A program made the position numbers and the translations under genes. This document shows positions 1 to 64,000 of a stretch of 64,000 nt of DNA, in pieces. The DNA comes from the human T2T-CHM13v2.0 reference genome, Homo sapiens. Below the pieces are notes generated by a model. That model ran no database searches. It worked only from the letters and a program-made list of their open reading frames with translations, and was not told the DNA's origin. The stretch lies in assembly GCF_009914755.1 (NCBI RefSeq), contig NC_060935.1; one strand, 5' to 3'. Every line of letters starts with the position of its first letter. Position 1 is the stretch's first letter.

Positions 1-65
1 AAGTGATCTGCTCACCTTGGCCTCCTAAAGTTCTGCGATTACAGGTGTGAGCCTCTTCGCCCAGC
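1..65 (-). mobile_element. Alu 5' end (window-truncated), inserted in the SRSF8-like 3'UTR copy
   Basis: aagtgatctgctcaccttggcctcctaaagttctgcgattacaggtgtgagc is the reverse complement of the Alu left-arm start. Confidence 0.9.
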
Positions 66-834
66 GTGTATTTGATTCTATAGTGCTGATATTTTTGGTT
101 TGAAATGAACAGGTTGGTAACCTAATTTGTGGCCTCCTGTCTCTTAAGAAATGTGTGCAGCCATTACACACAGCCGAACGCTGTCACGGCATTGCCTCAA
201 AACTGCCTTCATTCCTTAAAGTTAAAAACTTACAAAAGGCGGTATAAATGTATATGTGTAATGTTATTACCTTTATATCTAACTGGTAATATGACCCAAA
301 TTTGTATAAAGATTTTTCAGGTGAAAAGACCGGGTTTTGAGCAAACACAATTCTAATCTCTTCTGTGTTTTTGTGTACCAGGCCCGGCTGCATAGCAGTT
401 GAGTGATGCTGGTTAGCTGTTAAGGTGGCCTGTTGCAGTGCAGAGTGCTGAGCTGTTTCCTGTTTTCTTCTGATTGCTCCTGAAAAAAGAAGCCCTGTCC
501 TGAAGAACAAATGGCTGTTCAGTTTATTAAAATGCCTGTCAACTGCCCTTCCAGTCACCCAGGCCTGGAAGAGAAATAATAGAGCATGCAGTGAGCACAT
601 CTAGCTGATATGATAATCACACCTCTTCCCCCTCCCTATTCTGTTAAATGGCAAATCTGATCATGTCAACATACATGAACTTAAAATATGGGGAATGTTA
701 TGGAAGAAATGGTTTGTAACTGTAGGTACTTACAACATGGTGTATGTTTTTGATTATGAATATTTCTTACTATAACCGTGTTTCTATCATTGAATTAAAA
801 TGTTTTCTTGGTGTTACCTTTTCTCAAAATAAAA
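66..834 (+). pseudogene. 3'UTR of a second SRSF2/SRSF8-type retrocopy (probably the SRSF8B pseudogene; its CDS would lie left of the window)
   Basis: Colinear with SRSF8 3'UTR ~29390-30148 (e.g. ttggtaacctaatttgtggcctcctg; gcagttgagtgatgctggttagct; gagcatgcagtgagcacatctagctga). ATTAAA at ~794 followed by A-rich remnant aaaataaaa at 826-834. Confidence 0.9.
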
Positions 835-1454
835 CTAGAAATATTTTGTAGAAAGTTGGTGGTTTTATTTTGCTGTTGGATACTTTCTGCTATTTGTACT
901 TTTGGGAAAATTATGTTACCAAGTTTCTCATAGGATTCAATTATAATTAAAAAAAACTCTACAAGGTTTAGCTATGTGCTTTATTATTTTATCACAATGT
1001 AGTTTCTTTGTACACTCTTTCTTTCCTCTTCCTCCCTGTGATTTTTAACTTCTAAAGGTCTTTTCAAAGAATCAGATTTTGATTTTCGTTATTACCTATA
1101 CTGGGTGTAATATTTTCTTTTGTAATTGTTTCTGCTTATACCTTTATTTTCTTTCCTTTATTTTAATTCATCCCGCTTACTGAGTTGAGTGCTAAATTCA
1201 ATCATTTTTGAACTTGCTGATTTTTTTCTTTCAGTTCAATTAGATACTCCTCTTTATATATGTTATGATTTGACCTTGAATCCTGATATTAACACACCAT
1301 ACCAATCTGCCATAATCGATCCATCCTGGGTGGTGGAACTGATGGCCTCTGTACAGTTAAAGCTGTGGTTGAAGCCTGCGTGGCGTCACTAAGTTACTAA
1401 GGTAGCTTAAATCTCAGCATTTTGTTTGTCACACATTTGTCTTCAAATATTCTG
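835..1454 (+). repeat. Paralog of the predicted KDM4F 5'UTR intron (segmental duplication)
   Basis: Aligns with ~9500-10035 and ~30150-30457 (gaaaattat, tagctatg, tttctgctt, tcctgat.ttaacac, caaatattctg). Confidence 0.8.
1308..1390 (-). pseudogene. Inverted ~80-bp KDM4 JmjC fragment
   Basis: Reverse complement reads ccacgcaggcttcaaccacagctttaactgtacagaggccatcagttccaccacccaggatggatcgattatggca (HAGFNHSFNCTEAI..WIDYG), matching KDM4F ~11286-11361. Confidence 0.85.
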
Positions 1455-3170
1455 AAATATACTGGACTCGACCACACCAGACGTTTGAAGATTTGGAAAG
1501 AAAATACCGGAAGAACCTCAGCCTCCTATTTGATGAAAACAGTAAATAATGTAATCCTGGACACGTAGGAACAATTCAGGACTTTCTGGAGCAGGAATAT
1601 GAGGTTTTCATCGAAGAGAGTGTCAACACACCCTACCTGTACTTTGGCAATGTGGATGACCACCTTTCCATAGCTCATGGAGGACATGGACCTTTACATC
1701 AACTACCATCACTTCAGAGAGCCCCTATATTGGTACGCAGTGCCCCAAAACCATAGTTGGCACCTGGAATGCTCAGTCAGGGAGCTTTTCCAGGTAGTTC
1801 TCAGGGTTATGAGGCCTTCCTGTGGCACTAGATGGCCCTCATCGTGCCCACCGTGCTCATGCAGAATGGGATTCCCTTCAATAGCATGAGTCAGGAGGCT
1901 GGAGAGTTCACAGTGACATTTCCCTATGACTACAACACAGGCTTCAACTGCAAAGAGGCCATCAATTTAACCACCCAGGATGGGTAGATTATGGCAATAT
2001 GGCCCCTCAGTGTAGCTGTGGGGAGGACAGGGTGGCCTTTTCCATGGACGCCTTCATGCACATCATGAAACCTGATCATTGTGACCTATGGAAAAGCTAG
2101 CAAGATGGGGCCATTGTGGATCAAAGGGAGCCCAGGGTGCTGGCCAGCCAGGAGCTCATTACCTGGCAGGAGGACATTGTACCCGGACTGAAGCTCCCCT
2201 GGACCTGACTTCTTCTAGGCCTGTGGTCCTGGATGGTGGGACCTACCACTGAGCCCATATGTACAGTTGCAGTTTCCCTGGTTCCCCGTGGCAGCCCAGG
2301 AAACTGATGCCCATCCAAAGGTCATTGACCCCAGAGGCTCCCAAGAACACACCGTGGCCCACCATCTATCTTGGGTCTGTTTGCCCTGGTTCTCTGCCTG
2401 TCAACTGGAAGAGGTGGTCATGGTGGTCTTCTTCAGGAACTAGGAGCTCAGGAGGGGATCCTCTAGTCTCCCACCAAGTGGCACAGCACACAGAGCTCTT
2501 GATCCTGGGGCTTTGCCCCTACTTGGGATGGAACTTTGATAGACAAGCCTGTATCTCTCATGCCTGCATCTCAGTATCCCATCAAGGCTTCCAGGAGCTG
2601 CAGTGCCCCCATCTTCAACCTTTGGAGAGACTTTGGATCTGATGCTTTGATGTGTGCGTATCCGACATCCCCAGACAGTATGACACTGAACCACCCTGAC
2701 TATGTTCCACTGATTCCTCCCAACATCATTATGATGCTGAGAAGATTCTCCAGAGATGCTGCTGGAGAGTGCAAAGCCCCTTGAACCTGGCTGAGGTTGT
2801 AGCAATGGACCATTCTTATACCTCTGGGGTCTTGGCCCCAACTGATGTTGTCAGAATATGCTGGGCCCTGACTCATCTCCTGGGGCTGAAGCAAGACAGT
2901 GCCGCACCTCTGAATTTGGAGCTATGTGCCTCTGATACATTATCTTAATCCTTTGAACCCATGGCTACTGAATATATTGCCAAATGTGGCTGTCCCTCTG
3001 ACCATAACCTAACCCTACTAGCCAAAGAAGGCTCCACCCAAGCACAATTTGAGCCTGGGATTGTCTCAGTCTCTTTTACCTTGAAGAACTAATATATACC
3101 CAAGGCTACCAGAGGCTGTCTCCTGTTTATTAAATTAATTTTTCCTAGTGTGTATCTACCAAGTAAAGAA
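1455..3170 (+). pseudogene. KDM4D/E/F-like pseudogene (JmjN deleted; JmjC, C-tail and 3' end decayed)
   Basis: Colinear with KDM4F from ~10773 ([37 protein letters not shown]). Frameshifts, a TAG in the AWHTE motif, a 12-bp deletion in GFNHGFN. Ends with ATTAAA..tagtgtgtatct like 12989-13017. Confidence 0.92.
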
Positions 3171-3339
3171 AGGAATATCCTGAAAACATATTTTAAAATC
3201 ACTATTATAAAAGAGATAAACCTAAAGCTAAGTGATTCAGAATGATTGAAAAACAAAAGAATGGGCAAAACTAGATCAAGGAAAATGCAAGCAAAAGAAA
3301 AGAGGGGTGGTAGATCTTAACATAAAATGAATAAATTTC

Positions 3340-3610
3340 AGGTATTTCATATAAGCGCAATGATATAATATCTGTCTTTTTATTTCTAGTTGTTTCACTT
3401 AGCATGGTGTCCTCAAGGTGCATCCATGTTGCAGCATGTGTCAGAATTTCCTTCATTTTCAAGGTTGAATAATATTGCATCATATGTATACACCACATTT
3501 TGCTTATTCCAATCATCCATGGATGGACACTTGGGTTGTTTCCTCCTTTTGGCTATGTGCATGGTGCTGTTATGAACACTGGTATAAAAGTGTCTGTGTG
3601 AGTCCCTGGT
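3340..3610 (-). mobile_element. L1 (L1MA/MB-type) 3' fragment
   Basis: tttcacttagcatggtgtcctcaaggtgcatccatgttgcagcatgtgtcagaatttccttc...gatggacacttgggttgtttcc. Confidence 0.8.
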
Positions 3611-5666
3611 AAAACCATTTTAATCATCTTTTAGAAGTTCCATATTCTTCCTTGGACATCATTAATATGCCTTTGCATCTGCCTTGACTGGAGATCTGAT
3701 ATATATCTGTAGTAAATTAGTTTTTAATATCATCTTAATTTCAAAAATTGTAATTAAATTAAATTTAAACGAAATTAAAATGTTAGATTAAAAGTTAATT
3801 GTGTCACTTCTCATGAATTTGGGGAAACTTCTGACAGCAACATACCTTGTACTTCTCTACCAACTATATGCACACCAACATTTATTACTATGGGGGAGAA
3901 TTCATGGATCTCTCAGTTCTATCCTATGTCCCAGGTTTAGGAGTCTAGAGTTTCTTTCAATATCCCCTTATCATGGATGTCTCTGTGGCTTTGAAACAGA
4001 ATTTTCATTCTTCAAATAGTCAGTTAGAGCCTGGGGAAAGGTGTGCTCCACATCTTTTTATTCCTGCTAGTGGTAACTCACTATGGGTACCATGTGGCTC
4101 TGTGGGAAGCTGGGCATGGTGACCAGGTGGCTGTGTGGAGCCAGGAAGCTCTTGCCAAGCTCACAGCCAGCACTGTACATGCACTGAAGCTCACGAGATC
4201 CCTTTACCTGGCACAGGACGGGCAGTGCAAAGTTTGTGTGCTTCTGTCAGAGTGAGCGTGGGTGGGTAGTGGGCACTGCTTCTAGTGGGCTTCCTTCTCC
4301 CTGGCTTTCTGGTCTCAGAGGCTGCCAAAGTCCTGACTGTATCCACGTAGGGTGAGCACTTGCCCAGAGAATCCAGGGGTGGGTGTCCCAGGCCCCTCTG
4401 CTGGGCTCAGGCAGTACTTGGGAGAAGGTTACCCACGGAGTTTTCCGTGCTGGGCTTGTGTTTCTAGGAGGAAATCGGGAGGGGCGGGCATGGGCTGCAG
4501 GGTCCAGAGAGGATTGTACCACAGAGGTGGAGAAGAAAGTCCTGGTAAAGTCTCATTTCCCTCCTCTTTTCCTCCTCAGAACAAGCTCCACGAGGACATG
4601 GTGCAGGCTTAGGGCCAGAAGGTTGAGATCTAGCCTAGAACCCATGTGAGTTTGATTAAGGAAAAATTATAGTTGGTAAGAAACAAGTTGGAGTAGTGTT
4701 TGAAAAACCAGAGAATTTAAGTCACTTATTGTGTTGAGGACAGAAAAGAAATGGACACATATACAGATATAGAAAACAAACAAGTTTAACAAGGTACAAT
4801 GTATGCACCTGGTAATAGAGAATACTCACCTTTTTCAAGTGCTAATGAATGATTCACAAAATTAGACAATATATTAGGATGAAAACAAAACATCAATAAT
4901 TTATCAAAAGAAAAAGAAAAAATCAATACCATGCAATAAAACTAGAAATTAGTTTTAAAAATAGAAAATGTAGAGATGCTTTTTTCTGAAAGGTGAATAT
5001 TCTTTATTGGGCAAGCTTTAGATAAGAGGAAAACACAAGCCAAAACAGCGAAATTCCACTGGCTTTTCAAAGCTGTGGGTTATTTGACATTGTTAATTCA
5101 TTGGCTCAGTCCAATAAACAAGTCCTCACTAAGTAAGCAAGACAGTTTTTATCAGCAATGTGTGCTGTGCAGAAACTAAAACAGGATTAGATGACAGAGA
5201 AGAATGGGCAGGGGCTGCCTGAGCTGTGGGTTCCGGATGGATTCACAGAGCAGGAGACCTTTTTTGAGACCTAGTTGACCAAACGGCAAGTCCAGAGCAG
5301 AATTTTCCACTTACAGGGAACAGCAAGTACAATAGACCTACCATGGAAATTAGTGATTTTCTTTTTCCAGGAATACAAAAGAAGCTTACTTGTGTCTCGG
5401 GCAGAGAGGGGAAGGGAGAGAGTCTGGGGACAGAACATGTAGAGCTTCATGTTTCAAGTTAAATGCATTATTTGGTGTTCCTTCAACTTGAAGTGAGAAG
5501 GCATCAGAAGCTTAAAACAGCAGTTGACAAGATGTGATTGACACATTTAAATAATCAGCTTAGTGGCTCTATGGAGAGTTTGCAAGTAGGAGAAGCAGTT
5601 TGACCATTTATAATACAAGTGAGAGTGACAGTTGCTTAGGCTTAATTGTTAGTTTTGAAATTGCAT

Positions 5667-5890
5667 AGCCAGCCTCATCAACATAGTGAAACTCAGTTTC
5701 TGCAGAAGAAAGTTAAAAAAAAAATTACCTGGGTGTGGTGGCACACGCCTGTATTCCCAGCTACTCAGGAGGCTGAGAGAGGAGGATCACTTGAGCCTGG
5801 GAGGTCAAAGTTGCAGTCAGCCATGATTGCAGCACTGCAATCTAGCCTGGGTGACAGAGCCAGACTCTGTCTTTAAAACCAGCAACAAAA
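5667..5890 (+). mobile_element. 5'-truncated old Alu (AluJ-like), present only in copy A
   Basis: ctgggtgtggtggcacacgcctgtattcccagctactcaggaggctgag...gggtgacagagccagactctgtct; absent at the paralogous site ~20530-20540. Confidence 0.85.
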
Positions 5891-6199
5891 AGGAAGTGCA
5901 CAAAAGTGGACGGAACATATTTTGGAAATTGAAAATGATAGTTTTCATACAGAAAGAAACATTCTGAGAAGAAAGCCACCTTGCTCGTTAAGTACTATCC
6001 GTAATAGGACCCTTCTTTTCTTCCCCTATCAGCATTTCAGTAGGAAATTTTAAAGTTAGAGTAATCAGAAATTGGTGCTTCTCTAAAGTTTTCAATAAAC
6101 AGCAGAAAAACCCATACCTTCCTGCCTCTTCCATTCATTCAGGCAACTTTGTCTTTCCTAATGTAACAAGAGAAGGAAGTTTATTCTTTGGAAAATTCA

Positions 6200-6760
6200 A
6201 CCTGAGAGATGAACTCAGAGACTCCAGGCACAGAGGAGGATGGAGTGAGATGCCTGGCGGAAATGAGGTTAAAGCTAACACTGACATGGTGGAATCACAA
6301 GATGAAAGCATGCTGCATTCACAGGAAGGGAGTAGCCCTAGAGAGCTGCTGGACCCACAGCACATCTTGCATGACCAAGGAATAAACTTTTATGTGATAG
6401 GTAAAAGCCTCATTGCCTCTGGACTGCAGTCGGCAGACAGCCTTCAGCTGCAGAGAGCTGCCTCACCCAAGGCCATGCCTCTTCCCAATTCGGCTAACAT
6501 CCCATGACTTCCCGGTAGTGGAAGATAAAGCTTCACCATCTCTGCTCAACCCAGGACAACCTGCAAAGCCATTTGAGCTCCAGAGCTCCCTGCAGGATCG
6601 GCTGCCTATCTTTGGCTCTAACCCACAGATCGACATTTCCCTGTGCTCACACCTGCTTCCCCCTCCTCCCTTTCTCAGATACGGATCCAAAGGACACTCT
6701 TTAAGAAAGATCTTGGTGCTGACGTCTTAGAGTATGCTCTATAGTAAACCTGACCTGCAA
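6200..6760 (+). mobile_element. Ancient LTR remnants (MLT1-like followed by LTR16-like ERVL LTR); paralog at ~20865-21410
   Basis: ggaataaacttttatgtg (MaLR-like 3' part) then gacagccttcagctgcagagagctgcctcacccaaggccatgcctcttcc (LTR16-like). Confidence 0.55.
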
Positions 6761-9329
6761 GTGTACTTTAGGTTTGTGTTTAAATGGCATATTTCCTTGA
6801 GAGAATAAAGATCAATCACCACCCTGCTGAAATTATATTCCTTCTTTGCATGGTTATTCAGTGATGTGAGGAGATTGAAATGGCCATTTGGGAATCTCAG
6901 CTTCCTATGTATGGCATTATTGTTGTGACTCCATTGAAAACATGTTCCTTTGAACACCAGAAGTCATGAGGACAAAAAGCAAACATCTTACATTGGCATG
7001 ATGAATGAGTCCCTGTTTTATGCCTGGATTTACTGGAACCATGCACTCTGGCTCTGAGAGGAACAGTCTCATGTCCAGAGCAATGGTTTCTCACATGCAT
7101 TGCTAGTGGGAATATGACATCATACAGCCCCTTTGAAAAACTGTGTCAGTCTTCTATAAACTTGCACACTCATCTGTCTCTGGCAAATCTCCTTCTAGGT
7201 ATCTGCTCAATTGGTAAGAATGAAGAACTGTGAACAATCCATATATCTCTGAAAAGATGAGTAGAAAAACTATAGTGTATTAAAATATTATTCATCAATT
7301 GAAAGGAGTGAACTGCTGGTGCATGCAACAGGATAGATGATCTCACAAACATCCCATATGGGAAAAGTAGCAAAATCCAAGTGAATACATACTGTATGAT
7401 TCCATTCCTATTCATTCCCAAATCAGGCCATAGTCCCCTGCAATCATAGAACTTAGAAAGTGGTTGCCTCTGGTGGCAAGTTGGGATTGGCTGGAAAGCT
7501 TCTGTCCTGCGAGAATCCTATGGGGCTGTGCTAATGTTCTACATCTTTTATGTGTTGATTACATGGGTGTATATAATTTTTAAAACTCACTAAAGTGGAG
7601 ACCTAAGATCTATGTGTTTTACTGCCTGTATCTTAAACTGGAGAAAAGCAAATAGGAGACAAGACAAGGGCAGCTAGAAAAGTAAGAACCATCTTACTAA
7701 ATTCTAGAAAGCTCAATCTTGGGTTAGCATGCCAGGCAAGTAGTTGTTTACTCTATTTTTTGTTGTTTTTATTGTACCATTATTTTTCACCGTTTCTTTC
7801 TTTTTATGAATGCATTTGATCCTCGGTTGGTTGAATCCACTGCTGCTGAACCCAGAGGATATGGAGGCCTGACTGCCTTCTGTGACCAAGATATCTATTC
7901 ATAGACAGGAGTACATGTGAGCCCCAAGCGCTATCCATGTCCAAGCATTTTCAGAGCAACATTTTTTGTAAGAGGTCAAAAGTAGAAAGGAACTAAATAC
8001 CCATTAAAAACGCAAACATTTATACCATTGAATAAATTACAGCAAGGAAACAAGACAAAGTACAGCTGTACAGAAGAACATAGATGAGGGAAATGCCACA
8101 CAAAAAATACATGAAAATACATAAAACACAATTCTATTTATATTTATATAGGGTCATAACATTTTCAAAATAGACAATATTTTAATTAATTTAATTTGTT
8201 TAGAATTCTTAGGAAAGAGAGCTTTGTCACTTCTCAGCTGTTTGTTTACTTAATCTTTAATTTATATCAGTATGAACTCATAGATATTTATTTCATATTT
8301 AGGATTATAATTCAATTTACATATTTTCTTGCTCAATTTGTTGGAGATTTGGCCATTGGGAATTGTTTTCCTTCTGTCCCACTGGAAGTAACCGCATTTT
8401 TTATTGTGTGTATTTACGGAGTTTTTATTTTCCATGGCTACAAATGCTTTGGGCTCTTTCTGTATATTACTTGCCCAGGTCTAGAAAGTGTTCTTTATCA
8501 ATACTTCCACTTATGTATTTTTTCTTTAAAAAACTATCAGATTTTAGTTTTATTAATCACCTTTTAGTATACATTTTCCCTTTTATCTTTCTATCATTAC
8601 TTCTATCTTTCATTTTCTTCTGCAGAATTTTGTTCCATTTTGTTTTTACTCACTGCTTGAGTTCAAAGTGAAGATCAATAGGATTTTAGAAATGTGCATA
8701 TTAATTTTCAAATAAATATGGATTCAAATAAATTTGGATTCAGGTTTTGTATTGTTGACTTTCAATTTCATTTCATTTTGGCCAGTATATTCATTTAATA
8801 TAATTTTTATTTGATATTTACTTTGTAGTCCTATATTGGTAAATTTATCTATTATAAACGTTACCTATGTACCGAAAAGCATTTCACATTTGCTTTTTAA
8901 TTGTTACAATCTCTATCCTCAAAGTTCTTAAGCTTGTACATATTACTAAACATTAATTTTCTGCTCTACCTTATTGGTTTCTGAAAGGATAATGTTAAAC
9001 ACACACACACACACACAACTCCCAGCACGATTGCAGATTTTACTGTTTGACCTTACAACAACTCTCAGTCTTGGCTTCAGTGTGTCACTGTTGTGTGGTT
9101 AGGTGCATAAAGTTCATCCCTATAATATTTTCCTATGAATTTTTTTTCGTTAACTATAAAATGTCCCTCTTGGATCTTATATATACACTGGATATTAATA
9201 TTGTTACCCTCGGTTTCTTTTAGTATTTATTTAGATTCCCTGTTCCCATAACTTGACTTTTAATCACTTAGCATTGTTATAGGATTTAAATGTAAAACAA
9301 AAGGGAGAGGCACAAACGGGTGGGATGCC

Positions 9330-9400
9330 TAATCTGGACCCAGCCCAGTGATTACATTAGCTGGGCACTGATTGGGTTAGGATGCCGCCCAGGTATAAAG
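9330..9400 (+). promoter_or_regulatory. Predicted KDM4F promoter: two DUX4-type motifs 20 bp apart plus TATA box
   Basis: TGATTACATTA 9349-9359 (one mismatch to TAAYYYAATCA on the reverse strand), TGATTGGGTTA 9369-9379 (perfect, rc TAACCCAATCA), TATAAA 9394-9399. Confidence 0.8.
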
Positions 9401-9491
9401 CCAGGGTCTTTGCAACGTGGGGCTGCATTTGGAGTTCAGCTACCAAGAGGAAACCTTCTCTCTGGGTCCTGGAGTATTTTCATCAGGAATT

Positions 9492-10073
9492 GTGAGTTTT
9501 TGGTGGAAGTTAGGTCATTTTATTTCTCTGTTGGAGCACTTTTTGATATTTGTCCTACTGAGAAAATTATTCTCACTCAAGTTGCTCATAAGTTTCAGTT
9601 AAAATTTTTAAAACATCTCAGCAAGATTTTTAGCTATGCCCCCTAAGTTATCTCAATTGTTTCATTTGTATTTTCTTTTCTCTTCATGCCTATGGCTTTT
9701 TACTTCTCACCATCTTTTTAAAAAGTCAAGTTTTAGCTTTTTGTCATCATTCCTATTGGAGGTTCTGTTTCCTTTTGCAATGGTTTCTGCTTGTGTCTTT
9801 ATTTTCATTGTTTCCTTTGATGTTAATGCATCCAGTTTCTTGAGTGGATTGCTTAATTCATTCCTTTGCAAACTTGATCATTTTCACTCTTAGTTTGATT
9901 AGATGCTGCTCTTTTTCTGTTTTATTATTTGACCTTATATCCTGATGTTAACACAGCATACCCTTTAGTTTAGCTTAATACTAGCTGAGTATTTCTTTTG
10001 TCTGGTTATACATGTATTTTCAAATATTCTGTATTTTGTGTTGTTATTTAGGTTTACTGATTTGATTTCCTAG
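9492..10073 (+). other. Predicted 5'UTR intron of KDM4F
   Basis: Donor tt|GTGAGT at 9492; branch-like tactgat at 10055 and tttgatttccTAG acceptor ending 10073; T-rich body. Splicing removes all upstream ATGs. Confidence 0.6.
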
Positions 10074-10458
10074 AAGAGACGCCCGGGTACAGTGCAGTTA
10101 CCAGCAACTGGGGCACCCAAGCCTGAGAATCAAGAGAAGCCTCACAGTGACACCCCCAACTGAGGAAACTCACAGAGCTGCAGGTGGAGCTGGGACTCCA
10201 GCTGGGGTGCCTGCCCCACTGGGACATATTCTATTTTCTTTGGACAAAAAAATACTGACTACAGCAGAGTCCCCCTGGGAAGTCAGAAGCCTCTGAAAGA
10301 TCTCACTTGTTCAAAAGTTCAAGTGTGAATTACTCCCTCACAGATAAACCAAAGTATTTTGAAAAAACAAAGCAGAGAAAAGAAATTCCTCCCCAGCACT
10401 CTCAGGCATTTAGAGGACACCGAAGAACTTGGGAGTCAGCTGCTTCTTGTGTGCAGCC

Positions 10459-12375
10459 ATGAAGTCTGTGCACTCCAGTCCCCAGAACACGAGTCATACC
10501 ATCATGACGTTTTACCCAACCATGGAAGAATTTGCAGATTTCAACACATATGTTGCTTACATGGAGTCCCAAGGCGCACACCGAGCTGGCCTCGCCAAGG
10601 TAATTCCACCCAAGGAATGGAAAGCCAGACAGATGTATGATGATATTGAAGACATCTTAATAGCCACTCCCCTCCAGCAGGTGACCTCTGGGCAGGGAGG
10701 TGTGTTTACTCAATACCATAAAAAGAAGAAAGCCATGAGGGTGGGGCAGTATCGCCACTTGGCAAACAGTAAAAAATATCAGACTCCGCCACACCAGAAT
10801 TTTGCAGATTTGGAGCAACGATACTGGAAGAGCCACCCCGGTAATCCACCAATTTATGGTGCTGATATCAGCGGCTCCTTATTTGAAGAAAGCACTAAAC
10901 AATGGAACCTAGGACACCTGGGAACAATTCTGGACCTGTTGGAGCAGGAATGTGGGGTTGTCATCGAGGGTGTCAACACACCCTACCTGTACTTTGGCAT
11001 GTGGAAGACCACGTTTGCTTGGCACACGGAGGACATGGACCTTTACAGCATCAACTACCTGCACTTTGGGGAGCCCAAAACTTGGTACGTGGTGCCCCCA
11101 GAACATGGTCAGCGCCTGGAATGCCTGGCCAGGGAGCTCTTCCCAGGCAATTCCCGGGGCTGTGAGGGCTTCCTGCGGCACAAGGTGGCCCTCATCTCGC
11201 CTACAGTTCTCAAAAAGAATGGGATCCCCTTCAATCGCATGACTCAGGAGGCTGGGGAGTTCATGGTGACTTTTCCCTATGGCTACCATGCTGGCTTCAA
11301 TCACGGCTTCAACTGCGCAGAGGCCATCAACTTTGCCACTCCACGATGGATTGATTATGGTAAAGTGGCTTCACAGTGTAGCTGTGGCGAGGCGAGAGTG
11401 ACCTTTTCCATGGATGCCTTCGTGCGCATCCTGCAACCCGAGAGCTATGAGCTCTGGAAACACAGGCAAGACTTGACTGTTGTGGATTACATGGAGCCCA
11501 GGGTTGCAGAAAGCCAAGAGCCGAGCAACTGGAGGGAGGACATAGCACTTAGGAGAGCTGCTCTGGGCCTGAGGCATCTCCGGAACCACATAACCAGCTG
11601 TCCCACACGGACTGTGGCCCCAAGGCTCTGTTACAACCCAAAGGGCGGTGGTACCGATGCTGTGCCTGGATCTGCAATCCAAGCCCTGGAGACGTCAGCC
11701 TGGGTTCTTCCCCCTTCCACTGGAAGGTGGGGTCCTTGTCGTGGCTGTGGTCGTGGTCGAGGTCGTGGTCGAGGCCGTGGTCGTCGTCCTCGAGAACTGG
11801 GGACTGAGGAGACAACTGTTCAGTCTGCAGCTAAGAGGCGCCTCTCAGTGGGGACAGGGAGCAGAGCTCCAGGCCGCAAACCTCAGCTCCAGTTCGCCGA
11901 TGAAGCTTTGACAGACAAACCCGCACCTTTGAGCGGTGGCCTTCCGCATTTTGCAAAGGCTTCTGGCTGCTGTTGTGCCCCTGATCTTCAACCCCTGGGG
12001 CCCCCACTGGATCCTGATGAACCCATGCACCCTGGCCCCTGCCTGCTATCCCTCGACAGCACTGCTAGTAGTCTTCCTCTTGTTGTCCCTATGACTCCTC
12101 CCAGTGTCACTGTGCCTTTGATTACATTGTCCAGGGACACTGGTGGAGACTGGAAATCCCCGGTGAATCTGGCCAAGGTTGTAGCAATGGACCATTCTTA
12201 TGCCTCTAGGGTTCCGGTCCCAACTAAGTTTTCCAGGATCTCCTGGGCCCCTGACTCATCTGCTGGGGCTAAAGCCAGACAGAGATACGCCACTGAATTT
12301 GGAGATATTTTCCTCCAATGCATGATCAATCCTCTGGACCCATGGCCATTGAATATGGTGTCAAATGTCAAGTGA
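10459..12375 (+). CDS. KDM4F: Lysine-specific demethylase 4F (JmjN+JmjC, KDM4D/E-type, no PHD/Tudor), 638 aa, single coding exon
   Basis: gcagccATG at 10459; [10 protein letters not shown] start. Fe ligands H189/E191/H277, 2OG ligands Y133/N199/K207/K242 and Zn ligands C235/H241/C307/C309 are all present. (GR)n tract; long Pro/Ser tail distinguishes it from KDM4E. Confidence 0.93.
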
Positions 12376-12988
12376 TATCTACTTCTTATCCCAACCCCAG
12401 GAATCAGAGAAGATTCCTGCCAAGCACAATTCTGGCCTGGGCCTCTCCACAGTGAAGATTCTTTACCTCCAATAACTGACGAATTTCCAAGGCCCCCAGA
12501 TGCTGTCTCCAATTGTGACAACCAGGGCTCCCAGAGGTCATTGAATTCCCCACCCCAAAGGTTGCCGTAGGATGTTGTAATATCTCTCAGGGACTCTCTG
12601 TCTCCTCCTAATCATTGTGCCTGTGGCCTTCACCATGGCCAGATGCCACAGACAGCACTTGTTGCTTTTGTGCCCTCAGGATACCTCCCTTACAGTGCTA
12701 TGGGTCCAGATCCCACAGTAATTTGGACTCACATTGGATGATGCTGAGAATCTCACTGAATCCCTAATTTTTACCTTCCATTTGGTCCTCTGTTTCTCTG
12801 GCCCTGGATTCCACTGGACATTGCTACAGCCTCAGGGAGTTTTGGGGCTTCTCACAATCCTTCAACTGCAACATGCACTCCACCCCAGGCCACGATCCAC
12901 TGTACATGCACAAAACTAGACCTGTAGACCAACTGAGTTTGCTAGCCATTCATGGCCCCAGAGATATTTTGTAATGTTTTTGATATGT

Positions 12989-13030
12989 ATTAAATTTGCT
13001 ATCTCTAGTGTGTATCTGCAAAGAAAAAAA
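12989..13030 (+). terminator. Candidate polyadenylation signal and decayed A-tract of KDM4F
   Basis: ATTAAA 12989-12994 followed ~25 nt later by aaaagaaaaaaa; same arrangement in the pseudogene at ~3129-3170. Confidence 0.55.
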
Positions 13031-13342
13031 ATTCTTAATACATGTTTTTAATATTAGAATTATATAAAAGATGTATCAAAAAAAGTGATGAAGAAAAGTG
13101 ATTGAGATAAAGGAATGGCAAAAGTATACCTAGGAAAGAACAAACATAAAAGTAGAGTCACAGATCTTAATGTCAGTCTAAGCTGAATGAAGACCAAAGG
13201 TACATAGAAGACTTCTCTTCAATGTAAAAGGCTAAATTTCGCAATGAAATTGCAGCAGTCATGAATATTGAAGTAAATTTGATAAAGTGTGACTCATATA
13301 AAACAGAAAGAGACTCATTAAACACAGGCACATTGAAGTCAC

Positions 13343-16115
<2,773 letters not shown>

Positions 16116-16250
16116 GACACCTTATTCATCCAAGCCAGAAAAAATAGAGAAACCTAAGGATATGAAAAACTTAGATAACATTAACAATAAGGTAGAATTG
16201 ACAAACCAGATGATAGAAAATACTTCCTCTCTTCAGGTGCTGTTGACAGC

Positions 16251-16830
16251 TGTTGTGATACCTCTGGTTCTTCTTAGTTTAAAATAAATTAAACAAGAGA
16301 CATACAGCAAAAGAAGAACAGCATAGAGTAATTTATTGTGAAAGAAAAATAATATTTTGAAAGTTAAGTGCAGAATAGACTGTACACACTGAGAGTGAAG
16401 GAATTCAGGGAGGGCTGCTTGTTAGGGTGAGACAGCATTGATTATTGCTGGAGAAACCCCCATTATGGGAGTTTTACATGGTTATTCATAAGGAGGTGGT
16501 AACAGGTGTTACTAGTAAGCAGGTCCTGATGGTCTTCTGTACATGTACAGTAGCTGTACATGCTTATTCATACATCCCATGTCTCATTAGCATCTTAAAT
16601 CTCCACCCATGGGTGTGTTTTTTACTATTGTAATGAGCAAAAGATCAGTTTGAGGACAGGTAAAATCAAAATGTGCATGCTCTCTGGAAGGGAAAGTCCC
16701 TACTAAAGATAGCTTTGCTTGAGTGAGCTCAGTTACAATATGACTGCTAAGGCTTATTGTATTGGCTCTATGGTCACCACGGTCACTGCATCCCAAGTAT
16801 ATGTCAGGTCCTTGACAACCTATCCTGCCA
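16251..16830 (-). mobile_element. ERV1-class solo LTR (MER4 group, possibly MER66-like)
   Basis: ~580-bp insertion interrupting the L1 remnant relative to paralog 4830-4860; tttatt (rc AATAAA) near the left end; ends acctatcctgcc. Confidence 0.6.
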
Positions 16831-18190
16831 AAGAATCAATCACAAAATTTGACAATATATCAGTGTGAATAGAAAATATCAATATCTTCTTTAAACAAAA
16901 TGAAAAAAATTCAAACATTCTGAATTATCATGCAATAAAATTTGAAATATTTTTGAAAGTCAGAAAATGTACAGGTCCTTTTCCTGGTAGGTTAAATTTT
17001 TTTATTGAATGGATCTCAGATTTGAGGGAAGCACAAATCATAAAAGCCAAATTTCCACAAAACAATAAATATCTATTAAGAATATGAACTGTAGAGCAAG
17101 ATAGTCTGATTTTGAATTCCAGCTTCTCTTACCAGCTAGTGTGACCTTGAAAATTACTTAATGACTCAGTTTCCTCAATGTAAAATGGAGATAGCACCTA
17201 CCTCATGTGTTTAGTTGACAGTTCTATGAGTGAATATAGTAATTTGTTAATGCCAATGCCTGGAATACAATAAGCATTTACTGGAGTGTTTTTAAATTTA
17301 AAACTTAATAACATACAAAAAGGAATATATGAAATTCATTTAGAACAGTGCTGAGGGGAAAACTTGCAGCCTTAATTATTTTCTTCATCACATTCAAATA
17401 ATAAAATTAACTGGATTAAGCTTCTGATTTACAAGTTAGGAAAAGATCAATTATATGAAAGTAGCAAGAAGGAATTGATATGCATATACATAGAAAATGA
17501 GTCAGAATAACTAAAATAATAAATCAACATAAAGCTCCAATGATATGTATGTTTTTAGAAAAATTAACTTACTACATAGAAAGTTTAAGACATAAATTTC
17601 TGTGTATGAAATACAGAAAGATGGCGGAAGATCTGACTCTTCAAAAATGCCAAGGATTAGACAATTTCACAGAGGAATTGTGTGAAAATTTTATTTCAAG
17701 TATAAATAGGCCTTTAAAATGAGAAAAAATTCAAGCTTTAAAATAAGCACATCATTGACAGAAAATCCTGATGAATTGCAGAATGAGAGAAAATGATGGA
17801 CAAAACTTATTGATGAACATCAATGTAAAAATTTTAACTTAAATATTAGCTAAGAGAATCTAAATAAATTAAAAGAATGACATACAATGACTACATGGGG
17901 TTTATTGCAGGAAGGCAGTGATGGGTTAAAGAAGGAAATCTAGGAATATAATTTATCCTGTAAATACAACCAGAAGAAAAGTCATATGATCATGTTTATA
18001 GATGTTGATAGGCATTTGATATAATTCAACAGTCTTGTTTTACACACACCCACAAGGAAGCAATGAATCCTTCCTTAAAATAAAATTCAAAAATTCTCTA
18101 TCTACTAGTTAGCTATTTTAGACCCAAGCCAGCATTTTCCTTAATGTGAGGTATTTGAGGCATTTCAGTCAATAATTTATGGAATTAGTG
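16831..18190 (+). mobile_element. Old L1 (L1M) ORF2 remnants with an embedded MIR (~17085-17285)
   Basis: aaaagtcatatgatcatgtttatagatgttgataggcatttgatataattcaac; MIR core ctcagtttcctcaatgtaaaatggagata. Confidence 0.7.
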
Positions 18191-18323
18191 CTGTTAACCA
18201 CTGCAAAAATTTTTAGAGCTATAATTAATGGAAGGGAAGAGACAAAATTTATTTTGTTGTAGTTGTAGTTGATAAGGCTGAATGCAGGGAAAACTCAAGG
18301 AGGGGGCTAAATATCTAAATGGC

Positions 18324-19030
18324 TTCCCTATGGCCACCATGCTGACTTCAGCCATGGCTTCAATTTCAAGGAGGCCATGAATTTTGCCACCATGTGATAA
18401 GCAAAGTGGCCTCAGTGCAGTGGTGAGGAAGCCATTGTGATCTCTTCCCTGGATGCTGTCATGGGCATCCTGTAACCCAAGTGCAATGAGCTGTGGAAAC
18501 CCAGGCAAGAGGGATTAGTTGCAGACCCCATGGAATCCAGGGCACAAGCCAGCCTGGAGATGCCCACCTCGTAGAAGATCCAAGTGCCTGAGAGGGCTCT
18601 CTGGACTGAGGCACCACCTGTGTCACCAGGGCCATGACCCACTCAGCCTATGACCTCCAGCTGTGGTGCCTGTTGCCTCACATTTCTGTGCCCAGTGTTC
18701 CTGTGGCCAATTTAGCCTGCAGTGATGCTTCCTAGCCCAGGACCTTAGCTTGGACCCACTGCCCACCCTGGCTTTGTCAACCTTGGTCTGAACCTTTCAA
18801 CTGGTAGATGTGGTTGTGGTCCTTATCCTTTGTAACTGGGGGTTCAGAAGCCAATCCTCCAGGCTCCATCTGGCCAGGAGGTGCCTTTTGGTGGTCACAG
18901 ACTGCACACCTCCAGGCCCTGAACCTAAGCCTCTGCCCACAGATGCAGCTTTGATGGATAGGCCTGTACCACTGAGCCCAGGATCCAGCATCCTGCCAAG
19001 GATTCTGGGTGCTGCTGGAGCCCCGCCCCT
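18324..19030 (+). pseudogene. 5'-truncated KDM4D-like pseudogene (end of JmjC plus C-terminus)
   Basis: FPYGHHADFSHGFNFKEAMNFAT then in-frame stops; later PEPKPLPTDAALMDRPVPLSPG, matching KDM4F 11274-11985. Confidence 0.9.
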
Positions 19031-22000
19031 GTGCCCATGGTCAGCTTTTATATCCCACTGCTCTGCTCTGTGGGGGCTTCTTGAGATTGGTCACATTTAC
19101 AACTCAGAATTTTCGCGAATTTTCGCAAATTTTCCGGCCACTAAAATTGCAGTGCCTCCCAGTGCTTAGCTCCTGTGGTGAGGCCCCAGGCACTGCTGAG
19201 TCCAAGGTGGTTACCAAATTCACTATACTTTCTTCATCCTCTCAGACACTGTAATATCTTGAGACTTCTACTTCTGCGTCACCAGCTGAGATTTCATCCA
19301 CTGGACATGAGTATCTCTGAGAACGAGGTCTTCCTGGGTTTGCCGAGAGCTCATCTACCCCAGTGTCCCAAACTCTGGACCAACTATAGAGGCTGCTGAA
19401 CTTCTGAAGAATTTGGAGTGTGGTTCCCCTTCAATCTTCTTCCCTTATCTCTCCGTCCCTCCCTCCCTCAACTCTCCCCTTCTTGCAAAACTAGCCTTTT
19501 ATGGCCAATTAGGTCAATAGAGTCAGAAAAAAAAGCATCATATTTCTAAGTCATTGAGATATTTACAATGTGATATCGCCAGTATTTGTTCACAAATATA
19601 TTAAAGGTCACCAACATGTAAAATCTGACTTTCTTTCTAATATTGTAATTTCAAAAACATTGCAGGAAGAGGTTATTCTCCATGCATTTTTCTTCACAGT
19701 TATTTGAGAACATTTCAGGCAACACTTATGAATATTTTATGGGCTGGTTACATTTTGTGGTGGTGAGTGAGCTCAGCGTATGGTTATGAGGTTCTGGCTG
19801 TCTGGTTGTGTGGGAGCACTGGGTTGCAGTTATGCTTTGAGGATAGCTTGGTAGGACCAGCCTGGCACTCAGCCAAATAGCAGGACCCAAGTTGCTGAGA
19901 AAGATGAGCAGCCCTAGGATAAAAGTGTCATCATCTGACTCTCTTCTCTCCCAGGCTCCAAGCTGTGTGCATATTTCACACTGGTAATTCATTGACTCAG
20001 CCTAATAAATAAACCCCCAAATAAGTGAATAAGACAGTTTCAGTCAGGAATGTGTTTTGTGTAGGAACTAAAGCAGGATTGGACGACAGGGCAGAATGGG
20101 CAGAGGCTGGCCAAGCCGCTGGTCCAGGAAGGCTTCAGAGAACAGGAGATCTTCTGGGGCCCCAGCTGAGAAAAATAAGAAGGTCCATACTGGGATTTTC
20201 CACCTGCAGGGAACTGTAAGTGCAATAGGCCTAATATAGAACTTGGTGAGTTTGTTTTTCCAGCGATACGATAGAGGCTTATTTATATCTGGGGCACACA
20301 GAAGAAGAAGACGCGGAGATCAGACCACTTAGGCCCTGTGACTCATGTTAATTGCATTATTGGGTAGTCTATCAACTTGAATTGAGAAGGCACTGGAAGT
20401 GTAAAACGGCAGTGAAGATGTGATTTATACATTTAAACAATCAGTTTAGTTGCTCTGTGGAGAATGTGCCAGAAGGAGAAACAGACCATCTAAAAGTGAG
20501 AGTGACAGTTGCTTAGACTCAGTTGTTCATATTGCAAATGCACAGAAGTGGACAAATTCAAAACTTATTTTCGAAATTGAAGGTGATAGTTTTGGATGTA
20601 GAAGGAAACATTCAGAGAAGCAAGCCACCCCTCCCCTTAGTACTACTCTTGCTTAACTGCCCTTACAGAATGTTATTAAGGCTCCAAAGTTGAAGCACCA
20701 GGCAATTTGAGGGCTAAAGTAAAAAACAATTGGTGCTTGCCTGAACTTCTCAATAAAGAACAGAAAAACACAAATTTTCTTGCCTATCTCACTCATTCAG
20801 ACAACTTTGTCATTTCTAATGTAATAAGAGATGGAAGTTTATTCTTTATAAAATTCAAGCTGGGAGGCTGAACGCAGAGTCTCCAGGCACACAGGAAGAT
20901 GGAGTGAGTTGCCTGGCTGAAAAGGGGCTAAAGCTAATACTGAGATGGTGGAACCACAAGATGAAAGCATACTGGACTCACTGGAAGGGAGAAGCCCTAG
21001 AGAACTGCTGGACCTACAGTACACCTTGTGTGACCAAGGAATCAATTTTTATGTGATAGGAAAAAGCCTCATTGGCCCTGGAATGCAGGAGGCAGACAGC
21101 CTTCAGCTGCAGAGAGCTGCCTTACCCAAGGCCATGTCTCTTCCGAGTGTAGCCCACATCCAATGACTGCTCAGTGCTGGAGCATAAAGCTTGGCCATCT
21201 CTGCTGAACTCAGGACAATCCTGAGGCCATTTGAGCTCCAGAGTCCCTGCAGGATCGGCTGACTATCTTTGGGCATAAACCACAGATCAACTTTTCTCTG
21301 TGCTCAAACCTGCTTCCTATACCTCCCTTAGTCAGATATTGATCCCAAAGGCACTCTAAAGATCTTGGTGCTGAAGTCTTAGAGTCTGCTCTGTAGTGGA
21401 CCTGACCTGCAATTGTACTTTAGGTTTCTTTGTGTTTCAAAGGCATAATTTCCTTGAGAGAATAAAGATTGGTCCCCCTGCTGAGAAATTATAATCCTTC
21501 TTTGCATGGTTATTTAGGGATGTGAGGAGATAGAAATGGCCATGAGATAGAATCTCAGCTTCCAATGTATGGAACTATTGTTGTGACCCCCATTGAAAAC
21601 ATGCCACTTTGAACACCAGAAGTCACAAGGACAAGAAGCAAACATCTGATCTTTGGCCTGATGGATCAGTCCCAGTTTTACACCTGGATTTACTAGAACC
21701 ATGCGCTCTGGCTCTGAAAGAAACAGTTCCATTTCCAGAGCAACTGACTCTCACATGCATTGCTACTGTGAATGTACCATCATACAGCCCCTTTGAAAAA
21801 CCGTTTGTCAATGTTCTATAAGCTTAAGCACTCATCAATCCATAGCAGTTCTCCTCCTAAATACCTACACATTTTATAAGAATCATGAACTGTGGATAAT
21901 TCATATATCTCTGAATATATAAATAGAAAAACTCATAGCTTATTAAAATTTGTAGCTTATTGAATATTATTCAGCAACAAAAAGGAATGTATTGCTGGTA

Positions 22001-23299
22001 CATGCAACAGGAATAGCTGGATCTTACAAACATCAGATTTGGAAAAGAAGCCAGATCCAAAGTGAAAACCTATTGTATATTTTCATTCATACTCATTGCA
22101 AATATAGACCAAAGTAAGCTGTGGTCATCGAGTTTAGAACGTGATTGCCTCTGGTGGGAAGCAGGGATTGACTGGAAAGCTCCTGGCATGAGAGAATGTG
22201 ATGGGGCCATGGGAATGTTCTACATCTCCTTTTGGGTGATGATTACATGGGTGTATATGAATGTTAAAAGTCACTGATGTGGAGACCTATGGTGTATGCA
22301 TTTTTATTGCATGTATTTTAAACTGGAGAAAACTGAACAGGAGACAAGACAGGAGCAGCTGGAAAAGTGGGAACCATCTTAAGAAACACTGGAAAGCTGA
22401 ATGCTAGGCTGGCAGGGAGAAAACCTGGAGGGCAATGGAATCCCCAATGCAGAACCAAAAGGAATCAAGATTTTGTGACACCAGGTACCTCTAGAGTTGG
22501 ATGTAAAAGTGAGGCTAAACACAGAGATTTTGATAAAAATCTGTTGGAGAAGTTTCTTTAGTTCCTTGGGTCAGCTCCATCAAGTTAGCATCTGGATGAC
22601 TACTTCCACCAACGACTTCCACTCATCTTTCAGTGGAAAATGAGACTTTCTTGCTCCTATATTCCAGGTGAGAATTGGAGGTTGCTAAACTTAGGTGATG
22701 AAGTCGGATTGTGGACATAAAAGTGCAGGAAAGAAAGGGATTCTGACAATTTCTGGAGATGGTAGCTTGGCTCACGTTCCAACTTGGAATGTGAGAACTG
22801 AATTTCTGCTTGTTATCTTCAGCAGCATCACAATCTTATCCTAGCCAGATAGATGCCCTGGAATGGCTATCATTAAAAAAAATCTTGGATAGTAAAAGAA
22901 AAGAAACATAAACACACAAATAATTTGTAGAAAATATTACTCCTATTGTCCTCCTGTTTCTATTCAGCTACTTTCATAAATATTTTACATTCTCTTGCCA
23001 AATAAGAGCAAGCAATAGTACAGCTAAACTTGTTTCTAAATTAGTCTTCTGGAAAGTTCAGGGAGTTAGGGGTGGCTGTGGAGGGCTTCTTCAAGCAATT
23101 GTAATTAGAATTCTATGTTACTTCATCTGACAATCTCAATTTGGGTCACTCTTCTTTGTAAAATTTGCCCATATCTAGCTGTTTGCCCATGTCCAATCAT
23201 AAGCTTTTGCTATTCTGTACTGTTTTGTTTTGGAAAATCAAGGAACATTGATAATGAAAATTATCTAAGAGCAAGTGTAGAGCCATCTTTGTCCTCTCC

Positions 23300-24345
23300 C
23301 ATGACCTCTGTTCCTTCATTTCTGAAGGCTTCTCTTCATTTCTGAGAAATAACAATTATGAGTTTGATGCATATTCTTCCTGTTTATAGTCGGAAGTCTA
23401 CAGAGCCAAGATGATATGTCAGGTTTGGTTTTAACAACTTCTCTTCCTCCTGCTACCTATTTAAAAACTCAATATTACAAGGCCTGAACAGATTGCTACG
23501 TATATAGATCCTAGTGACTCCAACAGAGTCAATAGACCTGTGTAATTTTTTATTTTATTCATTCCCCTGCTGATGGACATGTAGATTATTTCCACATCTT
23601 TGTTATGTCAAACAACACTTTCTTGAACAGCTGTATGCATAGAACTGGAGTTCCTTGGTTATACTGATATTTGTTTTCAATTATTCTAAGAATAGCTAGG
23701 TCAGTCTACAATTTCTATCTCCATTAGCAGTGGGACAGTTCTGGTTTCCCCATATCTTGGCCCATTTTTACACTGTCAGATCGTTTCACTTTTTCTAATT
23801 TAAATTGAGAAAAAGTGTCTCAATGCATTTTCTCAATTACTAGTGATCTTATACATCTCCTCATATTTATTGGCCATTTGGATTTCCTTTTTTTTTGAGT
23901 TGCCTTTTCTAAGGCTTCGATCCCTTCTTTTGGGTTGACTCATTGTTTTTATTGATCTGTGGAAGTTTTCAGGATACTTATTCATTGTCTATTTTACATA
24001 TGACAAAACTGTTCTTCCAGCCTGTATCTTGTCTCAATTTTTTATGTCATCATATACTGGAATGAGTTAAATATGTCAGAAATTTTCATTGTGGTTTGTG
24101 CTTTTGGCTCTTCTTTAAGATAATTTTCCCACCTTGAATTCATAAACACATTTTTCAGTATATTCTCAAATAGCCCTAAAGTTCTCTTTTATACAGTCTT
24201 TAATCCATCACTAATTTACTCTTCTAAGTAGTGCACGGTAGAGCTCTATTTTATTTTTCCCCCCAAGATCAATATCTCTTATTGAATTGTTGATTGCTTT
24301 TCATGGGATTGGTAAGCCACCTTTATTATATACAGACTCCCACAT
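23300..24345 (-). mobile_element. Old L1 (L1ME-type) fragments
   Basis: cccctgctgatggacatgtagattatttcc; tttattggccatttggatttcc; ttcattgtggtttgtgcttttgg. Confidence 0.65.
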
Positions 24346-24348
24346 ATA

Positions 24349-25378
24349 CAGTTGAGCCTTGAACAAATGAAGTGCATGGGTCCACTTATACAGGGATTTT
24401 TTTTTTCCACAACCGTATTGGTAAATTTTTTGGAGATTTAGAACAATTTGAAAAAACTCCCAGATGTATCTTGTACTCTAGAAATATTGAAAAATATAAG
24501 AAAAAATTAGGTGTGTCATGAATGCATAAAATATGTATAGATATTAGTGTATTTTAACATTTGCTACCATAAAATATGTACAATCCTGTTACAAAAAGTT
24601 AAAATTTATCAGAATTTACACACACACACAGACCATACATAATGCCATTTGAAGTTGAGATAAATGTAAACAAATGTAAAGATATAGTATTAAATCATAA
24701 CTGCATAAAATTAACTATAGTAATACTGTATTATTATAAGAATTTTGTAGCCTCTTCCTTTTGCCATTGCAGTGAGCTCGTGTGGTGAGTATCCTCTTAA
24801 AATGCTGCAGGATGCTAATCATCTCTGCCTGAGCAATTTTTTTCTCTCTGGTAAATTGTCTATCACAGTAAAAAGTGATCTCTTGAGTATCATGTTTAGG
24901 GCAATATCCTAAAGCTTGAATAATACTATGGGGCCCAGACGAAGTGCCACTAGTGATGCTGGAAATGTTCCCAAGAAGCAGAGAAAAGTCACGACAGTAT
25001 AAGAAAATGTTGAATTGCTTGATGTGTAGGGTACATTGAGGTCTGCAGTGAGGTTGCCAGCCATTTCAGACAGGCTATTCATCTTGTAAATGGTTAAGGT
25101 ATCCATAAATATAGTACAGTATAGTAAATACATTTTCTCCTCCTTATGATTTTCTTAAAAACATTTTCTTTTCTCTAGTTTTCTTTACTGTAAGAATCCA
25201 GTATTTAGTACATGTCACATACAAAATCTGTGTTAATCAACCGTTGATATCTGTAAGACTTCCAGTCAACAGCAGGCTCTTAGTAGTTCAGTTTTGGGAG
25301 GAGTCAAAAGTATTTGAGGAGTTTCAACTGCACAGGGATTCAGCACCCTGAATCCCCTCATTGTTCCAGGGTCAACTG
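24349..25378. mobile_element. Tigger3/MER7-type DNA transposon
   Basis: TIRs cagttgagccttgaacaa / ttgttccagggtcaactg, flanked by TA on both sides. Confidence 0.88.
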
Positions 25379-26226
25379 TACATGTATCTGTGTCTGGTCT
25401 CAGTATCTGTGCTTAGAGGTACTGTTGATATCAGCTCAAATATTACAGTTTGATAAGGGAGAAGTCTTTTTTTTGTTTTAAGGCATCATTTTGGGGGTTG
25501 TCATTTAAATATTTGACTCTAACAGTGCTAGCTCTACCGCCTTGAACAAGTGACTTAATGTCTCAATGACTCAGTTCTGTCATCTGAAAATTAGAGGTAT
25601 GAATCTTCTTATAGGTCATAAGAATTAAATGATTTATTGTACCAAGAGTAAACCGAACAGTGTTTGCCATGTTATAGTCACCAGGTATGTTAGCTATTTT
25701 AAATAATATTTTACTATTAGAAATAAAGAGGGACTTCTGTTCATCAAAAGATATGAAAAAAAGAGAGAAATGACAAACCAAGGAGTGTGAACTGATATTG
25801 TATTACTCATATCCAGCAAAGAGCTGATATCCATTATATATAAAGAGCTAGTGCAGAGAACGCCAACCCAATAGAAAAATGGACAAAATACATAATAGGC
25901 AGCTTATGAGTAAGAATACCCAAATGGCCAATGAACGTGAAAAAATTACTCACTCTCATTTGCAGTTAGGGAAATGAATTTTTTTTTTTTAAGTTTTAAG
26001 TGACAAAATCTCACTGTGTCACCCCAGGCTGTTGTGTGGGGACGAAATCACAGGTAAAACAAATCTTAATGCCCTCACCTAACTGGCTAAAACTAAAAAG
26101 TCTGATATTCACCAAAGGTTTGCAAAAGTGAAGAGCACTGAGCACCCTCATACACAGCTATCCTGTGTGTAAATTGATAAAAACTGTTGAAAAACAATCA
26201 GGCATGGTAAAGTTTGAATTCACATA

Positions 26227-26526
26227 CAGTTGTCCCTTGATATTCTGCAGGTGGATGGGGTTTGGTCCTTAGTAACCCCTGAGGATTCTGAGGATTTTCA
26301 AGTCCATATATAAAATGGCTTGGTATGCGCATGTAACCTATACGTATTTTCCAACATACTTTAAGTCATCTCTAGATTACTTACATTATGATGAAAATGC
26401 TATGTAAATAATTGTTTACTGTATTATGTTCTATTTATTTTTATTGTTTTTTTTTTCTGAATAATTTCTACCCACAGTTGGCTGAATTCACTGATGCTGA
26501 AGCCAGAGGTTACAGTGGGCTGCCTG
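26227..26526. mobile_element. MER2 DNA transposon (only its right part survives in copy A, 7741-7876)
   Basis: TA-cagttgtccctt...tttaagtcatctctagattactt...gggctgcctg-TA. Confidence 0.8.
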
Positions 26527-27937
26527 TATTCTGTGACAAGGGATCCATTCATACCTAAGAGGACACATGAGCTCCAGTATACATGTCCAAGCATGTTCTG
26601 AGCAACACTGTAAGAGGCCAAAAGTGGAAACAACCCAAGTGCCCATCAACAGCACAAACATTTATACCATTGAATGCCTTACGGCAAGGTAACAGGATCA
26701 AGTACAGCTACATGGAACACATAGATGAGGGAAATAAAACACAAAATACATTAAAATATAAAAAGCACAATTCTATGTATATAAGGTTACATAACATTTT
26801 CAAAATCAGCAACGTTTTAATTAATTTAATTAATTTAGAATTCTCCTGCAGAGGAGTTTTCTCTCTTTTCTCCAATGTGTTAATTTATTTAATCATTTAT
26901 TTACAACAGCACAGATTAATATTTATTTTATATTTTGGAATATGATATAGTAGTATTTTAGTTTGTTCCTTAAATTGTTCAAGATTTGGCCATTGGGAGC
27001 TGTTTTATTGGTTTTTGTACCCCTCTAAAATTACCCCATCAATGCTTTTGTTTGTTTTCTATTTATCACATCCTTATTTTCCAGCACTCCAAGATGCTCT
27101 AGGCCCTTTCTGTATATTTCCTTTCCAGATTTAGAAACTGTATTTCTTCATCAGTATTGCTAGATTGTTTTTTTCTTTAAAAGTGTTAGATTTCAGTTTT
27201 ATTAATCATCTTTTTAAAAAAACATATTGTCCCTTTTATTTGTAATTCTATTTTTATTTTAATGTTTTATTTTTTGTTTTGGTTTTGTTTTACTAATTGC
27301 TTGACTTCAACATAAAAAAAGTTTTAGAAATGTGGTTATTAATTTTCAAGTAAATATGATTGGATTCAGGTTTTTTATTTTTAACCTTCAATATTATTTC
27401 ACTGAGGTCCAGATGTGCTGAATTTATTGACCTATTAAATTTTAATTGACATTTATTTTGTAGTCTTGTATTGGGAAATTCTTCTGTTTTCTATATATTT
27501 TTGGTTGTTGCAGGTTATATGATCAAAATTGTTGTTTGTTGTGCAAATTATTATAGCATTACTAGTTTTGTTCTCTGCACTATTGATTTCTGAGAAAACG
27601 GTGTTACGGGGAAAAAACAAACTTCCATCATGAGTGCAGATTTTTCAGTTTTACCTTATAACTCTCAGTCTTGGCTATGTGTCACTGTTATGTGTTTAGG
27701 TGCGTTAAGTTCATCACTGTAATGTTTTCCTAGTGAATTTTCTTTTCAATAACTATGAAATGTGCTCCTTTGATCCTATCAATACACTGGATATTAATAT
27801 TGTTGCCCTAGGTTTCTTTTGTTTAATATTTGTCTGGATTGCCTGTTCCCATAAATTGACCTTTAATCAGTTAGCTTTGTTCTTAAGATTGGTTTAAAAC
27901 GTAGAATAATAGGGAGGAGCATGGGAGGGTGGGACGT

Positions 27938-28010
27938 CTAATGTAAATCCAGCCCAGTGATTACATTAGCTGGGCGCTGATTAGGTTAGGATGTTGCCCA
28001 GGTACAAGGC
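27938..28010 (+). promoter_or_regulatory. Predicted SRSF8 promoter, paralogous to the KDM4F promoter, with DUX4-type motifs
   Basis: TGATTACATTA 27958-27968, TGATTAGGTTA 27978-27988 (perfect, rc TAACCTAATCA); TATA position changed to TACAAG 28003-28008. Confidence 0.8.
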
Positions 28011-28270
28011 CAGGATCTTCGGGACCTGGCTTCATTTGGAGTTCAGCTACCAAAAGGAAACCTTCCTCTGGGTCCTGGAGTATTTGGCCTGAAATTGGGA
28101 ACTCGGAAGTTGCTGCTCCAGGGCGCTCCCTGCGGAGCTCCGCCGCCCGCCTCTCCGCCCGGCCTTTCCCGGCGTCCCCACGCGGGGCGCAACCGCGAGA
28201 AAGAAACGCAGGTCGCACCGTCAGCGCCCAGAGCAGCGCCAGTTTCCGGGCCCGGGCTGCTCTCGGAGCC

Positions 28271-29119
28271 ATGAGCTGCGGCCGCCCCCCTCCCGACGTG
28301 GACGGCATGATCACCCTCAAGGTGGACAACCTGACCTACCGCACCTCTCCCGACAGCTTGAGGCGCGTGTTCGAGAAGTACGGGCGCGTGGGCGACGTGT
28401 ACATCCCGCGGGAGCCCCACACCAAGGCGCCCCGGGGCTTCGCTTTCGTCCGCTTTCACGACCGGCGCGACGCCCAAGACGCCGAGGCCGCCATGGACGG
28501 GGCGGAGCTGGACGGACGCGAGCTGCGGGTGCAGGTGGCGCGCTATGGCCGCCGGGACCTGCCCCGCAGCCGCCAGGGAGAGCCACGCGGCAGGTCCAGA
28601 GGCGGCGGCTACGGACGGCGGAGCCGCAGCTACGGGCGGCGGAGCCGCAGCCCCAGGCGGCGACACCGCAGCCGATCCCGGGGTCCCAGCTGCTCCAGGT
28701 CCCGCAGCCGATCTCGCTATAGGGGTTCTCGCTATAGCCGGTCTCCCTACAGCCGATCTCCTTACAGCCGGTCGCGCTACAGCCGCTCTCCCTACAGCAG
28801 ATCTCGCTACAGGGAATCTCGCTACGGCGGATCTCACTACAGCTCATCTGGTTACAGTAACTCTCGCTACAGCCGATATCACAGCAGCCGGTCTCACTCG
28901 AAGTCTGGGTCCTCCACTAGCTCTCGCTCTGCATCAACCTCCAAATCGAGCTCTGCGCGACGATCCAAGTCCTCCTCGGTCTCCAGGTCTCGCTCGCGGT
29001 CCAGGTCTTCATCTATGACCAGGAGTCCTCCCCGGGTATCCAAGAGGAAATCCAAGTCAAGGTCGCGATCCAAGAGGCCCCCCAAGTCTCCTGAAGAGGA
29101 AGGACAGATGTCCTCTTAA
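28271..29119 (+). CDS. SRSF8: Serine/arginine-rich splicing factor 8 (SRp46/SFRS2B), intronless SRSF2 retrogene, 282 aa
   Basis: gagccATG; RRM with LKVDNL and RGFAFVRF; RS domain; SRSF2-like termini MSxGRPPPDV..PPKSPEEEG; CpG island. Confidence 0.97.
28712..28891 (+). repeat. Coding 15-bp tandem repeat, 12 units (consensus tctcgctacagccga = SRYSR)
   Basis: Units read directly: tctcgctataggggt, tctcgctatagccgg, tctccctacagccga, tctccttacagccgg, ... Confidence 0.92.
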
Positions 29120-30148
29120 GAAAATGATGCATCAGGAAGCAACGTGATGGAGGACTTGGGGGAAAAGGATCACATACTCAGTCTATGGAAGCAACGTCCC
29201 TGGAAGAAGAGGCTGCCTATTGAAAAGGTTGTGTCACACTTTTCTACCTTTTTGCCAGTTTGAAGCTTTGCATCAGGTGGCAAAATTCATTCTATGTGCC
29301 GTTTTGTTGTTATTCACATTTTATTGTAACTTAGGAGGTGAACGACCTAAGATTACGTTATTGGGTTTGGATATTTGAGGCAAAAATTTATTTTTATTTC
29401 TATAGTGATGACTGTTTTGGTTTGAAATGAACAGATTGGTAACCTAATTTGTGGCCTCCTGACTTTTAAGGAAACGTGTGCAGCCATTACACACAGCCTA
29501 ACGCTGTCAAGACATTGCTTCAACATTGCCTTCATTCCTTAAAAACCTACAAAAGGTGGTGTAAATTAATATGGATAATTTTATTTACCTCCAGGTCTAA
29601 AAGGTAGTGTGACCCAAATTTGTATAAAGATTTTTCATGTGAAAGGACTGGGGTTTTAGCAAACACAGGTCTAATCTCTTTTGTGTTTTTGTGCACCAGG
29701 CCCGGCTGCGTAGCAGTTGAGTGATGCTGGTTAGCTATTAAGGTGGCCTGTTGCAGTGCAGAGTGCTGAGCTGCTTCCTGTTTTCTTCTGATTGCTCCTG
29801 GGGAAAACACGCCTTGTCCTGAAGAACAAATGGCTGTCCAGTTTATTAAAATGCCTGTCAACTGCACTTCCAGTCACCCAGGCCTTGCAGATAAATAATG
29901 GAGCATGCAGTGAGCACATCTAGCTGACGATAATCACACCTTTTCCCCCGTCTTTTCTGAAAAATTGTAAATCTGATCATATCAACATGTATGAACTTAA
30001 AATATGGAGAATGTTATGGAAGAAATAGTTTATAAGTTTGTTAAGTACTTATAACATGGTTTATCTTTTTGATTATTAATTTTTTACGCTAACCATTGTT
30101 TCTGTAGTTAAAATTGTTTTCTTGGTGTTATCTTTTCTCAGAATAAAA
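29120..30148 (+). other. SRSF2-derived 3'UTR of SRSF8, ending in an A-rich tail remnant
   Basis: Paralogous to 66-834; ends ttttctcagaataaaa, after which KDM4-unit intron homology resumes. Confidence 0.85.
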
Positions 30149-30894
30149 TTAGAAACTTTTGATGGAAAGTAGGTTGTTTTATTTTCTGTATGACTTTTGA
30201 ATATTTGTACTTTTGAGAAAATTATTAGCACCAAGTGTTTCTCAAAATATAATTTTTAAAAAATCCTTAATAGGCTTTTAGCTATGTGCTTTATTGTTTT
30301 ATCACAATGCAGTTTATTTGTAGTTTCTCTCTTTTTTCCTCACACCTATGGTTTTTTTACTTCCAAAATTATTTTCAAATAATCCATTTTTGGCTTTCAT
30401 CATTATCCCTACTAGATGTTATGTGTTCTTTTGCAATTGTTTCTGCTTATACCTTTACTAGCAAAGGGAAAAATAACAATTTGGTGTCAATGATCTGGTG
30501 AAAATAGGATTACATTGGAGCCAATTGAATAAATTTATTCTTTCAATCATATGGATCTTCATTAATATTTTTGACTGAATTATCAATTAAAAATATTTCA
30601 TTCCCTTTGTGCAGAAACTGCTAAATCCAGGGTTCGATTCTTGAATGAACTGGCAAGCTGGCTGTGGTCTGTAGATATACATCCCACATTTTGTTGTTAT
30701 AACAGTTAGTAGTTAGTATTGCTTTCATATATAGACTCCAGAATCTAAATTTTACGATAATGACATTTCTTCTGGTCATGACAAATGTAATATTTTACAA
30801 ATATAAATCTACGTAGAATCCAAAGACACACACGGAGCAGTCCTGTCTGAGAAATAAAAAATCAGGACACCCATGGCATCGTAGTAGCCCCTCG

Positions 30895-30913
30895 CGTCCA
30901 GCAGGTGGCGAAG
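30895..30913 (+). promoter_or_regulatory. CTCF-like motif
   Basis: cgtCCAGCAGGTGGCGaag matches the CCASYAGRKGGCR core; local CpG retention. Confidence 0.55.
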
Positions 30914-31067
30914 GGAGGTGAGGTTTATTTATTAAATGGGACCGAGTGGGACGGGGACGGGGCAGCCCTAAGGGTAGGGAAGCATTGTCAATTTCTGGGG
31001 ATAGAATGAGACCCAGGCATAGCTGGAGTTTGAAGCTTTGAAGCAAAAATATCTGTAGAACATCTTA

Positions 31068-31585
<518 letters not shown>

Positions 31586-31589
31586 CATG

Positions 31590-32010
31590 AAGAAGAGTGA
31601 TGTGACATGTTTTGCATTTTATTAGTACCATGATCTAACCAACTGAGCTAACTGGCCACACCATTTTATCCTTTATAATGATCACTATGAGGGCTGAGTG
31701 CAGAATGGAGTGTATGTGGTCAAGAGTGGAAGCTGTGAGGCTATTGCAGTAATCCAGAAAGAAAGGTGACAATGGCTTAGACTTCAGTGGTAGTGTTGGA
31801 AATGGACATAAATAGACATATTCAGGAAATATATTGATCTTAGATCTAATAAGACACGTAATAGATTAGAAGTAGGGAAATTAATGAAAAAGCAGAATTA
31901 AGGATGACTTCTCACTGGCTTGAAATGCTAAATGGATGACGGTGCTGTTTAGTGAGTTGGGGAAGACTGGGCGTGGTGATGGGTGTAGAAATTGAGAAAG
32001 GAAAATCAAG
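31590..32010 (+). mobile_element. L2 fragment
   Basis: gaggctattgcagtaatccag..gtgacaatggcttagact..aaggatgacttc. Confidence 0.65.
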
Positions 32011-32039
32011 AATTTCCAGAACTTTCAGAGCAATGTTAA

Positions 32040-33820
32040 ATACTTTCCTTGATAGTGGGTCAGTCATCATTTATAAGTGCATTTCTAAAAATATTGCTTA
32101 ATTTTGTTTTTGAGCTTTGTATAAGTGGAATTTTGTGTGTACTGATTATTTTGCTCAATACTATGTCTTTAAGATTCTCTGTATTGTTGCATGTGGCTGA
32201 GTTTATTTTTGATGCTGTGTAGTGTTTTACTAATTAATAAATCATAATTCAGTTTTTACTGTTCTATTGATGGACATCTGGGTTGTTTCCTATTTTAGTT
32301 ATTCTGAATAAGGAAGCAATGAATATTTTTATACATAAAACCTGATGTACACGTGTATATATATTTCAGGTATCAATCCCAAAAGTGCATTTGCTGGGTT
32401 ATAGATCAAGTACATATTCAATTTTGTTAGATAATTTTCAACTATTTTCCAAAGTAGTTCTACCAATATATACTATTATCATCAATTGATGAGAATTCTA
32501 CTTGCTCCACATCCTCATTAACACTTGTTAACGTCAGACCTTTTAATATTTGCAAATCTGATGGGTATATAGTGGTATTTCATTTGGTTTTAATTTTCTT
32601 TACCCTGATTACCAAAAGGTTGTAGCTTTTTATTTGTTTGTTTTTTAGCCACTTGGATATCCTCCTTTGTGAAGTGCCTTTTCAATAATTTGTCCACCTT
32701 CCTATTGGGTCACCTGTCTTTTCTTAACAATTTAAAAGTATTTTCTATGTATCTGGATCTTATTTGTCTTTATGTCCTATAAATATATTTTCCCATTCTG
32801 TGGCTTGTTTTTTAATTCACTTTATGATGTCTTTTGATGAGTTATTTTTACACTAATGTAGCTAAATTCTTCAAACATTTTGTGGTTAGTGTTTTATATG
32901 TCTTGTTTTCTAATTTGAAGCAGTAAAGATAGTTTCATATATTATTTCCTATACTCAGTATAGTATTGTCTTTCAGCATTTAGTACTTTAACACAACTGA
33001 AATTGATTTTTGTGCATGTGGTGAGGTAAAAATCTAACATAATTTTTTTCCTACTTGGATATCAATTTTTAAAGCACTATTTATTGAAAACTCCTTTCCT
33101 ATCCAATCTGCCACCTCTACCATATATTAGTATCCATACTGGGTAAGTTTACTTCTGGATTCACTATTTATTTCTATTGAGATATATACATATACATACT
33201 GTGTATGTGTATATATACATGTATACACATACATATACATATATAAAGATGTAGATATATATAGAAGATATAAAAGATATATAGTCTGTAATATATAACA
33301 TATATATAATTTTATGTAAATAGAATATAAAGTCTAAAATATATTTTATTTATATTTCATATATATTATGTATACTTATATATAATATATAAATATATAA
33401 TGTAATTATGTATTATATATATAGAGAGAGAGACAGGCAGAGACAGAGACAGAGAGAGACAGAATCTTGCTCTGTTGCCCAGGCTGGAGTGCAGTGTTGT
33501 GATCTTGGCTAACTGCAGCCTCGACTTTTTGGGCCCAAGTCATCATCTCACTTCAGCCTCCCAAGTAGCTGGGACTACAGGCACACACCACCACATCCAG
33601 CTAACTTTTGTATTTTTTATGGAGATGAGGTTTTGCCATGTTGCCTAGACTGGTCTTGAACTCCTGAGCTCAAGTGATCTGTCCGCCTTGGCCCCTATTA
33701 GTATGTTTTTTCCATGCCTGCACCTAATACTGTCTTAATTACTTCAGCTTTATAATAAACCTTGATATCTAATAAAGCAAGTTCTCTCATCTTGTCTTCA
33801 TCAAGAGTGGCTTAGCTATT
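32040..33820 (-). mobile_element. Old L1 (L1ME-type) interrupted by (TA)n/(GA)n (33180-33460) and an AluJ (~33455-33695)
   Basis: gttctattgatggacatctgggttgtttcc; cttgctccacatcctcattaacacttg; Alu tcttgctctgttgcccaggctggagtgcagtg. Confidence 0.75.
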
Positions 33821-34404
33821 CTTGGTGTTCCTCTTCCAGGAGAAGTGGATAACAAGATGAGATACTGAAAGTTCTACCCCTTGAACGGTTTTTCCCTTCT
33901 CCAGAATTGCTCAGGGACATACTGTGTAGGTTATAATGCCACCATGACCCATGCTAATGGTTGTAGCCACTTATGCACAGCCATTTGTAACTGAGCTTGA
34001 TAATTTTACTTCCTCAATCAATTGCTTACCAGAGAATTCCCTACAAGGCTATATGTGAAGACTGGAAGAGGATAGCAGAGTGGCAAGAGCAGGCATACTG
34101 GGGACTATAAGTCACCTGCTTATGTGATTTACTTGTGTCTTCAGAACATGTCCCATCTTGGTCATTTCAGTCTTATTTCTGCTTGAGGGCAGAGAGCTGG
34201 CAGGTGTGACTCACTTTGTGTCTTGTTAGGTCAGTCATCACCCAGCTCATGATGGGAGGCTCAGGTCATATGCTCACCTATGGTCAAGTTTTTTTTATCT
34301 CTGCCAGGGCCCAAGAGCAAGTGAAGAGCTTCCAATGGAGAACTGTCATTTACTCAAGAGGAGAGTTATCTACTAAATACAGCATGGATTTGCTTCAGAA
34401 ACCC

Positions 34405-35018
34405 AGAACAGTGGTTCTCAAACAGAAATGTACATTTGAATCCTGTGGGGATCATGTTAAAATGCAGATTTCAATTCAGTGAGTTTGGTCTGGGGCCTGA
34501 GATTCTGCATGTTTAATAAAATCCCAGGTATTGTCAGGGCTGCTGGTCATGGACCATTCTTTAAGTAGCAAGGATGTAGAAAACTCCATTGTGATTCTCC
34601 TGTGGGAACTTGATATGAAACATCAGTGTTTCTCAAAGTGTCCTTCCCCTCCTTGCAACAGCAGAATCAGTATCACCTGGAAACGTGTTAGAAAATTCCA
34701 GAATTGGTGAGGCCAATTCTAGGGCCTCACTTCCCAGACCTACCAAATTAGAAACTCTAAGATAGGACTCAGCAATCTGGTTTAACAAGCTCCCCAGGTG
34801 ATTCTGATATGCACTACAGTTTGAAAACCACTGTTCTCCATAGGTTGCTGGTTCTCAACCAATTAAATCAGTATCTCTGGAAGTGGGACATAGGTATCAA
34901 CACTATTTTTAAGTTCCCAAGCTGGGCGTGGTAGCGCATGCCTGTACTCCTAGCTACTCAGGAGGCTGAGGTGAGAGGATCCCTGGAGTCCAGGAGTTTA
35001 AGGCTGCAGTGAGCTATG
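34405..35018. mobile_element. Cluster of MER5-type hAT elements plus an Alu monomer (34921-35018)
   Basis: cagtggttctcaaa..ggggcctgagattctgcatgtttaataaaatcccagg; cagtgtttctcaaagtg..agtttgaaaaccactg. Confidence 0.75.
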
Positions 35019-36789
35019 AGTTTTGGGGGAAAATATTCTAAACCGTAACAAGGACCTATAATTACCATCTGAGACGGGAGTGGAAAATTAGTCTAATGAC
35101 ATTCAGACAAGAGCTTTGTAAGGTACTAAAATTGTGTGGTGTCTGTGTAAGCGTGTGAGTATATGTGTGTATTGACTTCTTCTTCCCTGCAGCAGTAAGG
35201 AGTGAAGCCTTTGTTCTCCCTTTGAAGTAGCAAGGAAGTAGGCAGGTAGGGAGATTTTAACTCCCTCTTCCACCAGGATGGAAATTAAAGAATACGGTGG
35301 GTGAACATAGAAAGAGGTGAAGAAGATGGGCCGAGTCCCAGCCGCATACTACAGAGAAGAAAGGAGACTTGAGGAAGCCTGCTTGGGTTTAGAGGGGCCT
35401 GGGGAACTTAGTTACAACAAAGGCTCTGTGCTATTCCTCACTGGGTGCTGGAAAGGACGTTCAGAGAGGGATTTCTCTTTTCACCGTATAACTAGAACTA
35501 TGGATTAAGGTTCTGGATGTCGGGGAAAATGTCCACTGTTAGGGTACTGTGTGGGAGAAGCTCCGCCCACCTCGTATTAGGCCTCCTGATGTAAGATGGG
35601 CCACAGGTTAGTGGGTTAGGTAATGTCTCTGGGGACTGGAGCCTTGCCATTGGCCAAAGAAGACAATCAGTCCCTTAGGTGGTATTCAAAGGGTGGAGAA
35701 AACTCTGTTGTAACAACATCTGAGATAAAAAGTTAAAAAGGTTTCAGTAACTGTAGTGAAGGGCCCTATGAAAGCAGTTCATACTGCTGAACTAGATTCT
35801 CAGAGTGGCTGCCACAAAACAGAAGTGTTGAGATGAAGCTAAAGGCCAGTCCTGAAAGCATGCAGCTTTCTACTCCGAGTTCTCCCACTACTTTCCCCTC
35901 TGTTCCCCTGCATTTCTGCATCTTCCTGCCACTTGAGTCCTCCCACCAGTACATGAAGGGTCAAGAGGCCTGTGCCAAAGTGGTGACTGTGATGAACCAA
36001 GATAGATTTCCCTGGGCCCAAGCCACTCCTTATATTGGCACCCAGCTGTGCAGCAAGCTTCCCTGGCATGGCTCCAGAGCTGCCGAGGGTTTCCTTCCTC
36101 GCTATCAAAGAGAGGGTGACTCCCAGGAACGTGTGCCTCTGTTTGTCCATTACAAATGACCTTGCATCCTTGTTACGAGAAATTCCAGGAAGGCAATTAC
36201 TCTGGATAGTAATAATGATTCTCTGTTAATTATTCCTTCCATCACCTCCTCCCTCACAGCCTCTTATTTTTCTTTTAATGGTGAAATAAATAAATGATGA
36301 TGTGGTTTTGTGTTTTCCCTCTCGTCACAAACTCAGCCCATCCATTGGCATGCTGTGTATCATGCATACAAAGTTGATTCTGAAGCGTGATGTGTTTAGT
36401 AAAGCAAACCTTTCCCTTACTCACCACTTTTACCTTTCCAGCAGTTAGTTACAGAGGAAAACCGGATGTAGAGCCAGCTGAACAGCAATTGAATCTGGCC
36501 TTGCCACTTTGTGGTCATGTGACTTTCAGAAAAAAATCGTTGATTTTCTCTGAGCCAAAATTACAGTGCAGGATTTTTGTGAAGATATTGTGCGATGTAA
36601 ATGTGACAGGCAAGTAGGAGGTGCTTGATAGATTTGAGCAAGAATTCTGTGCATTTATGCATTCTCCCTACCTCTAGGATAAGTCCGAGGGCAAGGACCT
36701 ACTCTCATATCCTTTATTTCTGTGATGCTCAGTTATACCACTGTCCTCACCACCACTCCCACAGCCCTACCCATTACTTTTTTAATTAA

Positions 36790-37527
36790 TGAGTTTTATT
36801 TTTTTAGAATAGTTTATGGCAAAACTGAGCAGAAGTTAGAGTTCTTCTATAGACCCTGTCCCCACATATGCATAGCCTCCCTCAGCAACATCCTCCACCA
36901 GAGTGGTGCATTTGTTACAGCTGATGAACCAATTGATGAACACACCATTATCACCCAAAGCTCATAGTTTATATTAGGATTCAGCCTTGGTGTTGCACGT
37001 TCTTTGAGTCTGGACAAATGACTTATAATGATAAGTATCCACTCTTATAGTATTATTCAGAGTAGTTTCACTGCCCTAAAACATCCTCTGTGTTCCACCC
37101 ATTCATCCCTCCTTAACCTCTGGCAACCACTACTGTTTTTACTGCCTCTATAGTTTTGCCTTTTCTACAATGTCATATAGTTGGAATCACAGAGTATGTA
37201 GCCTTTCAGATTGGCTTTTTTCACTTAGTAATATACATTTAAATTTCCTCCATGTCTTGTGGCTTGAAAGCTCCTTTCTTTTTATTGCCAAATAATATTC
37301 CATTGTCTGAATGTATCGCAGTTCATTTATTCATTCATGTATTGAAGGACATCTTGGTTGCTTCCAAGTTTTGCAATTATGAATAAAAATGATGTAAACA
37401 TTTATGTGCAGGCTTTTGTGTGGAGGAAAATATTCAGCTCATTTGGGTAAATACCAAAGAGCTTGCTTGTGGGATTACATGGTAAGAGTATGTTTAGTTT
37501 TATAAGAAACTGCCAAACTGTCTTCTA
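36790..37527 (-). mobile_element. L1MC-type 3' end
   Basis: ctccaccagagtggtgcatttgttacagctgatgaacc..cattatcacccaaagctcatagtttatattagg..taagaaactgccaaactgtctt. Confidence 0.8.
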
Positions 37528-38653
37528 TTACTTTCACTAGTAGGAAACTTCTTTTTTTCTCATGATCTACCCACGTATTTGTACAAAAGTTCACATATAC
37601 TTATTTGCAAATTCCTCTCCTTGTTGTACTTGGCCTTGTTGCAATGCTGCCAGGGCAAGGTCAAGATTTCAAAAACAATCAGGAGCCAGAAGAGCCAACC
37701 TTTCTTCAGAACTCCTTCACTAGCTTATTGAGCAATCTTTCAGTAAATCATCTCTTTCCTCTGGCTCTCCACTTCCTTATTTGGGCAAAGGGAGCTCTTA
37801 GCTATTTGCACCTGTGCTAGAGTTGGCACACAACAAGTTCAGACCAAAGCAAACACAATTTGTGCTCAATAAATGTTGGCTATTATTACTTATAAGCCCA
37901 CATTTGTAAGATGTGCATTAGAAACTACACTTGAATGCACACTTGTAGAGGTTGGTGTTTGGGTCTTGACTCTAAGATTTATTTTAAAATTTTAACTATA
38001 GGTTTTGACTGACTACCGGGCCACACTAAATTATTCATAAAGATTAACCATTACACTAACTATTTTGTGTATGTGTGAGAAGTCCTTTCCAGATATTTAG
38101 AAATAACTTCACCCTGATATGTATTTCACTGAGCTGTGACCATATAGAAATTAGAAGTTGGGGTTTTGTTCAGTGTTTTAGTTACCTATCATTGCTTTAA
38201 GTAGAAAACCACAAACAGTTGCTAGGAATTGGCTGCAGAGATAAGTGGGAAGGAAACCCATATAAGTTGAATAGAACCAGGGTAATGAACAGCCCCTCAC
38301 TCCAGCTGCCTTGCAGATCCCACTCTGCTCACCAGCCTCTCAAGATGAAATTTCTAACATTCTCTAGTTGCTCCTCATTGCCACTGATCTGTAGCAACTG
38401 TCAGGGTAACACCTGGGGACCCTTCTCACTAATCCGCAGCAAGTGCTGGATGTTATGGAGATAAGCAGTTTCGGGTAGACAAAGGAGGGGAAAACCTGAG
38501 TGCTGTAGGGAAAGGGTGTCATTGTTAGAGGTGCCACCTTACAAAAATGTAATATTTGTACTACTGGTATCCTGGCATTCAGTTTCCTTGTGTCCTAATA
38601 GTTCAGGGCCCTCCACCCAAAAAAGTACCACACCCAGGCCTGTGGATCTCTGA

Positions 38654-38983
<330 letters not shown>

Positions 38984-41123
38984 AAAATCTTTTATTTTTT
39001 TGGCCCATCCCTCAGAGCCTCTTCTTAAAAGATTCACATTGCATCTGTCTATGTATTTCAGGACCCATTTATTCATTTACTCATTCAATAAATGTTTACT
39101 GAGAACCTACTGTTCCAGGCTCTGTTCTTGGAATTGGGGACACAACAGTGAAAAAGACAAGTTTCAACTCTCTTGGATCATCTATTCTCATTATCAAGAG
39201 TGATATATAATAACATGTCAAGTAATTGTAAGGGCTATGAGGAAAAATAAAGCAGAGTGAGGGGTTAGAGAGTAACAGAGGCTGCTTTATCTGATAGGAT
39301 AGCTACAGAAACCTCCGGGGGATGTGGTCCTTGAACCTGTGACCGCGGGAATGGGGCTTCATTGTGGGCAGAGGGGCAAGTGCAAATGCCCTGAGATAGC
39401 AACATGTGCTCACAGATTAGCAAAGGGGCTGGCATGTAAGAGTGAGGGAGTAGGAGTCAAGGCAGGGATCTGAATGTGGGGATGAAGCAAGCATAAATGT
39501 CTTAACTCACTTAATGCATACTCCTCCAGAAACCCCTGAGCAGTTGGAGTGGTTGATGTTTCAGGTAAGCAGGGGGTGGAGGAACTTGGGGACCACAGAG
39601 CCCTTGAAAGCACTCATAATTCACAACCAACCCTGTGAATGGCTCTCTTTCCTACCAGATGCAAATCTTATGAGAGAAGGAATTATACTTTTTGGTTCCC
39701 TGCTGTGTCAGCTAACATGACATGTATCTGACTCCTACCAGGCACTTCATACTACTGTCTAATTGGATTGGACTCTAGCAGTCACAGCAGATCCCTGGCA
39801 TTCACTAAGTTAACAACAGTCATTTCAGCTGCTTATGAGCAATCTCAAATCAGAGCCTGCGTAGGAATTTCCTGGAAAAACAGCTACTAGGTGGGAGATC
39901 AGGTATGAGAGTCAAACAGGCAATAGATTTGGAGGATTAAGGCTATGCACTGGAAAACCCTGGCTCCAGATAAGGATAATATTTAGAAAAGTGCTAGGAT
40001 TAGGAATTTGCAAAGATCTCAGGATCCATTCCTTGTGAATATCAAGTGTCTACTCAATAAGTTTTTCCCACCTGAGAAACTCCTTAGGAACCAAGTGGCC
40101 TAACCTTGCCTCTCATGATGATATTACCTTAACTGTACTTACACTTGGCCATCTAAAATTGTAAGTACTTTATCTATAGTTTCACATTGTTGATTAGATC
40201 AGATTAATACAATTGGTTGTTGTCTTTCTTTTTTTTTCTGTGCAGTGAGAAGTCAATGAATGTTGTTGATTAAATGATAAATGACCTAAAACCTCAATAA
40301 AAGTGAAAAAAAGGGCTAGCATAATAAGAAACAGCTAAAATAAATAGTTCTCTCTTATAGCATTATTACTTTCACATTATTTTTAAAAATAATGTAACTA
40401 GTACTAAGCAGGGGTTGAAATAACTTGAAGAGCCAGAGAATAAATCCTTTCTCATATTTCAATAAAAGATTTTCATTCATTCATCCATCCATTCGTTCAT
40501 TAATTCTTTCAACAAATATTGTTAATCAAGCACTCTCTCCATGCTAGGCACTGTACTAGATGCTAAGGATAGAACATAAGACGGAGATTATAGTCAGCTT
40601 GGATGGAGACACAGACAAGGAGTTAGGCACTCTCACCATGCTACAGCTTCTTCTAAGAAACCATAGCAATATCCAGGCTCTCCTCCATGCTGCTCGTCTT
40701 AGAACCCCTGGGGAAATGTGTCTTCTGTTGGGAGAGTCAGCCTCAAGTTCAGTGCCAAAGCTACATGGACTCTCAGAGCTGCTTCAGTCCATTCCTGGTT
40801 TCACTGCAGCCCTTTTGATCACTTTCTCCCAATCATGCTTGACAAATGGACACAGATCACCTTTCTTGGTAGCAACGGCTGCCTTAGGGTACCTATATTC
40901 CTTTCCTGCCAGTTCTGCCAGGCATAGGATGAGCCTGCAGAGATATGGGGGCTGGCTTTGATCACCCCACTGGCTGCCTCACTCTAGGAAGTGGGTGTGA
41001 CTTACTGTCAACCCTCTCCCTTCCTCTGTCCATGCCACTGACATTACTTGGCTCCTTTAGGGAGCAGGGTCATTTAAATGCCATTTGATATGTTCCATTC
41101 TCTCTTCCCACTATCCAGCCCCC

Positions 41124-41469
41124 TGCCATATACTGAACGTGTCCCACCAAAATTCATATGTTGAAACCCTAATCCCCAAGTGATGGTATTTGCAGATGGG
41201 GTCTTTGGAAGGTTTTAGGTCATGAGGGTGAAGCCTTTATGAGTGAGATTAATGCCCTTAAAAGGAGAGATACAAGAGAGATTTCACTCTCTGTCATGTG
41301 AGGACATACCAGAAAGGTGGCTGTCTCTAAACCAAGAAGAGGGCCTTCATCAAGAGCTGACACCTACATCTCAGACGTCCCAGCTTTGGCACTGTGAGAA
41401 AGGAGTGTTTGTTATTTAAGCCCCCTAGTCTAAGGAAATTTGTTACTGAGGCCTGAGTTGACTAAGACA
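41124..41469 (+). mobile_element. MaLR solo LTR (MLT1A/MST-like)
   Basis: tgccata..aaattcatatgttgaaaccctaatcccca..gactaagaca, flanked by ccccc/gcccc. Confidence 0.85.
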
Positions 41470-42164
41470 GCCCCCAAGGAATGCTCTAGGGGAGTGGGAA
41501 AAAGGAATAAAGAAATAAATTATGAGTATCCATGATGTGCCAAGATCTGTGTCTAGCACTTTCTATACCTCATTCATTTCCTCTCTCAATAGCTCAGTCT
41601 GTAAAGTAAAGCCAATGGAGTTTTGAACCCTAGCTCCACTATTGATTAGCATGACTGTGGGCAAGTAACTCACAACTCCAAGGCCCAAGTGCCTGGAGAG
41701 ACAGAGTAGCAGGGTCATTACTAGCATACATCCTGTGTCTAAACCCAGCTCTGTGCTTGTAAACTTGGTGGCCTTGGCAAGCAACTTCATCTCTATGTAT
41801 TTCAGCTCCTTCTTCCCCAAAATGGAATGATAACAGCAGCACCCAGGACAATAAGGGTTGTTGTGAAGTCTAAAAAGCTAATATAAGTAAGACACTTTGA
41901 GTAGTAAAGAACTCAAGGTAAGAATAAGCAATTATTTTACATCTTCTTGTTGAATATTTTTAAAAAGTGTAACTTGAGCACAGTGTTTGGCAGGAAGAAA
42001 CACACATCAAAGTCTTGCTGTTATTGATATGATTTTATTATTTTAATAGTAATATCATTACTTTTATTGCTATTGCTATTGTTACTTTCAGGCTTAGAGG
42101 TGATAGGCCCGCTATCTTCTCTATGGAAGTACTCGAAGAGAGAATGACAAAGCACAAGTGCTCC

Positions 42165-42510
42165 AGCTCCTTGTCACCAAAGTATGGGCTGGGATCCTGC
42201 AGCATGGGCATCATTTGCAAGCTTGTTAGAAGTGCAGAAGCTCAGACTTCGGCCCTGACCTATGACTCAGATCTGCATTTTTAACTAATCCTCCCAGGTA
42301 AATCAAGGACAAGTTTATGGTTGAGAAGCACTGCTCTGGCACATTGGTTCTCAGCCTCGGCTTCCCATTAGAATCATATTTGAAACATACTGATGCCTGG
42401 GCCCCCATCCCCTTGCCCCCCCGCCGGAAATTCTGTTTTAATAGGCAGGAGTACAAGGGTTTAAAAGCTCCCTGAGTGACACTAACATGCACTGAGGGTT
42501 GAGAACCACC
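42165..42510. mobile_element. Two adjacent MER5-type elements
   Basis: atctgcatttttaactaatcctcccagg..ttgagaagcactg; cattggttctcagcc..gggttgagaaccac. Confidence 0.7.
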
Positions 42511-45500
42511 CATCTAGCATTTGGTCCATGGGGAGTTTGGCTGCAGGCGCAGATGGGAGTCTAGTTTGTTCAGCAACTGCCAGTGAGAGTTCTGGTTTGT
42601 TTTGCTTCTTTTCAGGCCCCAAAGGAAGTGGAAGTACAAAGGGACATGAAGAGGGCACATTCTTCTCTCCCCACACCCACCCTTCCCCCGTCTTCATTCC
42701 AGCTAAAAGGACACATGACAAGGCTGGGACAGGCTTGTCGGCCAACGTTTCTGTTTCTCTGTGTTGCACTTCACAGCATCCAAGCTGTACTGGCTGGCTG
42801 TGTCTCTCTCACTCAAGTCACTGTGCCAGCTGGGCTTGGCTTTTCTGTGGTAGAAGCTTGTTCTTCCTTGAAATGAGGTCCTTCTCTTGCTTTTCTGTTT
42901 TTGCCCACTGCTCACAGCACCCAGATGTTGCTTGGTTGGAGAAAACTCGACCAGAGATCTCCTCTCAACCTCTCATGTGAGACTCTTGATGCCTGGTGGG
43001 AAATCCAAAATCCCAGCAGGCTCTTGCAAGTTATCTAAGTGAGTGTTGCTGTCAGGACAATGGCTCCTGCCTCATCATAAGGCCAAGGACTTGGACAGTG
43101 GGGGTGACTGTTGTTATGTGGGGATGAGGGCCATGTGGCTGCCATTTTTTGAATATTCAAGAGAAGCTTTGAACTTGGAATTTTATTTTAAAATCTTTAG
43201 GTTTTTCAATGTTGGCAGCTAATTCAAAAAACTTACAAGCGCTACTGGCCAAATTGACCTGCTGGCCCACTGACCTCTGAAACATTCCCTGCTTTCTAAA
43301 TGACCCATTTGGGTTGGGAAGTTGCCCCAAGCCATGGAGACTAACTTAAATAATCTCACTCTACTTCTGGCACTGGTAGAAAAGGTAAAACACCTGGGGT
43401 CTTCTGAGTCATGTGTCCAAAGTTTTTAATTCAGGTGACTTGTTCTGGGCTTGTTAGTCAGGCAGATCCTCTGCCAAAGGAATGCCCTCCTATGCCCAGG
43501 CCCATAAGTGGCTGTTTCTAATGGCACCATCCAAGTCCTCTGTGTGTCCTGGGGTCGCAGTGGACCTCTATGTCTGACCTGGGGTCAAATATTGTAGGAG
43601 TTGTGCAGAGTATGTCATATTGCCCTGGGAGAGCTGAACACATGGGAAGAAAGAAAGGCTTACACTCTTCAGTCTTCTCCCTCCCCTCCTCTCCTCCCTC
43701 CCCTGAATAATAGAGAGCCAAGCATTTGACAGAGCTCCTTGTTCAATGCTGCCATGTCTCTGCTAGTGATCAAATGTTTCTCCCTCAATATTCTCTTTAT
43801 ACAAGATGATGTGACGTGAGTTTGTTGCTAATATTAGATTTGCAACAGATGCCCTCATTGTTGGGTCCTGGGTACATGCAGAGCAGATTAATAATCCAAA
43901 GACAAAGGCCTCAAATGCCCAGTGACTTTAATAACAAAACTTGCTGCAAGGGACAAGGGCTCACTCTGCACTGGGCAAGGTGAGGGGGACGGGCCTGCAA
44001 AAGGCCCAGAAACTGAGTCCACCATCTAGATGCCATTGGAAACGTAGGCGGAGCTGTTGGTGGGAGGTGGAAGGAAGCACCAGGAAGAGGCATCTTCAAG
44101 GGGTCACAAGCAATAATATTCAGGTCTATGGTGAAAATGACAAGTCATCTAGTCACTGCTGGTGGCCAAAATTTGGACCCAGGGGAACCAGGTAGCAAGC
44201 CTAAGAATTCAATAGATATGTCAATGGACATAGACGGTTCCTTCTGCTCCTTTTCATTTTTCTTAATAAAGCCTTTTTAGACAAATCGTAAACCTCCATG
44301 GTTACAAACCAAGAACCTCCTGGGTCTAACTAAGCATGAACCACTAGGATTTTCTGCTCCCCTCCTGCTTCATCTTCAGAATACTGTCATCTCACCTCTA
44401 CAAGGGAAGGTGTTTCTTAATATCTACCAATGTGCTTTTTTTTTCTAATTTTACTTAGTTGCCTGAACCTTATGGAAGTTAACATTGCAAACCACGAAAG
44501 AGAATGTGTCTATCTCTCTTTGTTGCCTCCTACACATAGGCATTTTCTTAAGGAGTGTTCCTCTGCCCACAATGATCCCACTGCTATTGCATTGGAAAAC
44601 TGCCTGAGACTTAATCAAAGTCAATGGATCAAGGGTATTTTGGTCTTAGGGAGTTGTACTGGAAAGGTTCTGTGCTTCAGAGGTCCTATCTTGATTTGGA
44701 ATTGAATTGTCAGGTTGCATCCTGAAGCTAACCAGTTTATAAACTGAATTTACTCTTTCTGAAATTATAAACCAGAGCCCTAAAATACTTGTCTTGTAAG
44801 TTCCAGATTTTCATAATTCTGTTTTCTCTAAGTGAAACTCTGCCCATCTACTTATAGAGATGAAAGAAAGGACTAGCATTTATTGAGTTTTGCTATAGGT
44901 TAGATGCTTCATATTGGTTATCTCATTTAATTCTCATGTCAATAATACAAAATAGGTATTACTATTCCCATTTTACAGATGAGGAATTTGAGGCTCAGAG
45001 AGCTCAAATAGCTTGTAAGTGGCCGAGCTCAAATTTAAACCAAAACCTCCTGATGCCAAGACCTGTGGTTTTTCCATTTGTCTGTCTTTTTGTTTGGGAG
45101 TCTTTTATAATTCCCTGATGCTGTTACATGTCAACTAAGACAGACACATACAGACTTAGAGATGGGACTAAATGTTTTCCCTATTTTTTTCTACCAATTA
45201 AAATAAATAGCAATTGTTTTAACTCATAAGTAATTACAATGAAATTGTTACTTAGGCAGGTGTATTTCTGAAATAAATGTATAAAGTTCTGTGTTGAAAA
45301 TAGAGATGACCTGGTGGTAAGCTGAGATTGTGGGTTCCAGGATGGCTGAGACCATGTTTTATACCCTCTGTGGCCCCAGCAATCTGCACTGAGCCTGGCC
45401 TGTGGGGTCCACTCGGTATTTGCTGAATGAAGGAATAAGTTTCTCCTCTATCCACATCCATATTGATGTGAAGTCTGATATTAGTTTTTTCTATTTAATG

Positions 45501-46894
45501 TGGTAAAAGACCCAAAACATCAAACTAATCATCCTAACCATTTTTTAAATGTTAAGTATATTCACATTGTTGTGAAAAAGATCTCAAGAACTTTTTCATC
45601 TTGCAAATTTCAATTTCTATACCCATTAAACAACAACTGCTATTATTTTTAAACATCATCCACATTTAGCTTTACTAGAAAGAAGACAGCTCTGCCCACA
45701 TTTCAGGTAAACATGACTCAACCTCCTGCTGCTTATGCATCAGCAACTCTCTTGACTCAGTAAAACACTGTCTGCCACCCACACATGGGTTCAGCCAGGC
45801 AGGCTCTCTTTGATTTGGTCATTGTTAGAAAAAAAAATCAGGCATTCTAACCCCAATAGGAACTACTCCTCAGCTTCCTCACCTCTCCTGGTAATCCAAA
45901 CTGTATTAGCTTCCTAATCATTTGGCAATTCCTTATATGTGCTAGAGAGACAAGAGAGGAGAGCCAAAGAAGTAGCTCTAGGGGTCTAGAAATTAATTGT
46001 TATTCTAGTTTGTGAATGATGTTTCAACATATCTCATAATTAAGTATGATTTTCCACCATTCCCATTGTCTTTCCAGAGCTTCTCCGCCTAAATTATACT
46101 TCTCTGCAACACAACACACAGTACTTCCCTTATCAGAGCATTTCTCATGCTGTATTGTAATTGCTTGTCTGTCTGTCCTCCGTACCATACTTCAAGTTCT
46201 GTGATGCCAAGGTCTGTGTCAGTCTTGCACTGTAATGAAGATGGGTATAGCATGAACTCAATGTTACAGAACTCACTAGCTGCATGAAGGTTTCTCTGCT
46301 TTGCTCTGCCCTAGTCTAGGGCAAAGCCACTTGCAAATAATTAGCTAGCTTGTGTTTTCTCTTCTGGTTGCCCACATGACACTGAGAGGTGCTGGCCTGA
46401 GTGCCAGGAGAGCAGGAACTAGGCTAAACTTTGCTTCCCTTAAATACCCAGCATCTAGTGCCATTGCTGGCTCATGGTAGATGTTCAAAAAACATTCTGA
46501 GGATGAATGAATGAATTAGAGCAATGAAGACCCAAATGAAGTTTCATAAAGAAAGTTTCTTTCATTCATCTACTCACTCACTGTATTAGATGCTTACTCT
46601 ATAGTAGGCACTATGTTCATGACTAAGGGGAAAGGTAGCAGTTACGAAACGGGGTTACTGGCTTAATAGGCATAATTAGAAGGGGCTCTTAACCTCATAG
46701 AGGGGAGGAGGGAGTAAAGTTGAGGACATGCTTGTCAGGAAGGTGAGTGATTGAGGAAGTGATGGTCAGCTAGACTATTGGGAAAAAAAAAAAAGCTAGA
46801 TGAAATGAGTGAAGGGATGAGAATGGGTGGTGAGAATTCCAGGACAAGGGAAGTAGTTTATGATGCAAAGTTTCAAAGACTAGAGAGAGCATCA

Positions 46895-47190
46895 GGCTGA
46901 GTTCAGTGGCTCAAATCTGTAATCCCAGCACTTTGGAAGGCCAAGGCAGATGGATCGCTTGAGCTCCGGAGTTCCAGACCAGCCTGGGCAATATAGCAAA
47001 ACCCTGTCTTTACAAACAATACAAAAATTAGCTGATGTGGTGGCACACGCTTGTAGCTGCAGCTACTAAGGAGGGTGAGGTGAGATGATCAATTGAACCC
47101 ATGACATTGAGGCTGCAGTGAGTTGTGACTGCACCATTGCACTCTAGCCTGGGTGACAGAGAGACCCTGTCTCAAAAACAAAACAAAAGA
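46895..47190 (+). mobile_element. AluJ
   Basis: Diverged full Alu dimer. Confidence 0.9.
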
Positions 47191-49024
47191 GAGAACACTG
47201 TGCATTCATGGAAATATAAGAAGCTGAGCGTGTGGGCAAGGTGGGAGTGGAGAGAGATGAGGCCTGAGAGGGAAAGGCCAGGTCTCTGGGGTCATGGAAG
47301 TCAGCTAGTATGTCAGGCTGCATCCCAAGGTAAATGGAGAGTGATTAAGTGCTGTAAGGGTAGGGTGACATCATCAGATTTATGTTAGGAAGTCATCCCA
47401 GCTGGAGAGTGGATTAGAAGGGATGACGGGATAAAAACTGGGCATGACAAATGAGGATGGCTTGGTCAAAGGTGTGATGGTAGAGATGCAATTATCATCA
47501 GAGCAGTGAGGCAGGGGAAAGAAGTGTCTAGTTGGGCTCATATTTTTAAATAACTTTGGACAGAACCAACCAAACCACAGAAGTGCATGTCAAATGTTTT
47601 ATTCCACATCAACCATTACTTTTCATCCTCAAGCCTTTGCTGAAGGCTATGGAACCCAGCTTTGGCTGGGTCTGAGTGCAGAGACCTAAGAGGATCTGGT
47701 TTGAAACCTCTTTCCCTGTGAGAAGAGAGTCAGTGACCAAATGTAGAGACAGCAGTGAATTATTGATGGACCTACATGTTTTACACATACAGATGCTGCT
47801 AAAGACAGTTTTCCCCTAAAATCAGCAGTTAGCAAATGTTTTAATTAGATCAAGGCATTCCTACCTTGTAGGTTGTTCCAGAATCTTGGGGTGAGAACAT
47901 TTGTAATTTGCAAAAGTAATATTTTATCTGTGGAAGGCAAGCACATGGAAGAAAAATCTATTGTCTTGTACTATAAACTAAAGAAAATAAACAAAATCAT
48001 CCTGGCTGTGGGATGTACAAATGTTCAGTGTTATATGTGTGTCAGTCACTGATAGAGGGCTGGGGAAAAAACTAAAGTCTGCCACAGGGACTGAGTGGCA
48101 GAGATATTTATGCTTATCAGAGGTGGCGGGCAGGCATCAAGAAATTTTGAGAAAGTGAATTAAAGTCTTATAAATACTTTAGTCATAAAGGCCAATGATG
48201 ATTGTATTATACTTTCTGCATTTGTTAAAATACAACATAATCATATTTGGCATCTAATCACTCCAGATTTTGTGGTAGCCACTGGGATCCACCAACCACC
48301 TTTGTCCCTAGGAGCACATGATTTAATAAAGAAGACAGATACAGGGACCATTAACACTCTACCATGATAAGTATCATAATAGATAAATGTTTAAAGAACT
48401 CAGAGAAGAGAGGGATGGATTTCTAGTTGTTCAACTGTGTTTATATATCTTTATGGTAGACATCATAAGTCAACATTGGGGAACCCTATATTCAACCTTA
48501 TAAAATAATGTAAATATTTTTAAAATCCTGTAAAACCTATAATCCTCCCAGCATCCCAGGAGCAGCATTGTCCCTGTGGGAGGACTTGATTGAAGCCTAC
48601 AAGGATGAGATGACTGAGATACTAGTACCAGATGATCAGGGTCATCATCCAGATCAAAGGGGACTTCAAGTCTAGCCTCTTCTGTGACATCACACTAAAT
48701 GTGTCCCCTCCTTTTTTTAAAAAAACTAAGATACAAACTTTGGTTTCATTTCTGGGACCAAACATAGTCAACATTTTCCGGAATTAAAACCTGTAAGAAA
48801 TTTGTTCTTAAGTTCCAATGTATAATCTCTTGAAGAGCTTCCTTCTTTATGGGCTCACCTTACAGATGCGCTGTGAGTTAAAAGAAAAGGCCAGGCTTGG
48901 GAAGCAGAGAGACCTGTTTCAAATCTGTCTTAGGACTCACTGGCTGTGCCAGCTTAGGCCAGAATCAACAGGCTCTGGTCTCAGTCCCTGTAGTGGCACA
49001 CTGGGGAAACAGATGACATCGTAA

Positions 49025-49630
<606 letters not shown>

Positions 49631-50499
49631 TAGAACAGAAATATGAAATTGCAATGCCAATCATAAGCATAAGAATTATTTCATCAAACTTTTCTCATTA
49701 TGGGCCTTCTCAAAAAGTGTTTGAAGGCCTCTGGCCTATAATACCCTGAGTAATATGACCCCTGCCTCCTCCTTTAGCCCCACTTCCCATCATCCCCCAC
49801 GCGGTTCTCCGCGCTTTACCCACACTAGCCTTCCTTAAATTCCTCCAATACATCATGTTCCCTTCTGTGGGAGACCACTTAGCACATGGTTTTCCTCCTT
49901 GCCTAGTTAATGTCATCCTCCAGGTCTCAGCTCAGATGCCACTTCTTCAGGCAAACCTTCCCGGATTACATCCTGAACCCCTGTAGCTGTCAGGGTCTCA
50001 CAGATCTGTGTTCAGTTTTTAGTTATCCCTTTAATAGCATGTTTCCTCGGTTAATGACAAACTTTCCCACTAGGCTGTCTTTGTGACCGCAGGAGCCCTG
50101 CTCTTGTTTACCCCTGTGGTAATCCAGTGCCTATCTCAGGCTGGCACCTAGGCATTCAGAGGGATAAATGAAGGAAAGAATTGGCCAACCTGTTGACCAA
50201 TGACGTTGGCTGGCCTCCTTCCTTGCTTGGTATCGGTTTTGTTTCTAACACTTGCACCAAGAAAACCACACAGGGTTATACTGTCTGCCTAGTTTAGGAA
50301 CTTCCTTTAACAGTATTTCTTTACTCTCTGAGTTTCTGGTGAGCTAAAAAAACATAACAAAAAACAAAAAACTCCATCAAAATTGTATGCGTGTGCTGGT
50401 CGTTGAGTACTTCGGTGGAGAGTGGGAGACGCATCTTCATGAAATTTCAGAGGGGAACTCTGCCCATCCACTCCGAACCAGCCGCAGCTCCACGAGCAT

Positions 50500-51500
50500 C
50501 TCACGCCACCCCTCTGCATCACCAGGGCGGCCGTGGGGCGCGCGCGATCAGCAGGCTTCTTGGCGCCCAGTCCATGCGACTATCTCTTCCCAGGCCCGGG
50601 ACTAGGCCCGCCCCACTCGGATTCTCCACTCTTGGTAGCGCGCGTCCCCCGGACTGCTGAGACCAGGCGGCGCGGAGGCAGGTGACCCGCGTCTCCAGTC
50701 CCGGGCGCAGCCCAGGGTACGTTGTCAGCATCGCGGAGCGCGGCCCTGGGCCTCTGCAGCCATCTTCAGGGAGGGAGGCGCGGCCTCCCGACGCGGACCC
50801 GCCCCCGCCGCCCGGGCCGCCCCGCCCGGCTCCGCAGAGCGCCGCGCCTAGGTTGCGACTTCCCTTCCCTACCCTGCTCGGCTGCGTAGTGCGCTCCCCG
50901 CCCAGCCTGCAGAGCTCGCGCCGCGGCAGCCCAGCCGCTCGGCCCCGCCGCGCTCGCAGAGGCCGCCATGGGCACCGCGCGCTGGCTCGCGCTGGGCAGC
51001 CTCTTCGCCCTGGCTGGGCTGCTGGAAGGCCGGCTCGTGGGCGAGGAGGAAGCCGGCTTTGGCGAATGTGACAAGTTCTTCTACGCCGGGACCCCGCCTG
51101 CGGGGCTGGCGGCCGATTCCCACGTGAAGATCTGTCAGCGCGCGGAGGGTGCTGAGCGCTTCGCCACCCTCTACAGCACCCGGGACCGCATCCCCGTGTA
51201 CTCCGCGTTCCGCGCCCCGCGCCCTGCGCCCGGCGGCGCCGAGCAGCGATGGCTGGTGGAGCCGCAGGTAAGCGAAGTGGTTCCCGAGCCGGGCTGCGGG
51301 CGCCGGAGACCGTGCCGCTGGACTTGCCCCCAGTTGCAGCTACCGCGAGGGGCGGGCCGGGAACAGCAATCCCTACGCCTTCGGTGCCTTGGGCCAAGAA
51401 ACCCGGGTTCCAGGTCCACCCTGTTGCGTCCCCGGAGTTTAGCCTGCCTCGCCCCCTGTCGAGGCTACAATAAGAGCCTGGCGATCTGCGAGCCTTCACT
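50500..51500. promoter_or_regulatory. CpG-island promoter of ENDOD1
   Basis: Very high GC/CpG content; GC boxes (cccgcccc at ~50607, ~50797); CCAAT and TGACGT at ~50197-50206. Confidence 0.88.
50968..51267 (+). CDS. ENDOD1: Endonuclease domain-containing 1, coding exon 1 (100 codons; intron runs beyond the window)
   Basis: Strong Kozak gccgccATGg; signal peptide MGTARWLALGSLFALAGLLEG; family motifs ICQR, FATLYSTRDRIPVYSAF, WLVEPQ; phase-0 donor CAG|GTAAGC at 51268. Confidence 0.95.
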
Positions 51501-54500
51501 TCATGAGCTGCAGGGGCGGGAGGTCCCCTGTGGGAGGAGGTTCTCCCTGCATTTCTGAGCAGACATCCGCAGTGTTTCATTCCTGAATGGTGAAGAGCTT
51601 GATACAGAGACCCTGGAGACCGTTCAGATCCGCAGAAAGCCTAGGCTGGGCGCTCACAGGCCTTCGTGCAACTTATTGCCATAGCACTCATTTGGAGGTG
51701 GGTAGGTGGGCATTTTCATCCCCATTTTACAGAAGAGGAGATAAACCCAGGGGGTGAAGAGACATATGGAAGACTACCCAGTTAGTAAGATGGGGCAGGT
51801 CTCTGTCTAGAAATTCACTGCCTTTTCTACTAAGTAAAGCTTCTCTTCTGCAGAGCTCATCCTAGCCTGAAAATCCTTCCTCTACCACGGCGTTGAGTAA
51901 ATTCGATCTGCGGTTGTGTTGAATTAGAACAATGAAATAAAGATACAGATTTTTAGAAACGCAATGGGGTAGTTAAAAATGATAGGGAAACATTGACTAC
52001 CTCCAACTGATGGAAAGATAAGGCCAGTTTTTCCTGACTCCTCATATCTATATTATCATACCACTAGGAAATCGTGTCACCTCTCATGGTGTTCTGTCCC
52101 GTCTGGTAAAGGTGACCAAACACTTGAGAAGCCCTCAGAGTCTTCCGAACCTGCTGGCCTGCTCTTAATACCTCTCCTCAGTTGGCCTCCTCTCTAGAAC
52201 ACCCTGCCAGACTCCCCTTTGCCCTCTCACCAGCCTCCCACCCCTGCCCAGGCTGCTGGGGGAAGAACTGACCCAACGCTCTCCCTTTCCTGACGGCCAC
52301 AGCTGCCCAGGACCACACCAGTGGACAGGAGGCTGGCTTTCAGGTGCTTTATTCAGAGCCTGTGGGTTGTAATCTCATTCAGATATTTCTAGCTCTGAGG
52401 TCTTGGCCAGGTCTCAAACAATCTGCACCTAGTTTTCTTATCTTCCTCACATCCTTCCACCTACCTCAACTGTTGATAACACTTGTCGAGATCAGGCATG
52501 TGAAAAAGACGTTGTCAGTTGCACACACAAGACACATTTAAATCCAAAATTAGTTTTCCACCAGCTGCACCCCTAGAGCTCACAGGGTGTTCCCCACCTC
52601 TCATCTTGCATTGTGATTGTGTGCCTGCGAAGAAAACAAATGAGCTAGTTCTTTCCCCTTGATCTCATGGACAGCTTGGGGAGACAGAACATACGTCTGA
52701 GGAAATCATGGGAATGGATGCTAAACAAATTTCAGTTAAATTCAGAACACATTTAGTGACTCCTGCTGTGTGCCAGATATTTGGGATACCAAGAGATCTG
52801 AGTGCAGTTCTGGAACAAAGGCTACCTGATCTGCAGGTGGAGTTTGCTGGGTGGAGAGGTGGTGTAGTATCTGATTAGAGCCATGCTATGTGGGTTCATA
52901 TCCTAGTTGCTCCACTGACTAGCTATGAACTTGGGCAGGTTAAATTGGAGATAATAGCATAGGGTGGTGTGAAGATTTAATGAGTTACCATATATAAAGT
53001 TCTCAGGTGTGTGACACATGAGTACTAAGTACTAGCTGTTGCTATGACCTAAGCAAAAAACCATAATTTAATAAAGGTGAACAAAGTCCTATTAGATTTA
53101 ATCTGTCTTTGAGGTGATGGAAGCAAGCCTTAGGGTCAGGATGACATTTCTGCTGTGTGTGGAAAGATAAGGCAGAGTTTAGAAGGGAGGCAAGGAGGAG
53201 GACATTTCAAGCAGAGGGAACAAACATCATGAGTGAGAAAGGCATGGCAGATTCAGGGATTTGTGCGTGAAGAAGTTGGAACAGGTAAACTAATACAAAT
53301 AGATGAATGCACTCAATTGCTCAGAATAAAAAGGAATCATGGAAGGGAGGGATCAGGTGGGGAGGAGCCACCAAGGAAGGCTTAGGGAGGCAGAGCCATT
53401 TATGCAGCTAGGGAGGGAGTGAGTCGTAAAGGAGCATAGTTTGACAGAAAGAAGTACAGGGAACCAGGTAACATGGAGACCCTGGGTGAGATAATGAGGA
53501 AGGGGACTGTGGAGATTAAAGAAGATGGGAAGGGAGGGTGGAAATAGTTACAAATGGCAGCTTGAGAGGTAAGATGTACAGCGGTTCTGAAGAGTACAAG
53601 GGGCCTGAGTTACTGCTGTGCTGAGAGGTCAGAATGGTCACTGTGGCTGAGCACTGCAGGATGCTTTTCCCTGCAAGGTGGTTGGCCTCCCACACCCACC
53701 CGCTCAACCTCAAGTCAAGTCAGCCAGGATCCAGAGAGTATTGGGAGAGAGGGAGGGAGGAGGAGGTGTGAGGTGCAGCTGGGCCTGGAGTGCACTGCAG
53801 CAAACCTGCCCCCACTGTTGCCTGCTCCCTGAGGCCCTGCCTCCCAGCCAAGATCCCCACTGCAGAAAGATGCTCAGGGCTCAATGTGTACCCTTGGCGG
53901 CTTCCAAGCATTTTATAATGCTGAGTCTCCTTGTACCCACATCACCTTTTTATGAGGTCAGTGTTACCAAGAGGACCCGCACACAGGGGAGGAAGAGGCA
54001 GGAGACCAAAGGAACTCAGTGCTTGCCTCCAGTGATGAGTCAGGCAGGGCAGCAGTGACACTGAATTCCCAAAGCCCAGTTCAGCAGCTTTTGAGTCCAC
54101 ACTGCAGTTTCCCTTTGAAAAGAATCTCCTAAGTCAAAGATCACAGAAACTTAGTCACTCTTGTGCTGAAAATCTGTAAAGTGTTGCCTGCCCAGCCCCT
54201 ACAGGACAAAGTTCACACTGCAGAATGCAGTTTACAGGCTCTCCATAGCCTAGCTCCTGTCTCCAGCTCCAATCTAGTTTCTCACCATGCTCCACCCTCA
54301 TATTTTATGTTCTAGCATTATCCAGCTGCCTGGAGTTCCTCTCATAAACCAGACTGTTTGTGATGTCTGTTTCTTAGCTCATGCTGATTCCCTTTGCCCA
54401 AATTCCCTTTCTACACAGACCCCATCTTATCCTTCACTTCCTGCCCTTACTCCATCCTTTAAGACTCTGCTGAGGTGTCACCTCCTCCAGAAAGAATTCC

Positions 54501-56086
54501 CCACCTGAACTGTATCCACCTCCCAAGTTAGGTTCACCCCTTCAGTGCTCTTATAGTTTTTCTATTTTCATACTTACCATGTTGTTTTGTAATTATCTGC
54601 TTATGTATCTGTCTCCCCAACTTGAGCCCTTGAGGAATGATGATTGCATCTTACTCATTCTTTTCCTAGTGCCCAGCTTATAGAAAGCACGCGATAAGTG
54701 TTGAATAAAATAATTTGATGTTGGGAGGATCAATCAGGCAGGAGCAGGTGAGATGTTCTGCTTCAGTTTTCTCAGTGGGGCGCTTCCTGTTTCAGAAGCT
54801 TGCACCAGGGCTGGCCAGCAGCAACTGTTACAAACATGCTCCCTATGCAGAGCTGGAACCCTGCTCTGCAGCCACTCCATCAGTCTTAGCTTTGGCCTTT
54901 GAAACTATCCCAAATGATTTTGATCTCTGCTCTGCCTACAGGAGATGGTTTGGAGGAGTTCTAGTCAAGACTCCAGAAACCTGAGAACTGGATTCTGGTT
55001 TAGTGCAGGAAGCCTCAAACCTTTTAGTTTGTTGACTCCTTTCCACTTAATGGAAGAATTTTTAGATAAGATACCAATGATACCTTTCTAAAGTGCATTG
55101 CTGATTTATGCCAGAAGCCAACATATAAAGCTCTATCATTTTATAAACATGGAAGGAACTGAATATATAAATTATATAATTAATATATTATACATATTAA
55201 TTATATAATATATAATTTATATATTCAGTAACAATAGTGTATATTTGTTCAATCTTAAAAAATACTGTGAGGTAGATATTATCTTCATTGTAGAAAGGAG
55301 GAAACTGGCTAAGGGAGGTTAACTGAGGTGTTTTAGGGTCACACAGCTTATTTTTGAACTCATTACTGATTACTCTTCTGATACACTGTGGAGATTCTTT
55401 GATCTCACAATGGATCCACTGCGCTAATGGTCTTAGGACTCTAATTTTCATCTTTTATGTGAGAATTCTAATTTCTACTCCACTTCTATTTTCTGACAGT
55501 CATAGGACAAGTGGGAGCACTTACTTGGCTGCATAAAGGTTGCTCAAGTGTCACTTTACTCTGGAATGAAGGGGATATTCTGGTTAACTGCAAAAACATT
55601 TTCCTGGAGGGCACAGTGAGGTCTTACTTCAGATCTTAGTAAATGCAAATGGTTGTTTCAAGTTAGAACCTTGATTAAGTCCTTGATTTTTAATTTCCAT
55701 CCATGGCTTATACAACCTGAAACAGAAATACTGTTCAATTTGTTCCAACCTCAGCCTTCTTTTCATTGTGTCAGAGAACAGATATATAGAGCATCATACA
55801 CTTAAATCTCTGTGTAAGGAATGCAGTGAACAGGACAATCCTGATTCTTACTCCTTAATTAAGAGACTTAATTCAGATCCCTGCTCTTCCATTTACAAGC
55901 TATGTGACTTCCAGCCCCATTTTTTGGATCTGTTCATTAAAGGTTGTAAAAGTGTTTATAGAGAGGTTGTGACAAATAAACAAGATAACACATGAGAGCA
56001 TGTGGCATGGTACCTGGAATATGGTAAACTCTTAGTAAATATTAATATGTATATAAGGTGTTACTTCAGTAGGTGCTAGGCGTGTG

Positions 56087-56089
<3 letters not shown>

Positions 56090-56118
<29 letters not shown>
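56090..56118. repeat. (CA)n microsatellite
   Basis: Direct reading. Confidence 0.95.
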
Positions 56119-56120
<2 letters not shown>

Positions 56121-57334
56121 TGGAATGTTGGATTAGATAGGTGACATCTACAATTCTGCAAATCTCTCCTAAAAAGTAAAATATCTATCCATGTATCTTC
56201 TCAAATGCTTGGTGTATGTCCCACATTCATACAGTAGCTGCTTCATAAATGCATGATGAGAGATGAAATGTGTGGAAGATTGAATGAATGGATGGAGGGT
56301 GGATTTGAGTGATTAAAAGCAAAAACAAACCAAACAGGTACCAAAGACATCACCCTCTCTGTCCTGGAAAACCAAGAAGTGTGTTGTCAGAAAACAGTGA
56401 GCAATGGCATTCCAGTCTATTGTGCTGAGACTGGATAAGACTGGGAAGTGCCTGACCCAGGGGATGGTTCCAAAAGCAGTCACTCACAATTTCTTCCTTA
56501 CTGTGATGCACACAGCAAAACAGGGACCACACATGCTATCCTTTGTTGAATTTTTCCCTTCTGGCTTTTTCTTCATCTTTGGATTTAGTGTTTCCTTTTG
56601 TTTTGCAGGCCATTCTCAGGATCAAGTTAAGGTATTTACCTGCGTTGGCAGAATATTTCAGGGACATCTGTCCTGAAGCAGTCCAGTGGTGACAATTCCC
56701 TATACTATTCTTTCAGTTTAGACTTATATCTGGACAATCTAGGCAAGGAACTATCATTTATTGATCCCTTACCATGTCAAAGGTCTTCACATTCTAACTC
56801 ATCTCATCTCTATAACAACTCTAGGTATTATGACTTGTGTTTTATAGTTTAGGAAACTGAGGTTCGGAGTAGTTAAGTAACTTATCCAAGGTCAAACAGC
56901 TTCTAGATGGCAAAACCTGGACAGGAGTTTATGACTGCCCAAATCCAAAGCTCTTAACTCTCTTTATTCTCTATCACACTATTTTCTAACTAAAATGTTA
57001 GTTTTTTCTCTCCAGAATCCAAACTGGCTGACTAGACTTGTTATTTTATTTTTAATCCAGTTCTTTGGATGGTTTATGGTTTCACTACTAACATACCATT
57101 CTGTATGTAAATGCCAGCTTCAGATTTCTTTTAGCTCCGTTACTGGTGATTCATGGTGATTGAATGGAGCTTTCCTTAGGGAATTGAGATTTTATTCTTT
57201 GGGCATAAAATTTCTCTTCCTTTTAAACTCTCATCTCTGAAAGTGAAAATTTTAGAAAGTAAATCCTCTTATTTGCCAGTAGCATTTGTTTTCAGTTATC
57301 TGGTCTATCTTCTAGAATTACTGTTAGTCAAGAA

Positions 57335-57337
<3 letters not shown>

Positions 57338-57365
<28 letters not shown>
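57338..57365. repeat. Poly-T tract
   Basis: Direct reading. Confidence 0.95.
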
Positions 57366-57968
57366 CAAATTTCCTCCTTCAAGATGCATGTTATATCTTC
57401 TGAATGGTGACTTACCCTTTCATTTTCATGAAACTTAACATCTGTCATAGTAATAATTCATTTCCTGTCGATATATCTATTTGGCCACTGAAAGGAAGGA
57501 GAAATGAAAAAGAAACTGACTCATAGGCTGAACCAAGAATAGAAGCACCGTTTAATATTCCAGTCATGCTTCATTGACCTAGTGCTGAACAGAAGTGTGG
57601 CTCAATCAAAAGGTCAAACAGAGGGTAGTTTATATTTTTAATCAAAGCTGAAAATACGGGTACATTTTACTTTGTAGAATAAACAGATGGCTGAAATATT
57701 ATTTGAAAATATAAATGTAATTACATGTTTCAGTTGACTTATACTTTAAGGGCTGATTGGTCTTCAGTTTTTATTGACTTCCAGTTGGCAGGGACACCTA
57801 ATGCTTTAAGAAAGCCCTGAGCCCTCTGTCAATTCATTTTAGTCAACAAATCTTTATTGAGCATCTGCTATGTGTGAGGCACTATTCTAAGTCCTGGAAA
57901 GAGAGCAGTGGTTACAGACAAAAATACCTACTCTCATAGGGTTTATATCTAATAGAGAATATAGATTA

Positions 57969-58283
<315 letters not shown>

Positions 58284-59053
58284 GGCATATTAGACAGTGA
58301 TAAGTGTTAAGGAGAAAAAGCAAGGAAGGAGGCTATGAGATATCAAGGAAAAGGTGAAGTTTAAAACAAGGTTTCCATCCAGGGAAGAGATCACTGAGGA
58401 GTTGACTTTTGGGTATAGACATGAAAGAAGTAAGAAAGCCAATTATGCAGGCATCTATAGAGGGGGAAAACGTTCTGGGTAAAGGGAATGGTAATTGCAA
58501 AGGCCTGGAGGCATGAGTGTGTTGAGGAAGAACTAAGAGGCTGGTTTGGCTAGAGAAGAGTAAATGAGAGTAGCAGGAGATGAGGTCAGAGAAGTGGGGA
58601 AGGAGACGGCAGATCATTTAGATTCTTCTGAGCTATTTGTAAAATATTGGGGTTTTACTGTGTGTGAAGTGGGAAGCAATTGTGCAGGGTTCTGAGCAGA
58701 GAGCTTCGATGTGATCTGGCTTACATTTAAATAGGACCATTTTGGCTGCTGCATTGAGAATAGACATGTGGTGTTAAGGGCAGAAGCAAAGAAACCAGTT
58801 AGGAGGTTTCAGTGATCTGACAAGACAGTAGTATCTTGGATCAAGATGATAGCACTGTATATTCTGGATATATTGTGAAGAAAGAGCTCATAGTCTTTGG
58901 AGTGAGAGAAAGGGAAGAGATGACTCCAAGGGTTTGGGCCTGAATAATCAGAAGAATGGAGTTGTCATGAATAAGACAAGGATACAAAAGGAGGGGCTGT
59001 TTGGGGGCCATATCAAGAACTCGCTTTTGTTCATAAGAGCAAGAATATAATAC

Positions 59054-59276
59054 TGGTTGAGTATCCCTAATCTGAAATGCTTGGGACCAGAAGTGTTTCA
59101 GTTTGAAGATTTTTTTTTGGATTTTGGAATTAGTGGCTGAACCTCCCAAATCTGGAAATCTGAAATCTGAAATGCTTTAATGAGCATTTCCTTTGAATGT
59201 CATGTCAGTACTCAAAAAGCTTTGGATTTTGGAACATATTGGATTTTGGATTTTCAGATCTGAGATGCTCAACCTA
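59054..59276. mobile_element. Tigger4a/MER46-type element, followed by an L1M 3' end (~59277-59685)
   Basis: TIR-like ends ctggttgagtatccctaatctgaaa / tttcagatctgagatgctcaacct with TA flanks. Confidence 0.8.
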
Positions 59277-61600
59277 TAGTGGCTACCAGGGGCTGAGGGG
59301 TGGGGAAGATGAGGAGCTCTTGTTTAATGGGTATAAAGTTTCAGTTACATGGGATAAATCAGTTCTAGAGATCTGCTGTACAATGTAATGCCTATAGTTG
59401 ATGATATTGTATTGTGCACTTCAAAATTTGTTAAGAGAGTAGATTTCATATTAAGTTTTCTTAATACGCACACAAAACAAACAAAAGGACACAAGGAAAG
59501 TATGGGAGGTGTTGGACATGTCTCCCTCCTTGGTTGTTGTGATTGTATCATGGGTATTTGCATACATCCAAACCCAGCACATTAATTATGTGATGGGTTA
59601 TTACATATTTATTGCACATTTAATTCATCACATTAAATATGTACAATTCTTTGTATATCAGTTATACTTTGATACAGCTGTAGGAGGAAAAGGTACTCCG
59701 TTTTGGGCACTCTGAGTGCGAGATACCTTCAGGTATTCAATTGACCTTCAAGTAAGTACAGTCTAGAGCTCATTGGATGCTTATCATATGGCAGGAGGCA
59801 CTTTTCTAGTGTTTTTTTTTTCACATGTAATTTCATGTAATCCTCAGCATCGTCAGAAATAGGTACTATTATTATCCTTCTTAGAGGAGGAAACAGGCCC
59901 AGAGAGGTTAAACTACTATTGCATTTTTACACAGCTAAGAAGAGGTGGGGCTCGGGTTTGAACCTGAGCTGTCTGACACCAGAGCACACATGGACTGCTT
60001 CTGTTGCAAACCTGTTGATGTGTTGGGTGAGCTCCTATTGAATGCTCTTGAATGAAGTTTATCTTTTAAAAGTTCACATGTTCATTTACCAGGATTTTAT
60101 AGAGGGTGTGTTTCTAGCTCTGGCAGTCACACGCCCATGAATATCAGAGGCTCACCACCTCCAGGTGTACCTTTGTGGCTATAGGAAGGGTGGGGTTATT
60201 GCAAGTACTCCATTGGGCCGAGGGTGCTCTGCCCCCTTGTACAGTCTTGTTCTATACTGATCCATCTTGAGCTCTTCCTATTATCCTTATGCAAGCAGAC
60301 ATTTTCCATAAGGCACCAGGTTAGAGCTGGGAAAAATGGATCACCCAAAAACTGTGTTAACTCTGTTGAGCAACAGATTTTGTCCCCTGCATCTCAGTGA
60401 GTAGCGGAGATAAGAGGGTAGGGGATAGAGTCTTGCATCTCTGGGCGTATGGAGACATTGCTGCCAGACAGGCTGTTGGATTGGATGTGGTGCATGAGCC
60501 TGAGGAGAGCCCATCTCCTGTCTCAATGCCAGCTGTCCCTAGGGGTGGGAAGGAGGTGCCCAGGCCGACTACACCCTCCAGAGCTCCGCTCCTTGGGCAG
60601 AGGTGGCAGACCCACACATCCATCATCCAGCCCTAGTCTGTTCAGGAGCTCCTTCTCTGCAGCCAGCTTGGCTCCCAGGAAGGAAGACCAGCAGAACACT
60701 TAAACTTAATAACCCAGTAATGCAGTAAGTCCTACTTTGGGACAAGAGGAGGGACTTTGCTCTAACTCAGAACGTATACCTCCTTGAACGTGCCAAAATT
60801 CCTTTTTCCTTTATGACTGTTTAGTAAGTTAAAGTCCTTCATCTTTGCAGGTTCTTGCATTTGTCCCTATACCGACTTTATCACAGCTTGGTAAATGTGC
60901 CTTCCCTCTATGTTTGTGAGATGGCAGCACTGGTTTCAGGAAATCTGCTTGCTGTTATCTTAGTGTTTATAAGTAAGGGATCCAAGTCAACTTTGTTGAT
61001 TAAATGGACCAGGATGCATGGTTAAATAGGAACCCCATAATGAAATATCTACGGTTGATGTTTCTGAAAGATTGGGCATCCACTATGTTCTCGGGACACG
61101 CAGAAACACAGGGAAAAGAAAGCCAAGTTTGTGAACCATAAAAAACTTTTATTCTCATTCTTGGATATCTCCATTGTATCTAGAGCCATAGTATCCATCA
61201 TAGAACCAGATACAACTCCTTCATAGACATGAGGTGTTTGGGGTGGTTGATGACCTTACTTTCTGCTCCTTAGTGGACAGACTTCCCTCCTATACGAGTC
61301 CTGCACAGACTTATCTGAACTCTAGGGCCCAAGTTCCCATCATCTATCTAAGTCTCTGCAAGACAGCTTCCTGACTGGTTAACCCATTCCATCTGGTTCT
61401 CCTCTATCCTTTCTCTACTCTGAAGGCCTCTTTGGAAACCCTTCAGGACTCCCCAGTGCTCTTCAGATAAGGACACAGCTCCTTATCGTGCTCTACACAG
61501 CTCCTTATCCTGCATAATCTGTGTCCCTTCCCTTTCCAGCCTTATCTGGTTTCACTCAACTTGCAGGTCTTTAACTCTGGCCACTTTGGCTTCTTTCTGG

Positions 61601-61910
61601 TTTTTATTATTATTATTTTTTGAGACAGGGTCTTGCTCTGTTGCCCAGGCTTGGGTGCAGTGGTGCGATCTCAGCTCACTGCAGCCTCTGCCTCCTGGGC
61701 TCAAGCGATCCTCCCACCTCAGCATCCTGAGTAGACCACAGGCATGTGCCACCACGTCTGGCTAATTTTATGTATTTTTTTTTTTGCTTTTTGTAGAGAT
61801 GGGGTTTTGCCATGTTGCCCAGGCTGGTCTCAAATTTCTGAGTTCAAGTGATCCTCCTGTATCGGCCTTCCAAAGTGCTGGATTACAGGTGTGAGCCACC
61901 ATGCCCAGCC
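61601..61910 (-). mobile_element. AluJ
   Basis: Reverse Alu dimer. Confidence 0.9.
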
Positions 61911-62204
61911 TACTTTTTTTTTTTTTCTTTTTAAAATGTCCATGTTCTCTCCTATCATAGATCTTTGTACCTGCTGGGTGTTTTTTTTTTTTTTTTTTTT
62001 TTTGCCTTCCGTGATATTCCCAAGTAGGTCAACTGCCCATGATACTCTCTAGTAGCACCAAACACACCTTTCTTTGCTAATAAGTTGCAATTATACATTC
62101 ATTTGTGTGACTAATTGAGTGGCACCCAACTAGATTCTAAGTTCCCTGAAGGCAGGGGCCAGGACTATTGGTGCTCACCATTGAGTCCTGGTTGTCTAAC
62201 ACAA

Positions 62205-62425
62205 AGACAGCAAACTTGTTCTTTGAAGGGCTAAATAGTAAATATTTCGGGCTTTGTGGGCCATATTGTCTCTGTTGCTACTATTCAACTAAGCTATTTT
62301 AGCACAGAACAGCCACAGACAATACATAAATGAATGAGTATGGCTATGTTCCAAGAAAACTTAATTTATGAAAACAGGTGGTGGGCTGGATTTGGCTCAT
62401 GAGCTAGAGTTTGCCAAACCCTGGT
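62205..62425. mobile_element. MER58A
   Basis: cagcaaac..atagtaaatatttcgggctttgtgggccatattgtctctgttgctactattcaact..gtttgccaaaccctg. Confidence 0.85.
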
Positions 62426-63306
62426 GTAGCGTAATTCCAGCACTTAGTTTGTGATCAAAAAAATGTTGTTGAACAGTGAGCACTTGGCAAATATGGATTG
62501 AGCAGTGGCAGTAAAATGTGCGAACTGTGCAATCCTGTTCTTATTATGGCACAGCAGCCTAGATCTACACGTACAGACAGTTTTCAACTAATCTTTTTAT
62601 TGTCTCGGTGGTAGTGGTTGTTATTTACAATACTTAGTTTTTTAAGATTATAAAAATAACATGCTTATGGTGAAAATTTTTTTTTAGCATTTCAGAACTG
62701 TATAAAGAAAAGCTCCCACTTCTGAAAGATACTCAGTCTTTACAATTTGTGTGTATTTATGTAACATTCTAGAAATTTCCATAACACCTAGAGACACACG
62801 GACTATTTCATAACTTTTATTTTAGTTCCCAAGGTTCAGCATTTCTTTGAACTCTATGAGGCCACATCTAATAAGCCCCTCAAACAACCACCATACCAAT
62901 GGAGAAGAGTGTAGGGACCCCTTTAGTAGGTGAGTTTGCACATAAATGTGAACAATTTATTTTATTAAGCATTTTAACTTAGAAATAGAAGACCTCAGGA
63001 CTTCAAATATAAAGTCTACCTCATATTTTCCTTTTTAATTTTTCTTTAATTTTTTTTCTTCCACAGACATTTTCAGTTGTCCAGCTACATTGCATATTTC
63101 TTTCAAGAATATATAACTCACAGGTGGCTTGAAAAAATCTGACCTTCCTTCTCCTTCCCTGTTCCTGCACAGAAGGGCATTATCCTTTTCCTCTTAAAGG
63201 AGAGGAGGCAGAGGCCCAGGGAGTCACTGGTCTGCCCGAAGTCACAAGGCCAGTAAGCAGCAGAGCTGACAGATCTCCACATTTCTAATCTGGTGTTCTG
63301 TTACTA

Positions 63307-63845
<539 letters not shown>

Positions 63846-64000
63846 TTAGGTTGGATACAAAAATGAGAGTTATTATGTTACGGAAAAGAGTTAAGGGCTG
63901 TTAAGTCCCCTTCTCTAATGCTCTTTAAGATCTTTAAAATGAAGGGTGAATTTTGCCAGTTGGCTTTGGAGAAAGGCTATTTATTATGGTTATAATCTTG

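What the first reader, a model, noticed from the sequence alone, without database searches (positions are those of the whole stretch)
9330..9400. Paired DUX4-type sites exactly 20 bp apart, conserved in both old paralogous promoters
Seen: TGATTACATTA-N9-TGATT(G/A)GGTTA at 9349/9369 and 27958/27978. The block is nearly invariant while the surrounding duplicate is visibly diverged, and the one change in the motifs stays within consensus. The spacing is about two helical turns. KDM4F keeps TATAAA, SRSF8 has TACAAG. The SRSF8 copy also has an inverted ctaatgtaaatc (27938-27949), forming a palindrome with site 1. Known: DUX4 consensus TAAYYYAATCA. Inference: purifying selection on a cooperative DUX enhancer-promoter that is still active at both genes.
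Basis: partly seen in the sequence, partly recalled or inferred. Interest (0 to 1): 0.72.

Follow-up and report, generated by a model that had tools for sequence, protein, structure and literature searches.

The report
Shared DUX4-responsive promoter of KDM4F and SRSF8
Two binding sites for the embryonic activator DUX4 sit just upstream of a TATA box in a small promoter that was copied five times and drives KDM4E, KDM4F and SRSF8; DUX4 control of these genes is largely known, and the shared origin of the promoter is a modest new detail.

Summary
The sequence facts hold. TGATTACATTA-N9-TGATT(G/A)GGTTA lies at 9349/9369 and 27958/27978, and these are the only four exact DUX4-consensus matches in 64 kb. 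The pair lies 14 bp upstream of TATAAA (TACAAG in SRSF8).

The genome holds five copies of this promoter: KDM4E, SRSF8BP, KDM4F, SRSF8 and one on chr7. Four keep both sites; SRSF8BP has lost site 1.

DUX4 binding at the SRSF8 copy is already in print. A published ChIP-seq region equals window 27355-28569, and its best motif is exactly site 2. SRSF8 rose 9.5-fold and KDM4E 532-fold with DUX4. I found nothing linking KDM4F to DUX4.

Excess conservation is only moderate. The sites have the lowest substitution rate, but the first exon is nearly as conserved (scan-corrected p 0.078 with five copies, 0.26 pairwise). The 20-bp spacing is inherited and is not a genome-wide preference, so cooperativity is unsupported.

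New detail: SRSF8 is an SRSF2 retrocopy that landed just past the first-exon splice donor of a KDM4-type unit and took over its DUX4 promoter. The chr7 copy keeps both sites, the TATA box and a 293-aa reading frame.

The parts
7797..9479 (+). Promoter module, KDM4F copy; paralogous to 26448-28085
   Evidence: Self-BLAST 71.7% over 1743 columns. 80.0% to the KDM4E copy upstream of the window.
9330..9333 (+). TAAT half-site, identical in all five copies and 15 nt upstream of site 1
   Evidence: Invariant columns in the five-way alignment.
9349..9359 (-). DUX4 site 1 (TAATGTAATCA on the minus strand), centre about -73 from the predicted start
   Evidence: Identical in 4 of 5 paralogs.
9369..9379 (-). 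DUX4 site 2 (TAACCCAATCA on the minus strand), centre about -53
   Evidence: G in the KDM4-type copies and A in the SRSF8-type copies, both within the consensus.
9394..9399 (+). TATAAA box, 14 bp after site 2
   Evidence: Kept in 4 of 5 copies.
9427..9491 (+). Predicted non-coding exon 1 of KDM4F, starting at the A of CATTTGG 33 bp after the first T of TATAAA (inferred)
   Evidence: Second most conserved block, 0.22 steps per column. No transcript data seen.
9492..9497 (+). GTGAGT, candidate splice donor
   Evidence: Kept in KDM4E and KDM4F; reads GGGAAC or GGGAAT in the three SRSF8-type copies.
10072..10073 (+). AG of the candidate acceptor (tttcctag|aagagac); predicted exon 2 starts at 10074
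   Evidence: Conserved between KDM4E and KDM4F, with higher identity downstream. Inferred.
10459..12375 (+). KDM4F coding sequence
   Evidence: Annotation supplied with the finding. 82.8% to the KDM4E region.
26448..28085 (+). Promoter module, SRSF8 copy
27938..27946 (+). Upstream arm of the 9-nt perfect inverted repeat with 27961-27969
27958..27968 (-). DUX4 site 1, SRSF8 copy
   Evidence: Inside the published DUX4 ChIP-seq region.
27978..27988 (-). DUX4 site 2, SRSF8 copy (TAACCTAATCA)
   Evidence: Best FIMO DUX4 motif of the published ChIP-seq region, positions 624-634 = window 27978-27988.
28003..28008 (+). TACAAG, degraded TATA box (SRSF8 copy only)
28108..30145 (+). Processed retrocopy of SRSF2 (the SRSF8 body, coding 28271-29119)
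   Evidence: Matches the SRSF2 exons on chr17 at 79-87% with both introns missing.
30157..30457 (+). Resumption of homology to KDM4F intron 1 (9498-9801) after the retrocopy
   Evidence: 70.6% over 316 columns.

Best explanation
The block is the core of a compact, TATA-containing, DUX4-responsive promoter that arose once and was then copied. Each 11-bp site fits the published consensus for one DUX4 molecule, in which one homeodomain reads TAAT-type and the other TGAT-type bases. Two DUX4 molecules would bind at about -73 and -53. Through the C-terminal activation domain, which recruits p300/CBP, they would switch on transcription from a start about 30 bp past the TATA box.

In KDM4E and KDM4F a short non-coding first exon would be spliced to the exon holding the reading frame. 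In the SRSF8 lineage a processed SRSF2 retrocopy landed about 15 bp past that exon's splice donor. The donor then decayed, so the DUX4-driven transcript reads straight into the retrocopy: a captured promoter.

A later 29.5-kb tandem duplication gave the KDM4E+SRSF8BP and KDM4F+SRSF8 units. A recent 2.9-kb copy of SRSF8BP went to chr7.

The 20-bp spacing is inherited. The two sites most likely act additively or synergistically as independent sites, not through a spacing-dependent complex.

Shown: motifs, paralogy, copy number, intron loss, and (from print) DUX4 binding at the SRSF8 copy and induction of SRSF8 and KDM4E. Inferred: the transcription start, the splicing, the insertion point, and DUX4 response of KDM4F and the chr7 copy.
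For: - **Motifs.** The only four exact TAAYBBAATCA matches in 64 kb are these two pairs. The consensus, the homeodomain half-sites and p300/CBP recruitment are as stated in passages of PMC12376486.
- **Copy number.** The genome holds five copies of the core, and four of the five have both sites.
- **Published binding.** Supplementary Table 4A of PMC5409219 lists a region bound by DUX4 in two data sets and by mouse Dux (peak values 37, 87 and 18), named SFRS2B. Its sequence starts at window 27355, and its best DUX4 motif, TAACCTAATCA on the minus strand at 624-634, is window 27978-27988. The table records 'Multiple' sites.
- **Published induction.** In the same supplement KDM4E rose 532-fold (padj 1.4e-230) and SRSF8 9.5-fold (padj 3.3e-51). 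qPCR gave SRSF8 5.9-fold with DUX4. SRSF8 changed after 3 h of DUX4. KDM4E sits in the DUX4-target group that peaks at the 4- to 8-cell stage.
- **Substitution rates over five copies.** Sites 0.09 steps per column, spacer 0.22, exon 1 0.22, distal flank 0.55.
- **Where the changes fall.** The one change between gene types in a site falls on a degenerate consensus position. The one change at a core position (TAA to CAA) is in the pseudogene SRSF8BP.
- **Retrocopy.** SRSF2 exons match with both introns absent. Homology to KDM4F stops at 28085 and resumes at 30157. The donor GTGAGT is intact in the KDM4 types and broken in the SRSF8 types.
Against: - RefSeq places the SRSF8 transcription starts at 27921 and 27963. 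That is upstream of or inside site 1, not at the start I predict near 28034.
- SRSF8 has a substantial baseline without DUX4 (248-343 counts) and a degraded TATA box. Much of its expression is therefore not driven this way.
- RefSeq marks 27939-28018 as a 'silencer' (annotation supplied with the finding).
- No row for the KDM4E or KDM4F promoter turned up among the ChIP-seq rows I could search. That file is cut and lists only subsets of peaks.
- No data link KDM4F to DUX4.
- After correcting for scanning, excess conservation is weak (p 0.078 with five copies; 0.26 pairwise).
- The retrocopy has no poly(A) tract at its 3' junction, and the target-site duplication is only imperfect.
Confidence: 0.8

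Rival explanations
1. Cooperative, spacing-dependent DUX4 element: two DUX4 molecules contact each other or a common cofactor only at about two helical turns, and selection preserves the 20-bp spacing itself.
For: The spacing is unchanged in all five copies. Twenty bp is about 1.9 turns, so both sites face roughly the same side of the helix.
Against: All five copies descend from one ancestor, so this is a single observation, and a 31-bp stretch without indels is unremarkable. Genome-wide there are 37 direct pairs of TGATTRVRTTA and TGATTRRRTTA within 30 nt (the reversed-pattern control gave 20). Five have a 9-nt spacer, and four of those are this family. Among the other 33, one has a 9-nt spacer where about 1.1 is expected, and the rest spread from 1 to 29 nt. 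The one variable spacer column carries three different bases.
Confidence: 0.12
2. Generic core-promoter conservation: the block is conserved as part of a roughly 140-bp promoter plus first exon. Only site 2 matters for DUX4, and site 1 is a passenger.
For: Exon 1 is as conserved as the block (30 of 31 against 29 of 31). The longest stretch at 90% identity or more runs 9340-9410. The published best motif is site 2. SRSF8BP lost site 1.
Against: Both sites have the same lowest rate, 0.09 steps per column, lower than the TATA box (0.33) and the stretch from TATA box to start (0.33). Site 1 is letter-identical in the four copies other than the pseudogene. The published table records 'Multiple' DUX4 sites in the region.
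Confidence: 0.2
3. The sites are kept mainly for other paired-like homeobox factors of the cleavage-stage embryo (DUXA, DUXB or others named from recall), with DUX4 only one of several readers.
For: Mouse Dux also occupies the SRSF8 region in human cells. A TAAT half-site upstream is conserved in all five copies. Kdm4dl/KDM4E is called the most consistent DUX-family target in mouse, human and cattle.
Against: Mouse Dux binds but does not induce SRSF8. DUX4 alone suffices for 532-fold induction of KDM4E in myoblasts. Nothing I saw shows other factors binding here.
Confidence: 0.15
4. Gene conversion between the tandem paralogs, not selection, keeps the block alike.
For: The copies are close tandem paralogs, and local identity rises over 9340-9480.
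Against: Positions that differ consistently between the KDM4 type and the SRSF8 type lie within about 10 nt on both sides of the block and inside site 2 (CTGGAC against GTAAAC or GTAAAT, G against A, GCC/GTT; and the five-way alignment). A conversion tract would have to be under about 45 bp.
Confidence: 0.04
5. The promoter is an old retroelement LTR, as for many DUX4-bound promoters.
For: DUX4 binding to retroelement LTRs is a known source of promoters (the title of PMC3836709, and passages of PMC12376486, which name MaLRs and ERVs).
Against: Whole-genome searches with 9300-9480 and 8900-9500 find only the five paralogs plus one 36-nt match. An LTR too diverged for this search cannot be excluded, and no repeat library was available.
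Confidence: 0.08

Closest known systems
Direct DUX4 target promoters of cleavage-stage genes (ZSCAN4, KDM4E, PRAMEF and others)
   Same: Consensus TAAYBBAATCA sites close to the start. DUX4 binding and strong induction in myoblasts, with a transient 4- to 8-cell peak. The SRSF8 copy is itself a published DUX4 ChIP-seq region.
   Different: The two-site layout at -73 and -53 before a TATA box, and the fact that KDM4E, KDM4F, SRSF8, SRSF8BP and a chr7 copy share one promoter by descent, were not in any text I could search. That ZSCAN4 carries several clustered sites is recalled, not checked.
DUX4-bound retroelement (MaLR/ERVL LTR) promoters
   Same: A DUX4 site creates a promoter and first exon for a downstream gene (passages of PMC12376486; title of PMC3836709).
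   Different: This module is not a dispersed repeat at the sensitivity available, with five copies only. It spread by segmental duplication, not transposition.
Retrogenes that recruit a host promoter (general class); SRSF8/SRp46 as an expressed SRSF2 retrocopy
   Same: An intronless copy of SRSF2 is expressed from upstream sequence it did not bring with it. That SRp46 was described in 1998 as the product of a retropseudogene rests on recall and on the citation of Soret et al., 1998 seen; the word retropseudogene occurs once in that paper in the listing.
   Different: Here the donor of the promoter can be named: a KDM4E/F-type unit, with the insertion about 15 bp past its exon-1 donor. I found no paper stating this (only one of the 20 papers listed, out of 264 found, holds the word SRSF8, and it does not discuss the promoter).
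Clusters of direct DUX4 motifs elsewhere in the genome
   Same: Several consensus sites within tens of bp, for example four at chr19:6380927-6381018 and pairs on chr19 at 58.86 and 59.34 Mb.
   Different: Their spacers are 2, 3, 11, 18 and 19 nt, so there is no common phasing. I did not establish which genes they belong to.

Membership tests
Direct DUX4 target promoter | Consensus DUX4 motif TAAYBBAATCA near the transcription start | tested here: met
   Four exact matches, all in the two pairs, 14 bp upstream of the TATA box.
Direct DUX4 target promoter | DUX4 occupancy in ChIP-seq (SRSF8 copy) | tested here: met
   The published region maps to window 27355-28569, with its best motif at 27978-27988. 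This rests on a paper's supplement, not on reads I mapped.
Direct DUX4 target promoter | DUX4 occupancy in ChIP-seq (KDM4F copy) | not testable with these tools
   No row near the expected coordinates in the searchable part of the supplement, which is cut and lists subsets only.
Direct DUX4 target promoter | Induction of the gene when DUX4 is expressed | tested here: inconclusive
   SRSF8 9.5-fold and KDM4E 532-fold. KDM4F has 0 occurrences in that supplement, and no paper links it to DUX4.
Direct DUX4 target promoter | Response lost when the sites are mutated | not testable with these tools
   Needs reporter assays.
Spacing-dependent cooperative composite element | The same spacing recurs at independent loci or is preferred genome-wide | tested here: not met
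   Outside this family 1 of 33 direct pairs has a 9-nt spacer, as chance gives.
Retroelement-derived DUX4 promoter | The sequence belongs to a dispersed repeat family | tested here: not met
   Only five paralogs in the genome. Old, highly diverged repeats could be missed.
Processed retrogene with captured promoter (SRSF8) | Loss of the parent gene's introns | tested here: met
   SRSF2 exon matches abut in SRSF8, with both introns absent.
Processed retrogene with captured promoter (SRSF8) | Poly(A) tail and target-site duplication at the junctions | tested here: inconclusive
   There is no A-tract after AATAAA. Both junctions carry a diverged copy of a GGTGGAAGTT-like stretch that is single in KDM4F.
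Processed retrogene with captured promoter (SRSF8) | The upstream promoter is homologous to the promoter of an unrelated host gene | tested here: met
   26448-28085 aligns with 7797-9479 upstream of KDM4F, and homology resumes after the insert.

The most novel reading that the evidence does not exclude
One ancient DUX-responsive promoter wires two different gene types, an H3K9 demethylase (KDM4E, KDM4F) and an SR splicing factor, into the human cleavage-stage programme. The splicing factor joined because an SRSF2 retrocopy fell into the first intron of a KDM4-type unit. On this reading KDM4F and the chr7 SRSF8-like copy (both sites, TATAAA and a 293-aa frame intact) are unrecognised DUX4 targets, and the chr7 copy is a working gene rather than a pseudogene.
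Probability: 0.45. Interest if true: 0.45.

Novelty: new member of a known kind. Interest (0 to 1): 0.3.

Why it matters
DUX4 starts part of human embryonic genome activation, and its misexpression causes facioscapulohumeral dystrophy. KDM4E and SRSF8 are already on its target lists, so the main point is not new.

What this adds is a sequence-level explanation of why an SR splicing factor responds to DUX4: it borrowed the promoter of a KDM4E-like gene. It also gives two testable predictions: KDM4F and a chr7 SRSF8-like copy should respond too.

It is also a caution. Identical spacing among paralogs is inheritance and does not show cooperativity.

Tried and rejected
- **Broad pair search.** The genome-wide search with the broad pair pattern gave 195 matches. 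The first 100 listed were mostly satellite-like TGATTCCATTA arrays, so it was useless for spacing. I replaced it with a narrower pattern.
- **Misaligned five-way alignment.** A five-way alignment reaching 1600 bp upstream misaligned, because the chr7 homology starts only about 350 bp upstream and SRSF8BP carries an insertion. I dropped its identities and used a 481-column alignment instead.
- **Oldest unit as a decay control.** In the oldest unit, before LOC100420801, homology stops about 60 bp before site 1 and the core promoter is simply missing. It says nothing about selection.
- **Papers not held.** Two papers that probably show DUX4 binding at KDM4E, requested under PMC ids I recalled, are not held. 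That point rests on other sources.
- **Young et al. 2013.** The main text has no mention of KDM4E, SRSF8 or SFRS2B.
- **Gene conversion and LTR origin.** Both were considered and judged unlikely (see rivals).

Full report
**1. The observation**

The letters and coordinates are right.
- TGATTACATTA lies at 9349-9359 and TGATTGGGTTA at 9369-9379.
- TGATTACATTA lies at 27958-27968 and TGATTAGGTTA at 27978-27988.
- Read on the minus strand, all four fit TAAYBBAATCA. A review gives this as the ChIP-seq-derived DUX4 site, with one homeodomain reading TAAT and the other TGAT (passages of PMC12376486).
- These four are the only exact matches in the 64-kb window: 1.02 expected, and 3 of 100 shuffles reach four.
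- With one mismatch allowed the window is at chance, 29 found against 24.6 expected, and no near-site lies beside the pairs.
- TATAAA (9394-9399) follows site 2 by 14 bp. The SRSF8 copy reads TACAAG (28003-28008).
- The 'palindrome' is a perfect 9-nt inverted repeat, 27938-27946 with 27961-27969. Its upstream arm is not a consensus site.

**2. What surrounds it**

The two sites belong to a 1.7-kb module, 7797-9479, that aligns with 26448-28085 at 71.7%. Homology to KDM4F stops at 28085 and resumes at 30157-30457, which aligns with 9498-9801 at 70.6%.

The stretch in between, about 28108-30145, matches the exons of SRSF2 on chr17 at 79-87% with both introns missing. It is a processed retrocopy.

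The insertion point lies about 15 bp past a GTGAGT (9492-9497). KDM4E and KDM4F keep this GTGAGT, and the three SRSF8-type copies have changed it to GGGAAC or GGGAAT. Both junctions carry a diverged copy of a GGTGGAAGTT-like stretch that is single in KDM4F. That may be a target-site duplication. No poly(A) tract remains.

I infer the following gene structure:
- The ancestral unit was promoter, a short non-coding exon (predicted 9427-9491), an intron, then the KDM4 coding exon.
- A candidate acceptor, tttcctag|aag at 10072-10073, is conserved between KDM4E and KDM4F.
- The retrocopy took over this promoter.

**3. Copies elsewhere**

The whole genome holds five copies of the core and nothing else. 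A 181-nt query gave 5 matches. A 601-nt query at E up to 10 gave the same five plus one 36-nt match.

The five copies are:

| Copy | Place | State of the sites |
|---|---|---|
| KDM4F | this window | both intact |
| KDM4E | about -20166 in window terms, 6.5 kb before the annotated gene because of a 5.7-kb insertion in the presumed intron | both intact |
| SRSF8BP | about -1686 | site 1 reads TGATTACATTG, a change at a core TAA position |
| SRSF8 | this window | both intact |
| chr7 copy | chr7:47213930 | both intact |

So four of the five keep both sites.

A 29.5-kb tandem duplication at 80-83% identity relates the KDM4E+SRSF8BP unit to the KDM4F+SRSF8 unit. The chr7 copy is a 2.9-kb piece 96.6% identical to SRSF8BP.

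The order of events that fits these identities is:
1. promoter duplication (72%);
2. retrocopy insertion;
3. the 29.5-kb duplication (about 82%);
4. the chr7 copy (96.6%).

**4. Is the block more conserved than its flanks?**

*Five copies.* I counted parsimony steps on the tree ((KDM4F,KDM4E),(SRSF8,(SRSF8BP,chr7))) over 481 columns. There were 214 steps, or 0.445 per column.

| Region | Steps per column |
|---|---|
| Distal flank 9024-9300 | 0.55 |
| 9301-9339 | 0.49 |
| 9 nt before site 1 | 0.11 |
| Site 1 | 0.09 |
| Spacer | 0.22 |
| Site 2 | 0.09 |
| 9380-9393 | 0.21 |
| TATA box | 0.33 |
| TATA box to start | 0.33 |
| Exon 1 | 0.22 |

The 31-nt block has 4 steps where 13.8 are expected. 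The fixed-position permutation p is 0.0007, but the p for any 31-column window being that low is 0.078.

*The two window copies alone.* The block is 29 of 31 identical, while exon-1 windows reach 30 of 31. The scan-corrected p is 0.26, or 0.88 against the proximal background of 79.5% identity.

So the sites are the slowest-evolving positions, but the evidence for selection on them specifically is moderate, not strong.

Two small points fit selection. The only change between gene types within a site falls on a degenerate consensus position. The only change at a core position is in the pseudogene.

Gene conversion is unlikely, because type-specific differences flank the block within about 10 nt on both sides.

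**5. Is the spacing meaningful?**

All five copies inherit it, so it is one observation. Genome-wide, direct pairs of TGATTRVRTTA and TGATTRRRTTA within 30 nt number 37, against 20 for the reversed-pattern control. Five have a 9-nt spacer. Four of those are this family and one is on chr15. The remaining 32 spread from 1 to 29 nt. I see no preferred phasing, so cooperativity is unsupported. It is also untested.

**6. What is already in print**

*PMC5409219 (passages and the supplement, searched by term).* SFRS2B/SRSF8 was bound by DUX4 and by mouse Dux in ChIP-seq and was previously known as a DUX4-upregulated gene.
- Supplementary Table 4A lists hg19 chr11:94799475-94800689 with peak values 18, 37 and 87.
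- Its best DUX4 motif is TAACCTAATCA on the minus strand at 624-634, and it records 'Multiple' sites.
- The printed sequence starts at window 27355, which puts that motif at 27978-27988, exactly site 2.
- RNA-seq in the same supplement: KDM4E 532-fold, SRSF8 9.5-fold (baseline 248-343 counts), KDM4D 4.4-fold.
- qPCR: SRSF8 5.9-fold with DUX4, and no significant rise with mouse Dux.

*Other passages.*
- SRSF8 changes within 3 h of DUX4 induction (bioRxiv 2021.05.04.442407).
- SRSF8 phosphorylation rises within 2 h of DUX4 induction (PMC10655719).
- SRSF8 appears in two tables of up-regulated genes (PMC5323140).
- KDM4E is among DUX4 targets that peak at the 4- to 8-cell stage (PMC6341076).
- The KDM4E promoter is hypomethylated in FSHD myoblasts (PMC12776069).
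- Kdm4dl/KDM4E is called the most consistent DUX-family target in mouse, human and cattle (bioRxiv 2023.04.10.536281).
- KDM4F and KDM4E are both up in arrested human embryos (PMC9246109).

*Not found.*
- A paper holding DUX4, KDM4E and SRSF8 together other than one gene list.
- Any link of KDM4F to DUX4 (the 20 papers that hold the word KDM4F were seen as a listing only).
- Any account of where the SRSF8 promoter came from.

The library lacks most subscription journals, and two likely key papers were not held.

**7. Points against a simple picture**

- RefSeq starts SRSF8 transcripts at 27921 and 27963, upstream of the TATA-like element and inside site 1.
- SRSF8 is expressed without DUX4.
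- RefSeq marks 27939-28018 as a silencer.

SRSF8 therefore probably has a constitutive start, perhaps helped by the GC-rich 5' end brought in by the retrocopy, plus a DUX4-inducible component.

**8. Verdict**

This is a real DUX4-responsive promoter, already documented at SRSF8 and implied at KDM4E. KDM4F and the chr7 copy are predicted new members. The shared descent of the promoter and its capture by a retrocopy appear to be new, though of modest weight. The cooperative-spacing idea is not supported.

Noticed in passing
L009+L010 (chr7:47213578-47216484 in the genome); reading frame from chr7:47214243: The chr7 copy of SRSF8BP (2.9 kb, 96.6% identical) keeps both DUX4 sites, TATAAA and a full 293-aa SRSF8-like frame with only in-frame indels. 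SRSF8BP itself stops at 234 aa. dN/dS against SRSF8 is 0.44. The symbol SRSF8CP occurs in one paper's gene list, but I could not tie it to this place.
   Followed up: partly
window 1518-3123: A KDM4-like fragment, 72-77% identical to KDM4F 10868-12510, is not in the gene table supplied. It is the decayed KDM4 body that once followed the SRSF8BP promoter unit.
   Followed up: partly
upstream of the window, about -19583 to -13892 (L006-L007): KDM4E has about 5.7 kb extra between its promoter and its coding exon compared with KDM4F, including a local duplicate (-19579..-19152 with -14364..-13903, 89%). The DUX4 promoter of KDM4E therefore lies 6.5 kb before the annotated gene start.
   Followed up: partly
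window 9358-9366 / 9387-9395 and 27967-27975 / 27996-28004: A second inverted repeat, TAGCTGGGC / GCCCAGGTA (8 of 9 complementary), brackets site 2 in both copies. Together with CCCAGC before site 1 this gives three GCCCAG-type motifs about 20 bp apart. Its meaning is unknown, and it may be a trace of an old 20-bp tandem duplication.
   Followed up: no
window 28271-29119 against the chr7 frame: Synonymous divergence is very uneven: 0.06 in the RNA-recognition-motif part against 0.33 in the arginine/serine-rich part. This could reflect gene conversion, constraint on the GC-rich 5' end, or alignment slippage in the repeats.
   Followed up: no
genome chr15:25641973-25642003: The only pair outside this family with the same 9-nt spacer: TGATTAGGTTA twice.
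   Followed up: no
genome chr19:6380927-6381018: Four direct DUX4-type sites within 92 bp, with spacers of 19, 18 and 11 nt. I did not identify the gene.
   Followed up: no
upstream of the window, about -28297 to -27165 (L006): A sixth, older copy of the distal promoter module (66-70% identical) precedes LOC100420801 but lacks the core with the DUX4 sites.
   Followed up: partly
genome-wide: Most close pairs of the broad DUX4 motif lie in pericentromeric satellite arrays of TGATTCCATTA-type units. This agrees with the published DUX4 binding to HSATII (passages of PMC3836709).
   Followed up: no
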